From positions 2,185,860 through 2,249,859 of the forward strand of contig MU004231.1 in the NCBI GenBank assembly GCA_010405405.1: a stretch of DNA of 64,000 nucleotides, given 5' to 3'. The first letter of the stretch is position 1. Each line of letters begins with the position of its first letter. A model generated the notes under the pieces. It saw nothing but the letters and a program-made list of their open reading frames with translations. It searched no databases and was not told the origin of the DNA. This DNA is from Microthyrium microscopicum. Its lineage: Eukaryota. The translations under genes and the position numbers were made by a program. Shown here piece by piece: positions 1 to 64,000 of this stretch.

Positions 1-21
1 TCAATCATACCATACATCACA

Positions 22-987
22 ATGGCACCAAACATCCGATACATCAACCAATCCGCCCCATTCTGGGACTGGATCGCCACCTTTGAAGACTCGGCCGCCG
101 AGCACCCATTCTTCAACAATAACAACAATCAAAACCAATCTGGCCCCTCCGGCCCACCACCAGCAGCAGATGCCTCCCATCCACAAGGTCCACCACCTGC
201 CGGCCCATGGGGCTGGGGCGGTCCCTGGGGCGGTCGCCGTGGCCACGGTCCACGCTGGCACCACCACATGAACGCCATGAACCTGCCATTCCATGCAGGC
301 CCACCTGGTCAACCAGGTGCTGAGGGCGAAGCATCTGGCTCTGAAGAAGCCGAGACAGTACGCGACGAGAAGCGCGCTGGCGAAACAGGCGATGAGAATC
401 CCGCCGATCCACCAGAGGACACTCCCGAGCCACCACGAGGCGGCTGCCGTGGACGACGTGGACGACATGGAGAGCGCGGAGAGCGAAGAGGACACGGACG
501 TGGATTCCATGGTCATGGAGGACATGGCGGACACGGACATCCGTATGCACGCGGAGGATGGGGTTTCCCAGGCGCACGTGGAGGCATGGGAATGCTCTCG
601 GAGCTATTCGGCCCAAACCAGACGAATGACGGCGACTGGAAGCCTGAGGCGGATGTATTTGACACGGAAGCGGCTTATGTGGTGCATTTGAGTGTACCGG
701 GCGTGCATAAGGAGGATGTGGGTGTTAGCTGGGATCCAGAGAAGAGCGAGTTGAGCGTTGCTGGTGTGGTACATCGACCGGGCGATGAGGCTTTCATCAA
801 GACGTTGGCTTTGGATGAGCGACGGGTCGGTGCATTCGAGCGCAAGATCAGACTTGGAACGAGAGCGAGTCCCGCATCAGTCGATGTCGATGGCATCACC
901 GCCAAGTTGGAGAATGGTATCTTGTTCGTCGAGGTGCCCAAGCTGAACGGCGAATTCGTGGAGATCAAGAAGGTTGATATTGAATAG
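22..987 (+). CDS. Small heat-shock protein (HSP20/alpha-crystallin domain) with long low-complexity N-terminus
   Basis: Single 321-aa ORF. C-terminal alpha-crystallin motifs (PEADVFDT..YVVHLSVPGV.KEDV, ERRVGAFERKI, AKLENGILFVEVPK, terminal KVDIE I-x-I motif). Confidence 0.92.
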   Translation: MAPNIRYINQSAPFWDWIATFEDSAAEHPFFNNNNNQNQSGPSGPPPAADASHPQGPPPAGPWGWGGPWGGRRGHGPRWHHHMNAMNLPFHAGPPGQPGAEGEASGSEEAETVRDEKRAGETGDENPADPPEDTPEPPRGGCRGRRGRHGERGERRGHGRGFHGHGGHGGHGHPYARGGWGFPGARGGMGMLSELFGPNQTNDGDWKPEADVFDTEAAYVVHLSVPGVHKEDVGVSWDPEKSELSVAGVVHRPGDEAFIKTLALDERRVGAFERKIRLGTRASPASVDVDGITAKLENGILFVEVPKLNGEFVEIKKVDIE

Positions 988-1164
988 ACCATAGGTCTTT
1001 GGGAACAGTCTTTCTTTTAGCTAGGGAATTTCGGAAATGGCGATTAGGCGTCGAATAATATAGGACAGGAAATCTGAAACTTTGCCATTGCAACTTTGTG
1101 CTTTTTGAACGTGATGTGATTTATCAGTAAATCCAGATTGGATCCTGAATATGGTTGTCGATTA

Positions 1165-3706
1165 CTAGTCCCACTCATCTCCCCATCCCTCGTCCTCCTC
1201 TTCTGCTTTCTTCGGTTCCTCTTTCTTCTTTGCCGGGGCCGCGACTGTTTTCTTTGGCACTGCAGTGCCAGTGGAGTTTGCCTTTGATAGATGTGGTTTT
1301 GCCGTTTTGGTTAAGCCTTTAGGCAGTGGCTTTTTGCTTGGAAGCTTAGATTTGGATTGTGCACTTAGCCAACCCTCGAAATCAGGCTCCCCTTTATCAT
1401 CGTACGATGCAAAAGATGCTGGAGCCTTCTCAGTCGAAGCAGGTGCCCACGGATCCACGTCATTGTCCGCGTCACCACCATCTCCCCATGCGTTTTCAGC
1501 GTCATCCCATCCATTGTCGAGATCATCATCTGGTTCAGATGCCTTCTCAGGAGCTGCACTGATCGCAAAGGGGTTGGGTTTGCTCGATTTCATTACTGCT
1601 GGCCCGGATTGAAGACTCTTGAGCGAGGTCGTTGACGGTGGTGGACGTTGTGCGTTGCTAAGTGGAGGTACAGAACTAGGCCGATCGTCCGTTGCGCCAT
1701 TGGGAGCATCTTGCATTTGCCCGCTGACAGAAGCGATCTTGTTGGTGAATGATGAAATGGCCCATCCAGTCCATCCGGCTCCTTCGGCTTGAGCAGCGCC
1801 CATGCGAGGTTGGTTTGCTTGGGTGTTTGCTGCTGCTCCTGGTGGAGGTGAAATGGTATCGGGTAAAGTTTGAGCATATTTGCGCACTCTATGCATGAAG
1901 ATTTCCATGGTTTTACTGGTTTGATCCCTGATCATCTTTTCTTTATCTATGAGTGATGGACACAAGCCGGGTAATATCTTGGTGGCGCATTCCTCGTCAG
2001 AATAGACATCGGCTGTAGCAGCTAGTGCCATTAGAGCGGCATTTCTGGCATGCACAAATGGGTCTCGTAAGGCTCTTGCAAATGCTGCAGTGAGGACCTT
2101 AGTTCTCGAGCCGGAGCCAAGGTTTCGAGCAATTTTTCCAAGGCAGATGGTGGTGTTCGTTCGGATTCCAGCTTGCTCGTCATTGGCGGTCTTTGCCAGA
2201 TGTCGTAAAAGCTCGCCATTTATGATCCTATCAGTCAGTTTGGGTACAACAACTAGCACGGCTTTGACCGTTTGTTCTCGTACAAGAGGAGCAATATCTG
2301 TGAATCCGGCGACCATCTGAGGCCATATGCTATTGCTGACCAGTTTTTGAGGTAAATGGTCAATCATCTGTGGCAAATTGTCGAGAAGACAAACTCGTAG
2401 GGCTCGATCAGGACTTGCAAATAGCCGGACGATGACTGGATTAAGTCGTTGCTCATATTCTTCTTCTGATAATTTTGAGCTGATCTTCATGATCACGGAG
2501 AAAACCCTTGGGCCGCCACCACCAAATTCAACGGATTTGACCAGCTCCGGTAAAACTTTGACTTTGAAGAAATCTTCAGGGAAATCCTCCGAAACTCCCT
2601 CCAGTTGTTCAAGAAGCTCGTCCCTCTCGGTTTCGTCTTTGACACCCAGATTTTCAATACCATCGGTCAATCGTATAAGAGGCGTCTCGAAGAAGCCTCC
2701 ACTCCTCATGCCTTGGTCCAGGAATGCACCAACTGATAATCGGACCTTTGGGTTCGCACTGATGAGTCGCTTGTAACTCGGCTGCATACTGACAGGTACC
2801 AGTTTCGGTTGAGTGAGTTGATCGGTTCCCATGTAACTGCTATTGAATACCTCATACATCAAAATTCCGAATAGATAAGCGTCAATGGCGTGTACAGGTC
2901 CACTTTTGATTGATCCCCAGCCTGCCTTGCCGATTTCTGGAGGCGAATAGCGCCCCGAGTCAGGAGTAAGGCTGCCATAGTTCTGAACAGAAGTCAGTAA
3001 ATCCCTGGCTGGCTCATGTAAAGCTCTTACATATATTATAGCGTCTTCCTCTTTCATGGAGCTAAGAACCTCGAATCCGCCGAGTTTCCATTCGCCGCTC
3101 TCCGTGGTGAACACCGTGGATGTTCTGATATAGCCATGAACAGAGGTCGCCTCATTGTTGATAAAGCCAACAGTTTTCTAATCCACAATCAGCATAGCCA
3201 ATAGAGCTCTCCTTCGCTAGAGGACTCACTGCAACGCTATGTAATCCCCATTTTATAGTTTCTTGTGACAAGCTCTTTCTCTTTGCATGCCATGAAAGTG
3301 GCGTAACGCGCTCGGTCGCAACGTATATATAAGTTTCCGTCTACCATGAGTTTCAGCAAACAATTCTTCGCCCAGTATTATATATCGTCCGCGCTGACCT
3401 CTACTGTGTCCAGGACTCGTATCACTCCTGGATGTCTTAATGTTCGAAGTTTGCGAACCGCATTGCGCGCCAGGGGTAGTCGGGATTTGTTGGCAGTCAC
3501 GTCGAAGGCGAAGACGCTGCACTTGGAGCCGTCTTCCTGGCATGTTGTTAGTCAACTCTCATTAGCTGTAGGGTGCGACAAACCCTCTTGGTGCTATTAT
3601 GCAGTGTCCAGATTGACGCATCCGTGTCTATCCTATCGTCGAAGGAGTAAGGAAATGCTGGACCTTTGGAAATGGCCGAGGCCACTGCAGACTTCAAAAA
3701 ATCCAT
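1165..3706 (-). CDS. SCY1-like (CEX1/SCYL1-type) pseudokinase with HEAT repeats
   Basis: Spliced gene starting MDFLKSAVASAISKGP at 3706, with several short 5' introns. Pseudokinase motifs LRTLRHPGVIRVLD, HGYIR, GEWKLGGFE; HEAT region (IRTNTTICLGKIA, ALRDPFVHAR); acidic GWGDEWD tail. Confidence 0.9.
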
Positions 3707-4035
3707 GTTCAGCCCACACGCAGCCTGGAACCAGCGAGCGAAATTATAGACAGGAAATTACTTGCGAGAAGTTCTATCATGGTGTCGGTTGGGTTCGCAA
3801 GCCACATATTCTTCATCGGGGTTGTTGATAAGATTAGATCCGTCTGGGTCTCAAATTAGCGCTTCACAAGCGCGTAAGACGCGAGACCTTGACTTGAGTT
3901 CTGAGTTCTCATCTTCATCTCCTGAGGCTTATTATTATTCTGCTCAACCTCTTGGTCTTCACTCATCAAACTTGCCCGGGGCATATATCCTCCAGCTGCC
4001 TTGTATACAAATCAATTTCAAATTGACGACAACAA

Positions 4036-4237
4036 GTAAGTCACTATTCCCCTATTGACAAAATAATGTTGCCGAAGATTAGATATTGGTAAAAGGGCTG
4101 ATGGATCCTCCTGTTATTGCTACTTCAAGCACGAAAGTGGGGACGGAACCAGCTGCTGAATCAACTACTATATGAGGCTATTCAAACCTATTCCAAATTC
4201 AAGCGCCTGTTCTCACTCGGATACTGACTATCCATAG
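4036..4237 (+). ncRNA. Intron of a putative non-coding host transcript containing a box C/D-like guide RNA (about 4060-4180)
   Basis: GTAAGT donor 4036, ACTGAC branch 4223, TAG acceptor 4235-4237, no flanking ORF of note. Two CTGA boxes (4098, 4156), each preceded by a 10-nt antisense element (TGGTAAAAGG; GGAACCAGCT). No consensus box C found. Confidence 0.55.
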
Positions 4238-4694
4238 GACAAGATTCATGGGTCTTTCTGGAACGCGTAGTCAAAGTTTTGAAACTTCTGTATTCTCTTT
4301 TTTCCTAGCCAGTACATACAAATAACCTAGTTCATTGAACTCGGGTAAATTCAGAAATATACACCTTGAAACAATGAAGCAATGTGGCCAAAAATTTAAG
4401 GTGTATTAATACTTGGCGCATAAGCGCGCGCCTATCGCGAACGAACTATGCCCAAGCTCCTTTATGATTTTGGTAACCTCGAACCAAGCTCCTGATATAA
4501 CTCGCACAACTCACTCAGAGAGTCGTCGCCTACCTCACTCTTTTTCGCTCTCACCCCTCAGAAGCTTCTTTGACAACCCGATCCCTTCAAACCTTTGCGC
4601 CAATTTGCGACACTCATTCTTCACATCCCTGTTAACTTCGACGTCGCGTCTCTATCATCAACATCCCTTTTTTCGCGATTCGGACCTCGAAATC

Positions 4695-5689
4695 ATGGCG
4701 GAACCAGACGTGCATAAAGAAGATGAGCAGCTCGACATCGCTGGAGATGACGAAGTTCAAGATGAAGTATGTTGACATGGGCCCTGAAGCTTGCGCTCAA
4801 TCTTCAGCTTTTCAGCCTTGCGACGAGCAAACGCGCTAACACCCCACAGGAAGAGATTCAAGCAATGAAGCAGCGTGTCAAGGAGATGGAAGATGAAGCT
4901 GCCAAACTTCGCGAAATGCAAGCCTCCCTCGATAAGACCGACCAAGAGCTCCGCGAATCGAAAGAAGATATAGATGGCCGCAGCGTATTCGTCGGAAACG
5001 TTGACTACGCTGCTACCCCAGAAGAGATACAGAACCACTTTCGCAGCTGTGGATCGATCAATCGAGTGACCATATTACTCGATAAATACACTGGTCAACC
5101 AAAAGGGTTAGTTTAAAAGCTGGAGATCTCTTGTTGCCAACCCTCATTTTCCGATCCCATGCGACTTGGCGAAGAGCTTTAGCGACGTCAAGTTCGTTCC
5201 GCTAGCAGGCGGTTTCGTCATTTCCACAACTCACTTGAAAGATTAATCGCTACCTGGCAAGAGTGTGACAGAAAGATTGAATATGACGCTAATGAGCGCA
5301 CGCAGGTATGCGTATGTGGAGTTCTCAGAGCCCAGCTTGATTAATAATGCGCTGGTCCTGAATGACAGTGTCTTCCATAGCCGAAACCTCAAGGTAATAC
5401 CCAGCTTTCTGCTCGGACTGGACGGATATTGATCTATTATAGGTTGTTCCAAAACGTACCAATCTTCCCGGTATGGCTCGAGGACGTGGTGGACGAGGTG
5501 GTCCATTCCGTGGTGGTGGGCGTGGAGGAGGATACCGTGGCGGCTTTGGTGGAGGTGGAGGTGCTCCATATCCTCCACGTGGCGGAGGGTAAGTTCAACA
5601 TCAATCGAAGTCAACCGGAAATACGTGTCTAACACTTGAATAGGTACCGTGGTGGCTATCGTGGACGAGGGCGATACGCACCTTATTAG
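4695..5689 (+). CDS. Nuclear poly(A)-binding protein PABPN1/Pab2/Sgn1-like (coiled coil + RRM + RGG tail)
   Basis: Five exons. [24 protein letters not shown] coiled coil, [10 protein letters not shown] (RNP2), KG/YAYVEF (RNP1, split by intron 5107-5305), [12 protein letters not shown]-rich tail ending YAPY*. Confidence 0.92.
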
Positions 5690-6167
5690 AGCAATTGACC
5701 GCGCTCTTCGATTGGATGCTTCAACTTCTCACGAAGAACGAATCATTCATTTCCTTTCTAGCATGTTGTTTGGTAATACCGGGCACTGAATGTTACTTCC
5801 TGATCTTGTAGGATATTGCCCAATCGTTATGGATTTCAGGGTTGGTAACACACGTCTTTCTATCCCAACGGAGAGCTTCAACCCATCGAAAGATAAATAT
5901 CAAGGTTTGAAACCGCCGAACGATCTCGGTTTTCTTCAAATCTTTTGTACTGGCCGCTTGAATTTCTCATGGAAGCTTGAGAGTTAACTGCTATAACAGC
6001 ATAGGCAGAGGTGATACTATTTATATGGCTTCAAGCACAATTACCTTACAAGCAGCAACTTCCTGGTGACTTCCAAGGAGAACGCGGAAAAGCTCAAAGA
6101 AGATGGTACATGCGACTCAAAACCATTGCTTTTTGCCAATCACACTGCCTTGACTGCCTTTCGAGGC

Positions 6168-6193
6168 ATTCCTGAGATTCCTGAGATTCCTGA
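6168..6193. repeat. Short tandem repeat (ATTCCTGAG)x~3
   Basis: Directly visible. Confidence 0.8.
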
Positions 6194-9100
6194 ACGACAT
6201 GTGCCCAATCCGGCCTCCAAGACCGTTAGGTAGTCTACTCTTGGAACCTATACACGATCCGGCAATGTCGTCTAACTGTCCAATAGCTCACGACCAGTAT
6301 GTCTCTACCATATCGTGAAGTTTTTGCTGAAAAGAAATCATGACAACTCGGACGAAGCCGAGTTCGTGGCTGGCGGCGCAACCACCTCCCCGCGATAATA
6401 TTGAGCACCAGCTACTGGCAAGATCGGGTTATGAGAAAACTGGATTCCTCGATCTAGACCTTTTGTAAAGACATCAGTCAGGCTGAAGTCAGTAGCAGTG
6501 ACTTTCTCTGCCCCATTTCCAGTCGCCTAGCCCCTTACTGCCCGTAGACAGCCCACCACCATTCGATTGCCTGACGACCTCGTATCATTTTTCGTGGCTG
6601 AATAGTCGCTTCGACATTCGATAATCGTCATCTATCTAAGCACGAGTTTAAAAAAAGAAACACCATACTAAACAACATGAGACATAGCACACGACTACTC
6701 CAAATTAAGTCGAGGATTTCTACCACAGCGACGTACCAAAATGGCATCGGTTCCTGTCAGCTCACGCAATCGAGTCACAAAAGCAAGCATACAATGTCTC
6801 TGCTCTAAAGATCCGCCGCACAACCGCAGCTGACTCCATAGGGCTGAAGAAATATTCTCGCAAAATAATCTGCCCACACCACCATGCGCGGAGCAACGAG
6901 GAACCGCGCATAAACATCTGACCAGGACATCTGTTGTACCACCATGTTGTCTCAGCTTGCGCGCCCAGCCATCACGCCCCCAGGTTTTGCGCAGGAACAC
7001 AGCAGGTTGGAAGCATTGTGTATGCAGCATTCTTTTAAAGTGCTTTAAGTCCGCCTTAGAAATGGGTAGGTATAAGCGGTGACTATAAGCGGCGAGAGAC
7101 TTGGGATATTAGGTACCCAGATAGGCAGATATCACGACACCATGCTGGTACCGTGTTGTTTCAGGCACGATTGCGGTGTTGCTGATAGCCGTCATGTACC
7201 TCATGTAAGGAGGTGGCACATAAAAGTGACGTGAGAAAATAATCCAAATCAGGTGGACCGCATCTGATTACTTTCTTCGGCGGCGCCGTGGCATGGTCAA
7301 TGCTGTTGACTGATCTGAGATTGGAAAACGTGGTTGGATCGAAAATCCTGTCCACGTTGTTTCTTTTCCCCATATCGGAGTGGTAATGCCATAAGTTATA
7401 ACCGATATGGCACTTGTAGAATTGCCAGGTTGATCCACTACTGATATCGACAATTCGCTTTTTCTTCTGGCGGCGATGCGCAGGGCACAGGTACGGATAT
7501 TTTGAGCCGCTTTGGACAGTAAATGAAAAAGTGGGTCCACTTGAGATCCATCTCTGCGCAAAGTCGTCTTCCGATCGTGAGCTAATATCAGTCGGAGGAG
7601 TCGGATGAGAGTCGGTTAGCAAGCAAAGAGGCTGCTGAGGCACACCTCTCAGATTGTGCATGAACTGCTATCGGCCAGTTATGTCGTGAGAAACGCTCTA
7701 GAAGGCATTGCTTACACACCATAAGCTTCGTATAATGGATGATAAAGGTATCATCAAGAAAGACGCGAAACCCGGATTTCACCTACAGGGGGGTTGCGTA
7801 CCTGCGCAGCACAATCTTGGAGTGATGCATGCAACCAATGGCGCAACGAACCATGCGACTTGCTCGTATCTTATGCTAGTTGGTGGACCCTTTCATCGTC
7901 TCCAGTTCTCAGCGGATTCCGGAAGGAACTCATGATTATGGACCCATATCTTGGTTGAAAGGGTGGTCGTAGATACGGTACTAGTAAGCTTGGAAGGATC
8001 TAATATCTCGCTTGTTTCGAAACTTGGAGTAGTAGTGCAAGCTCCACATTGATAATGACATCTGGTTGACCAAAGACGGCCCATTGCGTGCCGGGAACTA
8101 GGCAAGCTCCTTGATACCACGACGGTCGTCGGCAGACGGGAATTACCATACGCTTGTCACCATATGCACATGCTCTCCACCAGAGCCGTGGTTATCTTGC
8201 TCAACGTCACTTTGAAAGTTGATAAAAATGTTGCACGTATCTCGCCCTTTTTCGCCACATCGTGAACCAGGCACAGAAAATGAACCCTTTGCCACGCCGT
8301 TGCGTTTGTGCTTTTCTGGTAAGGCAGATTCTGATCCCGCAAAATTGACTGGTAGTAGGCATGATTAGGTGTGGTTAATGTTCAAAGTGTAGAGTTCGAG
8401 CTAGATCCATTGCAGGCTAGACAAAAAATCATCGGGATGCGATAAGTGTAAGAGGGTGTGGAGAAGAAAATCACGATTGGTTAAGAATGTGTTGTCCTGC
8501 CTGTTCCGGGTGGTCTGCGTTTTGGTGCGCAGCTGACAACGCCCCTCCCAATTGGCAAAGTGGTTTGCATGATGCAACTCACGCAGAATTGTTGATTTGC
8601 GGGGTGGGGCTATTCTGACAAGGCATGGATTGTGGAAGGTACGAGAAAAGTTATTCGCTGTTGATTGTAGGAAACAGGACATTTGTTGCGTCGTGATTTG
8701 ATAATTGGAGGTAGAAGGGTTCATGTTGTGCAGAACATGGGGTCTTGTTGGTGAGGATCAAAATGCGGAGGCAGTATGTAGATCACGATCCCTCGTGGAC
8801 CTGGTTTTGGGCCTGTTGCTGTGCGTAATGTGAGACCTTTACGAAGAGGTTGCGAATGATGGGACATGGCACTGGTTTGGCTTGAGTTCATGGGTCAGCT
8901 GGATCAGAACGCCACGATGTGATAGATAGGAATTTGCGGCGTTGATAGTCGCAATACATTGGTGAGATTCAATGAGGGTATTAAATAGTTTTGAAATTGT
9001 ATTTGAGCAGTACTCTCGTGGAAGACCGCAAATAATAAAATGAGTAATATGCTTATTACAAAGTAGAGTACTGTATTAGCTTGTGGTTGAGTTGCGCCCT

Positions 9101-9754
9101 GCGAGGTTGGGATTGACCAGCCAAAAACGTGAGACATGACGATGTTCGATCAACTAACTGCTTTCGATTCGCTCAGTGATAGTTTGGCCTGTATGCATAA
9201 CGAGTGAAGATCTATCCAAAGTAGTCGTAGCTAGAGGCTAAAATTGACAGGATGATGAAGGGTTTACCTAACAGCAAAGCTGTAGAGCCAGGTCAACACT
9301 CATAGATTGGACAAATGCTGGTCACATTTTGATAGAAAATTTTCAAAGCCAATAGTGATGAGAGATGATGTTGATATTTTCTGAAACACCTGCTTCTCTA
9401 AGAGCAGATTTCATGCTAATCTTATGCTACCGCCACCCGCTAGATATTCCATTTTTGGAAGGACGAATGCTAATCCTTCATGTCGAATTCAAACTCCAAA
9501 GCCCAAGCCGCACATCCGTGTGCTTAAGGGGCCATGCAAAACAGAAAAGTGTAGTATGCAAACGTAGTTGCTGGTCGCTCGTGGATCCCCTAAAATGACA
9601 CATAGAACTGAGAGGTAATGGCTATGCTGTACATGAGAAAAGACGGAAAAAATGGGGTATCAAGCCTGAATGTAGAGCGAGTCAAAGAGGAGAATACAGG
9701 ATAAACAGATACAACAGGATATAGAACATGGAGGCTTGATGGTTGTCATGCGGT

Positions 9755-10303
9755 TCAGCCTAGAGTGGTTCGTCTCTTCCAGTCTCGCGAATGGTCGAAC
9801 GAGTTCGAATAGTTCTGTAGTTGCGAGAGAGCATGATCTGATAGACCACCAGACGTGCTGGAGCTAGAGATGGAAGAGAGAGATGATCGTGACGTCGAAG
9901 GGTTCAGGCTTCGTCGCTGAGAGTAGTCGGTGGTTGCTCGATATAAAGGAGCAGGGCGATGCGAGGAATTGTGTTGTGTAGCAGAATGGCTGTGGTGGTG
10001 TAGCGTTGCACCAGCTCGAGGGCTTAATGGCGGGGATTCTATCCTGGATGACGAGCCATGTCGGTACGCGGCAAAGTTGAATGCCGGCGGAAGGTGAAAT
10101 TGCTTGCTGCTCTTTGATACTGAAAAGGATAATGTTGACGAGTTTGATGATGCCGAGTATCCATAGCCTGGTGATACTGGAGCTGAGAATGCCGACTTTT
10201 CCAGATCTGCTAACCGGCAAGCTTGGGAGCAGTAGTGTGGTTCGGGAGTTTGTTTGTCACAGTTGAGACAATAGTTTGGAGACCATTCCATTTCGGTAGA
10301 CAT
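9755..10303 (-). CDS. Ecl1-family (extender of chronological lifespan) zinc-binding protein
   Basis: N-terminal YCLNCDKQ....YCSQACRLADLE four-Cys motif followed by a Ser-rich region; TATA-like box about 80 nt upstream. Confidence 0.88.
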   Translation of the reverse strand: MSTEMEWSPNYCLNCDKQTPEPHYCSQACRLADLEKSAFSAPVSPGYGYSASSNSSTLSFSVSKSSKQFHLPPAFNFAAYRHGSSSRIESPPLSPRAGATLHHHSHSATQHNSSHRPAPLYRATTDYSQRRSLNPSTSRSSLSSISSSSTSGGLSDHALSQLQNYSNSFDHSRDWKRRTTLG

Positions 10304-10381
10304 TGTGATGGTGATGAAGTTTTAAGCTGGTGTAAGAGGGATTGAAGAATCCAAGTTGGGTGGTGGACGAGAAAGCCCAAG

Positions 10382-10390
10382 TTTATATAA
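10382..10390 (-). promoter_or_regulatory. Candidate TATA box of the Ecl1-family gene
   Basis: TATATAAA on the minus strand about 80 nt upstream of the ATG at 10303. Confidence 0.5.
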
Positions 10391-13300
10391 AGAGAGTTGG
10401 CTGATTGGGCTGGTGGAGTAGTAGCAGGCTGAATAGGCAGATGAGCCGTAAAGGTTACAGAGACTTGTTGTGTTTCAAGGAAGGAGGTAACATGTAGTCA
10501 GCAGTAGAAGTATTATCGACTCCAAGTCTCGTGGTGCTATGCACTGGTGGGTGATATTGTGGCAGTGGAATTGGGGGAAAGATGGGTCTAGTGATGGGGG
10601 CAAGACGAGGTTTTTGTAGGTGAGATTGGCGTGGAGAGCAATGACAGGCCAAGTGGCATGGATGATTACATGGACCAGGACTTGAGCACGCCAACGTATT
10701 TGAGCAAGCGTCCAGCGTTCTGAGAGGCTGCAGCCGCGTATGCAGGACAAGCGTAGTAGACAATGGGTACCGAAAACTTCTGTTGAAACGCATTATGCTA
10801 GCGTGCCTATTTGGGTCGCGGTCCCACTAAATTTAGCGGGCGTCGCCCCTGCCGGTGGCTGCAGCTTACCCCTGTAGAGGCTTATTTTAGGGCCCTTCAG
10901 TGGTCTTTTGCAAGGTATCTTGAAGTAGTAAAGACGGTAAGTAATCCACATTTAGAAGAAAACTATCCCTGTTAAAACCTTTCATGACCCCTTTTGCCCC
11001 TTCTAGCGCAAGCCAAAAAGCCTCATCTGATCCAAATAGGCACGCTAGCATAATGCGTTTCAACAGAAGTTTTCGGTAAGAGTACCGTAGGTAAGAAGAA
11101 GTCAAGCCATCAAGCGAGAAGAGCACACCATCTGCCAAAGGCGCCTTTTGGTGCAAGGTGCAGGCCAAGCAGCCGTGCTTGGATCAAAGCTGGCTTTGGG
11201 TAAATCGCTCCCAGGATCACACCAATTTGATCCACTTTCAATATGGGGCCAGACAGCAGGCATAATCTGTTGCCCCTCTTGCATTTCCTCCCATGTTGAT
11301 TGTTGAACCCCCCTTGGTATTTCCAGCATTGAACCAATATATCCAGGGGGGTGTACAGAGGGTCGAAAGGTCAAAGTGTCAAAGAGACGAAGAATGGATG
11401 CAAATGCAGCACACAGCAGCATTACGGACCAACTTGAGCCTGTTGACTGGTGGACCGACAATAATGATGAGCAACTTGTTGACCCAACTTGTCGCTCGTT
11501 TCATTTCCCAGCGGCCTGCCAACCTGCCAAAGTACCGGTACCAAAACTGCCTGCCAATGTATGATGTCCAGCGAAACTCTATCCATGCCCGGCCTCAATC
11601 CCTCCTCTGGAACTGCTTGGCTGCTTCAACATCCTTCCTGCTCCTTCCATTGCCATCAAGTAACACTGCACGGCGCCAAAACCCATTCCACGTCTCCACT
11701 CCGTTGAATCCATTCATGCTATCAAGCGCTGGCAGTCTTCCGTTGGATCGCCTCCAGCCCGTGCACTGTACACACAGCATTTTTTTCTCTCGCAATTTTT
11801 TTTATTCTCTCTGACGAGACAAACTCGAGCCACCAAGGAAACACAGCTTTCTACCACGGGCCTTGTGCTCTGAGCTCTTCTCATCGCCGCCAGCGGCTGG
11901 CCCCGGGACACTATCGACCAGGTTGCATTTCCAGTTTGAGCCACCTGCATACGAGGCGTGGGGTTCTTTTATTTTTCTCTTTAAGCGCCAGAGCCACTGC
12001 TGTCCGTGAACCATGCGCTCCCCTCCTCTGCCAGACTGGTCGTAAAACTTGTGCCAGGGCGGGCACTCGGTTCAGGTCTCGAGAACTGTTTTGCGAAAGC
12101 AGTACCACCCTTGGCCGCTAGAACATCAGGCGAGTCTTGGACGTCCACGAGAAGGAGGCCTCCTGGTGCTAAACTGGCGTTCTTGTGCTGCCTCAACTAC
12201 CGCCAGTCTCGTGCTCATGCCTCCAACATTATTCAAGCAAACAAAACATTCAGACCATGTGGCTGGGACAAGTGCGGCGAATCCTTTCCCCACAAGGTAC
12301 GACATTGTGAGACTATTCCCATAGGCTGAATCATCATTCGATCCCATGAGCTGTTGGGGTGTGAACACCAGTTCTGTCTATGACTGCCTCGATAATAGGC
12401 AAAGAGTATGGTACCACCACCTTGTTGCCGTAGTCACCTGTTCAACGTCTGGAATGCGAAAAGCTAGTCACGCCTGTCTCAATTCATTCCGATAACAACA
12501 ATTGCATGATTCTGGGACTATAATGCGATACTGAACGGTCCTATTCTGAGACTCTAGACCGGCCGGATCATATATTGCAGGGCTCTCATGCAGATGCGAC
12601 GGCCCTGTTGGAGCATAAAGTTTTTGTACCACTACGAATGCTCTGCCGTAGGTACATTCAGATTACTTGTTTGCTTCGATTCCGGGTTCCCCCACTGAAC
12701 GTTTGCGGATCGAGAGGAGACACTATGACTATCATATAGGAGTGTACGGATCATCAGATCCGATAGCATCGACACTTGTGGTCGTAAAAGTGGTGAAGCC
12801 GAATTCCGTGTTTCCCCAGATTACAAGTCGATTCGATCTATTTCGGTACCAATTCAAGATGGTCCAAGCTGGAAGTCTGTCAAGACTCAGCAAGAAGCAA
12901 AGATGTTGGTGGCTGAACCATCAACGTTGGAGATCGAGCAAATAAGAACCAATACTTTTTCGGAAAGTTGCCTCGCTAGATCCACCAAGGCACATCTATC
13001 CCAGAGCGGTAAAGTGGTCATGTACGAGGCCGATTTGGAGTTCATTCAGACCCTTTGAATCAGCGTTCCTGAGCAGGTTCCTTGCCAAGTAAGCACTTGA
13101 TATCCACCTAGAGTGTTTGATATCCTGAGAGCCTAGGCAGACGCGGTAATAAGGTTTCACAGCTGAGAATCATTGAGCGCGATAAACAATCTGCAATATC
13201 GATACTGATGTCAGAAAAGACGGGATTTTGCTCGGATATACGCGGCCAGAGTATCATTTCCACCAAATTGGCGAGGGTCGCACAATGAATAACATCGTAA

Positions 13301-14413
13301 GAAGAGGCTTTTCAAGATTTTCTATGCCATGTTGTCTCCAAGGTTCGCATTGGCTGATGATAGGTCTTCATTGCTCAGTCTTCACCCATACAGCTGCAAC
13401 CTGCTGCAGGTCGCGGGGAAAATATCTGCGTGCTGAAGGGGCGTGTTCAGAACGTGTCAATGTGCCATTCCTCAAATTTCAATGCGCCGTACATAATGCC
13501 TCGGCCCTCGGCCTATTATCTCAGCGTTTCCTTTCCTCTTAAACAATCAAGCGAAGAGACAAGCCATCGTCAATCACAAAAACAAGGAAATAGGCGAAAC
13601 CCATTAGGCGTATTGCCGCTGTTTGCGCCGCGCCTCCAACCTCTCCGTCGCGAAAGATAAAAACAGTCGAAGCGAACTCCAAGGCTTCCAACTCCAAAGC
13701 CTGGGGAAGCGAAAAAACATGGCCCTGGCAGAGTGCAGCAGAGCGATCCGCGAGCTTGCTGCTGCTGACTTGCAGCAGCGATGGCCGCCATGTCTGCATA
13801 TCATTCGTTCAAGTGGAAGCTAGCTGAGCTAGACAAGCATGGCACAGATATCATCCGCTGTCAAGACAGGGAAGACGTCTTGAGTGTAATTGCGCTAAAA
13901 AGCAACTCCCCACGCCCAGCCGTGGGGATATGAAAGTCAAAGTTGAGGGCTTTGGAAGCTTTGCCAGAGCTTGGGTCGCTGCCATATCAAATCAACTCTG
14001 GTTGAAGCAAAGCCATTGCTATAGAACTTATGGCTATCCATCTAAAATAGATGCGCCCCTCATTTATCAACCAGTTGGCTGGGTGATGTTTCCCCGGCAA
14101 TGTAGAGGGCATCAGCAAAGAGAGTCGGCACCACTCAATGCCGAGTTTGCTCAAAGCTCGCTCACCATTAAGTGTCTGTTGTAAAAGCTTTGGTTGCAGA
14201 ATTTGGAAGAAGATTTTGAAGCTTCCGTCTCAGACGAACGGCGAGGAGACGAACCACAAACGGGCCATAGCGGCCCGCACTTTTTCGCAAGCGTTTAAAC
14301 GACATTTCAGCGACACGCCTTGCAACGCCATACAAGCCACCTGCGTTCCGCATTGTCTTGACTCTTAAGCCCCAAATGCAACGCTAAGCAAGCAAGCATC
14401 GCGAACTGGTCGC

Positions 14414-14449
14414 AAGCACGCAGCGGTTCGTAAGCACGCAGCGGTTCGT
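14414..14449. repeat. Perfect 18-bp tandem duplication (AAGCACGCAGCGGTTCGT)x2
   Basis: Directly visible. Confidence 0.9.
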
Positions 14450-14807
14450 CCCCAGGTCTTCATGTTTTGCCCGCAAGGGTCAAGCGTTGAACGCCTTAGC
14501 GAAGATAAACCTCACAATCTTTTGTGGCGTTTTGAACCTTTCCTTCATCGCCCGAGTTCTTGTGTCACTTACTGGTTGGTCGAGCGTTGCCTTTGAGTCT
14601 GATGCCAGATGGAGTCTCTTTCTTTTTGCTTCCCCGCAAAACAATATCGCGGGCGGGGTCTGACAAAATGGCAACGTGCATGATCAGGAGAAACTTCAAA
14701 TTTCCGGCCAATCCGGATCTGAATTGGCTGGAGCTATTGTACTACATTGGCGGAGATAAATCGTACTGTCGTTCCTGAGATGTTCATGATCTTCCCACTC
14801 GGAAGGG

Positions 14808-14843
14808 GATGATAACTTGGACAGAGATGATAACTTGGACAGA
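14808..14843. repeat. Perfect 18-bp tandem duplication (GATGATAACTTGGACAGA)x2
   Basis: Directly visible. Confidence 0.9.
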
Positions 14844-15277
14844 GCAGTCTTGATACGCAATGTACCGAGAGAGCAAGCACGAGTGATGATCCGCTACCTT
14901 CCTTCTCCAATCGTTCAAAAGCGAAATGCTCAGTGGTCAGTCGCAAGATTTCTTCAATCTTGATATCGACTCGGCTCTACTACAAACTCCCTGTTACAAC
15001 TCAACAGGCGTCCCTTTCAAGCCACACCTTCACTTCGTTTAAGCATCTTGAACTCCAGCTAAACGCCTCCATACAACCGAGTTATACCTCATTCAAACCA
15101 TGAAATCGTGGAGATACAAGGAGGCCCCAGCTCAATCCCACTGCACTCGCCAAAACATATCTGCACGACATGCATTGATATATCGTGCCAACCCCCGCTT
15201 TGTGTGCACTTTCACTGCGACTTGAACAAACTAAGACAAAGGCTGGGAATAATACAACCAGTACGAGAACGTAGATC

Positions 15278-17032
15278 ATGTAGTCCAAGCTCTTGTCCAG
15301 CTTAAGAACACTTTTGATGAAATGCTCTAATGAACAAGTGGGGTACATATTCAATTTCTGCAGGTTGCTGTCTCTTGTTTGTAACTCGTGTGCTTGTCCT
15401 TGTCAGTATACTTTGCAGTTTATATGGGGGCAACCAGCTCCTCGGGTTGGCTAGAACAGGGAAAACAATCTCAGAAACTACTGTAGATTGAGAATTCACG
15501 ATAACGAGGATATTGAAGCACCTTATCGCAGCCCTTCCTGGTTGAAAGCTGGACAGGGTTTGGAATGGGGGTATGAGGCATCAGAGGGATTCGAAAGGGG
15601 CTACCAGTTTGGAGTATTTGATATTGAATAGGATGATTTTGCCCCATGGTTTAGGATTCCGATGGCCCCCTAGGTAGGCAAAGCAGGTAATTTCGTAGAG
15701 CTTGCATTTCACACGGGAGGATGCAGTGATGCTGGCTCATACAGGATGCGACTGGGATCAAAGCTGAAGATCATTAGGGGAAGAAGAAAAAAATTGGTTG
15801 CTCGTTGCTGAGGATAATATCCGAAATGTGCTACGGACTACTTTTGGATGTACCGCATTGTTTCTCTTTATCATGTGGTTCAGTCTTCCTATTTTGACAT
15901 CAGGCATATCGGAAGGGGTCACATTGTTCTCACGGGTAGGTACAGAATCGAGTTGAGGAGAAATGCTGTACTTTCCCACCTGCATGATGAAAGTCACGAG
16001 CAAGATATACGTCAATTCTGCTGTGGAAATGTGCACAGTATGTGCCGGGGATAAACTCCACTGAAACATGCTTGAAACCATGGAAGCTACTTTGCTGTCG
16101 TGAGCTCTTACTAATATTTCGCGACTGTGGCGCGAGACTGGTGTGATCTAAGCAAAGAAGTATTAACGTTGGACGGGCTATAGTTCATGACCTTCCAGAA
16201 TCAGTCGCATCGTCAGCAAGGAATATGGAAAAGTCTTTGCAACTCGGCCTGCTCGGGCCCTGATTGCCCTGTTCGTGGGATCCAAAAGCTTTGATGCTCT
16301 TATTAGCATGGATATCTAGGGATAATCTCGTCGCAGACATATTGATATTGGGCAACAGTGGGGAGAGATCGTCTTTTGTTCGATCAATGACGATTTAATA
16401 AAGACAACCTCAGGGCTATTTTTATTCGCCAGAATGCTAATTCTTTGCGTAGGATTGGTAAGAGGATTCGAGATGCTGGATGCAAATCAAAAGGTTATCT
16501 TGTGTTTGCTTGCGCGTCGAGTGGAATCTTGGAAGATTGGTGAGATTGCCGTACTTCCGCAAACACTGAAATCTCCTGAAACCGGGAATGAATATTTTTG
16601 GGTTGAAGAATTGTAAAGTCATAGCTGGGAATACGAACTTAATATTATTACAAATCGATGATGATCTCCGATCTGAGGGATCTTGTAGTGGCGATGTCTC
16701 CCATCGAGTGTACCAATAACTCCATGGATGTTTGGATCACGATAGACATAGTATTCGACGACAAGGTAGACAGACACGCTGCAGGATCACAAGCTAAAGC
16801 TTATAAACTGCTCAATGCAAATGTGAGACGTTTGAAGTAGGTACATGTGAAGATGATAGAGGCTCAATTCCAGAAAGTTCGCCCTCAGTCTTACGGTAAT
16901 TGTCAAGGAGGTATGAACACTTCCAATCTGCAACCATTTACTATACTGTATTGTGTTCTTATCTCTAGTAAAGCAACTGATGTGCCGAATAGTGAAATCT
17001 ATTATCAATCTCCCGCTCACAACTTTTGCTGA
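15278..17032 (+). pseudogene. Possible decayed F-box-like gene
   Basis: ATG-TAG at 15278, then in-frame LLMKCSNEQVGYIFNFCRLLSLVC (F-box-like spacing). Downstream broken fragments (VLPQTLKS, ISDLRDLVVAM) in several frames with many stops. Confidence 0.3.
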
Positions 17033-17582
17033 AACTGTACTGCTAGAAGCCATGACCTGAATGGAGCTTACAAGCGTCGTTGTGATGTTACACAGGTACT
17101 ATCCACCCCAACGATGACTTCTGGATGGCTGTCGCTACTTGTACAGAGAATGTATATCACACCTGCTGCCACAGTATGCTTTCTAAGGAGCATAACTTGT
17201 CCGTACTCCACGCGCCAAGAAAACCTTCGAGTTCTCTAAAGAGAAACCTTCTTCGTAGTTACTAAGATATTCCTACTGTGTAAGCGAAGGATTATGTGTA
17301 GATATTGCCTTATATCGAATTTGAGATTTTGGTTTGGACGCAACATGTGGATTTAGGGTCTGTATCGCCATGTCCGCAGATCTACAGAGTTTGATGAGCC
17401 TAACCCAGACCATCTATTTCCGTATATCTTATTCATCTTCAGCAGGAAGCCGTATGCCGAAGCACCATGTCGGAGACTTTCAATTCGTTAATCGGTAATG
17501 AAAACGCGGGGTGAAATCAACCTCGATAGTCGTCGGGGGCCACTTTGTGGACAATGGGTCATTATTCTTAGCAGTCTAATTA

Positions 17583-18344
17583 TTACTCCACCGTGCCGCC
17601 TTTGCGGTAAGAGACCTTTTCGACGGCCACATTCTCTACGCCGCTATCATCCTTTTTGAGTTGGTAGACGTACAAGACTAGGACGTCTCCTTGAACCTAG
17701 AAACCAGTCAATATTGCCTTCATTTGTATGGTTGGCCGTCCACTTACATCCATAAGCACAAAGCTTGGAGTGGGATCTTCCTCCTCAGTCCACCATCCAG
17801 TAGTCATAGCTCCTGTCGCGCTTCCAGGGTTTACGAAAAATTTCCCTTCCATCTCGTATGCTTCGAATCGATGTGTGCCTCCCCATAGTAGAACATCAAC
17901 GTCCATCTGCCTTGCTGCTATCAACAAACTGTCGGCGTCACCAGGAGGTATTATAGAATGGCCATGAGTGAAGCCTATTCTGAGCGAGCCGTGCGTAACG
18001 ACTTTTGAGAGAGCAAGCGTGGGGGTTTCGGTGTCAAAGTCGCCTTTGACGACTTGAAGGTCTGGTGCGATGTTGCGAAGGAATTCGGTGGTTTCGCGGT
18101 CTGTCAAGTTGCCTAGACATAAGATCTGACCGATTTTGCCCGGAGAGAGGAGCTTTCTGAACTATAATCGTCCTATCTTAGTCTCTCAAATTATGACAGC
18201 GGAAGTATGGTGATAGTACCTTTGCAGGAATGCCCTGAAGACGCCCAATTAGCTCTGGAGACCTTCCAACTCTGTCGCTTTACTTACTGCAACCCGATCA
18301 GGTATGAACAGGTCTCCCAGACATAATACCAGCCGCGACGTCAT
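17583..18344 (-). CDS. VPS29: Retromer subunit Vps29
   Basis: MTSRLVLCLGDLFIPDR, 15-nt micro-exon 18220-18234 (GIPAK), FRKLLSPGKIGQILCLGNL, VKGDFD, THGH, FFVNPGSATGA, PSFVLMD. Confidence 0.95.
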
Positions 18345-19206
18345 CCTGATATGCTGAGCGTCTGAATTTGAAGCAACGAGTGTTTATCGAAGGTTGCCTG
18401 AAGGAAGCAGAGGTTGGAAGTTGAAGTGGTGCGGCCTCGCGACGTCAAGTGGCTTGGAGAGCTCGGCCAATGAGCAAGAGCGCCACGATGACAGGGCGCG
18501 TTCATTTCTCCTTTTTGGATTTGAAAAACGTCAACAATCTCAGGGGTACATCTCGTCAATTTTTTGGTGGTGAGCTCTTCTCTGGTACGTGATATCAAAA
18601 TCTCCCCCTCAAAATCTTTACTTCCCCTCTCAGAAGAACTAGTGACTCACAGCTTACAAGGCTCTACGGGAATAAACTCAAATTTCACACACATCGCGAA
18701 AAAACCACGATCCCGGTCATCAAGCACTATCGCTAAAGTTACACACCGCTTCACCTCGAGTTCTAAGCATCCACGCGCCGAGTCCCAATCTGCAAATCGC
18801 TCTCAACAGCAACAGCATAATCCTGCAGTCAGGCACGTAGACAAAACTCAACTTCCGAACTTCGCCGTACCCCGAGGCCGGAATCATCCTGGCTGCCATA
18901 ACCCCGCGAGCCATTTGGCGTGGAATCAATCGCCCCGCAATCCTGGCGTCCCGAGCTCGCCCACGACTGAACCTCTTTGCAAGACATCTTGCATCGAGGC
19001 CAGTCTTTGAACTCAATACACCATTTTCAATTGAACGCTCTACTTCATCCGACGACGACGCCGAGATCAGCTCCGATCAATCGAGAAGCATTCTACAACA
19101 GAAGATAAGCGACAAGAAGCCCAAAGTACCGAAAGACCCAGTCAAGGATATCGTAACAGAACTATCAAAACCTATAGCAGCGTCCGAAAAGAAGACAATC
19201 GCAAAG

Positions 19207-20461
19207 ATGTCGTTTCAAGAACCTCACCCAGCGCTTTTGATACCCGGTCCAATTGAGATTGACGATGATGTTGCAAGGACAATGGGGTTCCACAGGTATG
19301 TAATGTTAAATCTAGAATTTTCTCACTCTAACATTTGATTTAGTGAATCGCACGTTGGCATGCCGTTCGTAAACGTGTTCGGGGACACCTTGGCTCAATT
19401 ACGAAAGCTCTTCCAGACCACAGATCCTGCCTCCCAACCATTCGTCATCTCAGGTTCCGGAACACTTGGATGGGACCAGATCGCTTCAAACCTTACCGAG
19501 CCAGGTGATAAAGTCTTGGTTCTTCATACTGGATACTTCGCGGATTCTTTTGCCGACTGCTTCGCCGCATATGGTGTTGAAGCCACCCAACTCAAAGCGC
19601 CCATTGGCGAAAGTCCCTCTCCCGATGAAATTGAAAAGGCTTTGAAGGAAAACAAGTACAAGGCGGTTACGATCACACACGTTGACACTTCTACTGGAGT
19701 TCTTAGCAATCCCAAGGTCATCTCAGATCTTGTCCATCGTGTCAGCCCAGAAACCCTGGTTATTGTGGATGGCGTGTGCAGCGTGGGCTCGGAAGAGATT
19801 CGTTTTGATGACTGGGGTCTGGACGCTGTTATGACTGCCAGCCAGAAAGGTCTTGGAACGCCAGCCGGCCTCAGTGTCTTGATGGTGTCTGGACGTGCTA
19901 TAGAAACCTTCAAGTCTCGAAAATCACCACCAAACTCTTATTTTGCATCATGGAAGAACTGGCTACCAAGTAAGTGTTTTCTTCGCGCCACGTCATTCTG
20001 ACTAACACTTTGAAGTTATGCAAAACTACGAGAACAAGAAGCCATCATACTTCGCTACTCCATCACCACAATTGGTGCGAGCTCTGAACACTTCCTTGAC
20101 CAAAATTCTCGCAGTGCCATTAGAAAAGCGATTTGCCGACCACCAGGCCGCCTCTGACAAGGTCAAGAAGGCCGTTACTGCCCTGGGCTTGAAGCAGCTC
20201 GCTAGCAAGCGCGAAAACCAAGCAAATGGCATGACAGCGATTTATCTTCCAGAGGGCATGTCGCCGCCAGATGTTCTTCCTCATCTCCTGAAAAACGGAG
20301 TCATTTTTGCTGGAGGTCTTCACAAAGAGATTGCCACCAAGTACATCCGCTTTGGTCACATGGGTGTAAGCGTTACAGACACAAGCCGCAACGACATTGA
20401 CAAGGCACTTGAAGCCCTCAAGGGGGGTCTCGTTGCTGCTGGATATAAGGTACCAGAATAG
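19207..20461 (+). CDS. AGX1: Alanine-glyoxylate aminotransferase (class V PLP enzyme), AUG-initiated form
   Basis: MSFQEPHPALLIPGPIE, SGSGTLGWD, THVDTSTG, VDGVCS, TASQKG (PLP lysine), YFATP, RFGHMG; two short introns. Frame is open upstream to 18841 (see findings). Confidence 0.93.
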
Positions 20462-21927
20462 ACTTTGAGTGAGTGATACGATAGATATTTTATTGTAAAA
20501 AGCTGTACAAACTAGGGGAACATATGTTCTAGAACATTAAAAGTATTTTGAGGCAAATCTGGTTATATGAAGCTGCAGTGAAGTTGGTTGATCTCATGAA
20601 TTAGGAATCTGCACCATGACTCGTGGACAGCATTTCAACATCACCTGGCGTGTAGCATCAAAATCGTTTCCCAAAACTTACGGAACTTTTATCATATCTG
20701 CCCGGTAACAGGTCGTCAAATAGATCCGCGCGTCCATTGCTATCGCAATAAAAGCGCTCTGGCATTCTAGTTCTTGAGATGGAGTCGTACAAGTCGCTGC
20801 TCTCTCAACCTGTTTCATCGACAGTCGCATATTATGTACGGCTTCGGCCCCACAGCATATTACCAGATTATTCGCCTGTTGCTGGTCGCTTTTTCAGGGC
20901 TATGTAGTTAGAACAAGCTGCATGTCTCTGATACCCATTTCGTGCCACAATTGCCCAATTCGGCCGTCAGGGGTGGCAGGTTAAACTTGCATATCGCGAC
21001 AAGTAAACGCTCACGCCCTAGCTAGAGTACGATATTGAGGCACTGCTGACGAACTTTAGTCCTCAAAGGATGGTTGAACTCTGATATGGCTAAGAGGAAT
21101 AGCTCCAGGAACACTTTCTTTTTCAACCACGATAGCACAGAGAACTCATCCACGAATCAATGGGCAGTTGCGATCTATCAGTTCATTCTCTGCGACCAAA
21201 CAAACAATGAAGCCCAGATGTTTACAGTGTCCAAGCGTCTAGGCTTAGGTAGACTTGTCAAACATCTGAAGCATCACGGCCTGTGAATCACAACTATAAC
21301 CCGCTGTAATATTCTACCAAAGCACTATTCTTAGCAAGGCAAGCTATCATTGAGCAACTTGTCGAGATCATTTTCACCATAGCATATACTCTTCATTATG
21401 ATTTTAAGAGCAACGAATGTTATACGTAACCACTTCACGACATTCAACAAGTGTTTCTAGTTTTATATCGGTCTCACCCGTGACCGTCCCCGGATAATAG
21501 CTTCTTGGCCATTAGTATTTCGCGTCCAACTGCAACCAAAGTGAAGCAGACCACCATCCGACCAATCGACGAAGCCCAAGGCTGAAGAAACAACACAACC
21601 CTTAAACCTGTCACCCTTTGACCTCTTGACCTCGATGCCCTCCTTCCACGCATCCAACCCAATATCTAGCAAACCAAATTGTCCCATATAGCAAGAAAGT
21701 TTCACCAAGTATCCTCCTAGCAACGTAGACGATAGAAGAAAATGTTTACCAGGAAAGGGCTATGGGGTATCTGCCTCATACAAGCTATCGTTCAATGTTT
21801 TGTTTTGTCGTTGCAAATAGCAAGTCCCCTTCTAGTAGTTGTGTTCTGTTCTATTAAAGATCTTGAGGGTCTTCGATATTGGTGTGCGTACGTTTGGCGC
21901 CGTCCCTAATCTTTACACGTTCAAAAT

Positions 21928-23568
21928 ATGCGGTTCTATCTACTCTCGTGGCTGTGCGCGGCTGGCTTCACGCTGGCTCAATCGCCTGTTGGCGTTTGGC
22001 CTCAGGTACCTAATCCGCTGATAGTCACTTATGGAGGTCAGCAAATTCCGGTGGGATCTAATGTACAAAAGACAAGTAAGTTTGATGACATTCGCTCATG
22101 TTAGATGCTAATATGCTGTAGCGTTGGGGATGTTTCCGCAGCTTGGCCTTCCGCCTGGCTCAGTCAGTAATGGGCAAAAGTTCTTATTTATAATGTTAGG
22201 TAAGTTTTAACACTCTCTAAGGCGAACTGTAGACCTGACTGACATGATGATATGTAGATATCGATGCGTATGTTCATCCTGCTTCGAGAAGGTTGCAGTG
22301 TCTCTAACAGTGATAGGAATGGCGCCGTGGTGAAAGTTCAACAGACGGGATCGTATCCAACTCCTTCAGCGGCTATGCCCATGGCATCATCAATAGCAGC
22401 AGCAGCTCCTTCTGGGGCAATTGCACCAGACCTACAGCCAGCAGATCCTCAACATCTGGGTGGCGCCAGCACACATCTCATGAGCATGGTCCAAGACTTT
22501 TCATTTACAACCTCTCTTCTCGGAGCAACAGGAGGAACGTACCTTGCTCAAGGAAATAATGGACCGGTGCCATACATAATCCCCAATCCTATTGGCGGCC
22601 ACCGCTACTTGATGCTTCTCCTCGATCAACCCACAGGCTGGAGCGTCCCACCGGCCGTCCAATCCTTAATGGACTCTCGATCCGAATTCGATATCCGCGC
22701 CTTCGTCAACCAATCCGGCCTAGGTGTTCCTCGCTACGGCAGCTGGTTCGTCGTCGTCGGCGATGGTAAGTTCCCCATACCTCACCACCAACCCCATCAC
22801 CACTAACAACATCTCCCAGCAAATGCCAGCGCTGCTCCATCCGCCACACCCACACCATCCTCCTCCTCCAAAGTCGCACCAGCAACCGGCCTCATCGCCG
22901 AAACCCCCAGCACTCCCACCACCACCGCAGGAGCCAACGACGGCACCCTCCAAGTCGCCTCGCCCGTCGCCGCGCCCGCCGACGCAGGACTCACTTACCT
23001 GACGACCACCACCATCCCCGCCGGCGGACCAACACTAATCTACTCAACAACCGGCACGCCCGGCACCCTCGCCTCCCCAATCCCCACCACAATAATGACA
23101 ATCCTAACCCCCGCCTCCGGCGGCGGCCCCCTCAGCACTCTAACCACCACCTCCCTCATCGCTGCGCAAGGAGGCGTTGGTAGTCCGGGCATAAGCACCT
23201 TCTACACGACCGGCTTCCTCGGCTTCACCGTCCTAACATCTCGCTCAACCAGTATATACAGCACGACAGCCGTGGGCGCAAATGGAGCACTAAGTGTATA
23301 CAAGACGACGTCAGCGAGCACGGTGACGAGAGCGTTTAGTGGCGTGAGTCATATTAGTTTGAGCACATATGTTACTGCGCAGACGAGGACGTTGACGACG
23401 ACGGGGGTTGTGCAGGGCGTGTTTGGGACGTTTACGGGGACGTTTACTAGTGTGGGGACGACGACGAGTGCGGCGCCGGCGCTGGTGGGTGAGGCGACGG
23501 GGGTGCCGAGGGTGAGGTATGGGCCGGTGCTTGGGTTGGCGGTGGCGGGTGTAGCGATGGTGTTGTAG
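21928..23568 (+). CDS. Secreted PEBP (phosphatidylethanolamine-binding) domain protein with Thr/Pro-rich stalk and probable GPI signal
   Basis: Signal peptide MRFYLLSWLCAAGFTLA; FLFIML-DID (10-nt micro-exon 22258-22267), PYIIPNP.GGHRYLMLLLDQP, FDIRAFV..SGLG; Thr-rich region; hydrophobic C-terminus VLGLAVAGVAMVL. Confidence 0.8.
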
Positions 23569-24107
23569 ATGGTGATAGCGGGTGTAATGGTGTTGGATGG
23601 GAAACACTGGAAGAGGTGCTAGATTGTGATATTGGAGTTGGTGGTATGACTGGATCGGCCAACGTGCCGTTTATTGTATAGATGGATTCAATTTAATTTT
23701 CAACTTATGATTCTTGAAGCCAGACTTGTATCGTGGGAGTAGTCGCTGTCCAAGATACTGCGATCGACGAAACTATAAGACACACATCAAGCGGAGCGCA
23801 TCTCAGTGATCAGAAGGTTATCAGCACACAAACTACTCAAGAACGATGTATTGGAATGAAGTCAGAAGCTTTGTTCGGCCAAGGTGGAAACTCAACTGAT
23901 AGTATTCCTTCAAGGTTGTATGTATGCACAAATAAACAACGCCAGCCTATGCGTACACCCACAAATAATCGCATATTCTTCAACGGGTGCATTCGTTCTT
24001 AGGGGGCATTATTTTTGGCTGCTCAGCAGGCGCTTGAAAATCTCAGAAGTAAACAATCTCCCTCTCAAATCTTTACAGGTATCCGCCGGTGTTGTCTCTA
24101 GTAGTAA

Positions 24108-24131
24108 TACTCGTACTCGTACTCGTACTCG
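24108..24131. repeat. (TACTCG)x4 microsatellite just downstream of the MAPKK stop
   Basis: Directly visible. Confidence 0.9.
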
Positions 24132-24166
24132 TGCACGTCAAGGTCTTCAAGGTCTGGTTGCTGCAT

Positions 24167-25563
24167 CTAGTAGCCAGGTCGACCATTCATGCCTGTGTGG
24201 CTCGAGGTTCGTGCTGGAAAAGGCCGCTGACCGTCAATAGACATATTCTCCATTCGTTGAGTGATATCTGGTGTTGGCGTTTTCACGCCGTTGAGCAGAC
24301 CGGATGTGACGTCGGGGGTTTGGGTAACGAGATGAGATTGTCGGTTTTGCTTGACCATCATTGACGTGGTCCATGCTTCGAGATCCACCGGTGTGCGTTT
24401 GGAAGCCTGGATGAAGGGGTCGGTTTCCTATTTTAATTAGCATTCATATTGGAGAAGGGACTCGATATCCAAAACTTACGAAAAGTTCTTGTGGGGTTGG
24501 TCGTTCAGCAGGATCCTTCTTTAGACATTTGTCGAGAATATGATGTAGAATCTCGGGGAAAGCATCGCTTTGAGGTAGTTGTGGACTAGGCTCATGTACA
24601 ATCTGTTGCAGAAGATCCAGAATACCTTGGGGACCGCCAGCATCTTCATCATCATCATCCGGGTCCTTGTCGGAATGAAGTGGGAACTTTCCAATGGCAA
24701 GCTCCATGAGGGTAAGACCTACACTCCATACATCGGATTTGACTGTGTATTGCGCGCCTTGAATTCGTTCTGGGGCCATGTATGTACCAGTACCGACAAA
24801 AGTATCAGCAACCGAGCCTTCCAATTCAGACGAAACGCCGAAATCACAGAGCTTGATTTGTCCGCGAGAGTTTACGAGAACATTCGAAGGCTTGATGTCG
24901 CGATGCATGATTCGATGGTTCTGCCATAGGTATGTAAGACCACCGAACACGGATTCTGCAATCTTTCCTAGGACGTCGACTCGAACTGGACCGAATTTCT
25001 TGGATACGGAGTCGAGAGAACTATTATAGAGATTAGATGTGATCCAGAGATTGCGAGAATGAACCAGCTTACCCGCAATCCATGTATTCCATGACCATAA
25101 TGACATCTCCTCCATCGTTCATGAATGCACCGAAAAAGCTGACAATGTTGGGTGAATTACACTCATGCATAATCTGTAATTCTCGGACGATTCGTCTCCG
25201 TATTTCCTTCTTGGCCTCGACGTGGATGATCTGTGTCGATGGTCAGTATTGAGTTTTGCGCGCGATGGGCTATCGGAGTCCAACCTTTCTCGCCATGATC
25301 ACTTTGGTGGCCACATGTTGAACCTTGCTCACGGTTCCACCATTACCAGCACCAAGTTCTTTGAGAACGATGAGATCCTCGCTTTTTATATCAAGCTTGA
25401 ACTCAACGCCAATCTCAAGTGTATCTTCGCGATCGTTGTTTCCAAGAGCTCCAGGGACTTGGGCATCGCTAGCGGAAGGAGCAACGGGTTTGGGGGCAGC
25501 ATTGAGAGCGAGCCCAAGCTTGTTCTTCCGCTTCATAGTCTTGGTTTTGAATGAGTCGGCCAT
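24167..25563 (-). CDS. STE7: MAP kinase kinase of the Ste7/Mst7/Fuz7 type
   Basis: N-terminal docking motif MKRKNKLGLAL, LEIGVEFKLD, ELGAGNGGTV, HRDIKPSN, DFGVS, SVADTFVGTGTYMAPERIQG; four exons. Confidence 0.93.
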
Positions 25564-27412
25564 GTTTACGGCTTTAGGGGAGTGTGCGACTGGAGGGAAA
25601 AGCGAATGCAGGCCCTGAACAGGGAGGGGCGCAGCGGGGCGAGATGGCAGCGGTTGACTCAGGGGTTTGGGAGAGGAAACCGGGGAGTGGTATAGATGAA
25701 GATTGAGGGGCGTTTGGGCGTTTAGTAGAAAGCAAGAAGAGAGGTGATGGGGTATTCAGAAGATATGGAGAACAATGGTGTGTGTTGGGTTAGTAGTAGT
25801 ACTTAGGTATCTTGATGCAGGCGAAGTGGATGGTTGGAGACGGGGCTTGGTGGAGTGCTGGACACTGCAGCTCGCGTTGGGCCTGAACCTTCACTTTCTC
25901 TCCCAGATTCCACATCGAAATATCAATCAGCTTTATTGTTTTCTCAATAAACCATCAATCAATTTTCCTTCTGCCTATTCCTCATTTACAAATCAAAGTC
26001 CCGGCGGGTCAATTGCCCGTATACTGACAGCTAGGTGCGGATGCGCCTCCTGCCAGTTGGGCGGCAAAATGACCCTTTATCGACCAGTGCTGTCAAGCTC
26101 ATCCATTTCTATCAATTACTATTCGCTGCCTCTTGACCATCTTGCGCCAAAGGATCGTGCTTGATATTTTTGTCTTGCCTCATAGTCCGTATCCGGTATA
26201 GCAAGTCTATCAGCCCCAGAGAGCGCATCCAGCTTTAGTCCCAACAAACCACTAACGACATCATACATCGCGACTTATTTTACGCAGATTCTTGATAACA
26301 TGCTGGTTTACCAAGACTATATCATCTCTGTGCGTACAGAGGTACCAACAAGACAGGCGGTGCTGTATCCGATGATCCAAACCCCAGTATTTTGTGCTTC
26401 ACCTGTGTTTGGGAATTGGCCCTTCACTAACTGCCAGTGTCCACCTACCGTACGGTACTGCCACTCATGCCTCACTGGTTATGGCCCTGCATCACTTCCC
26501 TTTCCGTTCGCCTATTTCCGTCTACAGTCGCTTAACTGCCCGAATAGAATCGTCATTGCCTGTTGTGCCCCTATTTGAGGTTCCAGCCGTCTGGTACAGC
26601 ATGCCAGCACCGAAATCGCAGTTGTAATCAGACACGTCCCACAGCGCTCTGGATAATGCTTTCTTCACCTTTGGATCTTGATATGTTCTCAAGTTCAAAC
26701 CAAATTTTGATGGCATTTGACTGGAGTATCGGCCACGTCTTAGGCACTGTCAGTTCGGCGTACTTGCAAATACAAGAAGACAGCAGCCAATACTGTGAGT
26801 CGCCCTTAGCCAAAGACTTGAAAATAGCCACAGGATTGAAGTTGCTTCACGTATACCCTTGGAGCTCAAGGAAGGAGCAGCCTAATGGCGACTCGTGTCT
26901 GCCTGCGAAAATATCATTGAGTTCGAAATCTAGTCAAGCTAAAACAATAGACAAAAGTTTGGACCCTGAAATAACAGGTTCGCGACATGTAACAGCCGGT
27001 TGATCGCTACAAGGATGAAGGTTCATCGAACTAATATACTTGTAGGTTGGAAATAGGCGATGGACCAATTTCCAAATTCTATATCTCAACCACAAAGTTC
27101 CAGAACCAATTTATCTGCAAATTCCAAAACCAAATGCCACGAATACTTACGGTAAGATGTACTCTGTAGGGTCTGAACGAATGGCACGCTTGTTCGTTGG
27201 TGCCCTTCTGCCACTGAAATTAGACTCGATCAAGGATGATTTATGGTAGAGCGTGGTACCACTTTTGGAGGTGGCAATATCTTTCTCTCCTCCTAGAGAA
27301 CTTCAGTCTGAACATTATGCGCAAGAGCTTGGTATAAATTTGAAGGAGTAACAGGTCGAATACGTGATAGGTATGAAGCTAGTCACTCACTTTTAGACAT
27401 ACGGCCGTCGCG

Positions 27413-29897
27413 ATGAAGGGGAAATGGAGTTGTTCGTTTCTTGGTGCCCTGCCTATATTTCTGGTTAGTATGATATTTACAACTTCATTACCGAGCACGA
27501 GCATATCATACTAACAATTTCTTATAGTTGGTTGTCGGTGACATGACTGCGGAAGCCCGAAATATAAGACGAAATGTCACTATAGGGACTGGAGGTACAG
27601 ATAGTGCCAATGAACAAGCTTGTCAGAAACCGGTGGCTAGAGAAACTGCCATTGCAAACATATTCAAGCCCATCGACAATATAGCACCACGCTTTGCAAC
27701 GCAGCAAACACATCCATTCAGAGTCGAAGGATACCACCGGAACAATGTGCCAATTCATACCAACAAGTTTTATGTAAACCTCCTGCTAGATAAGCAAGAC
27801 AAACCCGTCTACTGCCATCCCTATACAGTTGCATGGACAGGATGTACGAAAGAGAATGCGAAGGAGAACAACTGCCACTATGGCATGGGCGTCACCCAGA
27901 CAGATATTGGCGATGTCAAGTACGGACCCGGCGAACCTGCTCAGTATTACTTCAATCCTATCGACAAACATGCAATCGCACTTTCAGCAAAAGAGCTAGG
28001 GGAAGACTCACAGATGACTCTTGAGAACCCAACGGCTTTCAGCGTCACAGCAGTGCTCTCATCGCCAGCCAACAAGAAGCCCATCATCAAAACAAACCTA
28101 GTTCAAGGAATGGGCTTTGTCACTGTAGAATATTACAACTCCACGCCCATGATACAGTCTGGAATCGGAATCAAAAGTCTAACACCTGGAGATACAGTAG
28201 CAGGCCCAGGGTTTTCTAAAATAATCGCAACTCTTGAAGACAAGACTCAATGGGTGATCTACATCATCTCGTCATCCTCCTCCACACAGCCTTCCCGCCC
28301 GATGTTCACCAAACAGGGCAATAACACTTACGTGGGAAAGCCAAACTTCCATGGCATAATACAACTCGCCAAGATTCCCCTAGACTGGACCAATACTCAA
28401 GAATATGATAAGCTGGCAGGATCATACGCAATGGGTGCTACTTTATCTGCCTCTGTCAATCGCAATGCGGGTGCATACACTATATCATGGCAGAAAGGCG
28501 GCATTGCGAATCGCCCATTGCTCATGTTTGCTCTGCCACATCATGTGCAATCCATGTCCCCAGAGTCTAGGAAACGACTTACCACCATACGGCTGCGGAC
28601 TACCACCAAGGGAATGGCGCAAGGCTTGATAGGTGACAGCATGAGTCTCACAGAAGACAGGCTACCGCATGATGTACATTACCGACCCTGGTCTCAGATA
28701 GGTCAAGCGCGAGGTTGTAGTTTGAATCGGACAACCAAAGACTTCATAGCGAAGGTTGCTCGTACTGAGATACAGACTGGTATAACGAAGCGTTTGGCAA
28801 CGGAGCCGAGTATATACTGGGCCGGGAAGGTATGAAACTCATGACCACCGAAGTAATGTGACTAAACTTGACAGATTATGGGCGGTTATGCCTCATTGGT
28901 ACGCGCCACAGCAGACTTCCTCCAAGATCGACAGCTCTTAGACGAAGGTCTCAAACAACTCAAAACATCCCTTGGAGTCTGGATCTCTGGCCGACAACCT
29001 TACCCAATGGTGTATGAAAGCACATGGGGCGGTATCATAACCGGCTGGGCAAATCGCGCAAACGATATCCGAGTAGATTATGGTAACGCTTTATACAATG
29101 ACCACAACTTCCACTACGGATACTTTGTGTATACTGCAGCCGTTATTGCATCCTTGGATCCATCTTGGCTCAACGCTGAAAACAAAGCTTGGGTTAACTC
29201 GCTGATTCGCGACTATGCCAATCCAGTGGACGATAAATACTTCCCATTCTCTCGTTCATTCGACTGGTACCATGGCCACTCGTGGGCAACGGGTCTGGAT
29301 AACTTTGCAGATGGAAAGAGCGAGGAATCATCTTCGGAAGATGCCTTTTCGCTGTTCGCTATCAAACTATGGGGTGAAGCGACTCGAGACCATGAAACAG
29401 AGGCGCGTGCAAGTCTTCAGCTGGCTATTCTCAAAAGGAGCATTAGCAACTATTTCCTCATGGAAAAAAACAATATCAACCACCCGGCAAGCTTCGTTCC
29501 TAATAAGGTTGTTGGCATAGTAAGTAGAGCTCCAAAACTTCATGCACGATATCTAACATAATGCTAGCTGTTTGAGAACAAAGTAGACCATGCTACCTGG
29601 TTTGGCAGAAACCCGGAGTACATTCATGGAATCCACATGCTTCCTATGACGCCCATCTCTGGCTATATTCGATCCAAAGACTTTGACATCGAAGAGTGGC
29701 AGCAAAAGACCAATCCAAACACGTTTCGACCAAAAGATAAAGTATGGACGGGCATCCTCAGAGCAATGCAGGCAAATCATGACCCTCATGGAAGCTACAA
29801 GTTCTTTGCATCATCGGATTTCGATAATACGCTTTTACAGCAGGGAGAAAGCCGTGCCTATTATTTGATGTATAGTGCTATTCTAGCAGGTTTCTAG
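27413..29897 (+). CDS. Secreted GH81 endo-1,3-beta-glucanase
   Basis: Signal peptide across the first intron; PIHTNKFY, LVQGMGFVT, FALPHH, YNDHNFHYGY, FDWYHGHSWA, KSEESSSED, FENKVDHATWFG, HGIHMLP. Confidence 0.93.
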
Positions 29898-30155
29898 AAA
29901 GTGGTGCTATGAAATGAGACCGTGGTTAGCACTAAGGCAGCATCGTAACTCCATTCCATATATCAACCATGGTTTAGAGAACCACCAAAGTGCAGTACCA
30001 TTGTTCTTCGAAAGCAATTTGGTACAAGTACTCGAGGCGACTGGACAACTTCTGGACTTTCCCCAACTTTCTTCTCTCTACTTTTCGACAAGAAAACATT
30101 CAGTCAAATCACACATCACGACTTTTCAAGTCAACTCCCTCGAACATCAAACAAA

Positions 30156-30866
30156 ATGGGCGACAATATCATGCATAGCCCAGATCTCTCCGATATCGAA
30201 CAGCCTGTGGAAGTCATCCAGCTAGCAACCACAGTCCCGAACACCTCTATTGCAGACTACTTTCATAGGGCTTCTACTGACGCTGAAGAAGATGCCATTA
30301 TTGAACAATACTTCAAAAAGTGGAACGAAGATAAGAAGAACAGTCAAATGATCGACAGCCCATCTGAGTCTGAAGAGGAAGACCCCTCAGCTGAAATCGA
30401 CTATTTCGACGGCAAGCACTGCTTCAGAAATGGCAGATTCACGACGTCTGAACCGCGGGAGTTCTGGAAAATGTGTGAAAGGAGACACGCAAGGTATCTG
30501 GAGAAAGAACTCGCCAAGCACAACGCGGAACCCACTGACCCCGAGGTTATTCAATTCTATGCTTCTCAAAAGCGCCGCAGTACAAGGCTGCGCCGTCAAC
30601 TGCAGAATTCTGCTCCCCAACTACCTGAACACGAGAGGATCAAAGTGCTCAAGAAGCAGTTGGATGTCAAGTCGCTGAAAGAGATCCGAAAGAAGGAAGA
30701 GGGTAAGAGACTGGCTGAAGGACGACATGCTATCAACAAGCGCATGCCTGGACAGTACAAGGGCGAGGTTTCGGAACTAGAACGCAAAATGGCGGAGAAA
30801 CGTAGGGAAAAGAACCGCAATAAGAACAATAAACATGGAAGCTGGGTGAAGGGTGGAGGCTATTGA
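30156..30866 (+). CDS. Hypothetical protein (acidic N-half, basic coiled-coil C-half)
   Basis: 236-aa uninterrupted ORF with good start context (ACAAAATGG); no recognised domain. Confidence 0.65.
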   Translation: MGDNIMHSPDLSDIEQPVEVIQLATTVPNTSIADYFHRASTDAEEDAIIEQYFKKWNEDKKNSQMIDSPSESEEEDPSAEIDYFDGKHCFRNGRFTTSEPREFWKMCERRHARYLEKELAKHNAEPTDPEVIQFYASQKRRSTRLRRQLQNSAPQLPEHERIKVLKKQLDVKSLKEIRKKEEGKRLAEGRHAINKRMPGQYKGEVSELERKMAEKRREKNRNKNNKHGSWVKGGGY

Positions 30867-31616
30867 GTCTCATCTTGTTCAAACATTCCTCGGATTGGTA
30901 ACTATTACCGTCCTTACCATGGCACGCAACGTACGGAAACGGTGAAGGTACCGAGTTTTTGTATTTTCGAAGGCTATTACATTGGACATTGGGGCTTATG
31001 TGGAATGGCATGTGTTGTTTATAAGGATATAAATATTTTATAGAAAAGCTAGGTATCTAATGATATATCCAATTGCGTAAAGTCTTTCGACTGAGTCTGG
31101 CAAAATATCCAACTGTATCTACTGAATAATGTCGACTGGTGTTCAAGTTTCGAGATTCATAGAGATATCGAAATAACCACAGCCATATGCGGGCATTTGG
31201 AAGACTGAGCTACATCTGGGTCAGAATATCATGGAAGATAATACCTATTAAATCGCATTGCAACCTGACGGAATTGATTCTAAGTGTGGTACCTTGAGAT
31301 TGGCACAAGACTTAGCCTACCGGAATGTGATTTTTACCTGTATCCGCAGGCTATGTAACCATGGTCATTGACTAAACATACTTCAGTATACCGATAAGTG
31401 TACTGGAGAAAATGATATATTATATAAATAGATTGCAGCTGGTATGCCTTGATCAGGGTCCAGGTTCATTGTAGTGGAATACTCGAATGAATCGTTGCTG
31501 CTGTGATTATATATAATCCTAATTTGAATATTGCCTATGGGTCATAGTATCGAAGAGTACTCCTGCTCTTGGGGACGTAAATCACACTAATAATTAATTG
31601 GTCGATCTCTCTAGAG

Positions 31617-32179
31617 TTACAATCCAATTAGCTCTGGCAGTTTACAAGGCCCTTTGTAGAGAACTGCATGTTCTGGTAAATCTCCTAGTATTGGAAACTG
31701 CGCAATGACTGTTTGATCTTTGGCTGGAAAGTCGGTAATATGGCCCGACTTGGAGGTGTTTTTGAGATCGGCTGCAATCAACAGTCCATACTGGCCTCCT
31801 TGCAACCATGCCTCGTGCTTCGAATTTGGCAGCGTAATATGTACAAGCCCAGATAGGACCAAGGAATACCTGCTTAGTTTAGACTAGAACAGCTTTTCGA
31901 TGATAACTGAACAGCTTACTGGTAGGTTCGGGCCCATGCTTGACCAATATATGTTTGAGGCGGAAGCACTCCAATAAAGGCACCTTCAAAATTTCCAATT
32001 GGATAGTTCGCAGCACCGGCAAAGTCGCCAGGGGGTGAAAACAGATTCCAGCATTCTAGAGTCGATTCCCCATTGGCGGCCGATATTGCAGTGATGTTCA
32101 GTCCTTGTTCAGCTCCACTTCCAGCGAAGAAGGATAAAAATGCTAGGAGTGAGATGATGTATGAGCACCTACAGAACAT
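31617..32179 (-). CDS. Small secreted cupin-like protein
   Basis: Signal peptide, LNITAISAANGESTLECW, one intron, LVLSGLVHITLP, GGQYGLLIAAD, GHITDFP; pattern typical of a fungal small secreted protein family. Confidence 0.8.
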
Positions 32180-33381
32180 ATTGAGAGTAGGGTTGCGTTG
32201 TGTCTATTTGCTTGCTGAGTTGATAAGGTGAAGCGGAGTGGAGTTTTGAACTCAAGTACGTCAGTTCCTTGTCGGGGCGGTGAAAGGACGATCCGAATGA
32301 GAGATCATTTCTCGTGCATGCGCTTGGTGGCGCATTTGCGTGCAACGCAAGAACAACGCACATGTAACTACCTCCTATGGTGAAGCACTTGCATCCACCC
32401 GGCCCTCTTAATAGCATCCTGAGGATTACCAATTAACGGTCAGTAAAATTGGAATTTGCGTCGGGCCGTTGGAACGATATCTTTAAGACAGACCACGGGT
32501 CGACAAAATGAATGGCGTGCATTCATCAACTGTGATGTGTACCATCGCATTTCAAGAAAGATGATTACTTCATTTTCCAGCGCATTGAATGAACACCGAA
32601 GAAGCTAAGACTGCAATTGATAATAGAAGGCGATATAGGAGAGCCAGTGTCCATCAGGCTGCGCTAGCTTAATTTGGTGCAGCGCCATCAGAAAGGCCAA
32701 TGATACTCCGTAGAGCGGAACTGCAGGGCAAAAGTAAAGCATTTCAAGGTTGATACAGCCGACTAGATGCGCTGTGCAGCTCAAATGTAAATTGAAGGCA
32801 TCGAATATCAGGCAAAGATACGTCCTGCAGTTCAAGATCTTGGGCAGATAAAGTAGATTGCCAAGTTCGGCTGAACTTAGCATCAGGTCCTTGGATTTGA
32901 AGCACGTCATCCGTGTCAAAGGTCCAAGATGTAAGCCTTCCAATCTAGAAGTTGGAGGAATTTGTCGCGAGATGCAAGTGCTTCAACAATCAAACTCGGG
33001 ATTGATGAAGATTGAAGATGAAGTGAAGTTGGAGGATGAAACAGAAAAAGTAGAGACAGTCGCCAGTCATGTCTGACAAAGACACCCAAGTGAGACTAGC
33101 GCCTCCCCACCCTAAGCAGATGCAATCCTCCCTGACACGCCTGAGTCCCTCTACAGCTCTCAATCTCTCGGTCTTGTATGGCCAGCTTCAACACATTTCC
33201 ACTCGGTCCCATTGCTTCATTATATTCCCCAACCACTTGTCTTCTTCTTACTTCCTAGTCCGTTACTCTAGCCTCCAAGTGACATGAGCCTCATGTCCCA
33301 ATGACCCCAGCGTCCATGACCTAATCCCAGCGCGGGGCCTCTTCCTTCAGCGTAGAACCACTACCTCCTCCTGCGTCCACG

Positions 33382-36300
33382 ATGTTTAATAATTTGTCTT
33401 CTTTTGTCCAAAAGGCACAGCAGTTGATTGATCCTAATCTTCTGTCCTCTTCTACCAACAATCCCTCCAAATCGTCCCTCTTCCGCCAGCAGTTTCGTCT
33501 CCCCGAATCACAGTCCCCGTCGCAAGAGATCCTTGCCGAGCTTACCCTCTCCCGACATGGCTCTACAAATAGCGTTGATGGATCCAAGGAGGATCGTGAT
33601 AGAGAAAGGAGCCAAGGTTCGAGGTATAGTGGCAGGCTGTTTTTGAGCGAACATTATATGTGCTTTTCAACACAAGGGTCCAGCTTTGTGAGCACCGCAA
33701 CTTTTGCCAGTTCCAATTCATTCAATGGAGAGACACACGGTACCGGGCCAGCATCAAATGGATTCACCCTTCCACTTTCCGCGGTCCGGCGAGTGGAACG
33801 TTTACCTTCACAAACAAACCTCTTTGCTTTGGCCATTACAACATCCAATGGATTCAGCTCTGGACGTCCGAAAGCTTCCGATGACGAGCTGCAGAAGCTG
33901 ACTATCCAGCTACTTGGAAGTCGGCAACAATGTGAACGTTTCTGTGATGCTCTAAAGAAAGGGCTCAGGTCTGGCATGAAGACGACAGACAATCTTCGTA
34001 AGGTGGTTTCCTTGTGCTATTCCGAGTACCACTTGGCCGAAGATTCGAGCAAGGAACATAAAGAGAGAGAACCACCAGACACGGGACTTGGTACTCTTTT
34101 CAAGTACCCCGGAGATGCCAGGAAGCTTAGAGACAAAGCGAAAATGCGACTGTGGAAGGAGTACCTCCGGGAGAGTGGCAGGAACGCATGTCTCGTAAGA
34201 CAGCCAACCTTCCACAAATTGATCAGAGTTGGTCTTCCAAATCGGTTGAGAGGTGAGATCTGGGAGATGTCTTCCGGTTCATTTTATCTCCGCCTTCAAA
34301 ATCCAGATCTCTACACTGAGACTCTGGCAAAACACTCAGGAAAGCCATCTTTAGCAATCGACGAGATTGAAAAGGATCTCAATCGGAGTCTTCCAGAATA
34401 TCCAGCCTACCAGAGTGAGGAGGGTATCGGTCGGTTACGACGAGTTCTTACGGCGTACAGCTGGACAAATGAAGAAGTCGGATATTGTCAAGCCATGAAT
34501 ATCGTGGTTGCTGCTATTCTCATCTACATGTCAGAAGAACAGGCTTTCTTTCTACTCAATGTGCTTTGTGAACAACTGGTACCTGGATACTACTCGACGA
34601 CAATGTACGGCACCCTACTGGATCAGAAAGTGTTTGAGTCGCTGGTGGAAAAGACGATGCCAATACTATGGGATCATCTACAAAAGTCCGACGTCCAACT
34701 TTCTGTTGTCTCACTTCCCTGGTTTCTTTCCCTCTATATCAATTCCATGCCACTAATATTCGCATTCCGGGTTCTAGATGTTTTCTTCCTGGAAGGCCCC
34801 AAAGTACTATTCCAGATGGGTCTTGCTATTCTCAGGATCAATGGTGAGGAACTACTAGATGCTCATGACGACGGTGCGTTTATCTCAGTACTTAAGACGT
34901 ATTTCAGCAGGCTGGATGAGTCAGCCCATCCAAAGTCGGAGAATCCAAAGCTTCGAGCAGTTACACGATTCCAGGAGCTCATGGTCGTCGCATTCAAAGA
35001 ATTTGCTGGCATCACGCAGCAAACCATCTCTGACCAGCGCGCAAAGCATAAGGATGCAGTTTTGAATAATATCGAACACTTCACCAAGCGAACATCAATT
35101 CGTAATCTTGGCCCAGAGAGCAAGAAACTAAGCGCAAATGACCTAGGATTCTTGTATGACAGATTTTATGGCGTTCTTTACGATCGTCAACAACGGAAAC
35201 TTCTCATTGAGCAAGAAAATGACAGAAGAGCCAAGGCCGGCCGAGCAAAGATTTCCGATATCATGCCTCAAATGTCAGACGACAATGCTATTGAGGTGGG
35301 GCGTGTTGCATTGGGTTCCAGTGATACTCAAATGGACTACGATGCATTCAGAGAGTTTCTAGCAGGTTAGAATGACACGTCTTTCTTCCCAAATTTCGAA
35401 CTAACGTGTATACAGGCATCGCCCCATGGTCGCTATCTGATAATCCAGCCTCTCCGTGGGACAAGGAGAAGCAACAATCTTATTTTGGAAACAGCATGAG
35501 GAACCGAAGCGTTTCTCTTACACCGTGGGGCTCAGGACCAGAGCCGGATGATCACGAATTCATGAGACGACTGTTTCGCCAATGGGACTCGGAGCACCAA
35601 AAGTATCTAACCTTGCAAAACCTCGTCGCTGGCTTTTCTCACGTCAAAGGGACTCGCGATATAATGAGTAACATCGCATATTTTTTCGACCTCTATGATG
35701 ACGACGGGGACGGTAAGATTGACAGAGATGGCATTTTGAAAATGTCTGAGGCCTTTTTGTTCCTAGGACGCAAGGGCCTCGACATACCTGAGCTCCAATC
35801 GTCTAGTGGCACGCCAAAGAAGTCTGAGAGCACTGTTGTGCTGAGCAAAGATGAACAATTCCTTAGTGCGGTCTCTTCGTTCATCAAGAGAGCTTTCGAG
35901 TATGCCGATCCAGACTCACAAATGAATATGACAATGAAACGTCAAAACACGGCGGACAATGTCACTAAGTCAATGGACCAATTTGCCATTGGAGACGACG
36001 ACGAGGATGATCTAGTAGATCTCGAAGAGTCTAAACCAGTCTCACCGGTTAAGCTCAAGTCTACTGCTGCAGAAGCAGAAGGCGAGGTCGTCAAATTACC
36101 CCCTGTCCCATCTGAAGACAAACCACATACCCACGCCGCAAACGCAGCTCTCGATCCCGCCAAGCCACTCTTCATCTCCCTCCCAACCTTCCGCATGGTC
36201 ATCCTCGCCGATGAAGTCCTCGAAAGCTTCTTTGATACTGGCTTTGCTAACACCTTCCTCCTCGCGGACTCCCCCATACCTTCTTCTGCCTCGGCCATGG

Positions 36301-36749
36301 CCAGTCTCACTACCTTCACCAACCTTGGCCGCGCCTCCCCCGCCACCGTTGCACAACATCCAGGCATCATCCTGCCACCTACCAAAGGCCTGCGAGGTAT
36401 GCTGGATAATATCGTTAACGACGGTATGCGTGTGGCACACGAGGTGCGGCGTCGAATGGAAGATGCGCAGCGGGAGTTGGACCGAGCTAGTGCAGCTGGT
36501 GCTTCGCCAGATGAAGAGGATGACGATGACCATGACGAACATGATGAGAAGATGTCTAGCCATATGGATCCGGATAGACGGAGTGTGCTATCAACGGATC
36601 GTGATCTGCTGGAAACGGCCGAGGCAGAAGGTGTGGACAGTGGTAGCGGTCGTGCGAATAGTGTCAGAGGGACCAGTTTACTGGATGAGCCGATTGGAGA
36701 AAAGAAAGAAGGGGAGCAGTCGGCCAAGGTTGTGGAATTTGAGAGATGA
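33382..36749 (+). CDS. Rab GTPase-activating protein, GRAM + TBC + EF-hand (Gyp2/Mdr1-like)
   Basis: FRQQFRLP..GRLFLSEHYMCF (GRAM), GLPNRLRGEIW, IEKDLNRS, GYCQAMN (R and Q fingers), DDDGDGKIDRDG EF-hand; one intron near 35365-35415. Confidence 0.93.
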
Positions 36750-37408
36750 TTGGGTAGAAAGCTTATTGCTAGATATGATATTATGCTTCATGATGCTCCG
36801 CATGACTGTTTGCTGCTCTTGATTTATGGCAGCGCCAACTAGGTCGACAAGTTTGAGAGAGATTCATTAAGATAGAGATAGGTACGTTCGCATGTTGTCA
36901 TCTCATTGATCTAATACTAATCCACATGCTAGATTTGATCCCTGCTATAGTATCGCGATATTTCGAAGTTCGAGACAATCTGCCAGCCAATCTCACTCGT
37001 GGTACATAGTGGTGCTAGTAGTCCCAATAGTTCACGCTGATATTCACGGCGAATAGAACCGAGCCTAGCAATACTAAGATCTTACCTCCACGATCTAGTC
37101 CAAGTCAAGTAACCGATAAGACCTTGAGATATGCAACACACTCTCAGATATCCGGAATCGTCCCAACAAAGTTGATGGCTCCGCCAATGTGACTAAGCCG
37201 AGTAGCGAATCATAGAGAATAGTAGCCATGTAAGTAGTTAGCGGGAGCAGACGATACATTTTCCATATCTATTGGTACACTATAATATCCTTCTTTGGAC
37301 CTGAATGCCATTTTATGGTACGATTCAAATGGTCAGCACAAGCTCATATAGTCCACACTGGCCGACTGATACATGCTTTTCCTATTCTCTGCACCACCTT
37401 TACACATC

Positions 37409-37960
37409 ATGCCACAGAAGCCTTATCATCCTATACTTGCAACACCTGCTCCGAACGATAGTTCGCCTACAGTCACGAATTTCTCGAGATCCACGTCTAC
37501 CTCCTCTTCCTCGCATACACCACTCCATACTCCAGCATCCAGCCCAAGTCGTAATCGAACGATGTCTGCTCGTACTAGCACGCCTGAAACAGAACCAAAA
37601 AGAGTTCACACGGTCATCCGAATCGGTCGTGTGTTGGAAAAGATCTACAATAATGACTACGAACCCGAGTGTCTTTTCGTTGGACTGATCGTTGTTTCCT
37701 TCAACACTTGGTCTTGGTTTTTCTCTCTTCCTTCTACTGCTATTTTGGCTGGAGACCATCTCGCATTTCGAACACTTCTTTTTACGGCAGTCACCATCGG
37801 AATTACAGTCGGCATGCTGGCATGTGTACCAGTGCTTGTAATAGTAAGTTATCTGATCATACGACGTAACCTCTCTGGCATTGACTCAAGCAAGCGGTGC
37901 GAAGGGATCTTCGCATCGATCGCGAGATCTGCCATACCACTTCTTGTGGGGGCTTTTTGA
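37409..37960 (+). CDS. Small membrane protein, tandem family copy 1
   Basis: IGRVLEKIYNNDYEPECLF motif, two hydrophobic segments, stop-free 51-nt intron candidate 37844-37894. Confidence 0.6.
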   Translation: MPQKPYHPILATPAPNDSSPTVTNFSRSTSTSSSSHTPLHTPASSPSRNRTMSARTSTPETEPKRVHTVIRIGRVLEKIYNNDYEPECLFVGLIVVSFNTWSWFFSLPSTAILAGDHLAFRTLLFTAVTIGITVGMLACVPVLVIVSYLIIRRNLSGIDSSKRCEGIFASIARSAIPLLVGAF

Positions 37961-38737
37961 AGCCCCATTGCATTTGACGATCTCATAAGTATTCAATGTT
38001 TTCTCTGGAAATCTCGAGTCTCGTCTATTCAAGAAGTAGCATGGCAGGTTTCTTGAACGATGGTGTTATTCATCTCAAAGCTCGACTTCTCCTGATACCA
38101 CAGAGCCAGTCAACGTTGCTAACAGATACAGTTTGCCTGGTTTTGCATGCTATCGATTGGAGAGCTTGCCTCGGGTTGGGTCACAACAGCCACCGAGGCT
38201 TCTTACAAGTATCTCTACGAACGACCTAGAATTAGGAAGTGCCAGAACTGTGGCTGCAAATGCGATAAATGCTCCTAGAGGTGGATGGTGCCTATCGTCT
38301 CTGGCATGCGTTCCAGATAGAGCTGGAAATCTTCAAGACCCGAGATAGAGCATATAGAGTGTTCTTTTCTCTTGACCTTGGCATCGAAACCTTTTCGGTA
38401 CCCTATATATCAGCCTTTCATGGGCCTGAAGTTCATAATCTGGTACAGTGACGACCAACGCACACTCATATTCAAATACAATAGTCCCATTAATATCACC
38501 CACCTTTCCTGTCTCTCACCATTTTCACCCATAATGCCACGGAATCCAAATTCCAACTTCTTACAAAGAGCTGTGGCCGACAGAGTATTCATAGCTCGAA
38601 AACTCGTCGAGCGACAAACACAATAGCATATACCGATCTCTAGAGATACAAGTTGCCAAATTAACCCGACACCTGCGACGCCTTCATCGTATACACCGCT
38701 TCACATCCCCGGATTCAGCCAAAGCCATATTTCAACG

Positions 38738-39285
38738 ATGTCTACGCCAATGCCAAAGCCATCGAGCAACACTAGTCACACAACTACAAAAGTGCCCAAA
38801 GTGGCCAGCACCTGGGATCGAATTTGTACTACCACGAAAACTTTATATGACCATGATAAACATCCAGAGATACTGTTCTTGATCACTGTCTTATCCCTCT
38901 TTGTATACCGGTCTTATTTCTTCACACCCCACCCGTATCTTGCCGACAAATGTCTCGCTGATCGTATAGTCTTCTATGTGCTGGCAGTTACATTCACAAC
39001 ATTAGGCATGGTATTCTGCGTGCCGGTGTTTCTAATCGTAAGTTTTGCCAGTTTTGCTCTACATAGATTGGACGTTGCTAAGGAGTGTAGATCAGCGGCC
39101 ACTGCACGGTTTCGATAGTCAGGATTATACGGGAATGGATCAAGGCTGTATGGGAATGGATCAGGCCTGCACGAGAATGGATCGACCGTTTTGCCAAACG
39201 AGTGGCCGTAGAAGCTGAGGAAATCAGGAGGACCGATGGACTTCTCAAGGAAAAGGCACACTGCAATTGCTGCAAATTCTCCTGA
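38738..39285 (+). CDS. Small membrane protein, tandem family copy 2
   Basis: TLYDHDKHPEILF motif, GMVFCVPVFLI, intron 39038-39090, exon 2 CTVSIVRII..EWI repeats..HCNCCKFS*. Confidence 0.65.
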
Positions 39286-39763
39286 TAGGGTCTCTGATCG
39301 AGTCACTCGAGTAGACGGTGGAGTGTAGCTTGATGAATTTACTTTCATCAATCGGCTACAATATCTCTTTCACTTCAAAAGAAGACAAGCCTTGGCAGAC
39401 TTCATTCGACAAACTGATAGTGACTGAACGCCCTCGATTGGAGTCCGAACCTTCTTCCTCTACAACGTGTGATGACAGATATCGCACTTGATGGGTATGC
39501 ACAATTAGATGGCCCACTTACTTGATTCGTCTACCTTGGCATTCATATGGTCTGGGTACGCTACCTGTATGTAAGTCTTCCATGGACAGGCGCAAGTGAT
39601 TTTGTCAACTCAAGGAGTTTGGTACAAATGTGTCGAGCATAATCTGTTTTCCTGCTTTGAGGTACTGTTCACTAATTAGCTTACCAGACTTCCAGCCACT
39701 ATTGGTACTTTCAAGGCAAAGCCTTATCTTGATTCTCGCAGTCGGTTCATTCAATCTTCGGAT

Positions 39764-40156
39764 ATGTTGCAACCGCGAGCATCAACCAGCAGCAAGATGA
39801 CACAACCCAAGCGAATCCAAGCTTCTGAGCAGATTGGTCAAATCTTACATAATATCTACAATCATGACTACAGTCTAGAGATGACATTTATAAGCCTAGT
39901 TATCTATCCCATCCCATACCGGTCTTTGCTTTACAAAACCACTCCCGGTTCTGGATATCATGTCGAGCCTCTTATCTGTCGGGCACTCCTGTTTCTCGCC
40001 AACGCCATCTTTACCACCATGATTGTATTCGCCATACCGCCAATAGTAGTGGTAGGTTTACTATTGTAGGATGTGGGCCTCGTCAACTAACGATTTATGT
40101 AGACCAGCTGTGTTTGCACGGAGTCGATAGGAAAACTTGTTTTGGTTGGATCATGA
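39764..40156 (+). CDS. Small membrane protein, tandem family copy 3 (possibly frameshifted at the 3' end)
   Basis: IGQILHNIYNHDYSLEMTF motif, intron 40052-40102, exon 2 TSCVCTESIGKLV. Confidence 0.55.
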
Positions 40157-40359
40157 CTGGCTGTTAAGGCCTCTTGGACATGTATGTAGGATAGACCGAA
40201 GAGCCAAAGCATTAGCTAGATTTGCTATGGAGGCTCACAGAGGTTATGACACCTAGATTCCTAGGCTGACAACACATGGTTACAACGAATGATGTTTGCC
40301 ATTCATTCTGCCAGTGCGTTGGTGAAATCAAAGACTCTTGAAACAAGGGAGGTTATATT

Positions 40360-40760
40360 GGCCCCTCCTTTCCAGCTATTTAGTCCTTGAATTCTAGATA
40401 TTTGATACCTGAGGTATCTGAAGCCTTATTAAGACCTAAATGAGAATAGTTTTGCCTAAAGTTAGCTTAGTCTAACTTCGTGGTTAGTAGTTCCTACTGC
40501 TAAGTAAGATACTAACACCTCTATTGTTTACGACTACCGCTACCTCTTTCGTAACGACGTTAAGTAAACTACTCTTATCCGATAACTTAAGTCAAGTTTG
40601 CTTGCCTAATTTCTAAGTGTAAAGCATGAAGAGAACTACTAGAATATACAAATGAATAAGACGAAATAGATGAAAAACATATAATTGTTAGGATCTTAAG
40701 CCAACCTTAAAAGATAAAAAACTTACTTTCGCTATAAATACATTCTAACTGAACACTATT
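40360..40760. mobile_element. AT-rich, TpA-enriched relic (possible RIP-degraded repeat)
   Basis: By eye, dense TAA/TAG/CTA triplets with few CpA/TpG; no ORF; no terminal repeats identified. Confidence 0.35.
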
Positions 40761-41006
40761 TCTATCGCCAGATTCCTGTTTAGGAATAGCTTAGCGTTTT
40801 TCGGTTTCGGACAATAATGGGGCCAAATATCTGGAATCTGGGGGCCAATTGTGATCTCCCTTGAAACAATAGTGCGAGCATAAGTTTCCGTGTGATTCTT
40901 ATACTTTGCGCGTCCCTCTATACCGATTCCTTTTCCCAACCTCTAGACCACTCGTCAAAACTTCGTGAACGCAAATCTATGCACATTGCTGCCTTTATTC
41001 CAAGCC

Positions 41007-41516
41007 ATGGACCATACTAAAGCCAAATCATCAAAATCTGATCCAGCTACAGCGATCATGCCAAGCAAGACCATCCACAAGATCGAAGAGACCATAGGAA
41101 AGGTTTATGAACATGAGAATTTCATCGAGATGGTATTCGTGTGGGCCGTCCTGGTTGCGATGCGATGCGGATACACATTTCTTATACCTCTTGCCGATCT
41201 TGCCAACTGGTGGAAGCTCATTATCCAGATATTTAAGTTTGCACTCTTCACAGTCATTCTTACCGGGCTAGGAATATTATTATTTCCTACCCTATTCGTG
41301 GTGAGTTCGCCGGTCTAAACATTAGACAGACAGTATTGCTAAACCTTATAGACTTGCTATATTTGCACGGCTTCGATAGCAAAGATCATGGTAGGATGGG
41401 TGCGTATATTATGCCCAGTAGACGTTACAATATTGGAAAAGAAATCCCGCTATGGAACTCGCAATTGCGACTGCGTCTGCGGGCGCCATAAGACACTCGA
41501 CGTGTCGACGAAATAA
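41007..41516 (+). CDS. Small membrane protein, tandem family copy 4
   Basis: IEETIGKVYEHENFIEMVF motif, intron 41301-41351, exon 2 TCYICTASIAKIMVGW..NCDCVC. Confidence 0.65.
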
Positions 41517-41675
41517 AGCGCGCCATAATCAGCCTCGCTGGCACCCAAATGCTACGTTACATTGTCGAATGGCTTACGTGATAAAGACCAGATTAAGTTC
41601 CTAGGCTTTCATGAAAGGGTACAGGAAATACTACAGCAATCGATAGGCTACATGTCAGTGTTAAATCGAGTTTCT

Positions 41676-42865
41676 TTATGCCGGAACCGGCAAGGCAGCC
41701 TGTAGCTTCTTAAATGCTTCAATATCCTCGAACAAGCCCTTGATGATCTCCTTCGTCTCCTTAGAGGCACTCACAACCATACCGCCATACTTCTTGAATG
41801 ACTCCTTGTCTGGCTTGTAGTGATACCACGCACTGTTCACAAATGTCGCCAAGTTCAAACCGGGGCGCTCGATCTTATGTAGCATGTCCATGTACTTGAC
41901 TTCAAGGTCAGTTGGATAGGCGCCAGTCTCCTTGGCGACGGGTCGCGGGCCAGTGGGAGCCTCGAACTTTCCGGTATAGAGTGGTGGGCCGGGTAGAGTC
42001 TAGAAACTGTCAGTGATGGTGGGCTCCGTTACGAGAAGTTTACTCACATATTTGCTGTTCTGCTCAGTGCCAGACTCATTACCATAGGTCATGAATGGCT
42101 GGAAAGTGAAGCCGGGATCAGTAGGCTTATAAGCACCTGGAAAGGTGACGCCTTCAGGTTGAGCATCACCAGAGCCGACGATATCGAGGTTGAAACAATA
42201 GGGGTACCACTGGATGCCAGCAAGAGCTCCCTTGTTCAAATTCTTCATATTACCATGAAGGGCGATGAGTTCAGTGCGGAGGATGTACGTTCCGGACTTA
42301 ATATCGCTTGGGATTCTGACTTTGTAGCTGTCTCCGTTCTCAGAAGCCCACTCGTTAGCCCAGCGATCGATGGAGGCATCGAAGCCCTTTTCAAATATCT
42401 TGAAGAACTTGACTTGCTGGGGTGGTGTATCCGGTGTCGGTAATAAACCTAAGTATGTGATAATCGGACCTTGATGCATCCGAGTTATGGGAGTCCAGTA
42501 AAAAGTCACTTCGGCGCCGGCACGGGTTGGGGCCTTTAGTAGAGGAGGCTTTGCGTTTTCGCGGCCTCAGAATTTTAGCTTTTATCCGTAGAAGGTTTTC
42601 ATACAACTCACAAGCGAGGTCTGGGTCAGTAAAGTTCTGAATTGGGTTGAAAGTTGTGAGGACAATGTCGTGTGACCATTCAATTCTTCGGACCGGCATC
42701 AAGAGATGGTCGATCCTAGAGTCAAATGGAGGATATCTGCGACTTTATTAGACGCATATCTCAATGTCAAGAACTCTCTTACGCTGTGCCATCCACAGTG
42801 ATGGACTTGACGCCGCTATGGGCCAAAGCGGCGCCCACGAATAGCAAACTTGTCCAGATGGCCAT
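41676..42865 (-). CDS. AA9 lytic polysaccharide monooxygenase with C-terminal extension
   Basis: Signal peptide MAIWTSLLFVGAALA then His1 (HSGV), DPDLAC, HQGPIITYL, GTYILRTELIALH, QWYPYC, FPGAYKPTDPG; three introns. Confidence 0.92.
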
Positions 42866-43882
42866 TTTTCTATCTCGAGTCTACTGAAGTACAACCTACT
42901 TTTTGGATGCATCTTCTAGCCGGGGACTCTTTCTAATAAGAGATGTGAATCGCGAAATGTAAGTGCTAGTATTGGGCCCAATTAATGTCAGTGATATCCC
43001 CAATTAATATAAACAACGACCTAGATCGTCAAGCAGTCTTTCGATTGGTCCACACACGTCGTGATAGACTCACTAAATAGATTTCTGGGCTGCTGGTAAT
43101 GATCGGAGGCTAGTCAGGTACCAATAGGTAAATTGTGTATCTGACAGTTTATATCAATGTCGGCGTGAAAGGCGCCGACTCAATTTGACCCCCTTGACAT
43201 GATCTTGATCAAATCTCGTGGAGAATTACGATTTCATCGCCGGAGGTTACCAAGCCCTATGCGTTCAAAACTTGTATTCTAATCAGATCAACTCACTAGT
43301 TGCGAATTTTCTCTTGAACGGTCTATTTCTCTTAGAATAGTTCCTGATGCAAGTTCTTGTTGCGATCCTGGCAAGCTTCCATGAAGTGGTATGTCTATTA
43401 CCATATGCTATGCTTTGCAAACAAGTGCTTTATTCGAAGCTAGAAGCGTGAGATTGCAGATGCTGCATTGAATCAAGATACGATGAGGCAATATAGCATC
43501 TCTTCTCATGTACTTGTAGTTTTGGTGGGAGCCATGGTTGTCGATCGACAATGAGAGCGCGCGATTTATGCTGTTATTCGATTCGGAGGCCAGAAATGAT
43601 GAAGGAGGCATATTGATTCACAAATACACCCTTTCAAGAAGGCTTTCAATACTACTAGAAGTAACATGGTACCTGCTCATGTTTCTAGCCGATGTATGGA
43701 AGAGAATGTTTGGTGGTAGAGTCAACAACTAGAGTATACGATGCCCCTCATTTCATCATCCCATTGCCCCACTTCGAGTACACTCCCTGGTCCATACGAA
43801 AATTGTTCTGAGTTTTAGCTGCCATCTTCTCTCTTTTTGATCGTGACATATGCTTTGATATCTCCATGGAACTAAGTCTAAC

Positions 43883-46800
43883 ATGACTTCTCCATCAGAA
43901 CCGTACCTTGTTCTCCCTGGCTCTTATGCCTTCTCAGATTTCCGCCTCGCTCGCATCGCCAACGCGCTCGGCGCATCCTCAGTTCGCGCCCTATGGGTTC
44001 ACTATGTCAACCCGACTGGTGCGATAACCAGCGATACGCTCAGTAAACTCGGGTTTCTACTCGAGTACGGGGAACAGCCGAACCAGCAAGACCGTCTCAC
44101 ACTTACACTGCTCGATGCCCTCAACCACTCCGCCGAACCAAAAGACGAGAACGTTAGTCTTTTTTACATCGTCCCAAGACCAGGCACAATCTCACCATGG
44201 AGTTCCCAAGCAACGAGTATTGCTCACGTTTGTGGCTTGGGGGACTTGGTTGGCAGCATAGAACGTGGAATGGTTATTGCTGCCTCCTTGGACAAGCCGC
44301 TAGACGCCGATTCAATCCCCAATCCAGACACACTTTATGATCGAATGACGCAAACAATAAGTCGAACGGCGCCGAACCTTGACATACTCTTCGAAGAACA
44401 TAAGCCAGCACCTGCCAAAACTATACCTCTGATTGGCGCCGCCAACCCAAAAGCTGTCCTCGAAGCTGCCAATAGTGAACTCGGACTCGCCCTCGACAAT
44501 TCAGAAATCGAATATCTCCTGACTGCCTATACCGAACAGTTGAAGAGGAACCCGGTAGATGTCGAGCTTTTCATGTTTGCGCAGGTCAATTCGGAGCACT
44601 GTCGTCATAAGCAATTCAATGCATCGTGGACAATTGATGGCTTGCGAAAGGCCTCGTCACTCTTCGATATGATTCGAAACACGCATAGAAGACATCCGCA
44701 ACATGTTGTCTCGGCATACAGCGATAATGCCGCGGTGCTAAGTGGCGAAAATGCAAGTCATTGGGCGCCAAACTATGCCACTGGCGAGTGGAGCCTGACC
44801 AAGGAAGTAGTGCACTATCTGGCCAAGGTCGAAACACACAACCATCCTACAGCGGTATCGCCATATCCGGGAGCAGCAACTGGCTCAGGAGGAGAGATTC
44901 GGGACGAAGGGGCGGTAGGTCGAGGATCCCGGCCGAAAGCTGGATTATCTGGGTTTACAGTGTCGGATCTGTTGATACCCGAATTCAAACAGCCATGGGA
45001 GATGAATGCAGGAAAGCCAGCTCATATTGCCAGCAGTCTAGACATTATGCTCGAGGCACCTATCGGGAGCGCCACATTCAACAACGAATTTGGTCGGCCG
45101 TGTACGACTGGTTATTTCAGAACTCTGACGACAGAAGTGACGCTGGCTGACAAGAGCAAAGAAATAAAGGGTTACCATAAGCCCATTATGATTGCTGGTG
45201 GAGTGGGAACTGTGAGGCCAGAGCATGCGCTCAAGACGAAAGGCTTAGTCAATCCGGGGGCTCAACTCATAGTGATCGGAGGCCCTGCCATGCTCATCGG
45301 TCTAGGAGGTGGCGCAGCCTCAAGCGTCCAATCTGGAGAAGGATCTATTGACCTGGACTTTGCCAGTGTACAACGAGGGAACGCCGAAGTTCAGCGACGA
45401 GCGCAAGAAGTCATCAACACATGCACATCTTTAGGAGCCCAGAATCCGATATTGTTCATCCACGATGTCGGTGCTGGTGGATTATCCAATGCTTTACCAG
45501 AACTCGTTCATGATTCAGACCTTGGTGCTAAGTTCGAGCTACGAGAAGTCGATAATGCTGACAAGGGAATGAGTCCTCTCCAAATCTGGTGCTGCGAAGC
45601 GCAAGAAAGATATGTAATGGCCGTTTCTGAAGACAAGCTTGAGCAATTCAAAAAGATATGCCGAAGAGAACGATGTGGCTATTCACTCGTAGGGACAGCT
45701 ACAGGATCAAGCGAATCTGCAGATAACAGATTGATTCTAGTAGATCGAGACTCTCGGGACTTCCCGACTGTGATAGACCTCCCTATGTCGACGTTGTTTG
45801 GAAAGCCACCCCGGATGACGAGAATAGTGGACTCTAAGAAGCTGGCGCTACCACCATTTGACAGCAGTTTGACACAATATATCCCAAAAGCCGACTCGTC
45901 TGGCGTTCTCAGTGAGGCAGTCAATCGTGTTCTTGCTCTTCCAACCGTTGGATCCAAGTCTTTTCTCATCACGATTGGCGATAGAAGTGTAGGTGGTCTC
46001 ACCACACGAGATCAAATGGTTGGGCCGTGGCAGGTACCTGTTGCAGATGTTTCTGTGACTGCGACTTCCCTGATGGAAGGCATCAAAACTGGAGAGGCCA
46101 TGGCAATGGGCGAGAAGCCAACCTTGGCACTAATATCACCGGCCGCATCCGCCAGGATGTCCGTCGTGGAGTCGCTCATGAACATAGCTGCAGCTCATCT
46201 GTCGGGACAACTAACAAAGATTCGGCTATCCGCAAACTGGATGGCGGCGAGTAGTCACCCTGGGGAAGGTGCCGCACTATACGAGGCTGTTGAAGCCATT
46301 GGAATGAAACTCTGTCCGGAGCTAGGCATCAGCATACCGGTTGGCAAAGACTCCATGTCCATGAAAATGAAATGGAAAGACCCAAAGAGCAAAGAGTCGA
46401 GAGAAGTTGTTTCACCACTATCACTGGTTATCACAGCATTCGCACCAGTGAGCAGAATAGATCGCACTTGGACACCTGCACTGCGTCGCCCCGAAGAGGT
46501 GGGCGAGTCTCTGTTGATGTTTGTAGATCTGGCAGAAGCAAGACGTCGGATGGGTGGCTCAGCTATTGCTCAAGTCTTCTCTCAAATCGGCGATGATTGC
46601 CCCGATGCAGATGATGCTCTGATTATCAAGGACTTCTTTGATGGATTAGAGCAGCTACATGAATCCGATGCAGTCCTAGCGTACCACGACAGATCGGATG
46701 GCGGATTATTCACTACGCTTGCTGAAATGGCATTTGCTGGCAGATGCGGCATCGATATCATGTTAGACGCAATCTGTCCCAGCAGCAGCACCAAAGACGT

Positions 46801-48037
46801 AATTGAGGGCCTCTTCAATGAGGAACTGGGCGCAGTCTTCCAAATACCGAAGAACAAGGAACGAGAATTCAAGAGCTGTTTCGCCACATGCGGTCCGCCA
46901 ATTGGAATGATCAAAAAGATTGGCGTGGTACTTCCTCGAACTCAGCAAACCATGACGTTCCGTGTCGGCCCCACAGTTGTTTATCAGAGTACGCGCGCAG
47001 TGCTTCAACAAAGATGGGCGTCCACCTCATATCATATGCAAAAGCTCCGCGATAATCCAGCTTGCGCTGAAGAGGAGTTTTACTCCTTACTGGACAACAA
47101 CGACCCCGGCCTTGCGTACAACCTCACCTACAAGCCTAAAGAAAATATACTTCCTCTAACATCCACAATCACATCCGTTTTCTCCTCAAAACCGTGCGTT
47201 GCTATTCTCCGCGAAGAAGGTGTCAATGGTCAATCTGAAATGGCCTTTGCCTTCCACTCAGCGGGCTTCTCTGCGATTGATGTCCACATGACCGACATCC
47301 TCTCCGGTCGCGTCTCCCTATCCTCATTTATCGGTCTCGCTGCTTGTGGCGGCTTTTCCTACGCCGACGTTCTTGGTGCCGGTCAAGGGTGGGCCAAATC
47401 CGTTCTCCTCCATGATGATGCACGCAAAGACTTTGCCGATTTTTTCTCCCGCAAAGAAACTTTTGCACTAGGCGTCTGCAACGGCTGCCAATTCCTCAGC
47501 CGCCTCAAGAGTATCATCCCAGGCGCTGAGGGCTGGCCGACATTCGAGCGCAATGCCAGCGAGCAATACGAGGCGCGTGTCTGTATGGTCGAAGTCATGG
47601 ATGGACCGACCGCTGCACAAACAGAGACAATCATCAACACGGCCCCAGGTCTGCAACCAAGCGTGTTTTTGCATGGCATGAACTCGTCTAGTTTGCCGAT
47701 TGTCACCGCACACGGCGAAGGTCGCGCGAGCTTTTCGTCGGATCCTACGTCGACGCATACAGCACAAGCACTGCTGGATCAAGGGCTTGTGACGATGCGG
47801 TATGTGGACAACTATCGTCGGCCTACAGAGAAATATCCGTTCAATCCAAACGGTAGCCCAGCTGGTATCGCTGGCGTGCGCACACCAGATGGGCGCGTAT
47901 TGGCGATGATGCCTCATCCTGAGCGTATGGTGCTGCGTGAAGCGTCGAGTTGGCTGCCAGATGGCGTGCAGTCGGAATGGGGAGAGTTTGGAGCGTGGAT
48001 GCGACTGTTTAGAAGTGCCAGGCGATGGGTCGGTTGA
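43883..48037 (+). CDS. ADE6: Phosphoribosylformylglycinamidine synthase (large PurL)
   Basis: 1384-aa intronless ORF; QVNSEHCRHK, KVETHNHPT, GAATGSGGEIRDEG, HDVGAGG, GVCNGCQ, MPHPER. Confidence 0.98.
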   Translation: MTSPSEPYLVLPGSYAFSDFRLARIANALGASSVRALWVHYVNPTGAITSDTLSKLGFLLEYGEQPNQQDRLTLTLLDALNHSAEPKDENVSLFYIVPRPGTISPWSSQATSIAHVCGLGDLVGSIERGMVIAASLDKPLDADSIPNPDTLYDRMTQTISRTAPNLDILFEEHKPAPAKTIPLIGAANPKAVLEAANSELGLALDNSEIEYLLTAYTEQLKRNPVDVELFMFAQVNSEHCRHKQFNASWTIDGLRKASSLFDMIRNTHRRHPQHVVSAYSDNAAVLSGENASHWAPNYATGEWSLTKEVVHYLAKVETHNHPTAVSPYPGAATGSGGEIRDEGAVGRGSRPKAGLSGFTVSDLLIPEFKQPWEMNAGKPAHIASSLDIMLEAPIGSATFNNEFGRPCTTGYFRTLTTEVTLADKSKEIKGYHKPIMIAGGVGTVRPEHALKTKGLVNPGAQLIVIGGPAMLIGLGGGAASSVQSGEGSIDLDFASVQRGNAEVQRRAQEVINTCTSLGAQNPILFIHDVGAGGLSNALPELVHDSDLGAKFELREVDNADKGMSPLQIWCCEAQERYVMAVSEDKLEQFKKICRRERCGYSLVGTATGSSESADNRLILVDRDSRDFPTVIDLPMSTLFGKPPRMTRIVDSKKLALPPFDSSLTQYIPKADSSGVLSEAVNRVLALPTVGSKSFLITIGDRSVGGLTTRDQMVGPWQVPVADVSVTATSLMEGIKTGEAMAMGEKPTLALISPAASARMSVVESLMNIAAAHLSGQLTKIRLSANWMAASSHPGEGAALYEAVEAIGMKLCPELGISIPVGKDSMSMKMKWKDPKSKESREVVSPLSLVITAFAPVSRIDRTWTPALRRPEEVGESLLMFVDLAEARRRMGGSAIAQVFSQIGDDCPDADDALIIKDFFDGLEQLHESDAVLAYHDRSDGGLFTTLAEMAFAGRCGIDIMLDAICPSSSTKDVIEGLFNEELGAVFQIPKNKEREFKSCFATCGPPIGMIKKIGVVLPRTQQTMTFRVGPTVVYQSTRAVLQQRWASTSYHMQKLRDNPACAEEEFYSLLDNNDPGLAYNLTYKPKENILPLTSTITSVFSSKPCVAILREEGVNGQSEMAFAFHSAGFSAIDVHMTDILSGRVSLSSFIGLAACGGFSYADVLGAGQGWAKSVLLHDDARKDFADFFSRKETFALGVCNGCQFLSRLKSIIPGAEGWPTFERNASEQYEARVCMVEVMDGPTAAQTETIINTAPGLQPSVFLHGMNSSSLPIVTAHGEGRASFSSDPTSTHTAQALLDQGLVTMRYVDNYRRPTEKYPFNPNGSPAGIAGVRTPDGRVLAMMPHPERMVLREASSWLPDGVQSEWGEFGAWMRLFRSARRWVG

Positions 48038-48183
48038 TACATGTTGTACGCATGTTAAAGGTCGTAGAAGCCACGTCATACAGATATTGAAGAATTTGTA
48101 TTCATGTATTATCATTCTCCAGCGCCAACGCAATGCAAAAATGCCAATTCGTGATGATATGCCTTCATTTCGTTGTAGACCAG

Positions 48184-48746
48184 TTAGACACCGAGCGCTT
48201 GCTTCATATATGCCTTGACCGTCGTCTCATACTGCTGCCGATGATCACGCCACATCTTCGCCGCCTCGATGTTCGCTGGACTCTCATCATTCGGCTCAGC
48301 CAACAAACTCATCACGCTTATCAATATCTTTTCCACGCTTTGGATCGGGCTCCAGCGCTCACTCGCGAGCTCGTAGTGGTTTGGATCGTCCCCTGCTGGG
48401 TGCAGAATGGATATGCACACCTTGCCATCTGGATACACTACAGATCGCATTAGCATACACTCTCTTCTCAAACACTATCATGGGTTTAATTACCATTTGG
48501 ATGCCACATCTTATGCACAAACCGCATCGTCGGCGGCTTCAGCGGGTAGTCATCAGGAAACTTGAGCTCCGCTTCAAAAACTCCGCCTTCAAATGGCGTA
48601 CCTTCTGGCCCGTTGAAGAGGGCGATCCAGTTGAAGTAGTCGTCTTCGTCGGCGGGACCGGCGACGATGCCGTCGGGTGGGTCGGCGGTTATGCCTTCGT
48701 ATTCGTGGCGGAGACGCTTGAAGGCGACGCGGTTGTTGCGGGACAT
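48184..48746 (-). CDS. UBC7: Ubiquitin-conjugating enzyme E2, Ubc7/UBE2G type
   Basis: [28 protein letters not shown] with the acidic insertion [16 protein letters not shown]; one intron. Confidence 0.95.
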
Positions 48747-49234
48747 TGTTGAGGTATAGGTTGTGCGACGGAAGGGATAGATGGCTTGAGCGGTGAGGCA
48801 GTGGGCTGAGATGGTGTACTGTATAATTGCTGGGTCGGTAATTGGTAGGTGGTTGTAGGAACTGAGTGTGGCCTGGTACAGAGCATGTGGTGATAGGTGT
48901 TTGCATGTCATAGGGGCGATATATGAATCAAACTGGGGGCTATAGGTACTAATGTAGGTACTTCTCACGTTCTGTACACAGGAGAATCATGAGATCACAA
49001 AATGTTGCGTGGAGAATTACCTTAGAGTCACTGTGCTGATACTGTGATACGAGATGATTTAGAAGAGAAGAGACTTGAATCATACTTTTGACACTCAAAT
49101 TAGAAGCAACTACTTCAAACTTGATAAATGATTACACTTTCTATTGCCTAGCCGATGGCCATCTTGGGCCATGTAGAGGTAGTCTGTAGACAAAGCGGTT
49201 GATGTCTATAGACTATCCCACTTTCTTGTCCTCT

Positions 49235-50348
49235 TCAAGCTTGCGGTTTAGTTCGGTACTTCTTTGGTACGTAGTCGAAATTAGTTTCTTTCTGCTCTGA
49301 GGGTCGTTCCTTTCCTTGCTGTGCACGTTCCTGACGTTCTCTCGCCAATCGTTCATTCCAAGTTACATAATGGTAATCAGTCCTATACCATTCAGGCTTT
49401 GTTTCTGGGCGAGCAGGCAAATACGGTTTGACCTTGGCCTCCTGTTCAAGTCGGCGGTGTTTGGGTATCCAGTTAAACAATTCGTCCGCCCTATCTTGCT
49501 CCTCGTCGTGTTGATCAGGGCCCCAGACATCTTCGTAATGCACCCAGTTGAACAATGTGGCCTCCGCTTTTTTCATATTTTCTTTCGTTCGTTCCATCCA
49601 TGCTCGTTCCCTCCGAGTTTTATACTCATAATCAGTCTTGTCCCCCAAGCGATCAGTTTCCTTCGGCCACCTCATGCTGGCGTGCTTGGGTAAGTTCGCT
49701 AGGCGCTTTCCCTCCTCATCGAGTCGTCTCCATTCGGGCTTGTAGTCAAAGTTTGTTGTTGTCTGTTCCGGTTCCTTTCTTTTGACGTGCTCTTTGCCTC
49801 GAGCATATAGCTGTCTGGGGGATGACGACTCGCTACTATCGTCAACATGTTTCTCTTCAAGCAGGATTGAGCTTGGGCACTCACCCATGGCTGCCTAGAC
49901 CTTTGGATTCACAGCACTTTGCAAATTCGTTATGATTCACTCGGTTTCCTGATGGTCCAGCGCTGCCTTGACACAATCCACGAAAGGCGTGGTGGTAAGT
50001 CTTTGCACCAAAGGAGTAATCTTTAGGGTGAACTTGGCGACAGCACTGCTGCGTGGCTGCGTCATCGGCTGGTCCACCTCCACGGGGAGATCTGGCGTTG
50101 TTAGCAAGCTTGTAAGTCGAAGCTGTTGAGAATACGGTCGAGGGCTGTAGGTGACCTCAGATGGACCAGTCTTCACCATATCAGGTCTCTTGGAGACATT
50201 TCGTTTTGCAGTGATCTGCAGTAGACCTTTTGGGCCGTGATGGCACCTGAAATGCTGGGATGGGAAGGTCTACTTACATTGTGCACCAAGCTAATTCTCC
50301 TGCCGCCGCAAGGCCACAGAAGATGCTAGCAAAAGCTACTGCCTTCAT
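49235..50348 (-). CDS. Secreted protein with a 6-Cys domain and a charged repeat tail (about 292 aa)
   Basis: Exons 50348-50278, 50091-49885 and 49835-49235 join in frame (879 nt). Signal peptide MKAVAFASIFCGLAAA; C..CC..C..CC pattern; HVKR site before the tail. Confidence 0.7.
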
Positions 50349-51563
50349 GATGGTTGCCTGTAGCCTTTTCAGTCGCTTTTCTACAAGTAAGTGTGGAGAA
50401 AGTGTACTTCGTGGTGTATTGTTTCCAAGCGAAACACGGTGCAAGTTTTGGAGAAAGGTATGAATTATCTCCTCCTTGTGGTATTTAAATATTTCTGTGT
50501 TCTGACAAAAAGATTGGTAAATGTTATCTTAGCTGACCATAGAGAGCTATTGACATATAGAAGGGCTCACACCATATGGGGCCTTTCGCGATGATTTTTA
50601 TAGTGTCAACCATATGATAATGCACGGCCGTCAACGTATCGCACAACTGATGAGAGAGGAAGAGAGGATAATGCTGAATTGGTGCAAGAGAAGAATCTTT
50701 ACTATTCAAATGATATCAAAATTGAGTAATCACAGGTCGTGATGCTCTTGAATTTACGCAGTGATGCTCTTGACTCCTTGAGAGTAGATAGTAGAAATCT
50801 GGTGCTAGCCCTGTTGTAACTATCAGGCTGGCAAAACCGCAAGATTTGTTTAGGGTACCGCATGTGGAAATAGAACCTCAACAGATTAGCCACGGAGCAT
50901 CAGAATAAAAGAGGGGTTCCAAGAACTATGAGATAATGGTGAAGTGGCCAGGTGTAACTTAATCTTGATTGTGGGACCGATCGAAGCATTCGGACAAGAG
51001 ATCATGGTCCGCACTAGAACAAGGCAACAGCTGCAATAGTATCTACTTGATAGGAACACGACTGTGTTTATGAAGAGACTGTGAGACGAATACAGGCAGG
51101 AGAGGAACACTGAAGTAAAATTAAAGTTTGCAGCAGCCGGCACTACCAACCCGGGTTTGTTTCTTGATCACTCATCACCAGTCAGACAACAGTCAGGGCT
51201 GAATGATGACTTTTGATGATTACAACTTTGATATGACAATCATTATCGCCCGCTACCAGTTCCTGACATGAGCTTTGAAAAAACAAAAAGTGCTTAAACT
51301 CTGCCAAGTATCAGTGTCAGTGAATGTGGAGAAATTTGGCATGGAGATACGAACCGGGATTTATCTCGATCGATTATTCACGTCGAGTAATCAATAGCCC
51401 TTGCGAAATGCTGTTCAAGTGATCGGGCTGGTATGGTATCTACTTAGGTATATATATTGGTGTCTGCTTTCTTTATTTACAAGATCAAATCATTCCAGAC
51501 AGATTCGAAGCTTTAGAACAACAAAAGTTTTCCCAACACTTTACCCACAACTTCCAAACGATT

Positions 51564-52476
51564 ATGCCTTCGTACTTCATTACTGGCGCAGGACGAGGAC
51601 TCGGCCTTGCGTTCACTAAAGAACTGGTGAGCTTTCCTTTAGCAACTTCTCAGACGCTGCACACCATGTACTAATCTAGCCAAAGCTCCAAGATCCAAAG
51701 AATCATGTCATCGCCAGTGCTCGCAACCCATCAGGTTCTAAAGGCCTCCAAGAACTCATCACCAAATACCCCAAAAATCAACTCTCTCTCGTCCAACTTG
51801 ACGTGACCGACGAAAAGAGCATCGCCAATGCCGTAAAGGAAACTGAAGAGCTCGCCCCAAATGGAATCGACAATTTCATCTCCAATGCGGGTATTGCCAG
51901 CGATGAACTAATCCCATTCTCCGACGTGTAAGTCCGCAAGTCAGAAGCTTGCCAACGGACCGAGCTAACACGAGATACAGCGACTTGAAGACTTTTGGCG
52001 AAGATCTCAACTTTCAGCTCGTCGCCACTATCTCACTCTTCCGCGCTTTCCTACCACTGATCAAGAAAAGCGAGCAGAAGAAAGTACTGGTATTGACCAG
52101 TGTGCTTGGCTCGATTGAGCTGGGTATTGGAATGCCGGGATTGGCGAACACCTACTCTATCATGAAGGCGGGCTTGAATATGTGAGTATTTCCATGGCAT
52201 ACGGTGTAATGTAAGACTAACAAAGATAGGCTATGGCGCAAGTGGGCAGCTGAGTTGAAAGGCGATAAAGTTACCGTTGTGCTCATTCACCCTGGCTGGG
52301 TTGGAGAAACTGATATGGGAGGAACTATTGGGCCTTACATGGAGAAGTACGCCCCTGATGTGCTCAATGTGCCGGAGGTGGAGTCTGCGACTGGTTGTAT
52401 GAAGGTCTTGAAGGAGGCTACTTTCGAGCAGACGGGGTCGTTCTTTGTCTATGATGGAAGCTCTTTGCCGTGGTAG
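51564..52476 (+). CDS. Short-chain dehydrogenase/reductase
   Basis: ITGAGRGLG, VQLDVTD, ISNAG, TSVLGS, YSIMK (YxxxK), IHPGWV; three introns. Confidence 0.92.
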
Positions 52477-52770
52477 GTTGGCGAGTAAATCGATGGGAGG
52501 TAGTACTACCAGCGCGAGATATGTTGGCTGTGACAGAAGGTATCTGATAATGAGAACAGAATTATAGCACTATGATAGAATGATTAATGTACAAAAATAT
52601 TTCTACCCATGTGAATAACTTGAAAACGGTTTCATAATTGCCATAAGATTCTGGGTTAATCATGGGGTATATCTACCAGCCCAATCCCAGGCTGCTCACA
52701 TAGCTTCTTTTAAAGGATACATCTATTCTACATGCTCGCTAACAGTGCTTTTCATTTTGATTCACAGGGC

Positions 52771-55150
52771 TTAAAGTGCAATCGGCGACCCAAAGGTAAA
52801 TGACCGCTGGCTTCCACTCATCGTCGCCCAAAGAGTAAGCGGATCACTGCCAACCTGCTCACTCGTTACAGCGCCGTTTCCGTCCGCCGTAGCAGGGCCG
52901 GGGAATGTCACTGGGATGGGCACAGAGCAAGTGTTGCTGGTGGTGGTCAGACTTGCGCCGGAGATGGATTTGCCATCTGCGGAGAGTGTCCAGCTGAGTA
53001 GAGGAGCGCATGCACTGGAAACAGGTTAGATAAATGCAGGTATTGAAAGACGAACGAACTTACTCGCGAGTCATGCGATTCCGCATATCCGTCGCCAGAT
53101 CGTCGTGCTTGAGCGTTATGAGTGGCCAGTTGGTCAGGCGGCTCATTTCTTGCGTGATAACTTCGGTCCAGATTTGCAGGAGCGACAAAGTGCCGGTTAC
53201 GGAGCCAACGGTGAATGAGTCGACGTCGCCTGTACGGAGGTTGGCTTGATGGAACATGAAACTACGACTATCAGTTACTACTTCAGTATCCTATTTTCGC
53301 ATGAACTTACGCGTCATGGCGCAGAGCAAAGAGACTTCGGGTGTAGGTTGTCTTGGAGAATTGCAGGAGGTAGTTGAAATCGCCGGAGCCACCAGAAGTG
53401 TTGACCCATTCGTCGAGGGTGCAAGAGGCGACCGCGCAATTGTAATAGATGGGTAGGGACCAGCGAGGCATAATGGTCAGACCGGCATATCCGTTGTTGG
53501 CAACGTTGCTGATCAGTGGCCAGTGCTCGTTGTCCTAGCGAGATGGTAAGTACTGTGTCGTAAATAAGTGTGAATGGCATGATGATGGACTTACGGTGTT
53601 TCGTAGTGGAGGGCGGCTGTTATCGCCCATCGCTGCGGTAATGCCATTGTCCATCCAAGCCTTGATAGCATCTCCGTTATGAAGACCGGTAATGGCAGGA
53701 GGAATAAGACCTTTGGAAGAGAAAACGCCGGCATCGAGTCCAACCTGCTTTAACCACGCCTGGTTCCATGTAATCTCGTGGACAATATCCGAGTATGTCG
53801 CATTATTCTCGTTTTCATGTGTGAAGGTGTGCGAGATATGGAAATAAGCATCTCGATTGGCGGGAGTTAGGAACCAAACAAGGAGAGTATCTTGCTTCGC
53901 ACAGGCAAGGGTCCAAGGATATGTGGTTGGAGTAGTTGGCCAAAGACTAGTTCCCGTGCCCAGTGCCTTTTGGAACTCCAATGGTGGGTCGGCGGGCTGA
54001 TCCAGAGAAATCATACCGGCAGGATCGCAGACTCCGGAATAGTTGGAATCGATGGCCCATTCGATGTTTCCATTGCCGTTGTGTCCAAGCTCCATAACAT
54101 ATTTTGACCCTGCGGGAAGGCGAGTATTAATGTCCTTCATCCAGGCAACGTGATTATCCAAGTCAGTTGGTCGCAGACGGAATCGATCTCCAGCTGGTTC
54201 ATACACATAAGTGCTGAGTTGAACGTCATCAACTTGAGTGCTGAAATAGATTCGTCTCCGACCAAGGAAAAGGCCTCTTGTCATCCAGTGGATATGAGCG
54301 TGTTGAAGGTATGCAGAGGTTTGGGACCAGTCTGTAGCAAAACTTGTGAACCAGACGAATTGTTGACGACCTCCAGTGAAGGTATTGATGACTGCGGCGG
54401 TAGTTGTGGTGGCAAATTGGCCGTCTGAACTGGGGGCGAACTGAGCAACCTCTTTTGCGATTGATGAGTCGGTAATGACTGCGGGATAATGATATAGACC
54501 AGCAGTTGAGATTCCAGCTCCCCTAGGACATGTCAGAAGATAGTTCACTACCAACTCGTATGACTTACGCCTTCAATTGAGCAGTGGGAAAGGAGCTGAC
54601 ATCTGAGAAGCTGACGAGCTGCTCAACACCAGCGTTACAACAACCAGTGCTAGCAATTGCAGTGGTAGTGCCTAGGACATATTAGCATGTCACAACAGCG
54701 GGAGATACGAGATTACTTACCAAATTCCACGTTGGGATACACGTCTATTCTGACCATGCGAACACCAAATGCGGTTTGATAGTCGTACATAGTTTGCATT
54801 TGATCCGTTGTCAAGGCACTGTGCCATCCTGTACCATCGGTATATCCATATGACACTTCACTAAGAACGATGATACCACCATAGTTGCCCTTCGTAGCTG
54901 TAGAGTTGAGGGTTGGTAATGTGACGCCAGTTTGAGGAACGAGGACAAGCTGATATGGTATTCCATGAGCGTTGAGTCCAGATGTTGCTGTATATGAAGT
55001 TGTTGCATCGCGAGCAAAGACCAGAACCGTACTAGCTATTTGTTTTGCGCCTGTAGTTGTGGTATTCGTACATACTTGAGCAGATACTGATGAAGACAAG
55101 AGAGTGTATGCTAAAAAGAATGGTCCAATGATCTGCGAGAAATGGCGCAT
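52771..55150 (-). CDS. Agd3-like secreted polysaccharide deacetylase (CE18-type)
   Basis: Signal peptide; TVLVFARD, FGVRMVRIDVYP, STQVDDVQL, GHNGNG, HISHTFTHENENNATYSD, IPPAITGLHNGD, FHQANLR; multiple introns. Confidence 0.85.
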
Positions 55151-57040
55151 CTCTAAACTTGGGACACTCCAATTAAGGATCCCAATGAATATTAAAAAGG
55201 ATTAAAAAGAAGGGAAGGAGGAAGAAAGTCGTTAGTATTAATGAGAGAAGAACGACTGGAACAATACAGAGCGAAGACGACGTGAGCACTGAGAAAGGAC
55301 GGAGTAAAAGAGTCGCAAAGGACTGACTGCAAGTCAACATCCTCTCTCCACTTTTGGACGTGATTCTTGTGCTCAGGAGAGTGGCAGACGCCAAAATCGT
55401 GGCACCAAGACAGGCCGCAAAAGTCTTCTTGCTAGGCTGCCTGGATCGTTACGACTAAGCATTGGATATACATTACTATTGGCAGCAAAAGCTAGCAGCT
55501 TGGCTCTTTCGCAGGAAAGGATTGGCTAACTAAAGCAAGTTTGGATGTTTTGTAAGAAAAATGGCATGAGGCAAGCCAAATGAAGCCAAAAACAGCATCG
55601 TGTTGATCGAAGAGTCTGGCCAGAAAGGGGCTAGAAGGCAAGCCACGCGAGGGGATTGGGCCAATGCGGCTCGCGGAGCACCCGAAAAAGTCTTGACATT
55701 TCAGGTGAACCTGGGAGACTTGGACAATGGGTTCCTGACAAGCAAAACTAGTGCAGGAACCAGAAGCAATTCAATAGTCAACTGTCATGGCTGCTGTTGT
55801 TCTTGGCAAGAGATGCATTACGCAGACAGCAATTTCGCGACCAGGTGACAGACTAGAAAGTATGGAGATTTCCTTGGATGTAAATGATAGTAAAAGGACA
55901 TTGCGGTTTCAGACTTTCAGTTAGAGTAGGATACCAGAATTCGAATGATATCTCTCCCGTTCCACAACTCTTCTCAGAAACATTGGAGATCTTGGGCGCG
56001 AATCGCGAGATGATGTCGATCTTGATGATGGTCAAAGTTCAAAAGTGGTAACCGAGATGGGTTTGCGTGTGTCAGCAATGTCAATGACAGCTCGGCGCTA
56101 GCTTGGGAGTAGATTCTAGACCCAATACACGTGAAGTTCAACCTTCCAAGGCCCATCATAGGCCTGTTGTAACTCCATAACTTGATGTGGCGTTGGTAAG
56201 GCAGCGCATCTTTTCGGCCGGCTTGTGGGCTTACCCTTCGACGTGGGGCTTGGTCCTGGACTCCTGGCCGCTTGGAAGACTGTAAAAGCAATAAATATCG
56301 CGTGTTCACTGTTGACACGCTCTTCCAAGTGGTACACTGGTAAGGCTTGGAAATATGTCATGTGGAGGGCGAACGAGTTGCAAATTCTCAGACAAAGACT
56401 TCTCTAGTCTGCTACTGGTATCCCTTAACCTACATCGACGTTGCGGCTTGAGCTAGCAAACCCCGACAGCCAGTGACAAACCAAGCTGTCAGCCACTTTT
56501 CAACATTAGCGTTGAATTATTTTGTATGTGAAGGGGTGATTTTGGGTGTGTTTTCGGGGCTGAGGCGTATTTTACCTTGGAAATCTTGCCTTCTTGAGTA
56601 AGGCGCCCGCGCACTAATGCAACGTCGATTTCTAGCGCGGATAGGTTAAGGGATCGAATGGGTACAAGATCTGTGAAATGAAATCTGTTGTCAGGTTTGG
56701 AAACCGAGTGACTGGGTAGACGACAATCAGTCCCTCCTTGTCTGCTACCATTCCACTACCAAAGGGCAAAGAGATGTATGATGCCACAGAAGCATTTCTT
56801 GGAACTGGTATCAGGGGAAATCCAGCAAACGATTCTTGATAGACGCTCGCTGGAACTTGACAAGCGCGCGCTCGTGCGACCCGTTCTGCCGGTGTCGGCC
56901 ATTGATTCTTGCATGTGCGGCTTGCATCGGGATTTACTCATAGCCCGAACATATCGATAAGATTTTTTTAAGAATGACTCTTGCTGGCATCTATATTTGT
57001 CCCGATACATGCATCTTCACGTTTGAGGATTCGCTAGATC

Positions 57041-57900
57041 ATGACACAGGTTGAGCAATTAACTGTCGGCGTGCTCGCCTTACAAGGAGCTTTCAGCGAG
57101 CACATACAACTTTTACGGAAAGCTGCCGTAACATTAAACGCAGGTGGCGCAACCGCGCAATGGAAATTCACAGAAGTTCGCACAGCAGAGGAGTTGGCGA
57201 GTTGTGATGCGCTGATCGTACCTGGTGGCGAGAGCACTGCTATTAGCCTAGTAGCTGCCCGCAACGGGCTGTTGGATAACTTGCGCGACTTTGTCAAGTA
57301 CCTCATTCTCTCCTCTATCAGAAGTCGAACTAATGGGCGGCCAGGGTAAAGCGAAAACCAACCTGGGGAACATGCGCCGGCCTGATCTTGCTCGCCGAGT
57401 CTGCAAATCGAACCAAGAAGGGCGGCCAAGAACTCATCGGAGGACTGGATGTGCGAGTGAATCGCAACCATTTTGGACGGCAAACGGAGAGTTTCACCAC
57501 CAACATCGAGTTGCCCTTCCTATCTTCGCTTCCGGAAGGAAATATACCATATCATGCGATATTCATCCGTGCACCTGTGGTGGAAAAGATCTTGCCACAC
57601 GTAGAAGGAATTCAGACGAAGGAGGCCGAGCGAGATGATACCGTTGTGGCGCCATCACTGCAGCCCGAGGAGCAAGTACCGAGAGATCTAATCAATACTG
57701 AAGTAGAAGTTATGGCGAGCTTGATACGGACGGAAAAGCATCCAGGAACTGTACAGCCAAACGAGACTTCATCAGGTGGAGACATTATAGCCGTACGACA
57801 AGGCAACTGTTTCGGGACAAGTTTCCATCCAGAGCTGACTGATGATCCGAGAATCCACGTGTGGTGGCTGCAAGAAATATTGCAGACGTTGCATAAGTGA
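57041..57900 (+). CDS. SNO1: Pyridoxal-5'-phosphate synthase glutaminase subunit
   Basis: VGVLALQGAFSEH, PGGEST, WGTCAG, RNHFGRQTESF, FIRAP, SFHPEL; one intron. Confidence 0.96.
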
Positions 57901-58016
57901 TACTTTTCGAAATCAAATGCTCCTATTTTGGAAACATGGGTATCATAGACCTAGAACCGATAAATATCCTGCCAAGGACCGACCGGCTCCAGCTGCTGCT
58001 CTTCACGACGCGAGAC

Positions 58017-58757
58017 CTAGTATTTCGGCCCTGACGTTTCTTCATAGACTCTGCCGTAACCACCGCGACCTGGAACGTGTTAGTGTCAGGTTTCCAGACA
58101 GCATGATTGTCACTATAGAGTGTCTCTTACCTGGATCGTACTCTTCACGATACTCGTCGCGTACTTGCCCACCGGATTTACCACGACTGCTTCCTGTTAG
58201 CTAGATATACAACATAGAGTAGAATAATATACCCATATTGACGTCCCTCGACAAATCCCTCGTCCAAATCTGTTCGAATGATGCGTTCGTCCAACTTGGT
58301 GCCCCCGACATATTTCATACAATCCAGCGCATCCTGATGGTTGTAATATTCGACGAAGCAGAAGCCACATGGGGTCTTTTGGAAGCGATCTAGGCCCATG
58401 ACGAGCCGTTTGATCTCGCCGCACTTGGAGAAGAGTTCGTGGATTTGTTCTTCGGTGGTGTAGAAGGACCTTGCGACTATTAGTATTGCCAATCGATCGA
58501 CTGCGAAATGAGTCCATGCAAGTTTCCAACGTAGAGTGTAGTGGCATCTCTCAGCTTGTCTTCCACCTCGGGAGTAGGTGGACGTTCTTCGCCATCGCGT
58601 TCGTCGCGACGTGGTCTTCGCTTCCGCCGAGTCTGTGGTTTCATTTAGCTCCTTCGTCTTGGAAAAGTAGTCCGAAACTGACCTTGCTGGCAATGTATGA
58701 GCTGGCCTTGTCGAGTCGATCGACTGTACTAGTCGAATAAGAGTATGCTAGAGACAT
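58017..58757 (-). CDS. CBC2: Nuclear cap-binding complex small subunit CBP20
   Basis: [56 protein letters not shown]; four introns, the second GC-AG. Confidence 0.95.
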
Positions 58758-59012
58758 GATGATCGCTGGGTGTGTTGCTTGGAGTTTAATGGCAGCAAGT
58801 TGCTAGGAGAGAAATATAGAAGGAGCTCGGGCCACAAGGAGCATGGGTCGCGCTTTCACCAAACCTAATTCCTGGCGCTAGTCTTCAATGTTTGAACGCG
58901 ACCAAACCGCCAACTCAACAACTTCAACACTACTCACTCCACCAATTGTCGAATTTAGCTCGATCCAGACTGTAAAGCTGCCCCTTTAAACTCTGAGGAC
59001 TCTGCTGTGACG

Positions 59013-61663
59013 ATGCCTCGAGTTCTCGAATTTACGCCGGGCTGGCTAGCTCGAAATCGACCTGGTTTTGACCTTTTCGCCGCAAAGCCAAAGAGCACAC
59101 CGACACCAGATGTTACGCCGCAAACTGGACCTTCGCGGACTATAGCTCGACGTGGAACACAGTTATTCGTTGCTGTGGGCAATGAAGTACGATGGACCGA
59201 CTTGGTGCTGTTAAAGGATTTTGAAGCAGAGCGCAATTCAAGAAGTAGAAAGGCTACACCACTTTCGCTGGACAGTGTCCCTGAAAGCTTGTTTAGAGTA
59301 ACTATATCCTCAGTCCCATTTGAGAATATGAAGCGCTGACTTGAGGATAGCTCATCAAAGTACCCGTGTCTGGAAAGATCACACAACTCAGCGTCTCACC
59401 TTATGGCGACCTCATGGCCATTGTTACAACCCATACTGTTCAAGTGGTTGTTCTACACCACCACTATGAGCTTGATCCTGCTGCTGCTCGAATGAAAACC
59501 TTCCAAGTCGGCTCATCACATCACGTTTTGGAACGCGCACCTATTGTCTCAGTTTTATGGCATCCACTGAGCCCCTCAGGCCACTGTTTGGTTACCCTGT
59601 CGTCAGATGCTATTGTTCGCATGTGGGAGTTGGACCCAGAGAGCCGCCTCTCTTTCGACAAAAGCACATTATCGATTGATCTTGGAAAACTGGCCAATGC
59701 GTCAAGCACAAAAGAAGACCTGTCGGCCTCAGAGTTTGGACGAGGAAAATCTTGGATGCCCGATACAGTATCTCTAGAACCTGCTGCTGCTACTTTTGGC
59801 GGATTAGGACGAACCGGAGAGCACCCATGGAGTTCAATGACACTTTGGATTACTACGCAAGCTGGAGATCTTTACACTCTTTGCCCCCTTATTCCTTCAA
59901 AATTCCATGCTTTTCCTGGTATGGTGAGAACCATGTGGGACTCGGTAAACGCAAAACGGGAGGAGTTACGAAGTAATCAAAAAAGCTTCGAATCGGAAGC
60001 ATTTCAATTGTCCAAACAAGAGGAATGGTTGCGCAACCTGGAAGATGACGAACCTCTCATCTACACCACTCCGAATGGCTATACCATCGAGGTACTGTCG
60101 CGACCTATATCTCCTCGGCCAGAGCCCTCACTCCAGGGTCCATTTGACAGCGGTATAGATGACCTCGAAGTTTCCGAAATAATTGTCCGCAATGTCACTC
60201 TCGGAGAAGAGCCGCTGGAATTCGAAACGGGCGATGTCGTTGAGGACGACGATGAGGAGTCAATACCAATGGGACTATCTGTTATTTGTCTCTTGGATCG
60301 ACGCGGCACACTTCATACACTTCTTGATCTGGAAGAAATAGAAGCTCGTTGGTTAAGCGGCCCAAGTCTTATCGACGATGAGTCGGAGGAACGTACTTTG
60401 TTGCTCGTTAATTCGATCAATCCATCACCAAATACACGTATTCCAGAAGACTTCTTTCCCAGTCTGACGCCGGACGTCATGAGCTCTTATGCTTTCTTTC
60501 TTACGCACCCTGCTGGTGTTTTCTATTTCTCATTAGAGTCTTGGATGGAACGGCTACGAGATGAACTCGAAGAACCTGGTGAAGCTGGCGTCCAGTTTCG
60601 AGTAGAGATGCTTCTTGAAAATGCCGAGCCGGCTTTTGAGCACATTCTGAAGCTGTCTCCTGACCTACCAGCTGCTTCAACTAATAGTGGAATACCTGCT
60701 TGTTGCGTCCTTAATCATCCTGATGTTGGCTACCTTGTCATGACAACAGTTAATGGTCAGCCATTTTGCGCTGTCCTTGATACGCAGCATCGCGAACTAT
60801 TTGCCTCTTCCACAATGTCCGACTCACGCGCCGGCCTGAATTCACTAGACGCTGAGGCCTCTCCTTTGCTTCTCATGCCTCCTGACGCGCGCGAACCTTA
60901 CGCACCAGACAATCGCTTCTATACTAATTCACCCCTTCCAGCTCACATTGCTGCCCTCCCCGCACGCTTCAAAATTCCCCTGTCCGAAAACATCGCCCTT
61001 TCTGGCCAAGCACTCGATCTTCTCATCCACGCCCATCAAATCGTCAGCAATGAAAGTCAACAACTCAGCGAAGCCGCCGCCAAAACCTTTGAGGCGTGCA
61101 ACCGCATGCTCAACGAATATCACGATCAGATTGCTAAGGTGCGCGACCTATCCCACCGCGTTGAAGCTATCACCGGCGAAGATGAAGAAGCTTTCGAGAG
61201 CGACGCATCTGACGCTGAAGTTGGTACACGCCGCCTGCAGGTCCGCGTCGACACTGCGAAGGCCCGCCAAGACGAACTCATTGCCAAAGCGCAGCGCGTT
61301 GCTCGCAAACTCGGCACTCTAAGTGGCCGTCAAATGAGCGACCGCCAGAAAGAGTTCGCTGGGGATACAACGCGTATGGCTGGAGACTTTGGGCTTGATG
61401 CCGATGGCAAGGCGGACGCCCACGCAGATGCTGCGCTGCTCAAGCGCTACAAGGAGGTACAACTATTAGCGAAGAGTGTCAAGGAGCAGAGCAAGGATCT
61501 GCCCGAAGCGAAACAAGAAAGCGATTCCAACGGGCGTTCGGCGCGGGTGCCGAGTGCGATACGCAAAGCGCGGATGGAGCAGATCGGCGAGATGTTGGAA
61601 CGGGAGAGCTACATGGTGGACGCGACGACGGAGCGGCTGAAGCGATTAAGCGTTCAGCTTTAG
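59013..61663 (+). CDS. NUP82: Nucleoporin Nup82/Nup88 family
   Basis: MPRVLEFTPGWLAR..GPSRTIARRGTQLFVAVGNEVRW, beta-propeller motifs (SVLWHPL, GDLYTLCP), C-terminal coiled coil ending TTERLKRL; intron 59298-59350. Confidence 0.88.
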
Positions 61664-61878
61664 CAATAGGAGCGTAATCGATCCGTAGGTTTTTTGAATA
61701 AAAGCTTTATCATGTATTGTGTAAGGGTCTTTGTTCTATTCTTGGGAATGGCTAATCGCTAATAATATACAAGCAGAAGCAGCGAGACATTGACACAAGA
61801 AACAGTTCATTAATGCATTATATGTCTCTTACTCAGCAGTCGGGCCAACCTTTCGAATCCAGCAATCAATGCGATCAT

Positions 61879-62367
61879 TTAACCTTCTTGTCGTCGACGG
61901 CGTTCAAGCTCGTCCTGAGCCTCAACCTCGTCGTTATTCTCTTCCTCCACACGCATTGCTGCGAGGATTTCTTTGGCATCGTCCAAGGTCTTGCACTCGT
62001 AGGCCTCCATAAAGCGTGGAAGAGTCTCTATGGTGCTAAGCCGGTAGACGAAATTAGCCGATGGGATAACCTCGCCCTTCAGCTGTGCTTGTTCGATGGT
62101 TTGCTGGATCTGTTCTTGGAGCTGCGAGAGCTTTGGAGCCTGTTTGGCTTGTTGGTTTTGCTTGGCTTGCCTAAGTGGCCGGAATTTGTCGACGTCTTCG
62201 AGCAATTGGTCAAATAAGGTTCGCGCGCGGTCCCCACGTTGACGGGCGTCTATAATTTGTTGGTGTTTTTGGGTCAGTCGAGCCACGCGAGCTTGCTCGC
62301 GCTCTTTCTCCTCTTCAGTCATTCCACCTTTCTGGCGCTGCTGGCCTGGTCGTTTGTTTTGGGCCAT
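61879..62367 (-). CDS. Hypothetical Q/E/R-rich coiled-coil protein
   Basis: 162-aa ORF with good start context (ACAATGG); no recognised domain. Confidence 0.6.
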   Translation of the reverse strand: MAQNKRPGQQRQKGGMTEEEKEREQARVARLTQKHQQIIDARQRGDRARTLFDQLLEDVDKFRPLRQAKQNQQAKQAPKLSQLQEQIQQTIEQAQLKGEVIPSANFVYRLSTIETLPRFMEAYECKTLDDAKEILAAMRVEEENNDEVEAQDELERRRRQEG

Positions 62368-63460
62368 TGTTTAAAGCACGATGTGCACTTGTTTGCGGGT
62401 GATGTGTAGATTGTTTGTGGATTGACACCGGGAGATAATTGTGGATGTGGTTTGTTTGGTAAGTAATTGGTTAGGAAATGATAGGTCTGGAAATGACTTA
62501 TATGCTGACGAAGGAGCAATCCGACTCCAGAACTATTTCAAAAAGTGATTGTTGGAGCTGTCACTGAGCAACGATTTGAGGTAGCATTGTTGCCTTCCTG
62601 ACCTCACACCTGATATCACTTCAGATCATGGAGGTGCTGTGTAGGGCGGCTTTGATACTACCTCCTGTACAGTAAGTAGTAGTTCGAGGAGAGTAAAGAT
62701 TCATCGCTGATATTAGCAGAGACCAAAATGCGATACGAATTCGTGTCATTTCTTCAAGCAATGCATTCATCTGGAATTTGCCAATTAGACTTGCAATAAG
62801 CTATATATGAGAACAGCAGTCATTACATCGTTTCTACATACCGTACCGATTCACTAAAGCCGTCACATATCTTATCATCATGGTCCTACAAACGTCATCA
62901 ATACGCTTCGTCAGTCAGCTCGTCTATAGCTCCATTGACTCCTGAGGGAAGTGCTTTGGGACAGCATTAGCCATCTTTTCGTGCATCTCTCGTAAAGCTC
63001 ACACGCAACATCGATAGGCTCCAGACAATCTAGAACTACTCTCTAGCGTTAGATTAGGTAGGCCGTTTGAATGGATGATCCCGTCGTCTATGACTGGTTC
63101 TCATTGACCACCCTTCATTATCGACTGTTTTGCCGATCATGCAAATCATTTGGATGCTGATAAGTTATCGAATCGGATAGTAAATATAGTATGTTTACTT
63201 TGAAAAAAGCTATGAGCAGACATCGTGGTCGATGGGAGCATCTGTGCAAATGGCTCACTTATTTTGAAGTCCAAAGGAATCATTCAAACCGCTTATGCAG
63301 GAACGAATCACTTCTAGGACACAAAATTTACACAATTAAATCAATTCCGGAACTTCAAACTAAGACAACAGAACATTCCAAGTAATCAGTACTCAAAGTA
63401 TGAGACAACGGGGCCGCTAAGCGCTGCAACACTCCAAACTACCACCACCACGCTTCTACT

Positions 63461-64000
63461 CTAAGGCTTTTGAACCTGGACCAGCACATAGTCGTTCATT
63501 ACGACCATGCCAGTCTCCTGAGCAACTTTAGAAGCGACCTCAGAAGCCTTTTTCGCAGCACGGTCATACTGCTGCCAGGCTTCGTTTTTATCCGCCTTCC
63601 ATTGGCTGACCAGGCTGTCCTTTGAGGAGTCCTCGAGATAGTCAATGTCATTTGCTGCAACCTTCTCCGCAGCATCTTGGACTTCGATCTCTAGAGCTTC
63701 TGCCTTTACTAGCAGTTTCTCTAGTTCCTCCTCCTCTAGCGGCTCCGGCTTTAGAAGAAGCTTGCGCACTTCTTGCTCCTCCAATTCCTTCTGTTTATCT
63801 TCAGCCTGACTCTTCACCTTGGTTGCTGCGGCAGCTACGATCTCTCGAGCCTGCTCGTGCGCGACTTGCCACTTCGTGTGGTACAAATCCAGGGCGGTTT
63901 TGACTTCTTCTGCTGTCTTGGGGATAGGGATTTTCGATTGTTTGATGAACAATGCTAGGCCTTTATAGCTGAACTGTTCCATGAACTGAGCATCAGTCAT
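63461..64000 (-). CDS. Hypothetical acidic coiled-coil protein (may extend beyond the window)
   Basis: 179-aa ORF reaching the window edge; E/K/A-rich helical composition. Confidence 0.6.
   Translation of the reverse strand: MTDAQFMEQFSYKGLALFIKQSKIPIPKTAEEVKTALDLYHTKWQVAHEQAREIVAAAATKVKSQAEDKQKELEEQEVRKLLLKPEPLEEEELEKLLVKAEALEIEVQDAAEKVAANDIDYLEDSSKDSLVSQWKADKNEAWQQYDRAAKKASEVASKVAQETGMVVMNDYVLVQVQKP

Follow-up and report, generated by a model that had tools for sequence, protein, structure and literature searches.

A SCY1-linked family of fungal box C/D RNAs with a predicted guide for U5 snRNA loop I, and its copy with a degenerate box C in Microthyrium microscopicum

I found that a conserved family of box C/D RNAs, located upstream of SCY1-like genes in fungi and predicted to guide the modification of U5 snRNA loop I, very probably has an orthologue in Microthyrium microscopicum. 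The element lies at positions 4075-4159 of the plus strand in a 64,000-nucleotide stretch of contig MU004231.1, which is called the window in this study. Since its guide 10-mer, the register of the guide to the boxes and the linkage to SCY1 recur in relatives, the element can be read as the local copy of an intron-encoded box C/D RNA. Because the sequence AAGATTA replaces the relatives' box C, the activity of this copy is uncertain; judging from the sequence features described below, the chance that it still works as a U5 guide may be close to even, if anything slightly less.

Results

An intron-like frame with box C/D motifs beside a SCY1-like gene

An intron frame of 202 nt is present at 4036-4237 (+), with GTAAGT at 4036-4041, ACTGAC at 4224-4229 and TAG at 4235-4237, exactly where a preliminary description of this DNA had placed it. 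The frame is predicted to be spliced as the intron of a non-coding host gene. No ATG-started ORF of at least 60 amino acids runs across the flanks of the frame, which agrees with the earlier proposal of an intron without coding exons. The two neighbours were also named correctly as a SCY1-like gene and a poly(A)-binding protein gene. The 5′ neighbour is a HEAT-repeat gene on the minus strand whose first exons read like a SCY1-type protein, and its start codon (ATG; 3704-3706, minus strand) is 369 nt from the box C position of the RNA. The 3′ neighbour is a Pab2-like RRM gene on the plus strand, starting at 4696.

The RNA body (4075-4159, +), as delimited by alignment with the relatives, begins at the box C position, ends with box D and measures 85 nt. 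All of its motifs are on the plus strand. The box C position is occupied by the degenerate AAGATTA (4075-4081), which aligns under ATGATGA or GTGATGA of the four relatives. The D′ guide TGGTAAAAGG (4087-4096), which is antisense to U5 loop I and does not vary between the window and the four relatives, is separated by one base (G 4097) from the box D′ CTGA (4098-4101), and this register is conserved. A second 10-mer, GGAACCAGCT (4145-4154), antisense to AGCTGGTTCC of the LSU rRNA, adjoins the box D CTGA (4156-4159), which is preceded by a G and aligns with the CTGA of two relatives (L057 and L079); the D+5 position is A4151. The two guide-G-CTGA elements at 4087-4101 and 4145-4159, reported earlier, were confirmed by direct reading, and each 15-mer is unique in the 64-kb window even when up to two mismatches are allowed. 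The hairpin CAC-GAAA-GTG proposed to lie between them is present at 4130-4139. It includes a C′-like CGAAAG (4132-4137), a weak assignment made by eye. Folding of the intron against controls was uninformative (z = -0.17).

Two side observations concern the region between the frame and the Pab2 gene. Contigs of two sequencing runs from different studies (X5, guessed to be RNA, and X6, guessed to be DNA) begin at 4501 and 4514, have no loose ends there and extend into the Pab2 gene; the DNA run continues past their starts. Pab2 transcripts may start near 4500, in which case the intron frame would lie outside the Pab2 leader, but the hint is weak. Both runs leave 3700-4500 uncovered, and the runs that contain the whole stretch are DNA runs of this organism, none being recorded as RNA; this coverage has no bearing on expression. 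Between the frame and the Pab2 leader, the minus strand has an inverted repeat (4355-4410) whose arms (ATACACCTT...AAGGTGTAT) can pair over about 13 bp; its Rfam match, to mir-1991, is weak (23.7 bits, E 0.048, gathering threshold 66).

Conserved counterparts upstream of SCY1-like genes

The comparison set consisted of 80 fungal metagenome loci anchored on Pab2 exon 2 (76-82% identity), the best 80 of 293 confirmed loci. The D′ guide TGGTAAAAGG is found in four of these best 80 loci, 0.98 being expected, while the bare 10-mer GGAACCAGCT is found in none of them. A canonical box C stands beside TGGTAAAAGG in all four loci, and box C itself was not a search criterion. The box C is ATGATGA in L035, L057 and L079 and GTGATGA in L047. 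It is followed by a short spacer (atcaa in L035, atct in L047, ttttaat in L057 and tttttatt in L079), the guide TGGTAAAAGG, a single t, and a D′ box reading CAGA in L035, CATA in L047 and CCGA in both L057 and L079. The spacer is 4-8 nt long in the four relatives and 5 nt in the window. Measured from box C through box D, the RNA is 85 nt long both in the window and in L035, 109 nt in L057, 111 nt in L079 and 134 nt in L047; in L057 and L079, the box D at 109-111 nt from the start of box C reads TCTGA.

An intron frame like that of the window surrounds the RNA in three of the four relatives. In L057 and L079, GTAAGT lies 54 and 53 nt 5′ of box C, and CTGAC or CTGAT followed by YAG lies on the 3′ side; in L047, GTAAAG lies 42 nt 5′ of box C, and CTGAC with TAG is on the 3′ side. 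No intron frame was seen around the RNA in L035, where box D would be CAGA. The earlier idea of an intron-encoded C/D-type U5 guide in a non-coding host is thus borne out by a canonical box C in 4/4 loci and by an intron frame in 3/4.

Among the best 80 of 293 loci, a SCY1-like large exon is present in four, and the first two exons of the SCY1-like gene are present in five (L035, L047, L056, L057 and L079). L056 was left out of the synteny count, as this locus begins within the SCY1-like gene and has no upstream DNA. In this set of the best 80 loci, the RNA lies upstream of the SCY1 start codon and on the opposite strand in all four testable loci, and it was found in none of the 75 loci without a SCY1 start. 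The distance from the RNA to the SCY1 start is 649 nt in L035, 477 nt in L047, 801 nt in L057 and 814 nt in L079, compared with 369 nt in the window. The linkage is to SCY1 and not to Pab2; in L057 and L079, Pab2 sits beyond SCY1. The unit can be summarised as box C, 4-8 nt, TGGTAAAAGG, N and CNNA, divergent from SCY1 at 0.4-0.8 kb; the window has all of these features but box C. The sequence of the guide, its register, its conservation and its synteny are direct observations. The preliminary description had made the element depend on conservation in related genomes, and for the U5 element such conservation was found in 4/4 testable SCY1-linked loci.

A blastn search with window positions 3708-4695 gave no meaningful similarity to the best 80 of 293 loci. 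A regular expression for either guide followed by CTGA had no match among the same best 80 loci, and a strict pattern that required the two guides together with their CTGA boxes had no match in the metagenome contigs. The absence of strict two-guide matches follows from the relatives having other D′ boxes and other D-adjacent sequences.

Some further features of these loci may be recorded. In L047, CCCGTGAT (874-881, +), which includes half of box C, is fully complementary to ATCACGGG about 45 nt downstream (approximately 925-932); this pairing would sequester box C. On the minus strand of L057 and L079, GUCCG around D′ is complementary to CGGAC near box D over 5 bp (967-973 with 901-905 in L057), and in the window, GGCUG (4096-4100) is complementary to CAGCU (4150-4154), as noted by eye. 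These complementary blocks lie at differing distances from box D, and nothing similar was seen in L035 or L047. Another sequence, CCCGGTAAAAGGAAGCCGGGCGC, is common to six loci at the same place relative to Pab2 (L055, L058, L059, L063 and L073 at 4427 on the minus strand, and L067 at 467 on the minus strand); this stretch is conserved, has no box C and is probably coding.

A model of the relatives finds the window element

A sequence-only model, R1, was trained on alignment A3, which comprises the 5′ domains of the relatives' four RNAs and excludes the window. On both strands of the 64-kb window, R1 gave a single match at 4077-4102 (+), with 12.2 bits and an E-value of 0.012 under a rough calibration; the training sequences score 32-38 bits. 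Against the best 80 of 293 loci, R1 returned the four training sequences and one 12.2-bit match in L080. The L080 match lies inside an acidic coding stretch and was rejected as a family member, being due to chance.

Both the R1 alignment and a five-way alignment of the window with the four relatives (A5) place AAGATTA under box C, G-CTGA under T-C[ACT][GT]A and the spacer under the spacers. In all five sequences of A5, the whole 10-mer is identical, box C retains GAT and its final A, and D′ retains its C and its final A. The sequence CTGATGG occurs in the window only; in the relatives, the bases after C[ACT][GT]A are CT, CC or TT. At the putative C′ position, only a CGA core is common by eye (CGAAAG in the window, CGATCA in L035, and CGAGAA and CGAGAC in L057 and L079).

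Could the motifs of the window have come together by chance in a bidirectional promoter region and have nothing to do with the relatives' RNAs? Taken alone, they are not beyond chance. The window has 515 CTGA sites, an intron-like frame of the same geometry surrounds 0.1-0.3% of its positions, the LSU matches described below occur as often as expected, and the strict two-guide pattern is absent from the metagenome collection. However, the 10-mer, the register, the orientation and the distance from SCY1 recur in 4/4 testable loci, R1 has a single match in the window, and the box C position can still be aligned, its GA core being preserved. The U5 element is above chance because it is conserved in the relatives. 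The chance-cluster reading was dropped once the count of the 10-mer in the loci had exposed SCY1-linked orthologues, and I consider it very improbable.

The predicted target in U5 loop I

The guide TGGTAAAAGG is antisense to CCUUUUACCA, of which 8 of the 10 bases are the invariant U5 loop I GCCUUUUAC, as taken from the published and not the native U5 sequence; the window itself contains no U5 gene. It is complementary to CCUUUUAC of the loop and would also pair with two bases outside the invariant loop. The D′+5 position, A4093, lies opposite the second U in the loop's UUUU run. The preliminary description had held that the U41 equivalent is selected, and the D′+5 rule does pick this uridine in the published loop GCCUUUUAC. 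On the sense strand of 48 rDNA-like loci, which are mostly partial LSU, the guide has no match (CCTTTTAC does not occur there).

The loop sequence GCCUUUUAC is given as invariant in passages of PMC4824092 and PMC7960923. According to the latter, the human loop reads Gm37 C C U Um41, scaRNA5/6 are assigned to U5 Um41, and the U5 of S. cerevisiae is described as having no 2′-O-methyl group. In Arabidopsis, U5 G40, U44 and C48 are ribose-methylated and correspond to human Gm37, Um41 and Cm45 (PMC8053127, table 3). Since the same three loop positions are methylated in Arabidopsis, the Um41-type modification reaches beyond animals. From its register, the D′ guide should direct ribose methylation of the U41 equivalent in the U5 loop.

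A second guide for LSU rRNA is found in the window only

The D-adjacent 10-mer GGAACCAGCT pairs perfectly with AGCUGGUUCC of the LSU rRNA, with an additional G-U pair adjoining box D. The D+5 position (A4151) picks the U of AGC-U-GG, approximately U919 in the numbering of N. crassa. I know of no methylation at this uridine in yeast or human. Its number was counted from Gm888 and Am897 (PMC2780460, additional file 4) along a fungal-type rDNA sequence, and the list of 71 predicted N. crassa sites lacks it (PMC2780460). The LSU motif had no match in the main text and searched supplements of a paper on rRNA modification in S. pombe (PMC4605285).

The motif itself is real, because AGCTGGTTCC is present just upstream of the LR5 primer site in 41 of the 53 loci (L081-L133) that were fetched around this site; the conserved LSU motif of the preliminary description is therefore not in doubt. 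Many of these loci are short contigs with eukaryote-type LSU rDNA in bacterial or archaeal assemblies, CTAGTAGCTGGTTCC-type sequence being found in 41/53, and such contigs look like contamination.

As a chance control, I counted 10-mers antisense to one fungal-type LSU fragment of 2.4 kb (L086) and followed by N and CTGA. There are two in the window against about 1.1-1.2 expected (shuffles average 1.08), and eight in the other fungal loci, which total 512,259 bases and where 9.5 would be expected. Since both counts match the expectation, a single LSU match occurs at the chance rate. The second match in the window, AGGCTTCGTC-G-CTGA at 9906-9920 (+), has no box C-like motif upstream and was taken as a control for chance. 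In the four relatives, GGAACCAGCT is absent, and unrelated sequence adjoins their box D. L057 and L079 have CTGCGGACAACC in common near box D, with a register to box D that differs by one base; the D-adjacent sequences of the relatives had no consistent target match in the 53 LR5-site loci.

Thus, the earlier proposal of a dual snRNA/rRNA guide was upheld in its U5 half, which is conserved; the LSU half was not, as it is missing from the relatives and such matches occur at the chance rate. The dual-guide reading is therefore unsupported. On the other hand, a perfect LSU match at a given box D of a genuine snoRNA is estimated to be an event of about 0.6%, so that the LSU guide stays live if an RNP assembles. 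I regard it as doubtful that the LSU guide next to box D is a recent second function, at roughly one chance in a few.

Is the copy in the window active?

The preliminary description had found no consensus box C, and indeed no 7-mer within one mismatch of RTGATGA occurs at 3990-4160 of the plus strand. The closest box C-like 7-mers there are CTGATGG (4098-4104) and AAGATTA (4075-4081). AAGATTA has two mismatches to RTGATGA (U2 to A and G6 to U) and keeps the GA core. The box pattern is the reverse of that in the relatives, which have a canonical box C and a degenerate D′, whereas the window has a degenerate box C and a perfect CTGA as D′. In N. crassa (PMC2780460, counted by eye), 48 of the 55 C boxes contain UGAUGA and the first U is kept in 54/55; CD50 lacks the first U and CD55 has UGAUUA, and no C box combines both changes. 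The base before the D box is U in 42, A in 8, C in 4 and G in none of 54 N. crassa RNAs (PMC2780460, counted by eye). G precedes both CTGA boxes of the window element, and also 148 of the 515 CTGA sites in the window.

As for terminal stems, the best flank duplex with the CTGATGG box has -3.4 kcal/mol, and 81% of random window controls are equal or better; the relatives likewise show no clear terminal stem by eye. In Rfam searches, nothing reached the gathering threshold in the 64-kb window, nothing was found at E<=10 on the plus strand of 3850-4450 (601 nt) or 4060-4180 (121 nt), and nothing was found in 14 Pab2 loci. The Rfam search that the preliminary description had suggested as a check hence gave the window element no family match even at E<=10. 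L057 has weak Rfam matches to the C/D families SNORD61 and SNORD18, while the window has none. Apart from the RNA, L079 has a weak match to snoZ247 on its minus strand (6845-6898; 22.6 bits, E 2.9, gathering threshold 38) over a TGATGATGATGATCTGA run, probably a repeat artefact.

These features allow the copy to be read as an inactive relic, which descended from a U5-guide snoRNA, whose box C changes block the binding of Snu13 and the formation of the snoRNP, which would yield no stable RNA, and whose LSU match is a coincidence. Such a relic would account for AAGATTA where the relatives have ATGATGA or GTGATGA, for the missing C/D family match at E<=10, for the weak flanking stem and the G before box D, and for LSU-type 10-mers matching at the chance rate; box mutations and weak terminal stems mark unexpressed snoRNA copies, according to passages of PMC12309372. 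However, in an intron that otherwise has no similarity to the relatives, the guide (10/10), both D-type boxes, their spacing and the whole frame are preserved, so any decay must be recent. If two random hits fell on about 24 constrained positions, the chance that both would be in box C is estimated at about 0.09, and one would also have to accept, as the rare event estimated above, that a perfect LSU match of 10 nt sits exactly next to box D. On balance, I hold the relic to be unlikely, though a serious contender.

The CTGATGG at 4098-4104 (+), detected by the motif scan, has a UGAUG core and overlaps D′. It may have become a new box C (CUGAUGG) that absorbed D′ and pairs with box D, while the old box C decayed. 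The product of such a remodelled snoRNA would be about 69 nt long and carry the LSU guide only, with the U5 guide left outside the RNP. This reading would explain together why the old box C decayed, why UG follows CTGA and why the LSU match exists. The UGAUG core is kept in CUGAUGG, and both C-UGAUGA and UGAUG with a following non-A base occur in cloned N. crassa snoRNAs (PMC2780460, by eye). The 5′ splice site would be 57 nt away from the 5′ end of this RNA (about 4093), a distance that falls in the N. crassa range of 41-60 nt (PMC2780460). Against it, no precedent is known to me, no stem adjoins the pair of CUGAUGG and box D, a G precedes box D, the LSU site is outside the 71 predicted N. 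crassa sites, and the U5 10-mer is still perfect though it would be unconstrained. I therefore find it improbable that an ancestral snRNA guide was re-cut in this way into an rRNA guide that would methylate the universally conserved LSU uridine at about U919.

Discussion

The preferred reading is that the window carries a copy of an intron-encoded U5 guide RNA, and its proposed mode of action is as follows. The host would be a non-coding gene whose upstream region is common with that of the SCY1-like gene, which is transcribed in the opposite direction. The host transcript would be spliced and the intron trimmed back to a snoRNP, so that the RNA accumulates. The D′ guide UGGUAAAAGG, 10 nt in length, would then pair with loop I of the native U5 snRNA, and fibrillarin (Nop1) would methylate the ribose of the loop U opposite the fifth guide base upstream of D′. 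This target U is predicted to correspond to Um41 in human and Um44 in Arabidopsis. That the host is spliced, that the RNA accumulates, that it pairs with the native U5 and that methylation follows are all deduced from sequence.

No fungal guide for U5 loop I was found in a full-text search of the literature. None is contained in table 1 or additional files 1 and 4 of the N. crassa study (PMC2780460) or in the list of 27 C/D RNAs of A. fumigatus, and the term "U5 snRNA" has no occurrence in the main text, apart from its supplementary target tables, of a paper on fungal snoRNAomes. The U5 loop is the part that holds the exons during splicing, and it is methylated in human and Arabidopsis and not in baker's yeast. 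For filamentous fungi, the N. crassa and A. fumigatus catalogues have neither the U5 loop modification nor its guide. A conserved C/D RNA with a guide of the U87/U88 type beside a fixed neighbour leads to the prediction that many fungi methylate the U41 equivalent. Since the gene for a fungal U5 guide could be deleted, the role of U41 methylation may be testable in a tractable organism. The copy in the window may offer a chance to observe, in nature, a guide RNA on its way either to loss or to a new target. If the takeover of the box were true, it would imply a new methylation of the LSU at about U919, a site absent from the N. crassa list (PMC2780460).

How does the fungal family compare with known guide RNAs? 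N. crassa has intronic C/D RNAs aimed at snRNAs (CD24 for U5-Am62, CD29 for U2-Am31 and CD11 for U6-Am47; PMC2780460), with guides of 11-16 nt. The N. crassa C/D RNAs are likewise intron-encoded and 75-101 nt in length, some with non-coding hosts (PMC2780460), and D′ variants such as CAGA, CCGA and CAUA occur among them (PMC2780460, additional file 4), as in the relatives described here. In contrast, a guide for U5 loop I is found in 0/55 of the N. crassa RNAs, and CD24 hits another position of U5 (PMC2780460). In Arabidopsis, G40 is assigned to SnoR102 and C48 to SnoR130, while U44 is listed without an assigned guide (PMC8053127, table 3). As regards the host, the RNA in the window lies in an intron, as in genes of the UHG/gas5 type and of the N. 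crassa clusters I-V (PMC2780460), and the exons have no convincing ORF. The host in the window differs from these genes in that one intron is seen and the host is predicted from sequence.

The closest likeness is to the vertebrate SCARNA5 and SCARNA6 RNAs (U87 and U88). Like the fungal RNA, they have a box C, a few bases, GUAAAAGG, one base and a D′ box. They are intronic. The 5′ consensus of Rfam RF00478 (SCARNA6) reads box C, aUa, GUAAAAGG, U, CUGA and cUcCc, and it aligns with L035. The match of L035 to this family is weak and below the threshold (15.1 bits, E 2.2, gathering threshold 68), and the window has no match to RF00478 at E<=10. RF00478 has 265 positions, about 227 of which separate the 5′ C/D part from the 3′ end, whereas the fungal RNAs are 85-134 nt long. 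These internal positions presumably hold an H/ACA domain. With 85-134 nt from box C to box D, the fungal RNAs are too short to hold a long internal domain, and the family does not pass as a member of RF00478. For SCARNA6, as represented by the RF00478 consensus, and for the fungal guide, the D′+5 rule selects the same U of the U5 loop. By analogy, the fungal family may thus work, in function, like the C/D part of vertebrate U87/U88.

Follow-up and report, generated by a model that had tools for sequence, protein, structure and literature searches.

The gene in the region 18,889-20,461 of the window (the whole 64-kb stretch of Microthyrium microscopicum DNA that was analyzed) is an Agx1-type class V aminotransferase, and the extension that precedes its conserved AUG is, as judged by comparison with homologues, real coding sequence kept at the amino-acid level. 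It is quite probable that leaky scanning on one mRNA of this gene yields both CUG-started isoforms with a PTS2 and an AUG-started isoform devoid of a signal; initiation at the CUGs, the function of the PTS2 and the destinations of the isoforms are the parts of this scheme that we infer. A near-cognate-started organellar extension combined with a short AUG isoform had been suggested in an initial annotation of this DNA, a suggestion supported by the comparative data described below.

The aminotransferase gene and its AUG-free extension

The public protein record of the gene (P0002) is a start-less "partial" model with a 5' reach to 18949; the expectation that gene finders would miss the extension was thus only half true, as even this model includes the PTS2. 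P0002 contains an Aminotran_5 domain (PF00266, residues 120-427) scoring 75.7 bits against a Pfam cut-off of 21.5. Its best solved relative is yeast Agx1 (PDB 2bkw, E 7.7e-91), to which the likeness is full-length, and mammalian AGT (1h0c) is matched at E 4.6e-32. In the alignment with 2bkw, "tasqkglg" pairs with "tasqkaig", so that the SQK stretch, which contains the PLP lysine, is present. Since the alignment with 2bkw begins at P0002 residue 95 (chain residue 7), the product started at AUG 19207 corresponds to the whole yeast Agx1. Alanine:glyoxylate transaminase is the putative activity. Relatives also take in serine-pyruvate and ureidoglycine-glyoxylate enzymes.

The transcript layout was derived from the reading frame and from a 2888-nt contig of run X1, in which all three + strand introns of the gene are removed, with GT..AG ends. 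Run X1 is not recorded as RNA; its derivation from RNA is deduced from the missing introns, and it served only for contig bridging. A leader intron of 76 nt (18585..18660, GTACGT...AG; contig joint 18583→18660, cut +1) lies 5' of the in-frame stop described below. It is followed by the remainder of coding exon 1 (19207..19295), an intron of 48 nt (19296..19343; contig joint 19293→19342, cut +2), coding exon 2 with the class V aminotransferase domain (19344..19969), an intron of 46 nt (19970..20015; contig joint 19969→20016) and coding exon 3 (20016..20461, stop TAG 20459-20461). The same contig covers 18660-19293 unbroken, including both CTGs considered below, which contradicts a transcription start downstream of 18889, the finding named in the initial annotation as one that would refute it. 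Because the contig extends into the divergent neighboring gene, the 5' end of the transcript is not placeable from it. Run X2 was excluded; at low depth, it matches the window identically over 234 nt (19053-19286) and with 90-95% likeness over 44 nt (20018-20061).

Upstream of AUG 19207 the + frame is, as the initial annotation had it, closed by a TAG at 18838..18840, which lies inside the unbroken contig piece 18660-19293; it is open from 18841 to 19338. The leader and extension together (18491..19206, + strand, 716 nt) contain no ATG in any of the three frames, which likewise bears out the original reading. The + strand ATGs at 18488 and 19207 are 719 nt apart, the widest such gap of the whole 64-kb window (next come 304 nt on the + and 475 nt on the - strand), and none of 5000 dinucleotide-preserving shuffles of 18491-19206 was ATG-free (5.6 ATGs on average). 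The 122 codons 5' of ATG 19207 stayed open in 83 of 5000 shuffles, with a mean of 3.7 in-frame stops, and the other two frames across the same stretch carry 5 and 2 stops. Given the in-frame TAG, an AUG-started extension is impossible on the observed spliced form; with no AUG in the extension itself, the PTS2 form would apparently be made only via CUG starts.

In the spliced leader, the ATGs at 18470 and 18488 would open ORFs of 154 and 148 codons, respectively, in another frame that ends at 19010. This ORF overlaps both CUGs and would compete with them if transcripts begin upstream of those ATGs. A role of ATG 18488 as the start of a short uORF was considered and ruled out, as the spliced leader gives the 148-codon ORF instead. 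The leader intron, the CTG at 18943 and the reach of P0002 to 18949 had all been overlooked initially.

Conservation of the extension and its two motifs

The nonapeptide RLNLFARHL (18964..18990, + strand) would occupy residues 26-34 of a product started at CUG 18889, and about residues 7-15 of one started at CUG 18943. It matches R-L-x5-H-L, as was originally noted, and fits the PTS2 consensus (R/K)(L/V/I)x5(H/Q)(L/A) quoted in PMC7214817 and PMC3798809, and by this motif it is a candidate Pex7-dependent import signal. Position 5 is hydrophobic throughout (Ile in 29 of the 42 sequences of the subset defined below, Phe in the window). A stricter PTS2 consensus, reportedly put forward by Petriv et al., has [LVIHQ] at position 5, and Phe falls outside it. 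AlphaFold2 weakly predicts a helix over P0002 residues 4-14 (pLDDT about 50-60), which takes in the nonapeptide, and disorder over the rest of the extension. The C-terminus (...GYKVPE) has no tripeptide of the S/A/C-K/R/H-L type and hence no PTS1, again in line with the first reading. An N-terminus that is rich in Arg and contains a PTS2 can also look like a mitochondrial presequence.

The second motif, NTPFSIER (19015..19038, + strand; family NTP[FY]SxER), follows 7-9 residues after the PTS2 and is invariant in the alignments. A Pfam search of the extension returned no family, and docking of NTPFS onto the catalytic domain was not seen in the AlphaFold2 monomer model (pLDDT <50). From there to the AUG runs an acidic/Lys-rich linker (19039..19206, + strand) of variable length, predicted to be disordered (pLDDT <50) and free of ATG in any frame; across the sequences it contains 16.8% Asp+Glu.

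Conservation was assessed on 57 distinct homologous sequences, representing the window and 80 metagenome loci on contigs from partly related organisms, so that the counts are not independent. The loci were chosen by a regular expression demanding H or Q at PTS2 position 8. A subset of 42 sequences has the exact NTPFS motif (19 loci with variants of it and one without a PTS2 match were left out there); all other counts use the 80 loci. The PTS2-like pattern [RK][LIVQ]x5[HQ][LFIA] was matched by 55 of the 57 distinct sequences, and both it and NTP[FY]SxER were kept in 55/57. In the 42-sequence subset the invariant N, T, P, F, S, E and R and the PTS2 His are each encoded by 2 to 6 synonymous codons (for the His, CAT in 23 and CAC in 19). 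Among database proteins, the extension is alignable in Dothideomycetes, Eurotiomycetes, Lecanoromycetes and other Pezizomycotina classes, and in 105 of the 121 proteins retrieved the second motif comes after a PTS2-like one. The 553 proteins found at E ≤ 0.001 are not a count of extension-bearing proteins, as the profile extends into the catalytic domain, whose beginning is conserved too. Because proteins align through the extension and its invariant residues vary in synonymous codons, we consider it to be translated.

The public models with both motifs differ in how they begin. Among these 105, a Met lies at most 14 residues before the PTS2 in 52, and about 50 open with that Met, placed 4-12 residues before the motif; in 46, Leu or Val stands in place of the Met of the others and no Met occurs there, and 12 lack a first Met.

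Start sites and RNA structure

Three nested in-frame sites, all on the + strand, are candidates for initiation. Site A is the CUG at 18889..18891 (ATC ATC CTG GCT; atcatcCTGgc), 106 codons (318 nt) 5' of ATG 19207, with A at -3 and G at +4; its strong context and the 106 codons that it would add, both noted at the outset, were confirmed in the sequence. Alignment of orthologous 5' regions, proposed at the same time as a check, revealed along with the conserved extension and PTS2 a site A in start context, 9-32 codons 5' of site B, in 39 of 54 distinct sequences (CTG in 26, ATG in 13); it is missing from the other 15. The segment between sites A and B (18892..18942, AAITPRAIWRGINRPAI, with 18 codons between the CUGs) resembles a presequence in being Arg-rich and free of acidic residues. 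As had been claimed, the stretch of 39 residues that begins at CUG 18889 is likewise rich in Arg (8) and has zero acidic residues. In the 39 sequences, the A-B segments (749 residues in all) are devoid of Asp and Glu and contain 16.4% Arg and 42% Leu+Ala+Ser; in contrast, Asp/Glu make up 4.4% over the 20 codons 5' of site A. The Arg-rich, acid-free, Leu/Ala/Ser-rich composition of the A-B segment may be that of a mitochondrial presequence.

Site B, the CUG at 18943..18945 (GCA ATC CTG GCG; gcaatcCTGgc), lies 7 codons 5' of the PTS2 and 264 nt 5' of ATG 19207 in a context as good as that of CTG 18889, and is the most conserved start. Its codon is CTG in 29, ATG in 20 and GTG in 5 of 55 sequences (absent from 1), while CTG accounts for 64 of 474 (13.5%) other Leu codons in the extensions. 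Where site B is not ATG, a purine occupies -3 in 34/34 and G occupies +4 in 33/34; among the ATG cases, 6/20 have C at -3. Clustering at ≥60% identity placed the site B sequences into 13 clusters, seven of them all-CTG, three all-ATG, one GTG and two mixed. An upstream in-frame stop combined with the lack of any in-frame ATG before the PTS2 was found in 27 of 55 distinct sequences, and this AUG-less state is spread over at least 9 of the 13 clusters. CUG 18943 is thus the more widely conserved start and, judging from these comparisons, probably the source of an isoform with the PTS2 at its very N-terminus.

Site C is the AUG at 19207..19209 (gcaaagATGt), the start of the presumed signal-less isoform, whose Met is shared by 90% or more of the aligned proteins. 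From the first start to site C, 54 sequences have just 7 out-of-frame ATGs in 13,083 nt, compared with whole-locus densities of 5-19 per kb (typically 12-19), and 5' of the first start the ATG-free runs have a median length of 205 nt. Between sites B and C, 9 ATGs were observed in the 42-sequence subset versus 41.8 expected. Since ATGs are depleted between the starts, the layout fits leaky scanning.

A stable RNA hairpin is predicted at 18965..19005 (+ strand), beginning at +23 from the C of CUG 18943. The fold of 78 nt has -26.3 kcal/mol (z -4.27; 0 of 200 shuffles as stable), and the hairpin alone -19.8 kcal/mol. For structure-assisted (START) CUG initiation, an optimum at +23 to +26 and thresholds of -15 to -21.6 kcal/mol are given in PMC11165317; the hairpin of CUG 18943 has, in silico, the START position and a near-threshold stability. 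No structure beyond chance was found 3' of CUG 18889 (z +1.26) or of AUG 19207 (z +1.86). Among the homologues, the median z of the downstream fold was -0.37 for CTG, -1.22 for GTG and +0.33 for ATG at site B, and the folds were more stable at non-AUG than at AUG sites (one-sided Mann-Whitney p 4e-4, n = 34 vs 20, the sequences not being independent). The hairpin is not universal: z is below -2 in only 7 of 29 CTG loci.

Proposed mechanism, alternatives and known systems

In the proposed mechanism, ribosomes scanning a long AUG-free leader would start at the three nested in-frame sites, CUG 18889, CUG 18943 and AUG 19207. A start at site B would place the PTS2 near the N-terminus and direct the product to peroxisomes by the Pex7 route, while a start at site A would put 18 Arg-rich, acid-free residues ahead of the PTS2 and possibly send part of the product to mitochondria. 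Most ribosomes would pass both CUGs and, as no AUG intervenes, reach AUG 19207 to produce a signal-less, presumably cytosolic enzyme. In M. microscopicum the hairpin at +23 probably raises initiation at CUG 18943. A broader combined reading is offered tentatively, as we would sooner doubt than accept it in full: three starts, retained for as long as several Pezizomycotina classes have existed, would serve three compartments, with site A (CUG/AUG) giving a mitochondrial, site B (CUG/AUG/GUG) a peroxisomal and the AUG a cytosolic form. The isoform ratio would be tuned in each lineage by the choice of AUG, CUG or GUG, by context and by the downstream hairpin, and NTP[FY]SxER would be a companion of PTS2 import not described before, acting as a contact for a co-receptor, as a site of processing or as a proline-directed phospho-switch. 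The last option is likened to yeast Gpd1, in which serines adjoin the PTS2.

The Arg-rich N-terminus could instead be a mitochondrial presequence only, started at CUG 18889, with RLx5HL a by-product of composition and the long isoform not peroxisomal. We regard this as unlikely, albeit the 8 Arg and lack of acidic residues in the first 39 positions and the absence of Asp/Glu from 749 A-B residues would suit it, as would the R-x-[FY]-Y-P-S-like strings of many orthologues, which look like possible presequence cleavage motifs. In fact, five PTS2 positions (R/K, L/I/V, hydrophobic 5, H, L/F/I) are tighter than a presequence requires, and the His is invariant in 42/42 sequences, although the locus search demanded H or Q there. 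The 15 of 54 sequences lacking site A would begin directly at site B, just ahead of the motif, and in about half of the public models the initial Met lies 4-12 residues upstream of the nonapeptide, a spacing typical of PTS2 proteins. In some species the mammalian enzyme is found in mitochondria (PMC3798809, citing Danpure 1997); on the other hand, GFP on residues 340-385 reported Magnaporthe AGT1 as peroxisomal (PMC3338719). The spacing and residue pattern of the PTS2 consensus in 55/57 distinct sequences, together with the place of the motif at the N-terminus of the site-B product, also make it improbable that the extension is translated from the CUGs as a disordered regulatory or interaction arm, or in some other role, rather than as an import signal. 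Such an arm would agree with a second motif that equals the PTS2 in conservation and has no Pfam match, and with the disorder predicted everywhere but in one helix; the substrate glyoxylate, on the other hand, is a peroxisomal metabolite in fungi, and the Magnaporthe enzyme is peroxisomal (PMC3338719).

Two further alternatives dispense with CUG initiation. It is very improbable that the extension is no longer translated, as the remnant of an ancestral PTS2 exon that began with an AUG, and that M. microscopicum makes only the AUG 19207 isoform. The absence of an AUG and the usual inefficiency of CUG initiation (the non-AUG start of Pgd1 is put at about 2%, PMC7214817) would be compatible with a relic. 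Against it stand a frame that is still open (as in only 83 of 5000 shuffles), every invariant residue of both motifs intact, A at -3 and G at +4 at both CTGs, 716 nt without any new ATG and a hairpin at the reported optimum for CUG initiation; an AUG-less state in 27/55 sequences and at least 9/13 clusters is, moreover, not what decay would produce. We give hardly any credence to an annotation gap, in which an upstream AUG exon would be spliced in frame onto the extension in another transcript form. A real leader intron (18585-18660), ATGs at 18470 and 18488 and the tendency of rare isoforms to get lost from contigs speak for it; however, in the observed spliced form these ATGs read the other frame ending at 19010, the in-frame TAG 18838 lies within the unbroken piece 18660-19293, and the swapping of CTG, ATG and GTG at one aligned codon with start context would be left unexplained.

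The closest precedent for the leaky-scanning mechanism that we favor is Pgd1 (6-phosphogluconate dehydrogenase) of Ustilago maydis, in which a cryptic PTS2 in the 5' UTR is translated via non-AUG initiation (Kremp et al. 2020, PMC7214817). In both cases a fungal metabolic enzyme has a conserved PTS2 5' of the annotated AUG with no in-frame AUG before it, and the layout described for Pgd1, with the main AUG giving a cytosolic and a minor non-AUG form going to peroxisomes, is the one proposed here. Pgd1 starts at an AGG AUU tandem 39 nt upstream and was proven by reporters, whereas the CUGs of the aminotransferase are 264 and 318 nt upstream and its case is known from sequence. It also differs from Pgd1 in the two nested conserved starts that swap with AUG/GUG across lineages, in the second motif and in the M. 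microscopicum hairpin. The Pgd1 paper concerns another enzyme, and aminotransferases occur 0 times in it (PMC7214817). In Pezizomycotina, CUG, AUU and ACG starts of cpc-1 have been conserved for hundreds of millions of years (Ivanov et al. 2017, PMC5487733). This gene shares with ours the subphylum, A at -3 with G at +4 and an extension conserved in amino acids, but encodes a transcription factor, is subject to uORF control and involves no organelle targeting in the account given there. The logic proposed for sites A and B is that of watermelon Hsp70, where the longer of two nested in-frame products has an organellar presequence plus PTS2 and the shorter exposes the PTS2 and enters peroxisomes (Wimmer et al. 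1997, per PMC3798809); that system, as summarized there, is of a plant, with a plastid presequence, AUG starts and no third signal-less isoform.

Our literature search returned no report of a PTS2 on a fungal alanine-glyoxylate aminotransferase; peroxisome proteome papers (e.g. on Penicillium chrysogenum microbodies) or their supplements may list one. The aminotransferase would be the second enzyme after Pgd1 with a peroxisomal form dependent on non-AUG initiation. Fungal peroxisomal proteomes are predicted from AUG-started models, and in this orthologue group, which includes lichen-forming fungi, plant pathogens and Aspergillus/Penicillium relatives, the PTS2 sits in a modeled 5' UTR, in a start-less "partial" model or behind a spurious far-upstream AUG. 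Because close relatives have CTG, ATG or GTG at one and the same codon, the quantitative relation of start strength to organelle partitioning can be tested directly.

Mammalian AGT combines a C-terminal PTS1-type signal with an optional mitochondrial presequence chosen by alternative transcription and AUG starts, unlike the N-terminal PTS2, lack of PTS1 and CUG starts seen here. It belongs to the same enzyme family, in which one AGXT gene serves more than one compartment depending on whether an N-terminal presequence is present (PMC3798809, citing Danpure 1997). Agx1 of Saccharomyces cerevisiae (2bkw) has no N-terminal extension. The orthologous AGT1 of Magnaporthe oryzae, peroxisomal and 385 residues long, is also described without one (Bhadauria et al. 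2012, PMC3338719). Its import is ascribed there to a putative C-terminal signal ending in QKA, based on GFP fused to residues 340-385, full-length fusions giving no signal in the experiments cited (PMC3338719). The peroxisomal location of this enzyme shows a need of fungi for its activity inside that organelle, and the distribution of the isoforms bears on glyoxylate and glycine metabolism; the Magnaporthe orthologue is required for appressorium function (PMC3338719).

The aminotransferase gene and its upstream open frame

The gene lies on the + strand at 18841..20461 in three exons (the first ending at 19295, followed by 19344-19969 and 20016-20461), and it encodes a class V aminotransferase (Pfam PF00266, 75.7 bits) whose closest solved relative is the yeast alanine-glyoxylate aminotransferase Agx1 (2bkw, E 7.7e-91). 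A public database entry from this Dothideomycete, P0002 ('purine catabolism protein pucG, partial [Microthyrium microscopicum]', 472 aa), is 100% identical to the window protein. The first residues of the model, SRARPRL, correspond to window 18949 and include no start codon; evidently, it was stretched upstream on homology by the annotators, with no AUG met. Since the alignment with Agx1 begins at residue 95 of P0002 (residue 7 of Agx1), the product of ATG 19207 corresponds to a complete enzyme, and all that lies upstream is an addition.

The initial annotation had proposed that this addition is a CUG-initiated extension carrying a PTS2 (the N-terminal, Pex7-dependent peroxisomal import signal), and the sequence features invoked for it were all recovered. 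The frame upstream of ATG 19207 is open from 18841, immediately behind a TAG at 18838-18840, and these 122 codons stay open in only 83 of 5000 shuffles. The + strand is devoid of ATG between 18488 and 19207, the longest ATG-free spacing of the window (719 nt, the runners-up being 304 nt on the + and 475 nt on the - strand); no ATG-free sequence arose in 5000 dinucleotide-preserving shuffles of 18491-19206 (mean 5.6 ATGs). The CTG at 18889 stands in the context atcatcCTGgc, RLNLFARHL at 18964-18990 matches the PTS2 consensus, and the C-terminus reads GYKVPE. Overall, the proposal of a CUG-started extension is supported and sharpened by the present analysis, which points to two CUGs, the one at 18943 being kept more widely than the one at 18889.

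In an AlphaFold2 model of P0002 (87 aligned sequences) the catalytic domain is confident (mean pLDDT 87), and a helix at residues 4-14, formed by the PTS2 (residues 6-14), is the only ordered part of the extension. An invariant second motif, NTP[FY]SxER (19015-19038, + strand), follows the PTS2 after 7-9 residues in a predicted disordered stretch and matched no Pfam family. Both its NTPFS part and the linker behind it have pLDDT values below 50, so that the motif would behave as a short linear motif rather than as part of the fold. One idea, by analogy, is that this motif, having a Thr-Pro and a Ser, could be a phospho-switch like the one beside the PTS2 of Gpd1.

Conservation of the extension

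In a word-based search with the extension as query, proteins of other Dothideomycetes align through it. A profile (A2) built from eleven N-termini and used on proteins and metagenome contigs matches Dothideomycetes, Eurotiomycetes (Aspergillus, Penicillium, Talaromyces, Histoplasma, Blastomyces and Paracoccidioides among them), Lecanoromycetes and Lichinomycetes-like lichen fungi. In 105 of the 121 retrieved proteins, the second motif comes no more than 16 residues after a PTS2-like nonapeptide. The 80 metagenome loci obtained with the profile, together with the window, represent 57 distinct extension sequences, 55 of them with the PTS2-like motif; positions 1, 2, 8 and 9 of the motif were in the selecting regular expression, which makes their near-invariance partly built in, and only two of the 57 failed it. 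The layout is common to all: the N-terminus is basic and is followed by R-L-x-x-[IFLM]-x-x-H-[LFI], with the second motif 7 to 9 residues on; next comes a linker, variable in length, with many acidic residues and Lys, and then a conserved Met ahead of S-x-Q-x-PHPALLIPGP, with which the catalytic domain opens. Among the 42 distinct sequences with an exact NTPFS motif, each invariant residue is encoded by 2 to 6 synonymous codons (Thr 4, Ser 4, Arg 6), and the His of the PTS2 is CAT in 23 and CAC in 19, which argues for selection on the protein and not on the RNA. Judged by these comparisons, the extension is a conserved coding sequence, and the orthologue comparison that the initial annotation had suggested found the extension, its PTS2 and the CTG/ATG start positions conserved.

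In the two loci with a degraded PTS2 (L044 and L068), one has His for the first Arg and the other has its spacing off by one; the second motif of L068 is altered as well (NIPFSIKR). These may be lineages losing the PTS2, or paralogues.

In 27 of 55 distinct sequences there is an in-frame stop upstream and no in-frame ATG before the PTS2. The public models with both motifs (n=105) have a Met at most 14 residues before the PTS2 in 52 cases and Leu or Val, with no Met, in that stretch in 46; the first Met is missing altogether in 12 of the 105. Some models extend to a far-upstream Met (e.g. P0006, of 616 residues). In P0006, P0014, P0095 and others, 100-280 residues precede the PTS2, reaching back to the first Met that can be had; such N-termini lack conservation, and a forced AUG start is their probable cause.

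Proposed start codons, leader and transcript

A single position, located a few codons before the PTS2 and followed by Ala (GCN), is occupied by CTG in 29, ATG in 20 and GTG in 5 of 55 sequences, and is missing in one. In the window this position (site B) is the CTG at 18943 on the + strand (gca atc CTG gcg). Non-ATG codons at site B have a purine at -3 in 34/34 and G at +4 in 33/34 cases; the context of the ATG codons is looser (-3 being A in 10, G in 4 and C in 6). All 29 Leu codons at site B are CTG, as against 64 of the 474 other Leu codons in the extensions (13.5%), hence the CTG cannot be attributed to codon bias. Single-linkage clustering at 60% identity gave 13 groups, seven purely CTG, three ATG, one GTG and two mixed, and one of the mixed clusters has CTG, ATG and GTG all present among close relatives. 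What would be Met, Leu or Val in the protein is always ATG, CTG or GTG in the DNA, and always in start context, as is characteristic of an initiation site. One locus, L043, is a cDNA-like copy without introns, in which the codon at site B is GAG and an ATG is found 22 codons upstream of the PTS2, with an unrelated and acidic N-terminus; that lineage may have a different solution, e.g. an alternative first exon.

The CTG at 18889, the start named by the initial annotation, corresponds to a second position (site A) that is present in 39 of 54 sequences, 9 to 32 codons upstream of site B, as CTG (26) or ATG (13). The segments between the two sites contain no Asp or Glu among 749 residues, 16.4% Arg and 42% Leu+Ala+Ser; Asp+Glu amount to 4.4% in the 20 codons upstream of site A and to 16.8% in the linker. 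This shift in composition suggests that site A marks a coding boundary, and the composition of the A-B segment is that of a mitochondrial presequence.

In the interval from the first start to the conserved AUG further down (19207 in the window), there are 7 out-of-frame ATGs in 13,083 nt (54 sequences), the density over whole loci being 5-19 ATGs per kb, typically 12-19; in-frame ATGs in this interval are mostly those of site B. From site B to the downstream AUG, 9 ATGs were observed versus 41.8 expected under a first-order model (42-sequence subset). Upstream of the first start, the ATG-free run has a median of 205 nt and reaches 150 nt or more in 36 of 51 sequences, and the downstream AUG has mostly A at -3. 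Such an ATG-poor layout is expected if ribosomes need a free path to weak starts, and those passing by must reach the main AUG.

The 78 nt starting at CUG 18943 are predicted to fold with -26.3 kcal/mol (z -4.27; equally stable shuffles 0/200). The main predicted stem-loop (18965-19005, + strand; -19.8 kcal/mol alone) starts at +23 when counted from the C of the CUG; for structure-assisted CUG initiation, one study gives an optimum of +23 to +26 and stability thresholds of -15 to -21.6 kcal/mol (PMC11165317). No comparable structure was found behind CUG 18889 (z +1.26) or AUG 19207 (z +1.86). Across the loci, the median z of the 78 nt downstream of site B is -0.37 for CTG, -1.22 for GTG and +0.33 for ATG, with z < -2 in 7/29, 0/5 and 0/20, respectively. 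Non-AUG sites are more often folded more stably than chance than AUG sites (one-sided Mann-Whitney p 4e-4), but with related sequences and no strong structure in most CTG loci this difference is a trend, not a rule.

A contig of 2888 nt from one sequencing run (X1) lacks five intron-like pieces, two of them in the neighbouring gene and three, with GT..AG ends, on the + strand at 18585-18660, 19296-19343 and 19970-20015. From the removal of introns we infer that it is cDNA-derived, although no run recorded as RNA holds the stretch. Its unbroken piece 18660-19293 spans the in-frame TAG, the two CTGs and also the AUG; the leader would thus have an intron, and upstream of 18584 its 5' exon would extend by some tens of bases or more. 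The contig runs on into the divergent neighbour, a calcineurin-like metallophosphoesterase (17697-18340, - strand; PF12850) that presumably resembles Vps29, and therefore carries no information on the 5' end of the aminotransferase mRNA. If in the mRNA, the ATGs at 18470 and 18488 would open a 154- or 148-codon ORF in a different frame of the spliced leader, ending at 19010, spanning the leader intron and overlapping both CTGs; its peptide looks low-complexity. The ATG-free stretch starting right behind 18488 would fit a transcription start downstream of 18488. The start codon of the neighbour, placed by eye at ~18336, is ~150 nt from these two ATGs. One joint in the X1 contig (18163->18287, with 12 other letters and non-canonical ends) is possibly a micro-exon or a misalignment. 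Another run of the same year (X2), labelled as a different organism, contains a 234-nt piece identical to window 19053-19286 at a depth of 2.8, perhaps a matter of library carry-over and not of biology.

Proposed isoforms and known precedents

We propose that ribosomes scan the AUG-free leader, a minority initiating at CUG 18889 or at CUG 18943, the latter aided by its context and hairpin, and the remainder at AUG 19207. The product of CUG 18943, whose residues 7-15 form the PTS2, is expected to be a Pex7 cargo; that of CUG 18889, with 18 extra presequence-like residues, may reach mitochondria or also peroxisomes; and that of AUG 19207 would be without signal. The choice of AUG, CUG or GUG at each site, differing by lineage, would set the shares of the isoforms. 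On comparative evidence, the case for translation from non-AUG starts is strong, that for the motif being a PTS2 is good, and that for a mitochondrial form is only suggestive.

A direct precedent for the proposed mechanism is Pgd1 of U. maydis, where initiation at AGG AUU in the 5' UTR (at a rate of ~2%) is described to yield a PTS2 that is conserved in related fungi; the paper makes no mention of aminotransferases (PMC7214817). For cpc-1, near-cognate starts, CUG among them, are reported to be conserved across Pezizomycotina, in a context of A at -3 and G at +4 (PMC5487733). Nested starts of watermelon Hsp70 put an organellar presequence ahead of a PTS2, and the localization of mammalian AGT varies, being mitochondrial and peroxisomal (PMC3798809). 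A literature search limited to the main texts of open-access articles turned up no description of a PTS2 on an alanine-glyoxylate aminotransferase from a fungus. Magnaporthe AGT1, which lacks the extension, is peroxisomal by a signal at its C-terminus, the QKA terminus being a putative PTS1 (PMC3338719). The C-termini of many orthologues are YKA (19), KGL (14), GKA or QKA, endings that might add some weak PTS1 activity to the PTS2, and the window protein ends in VPE.
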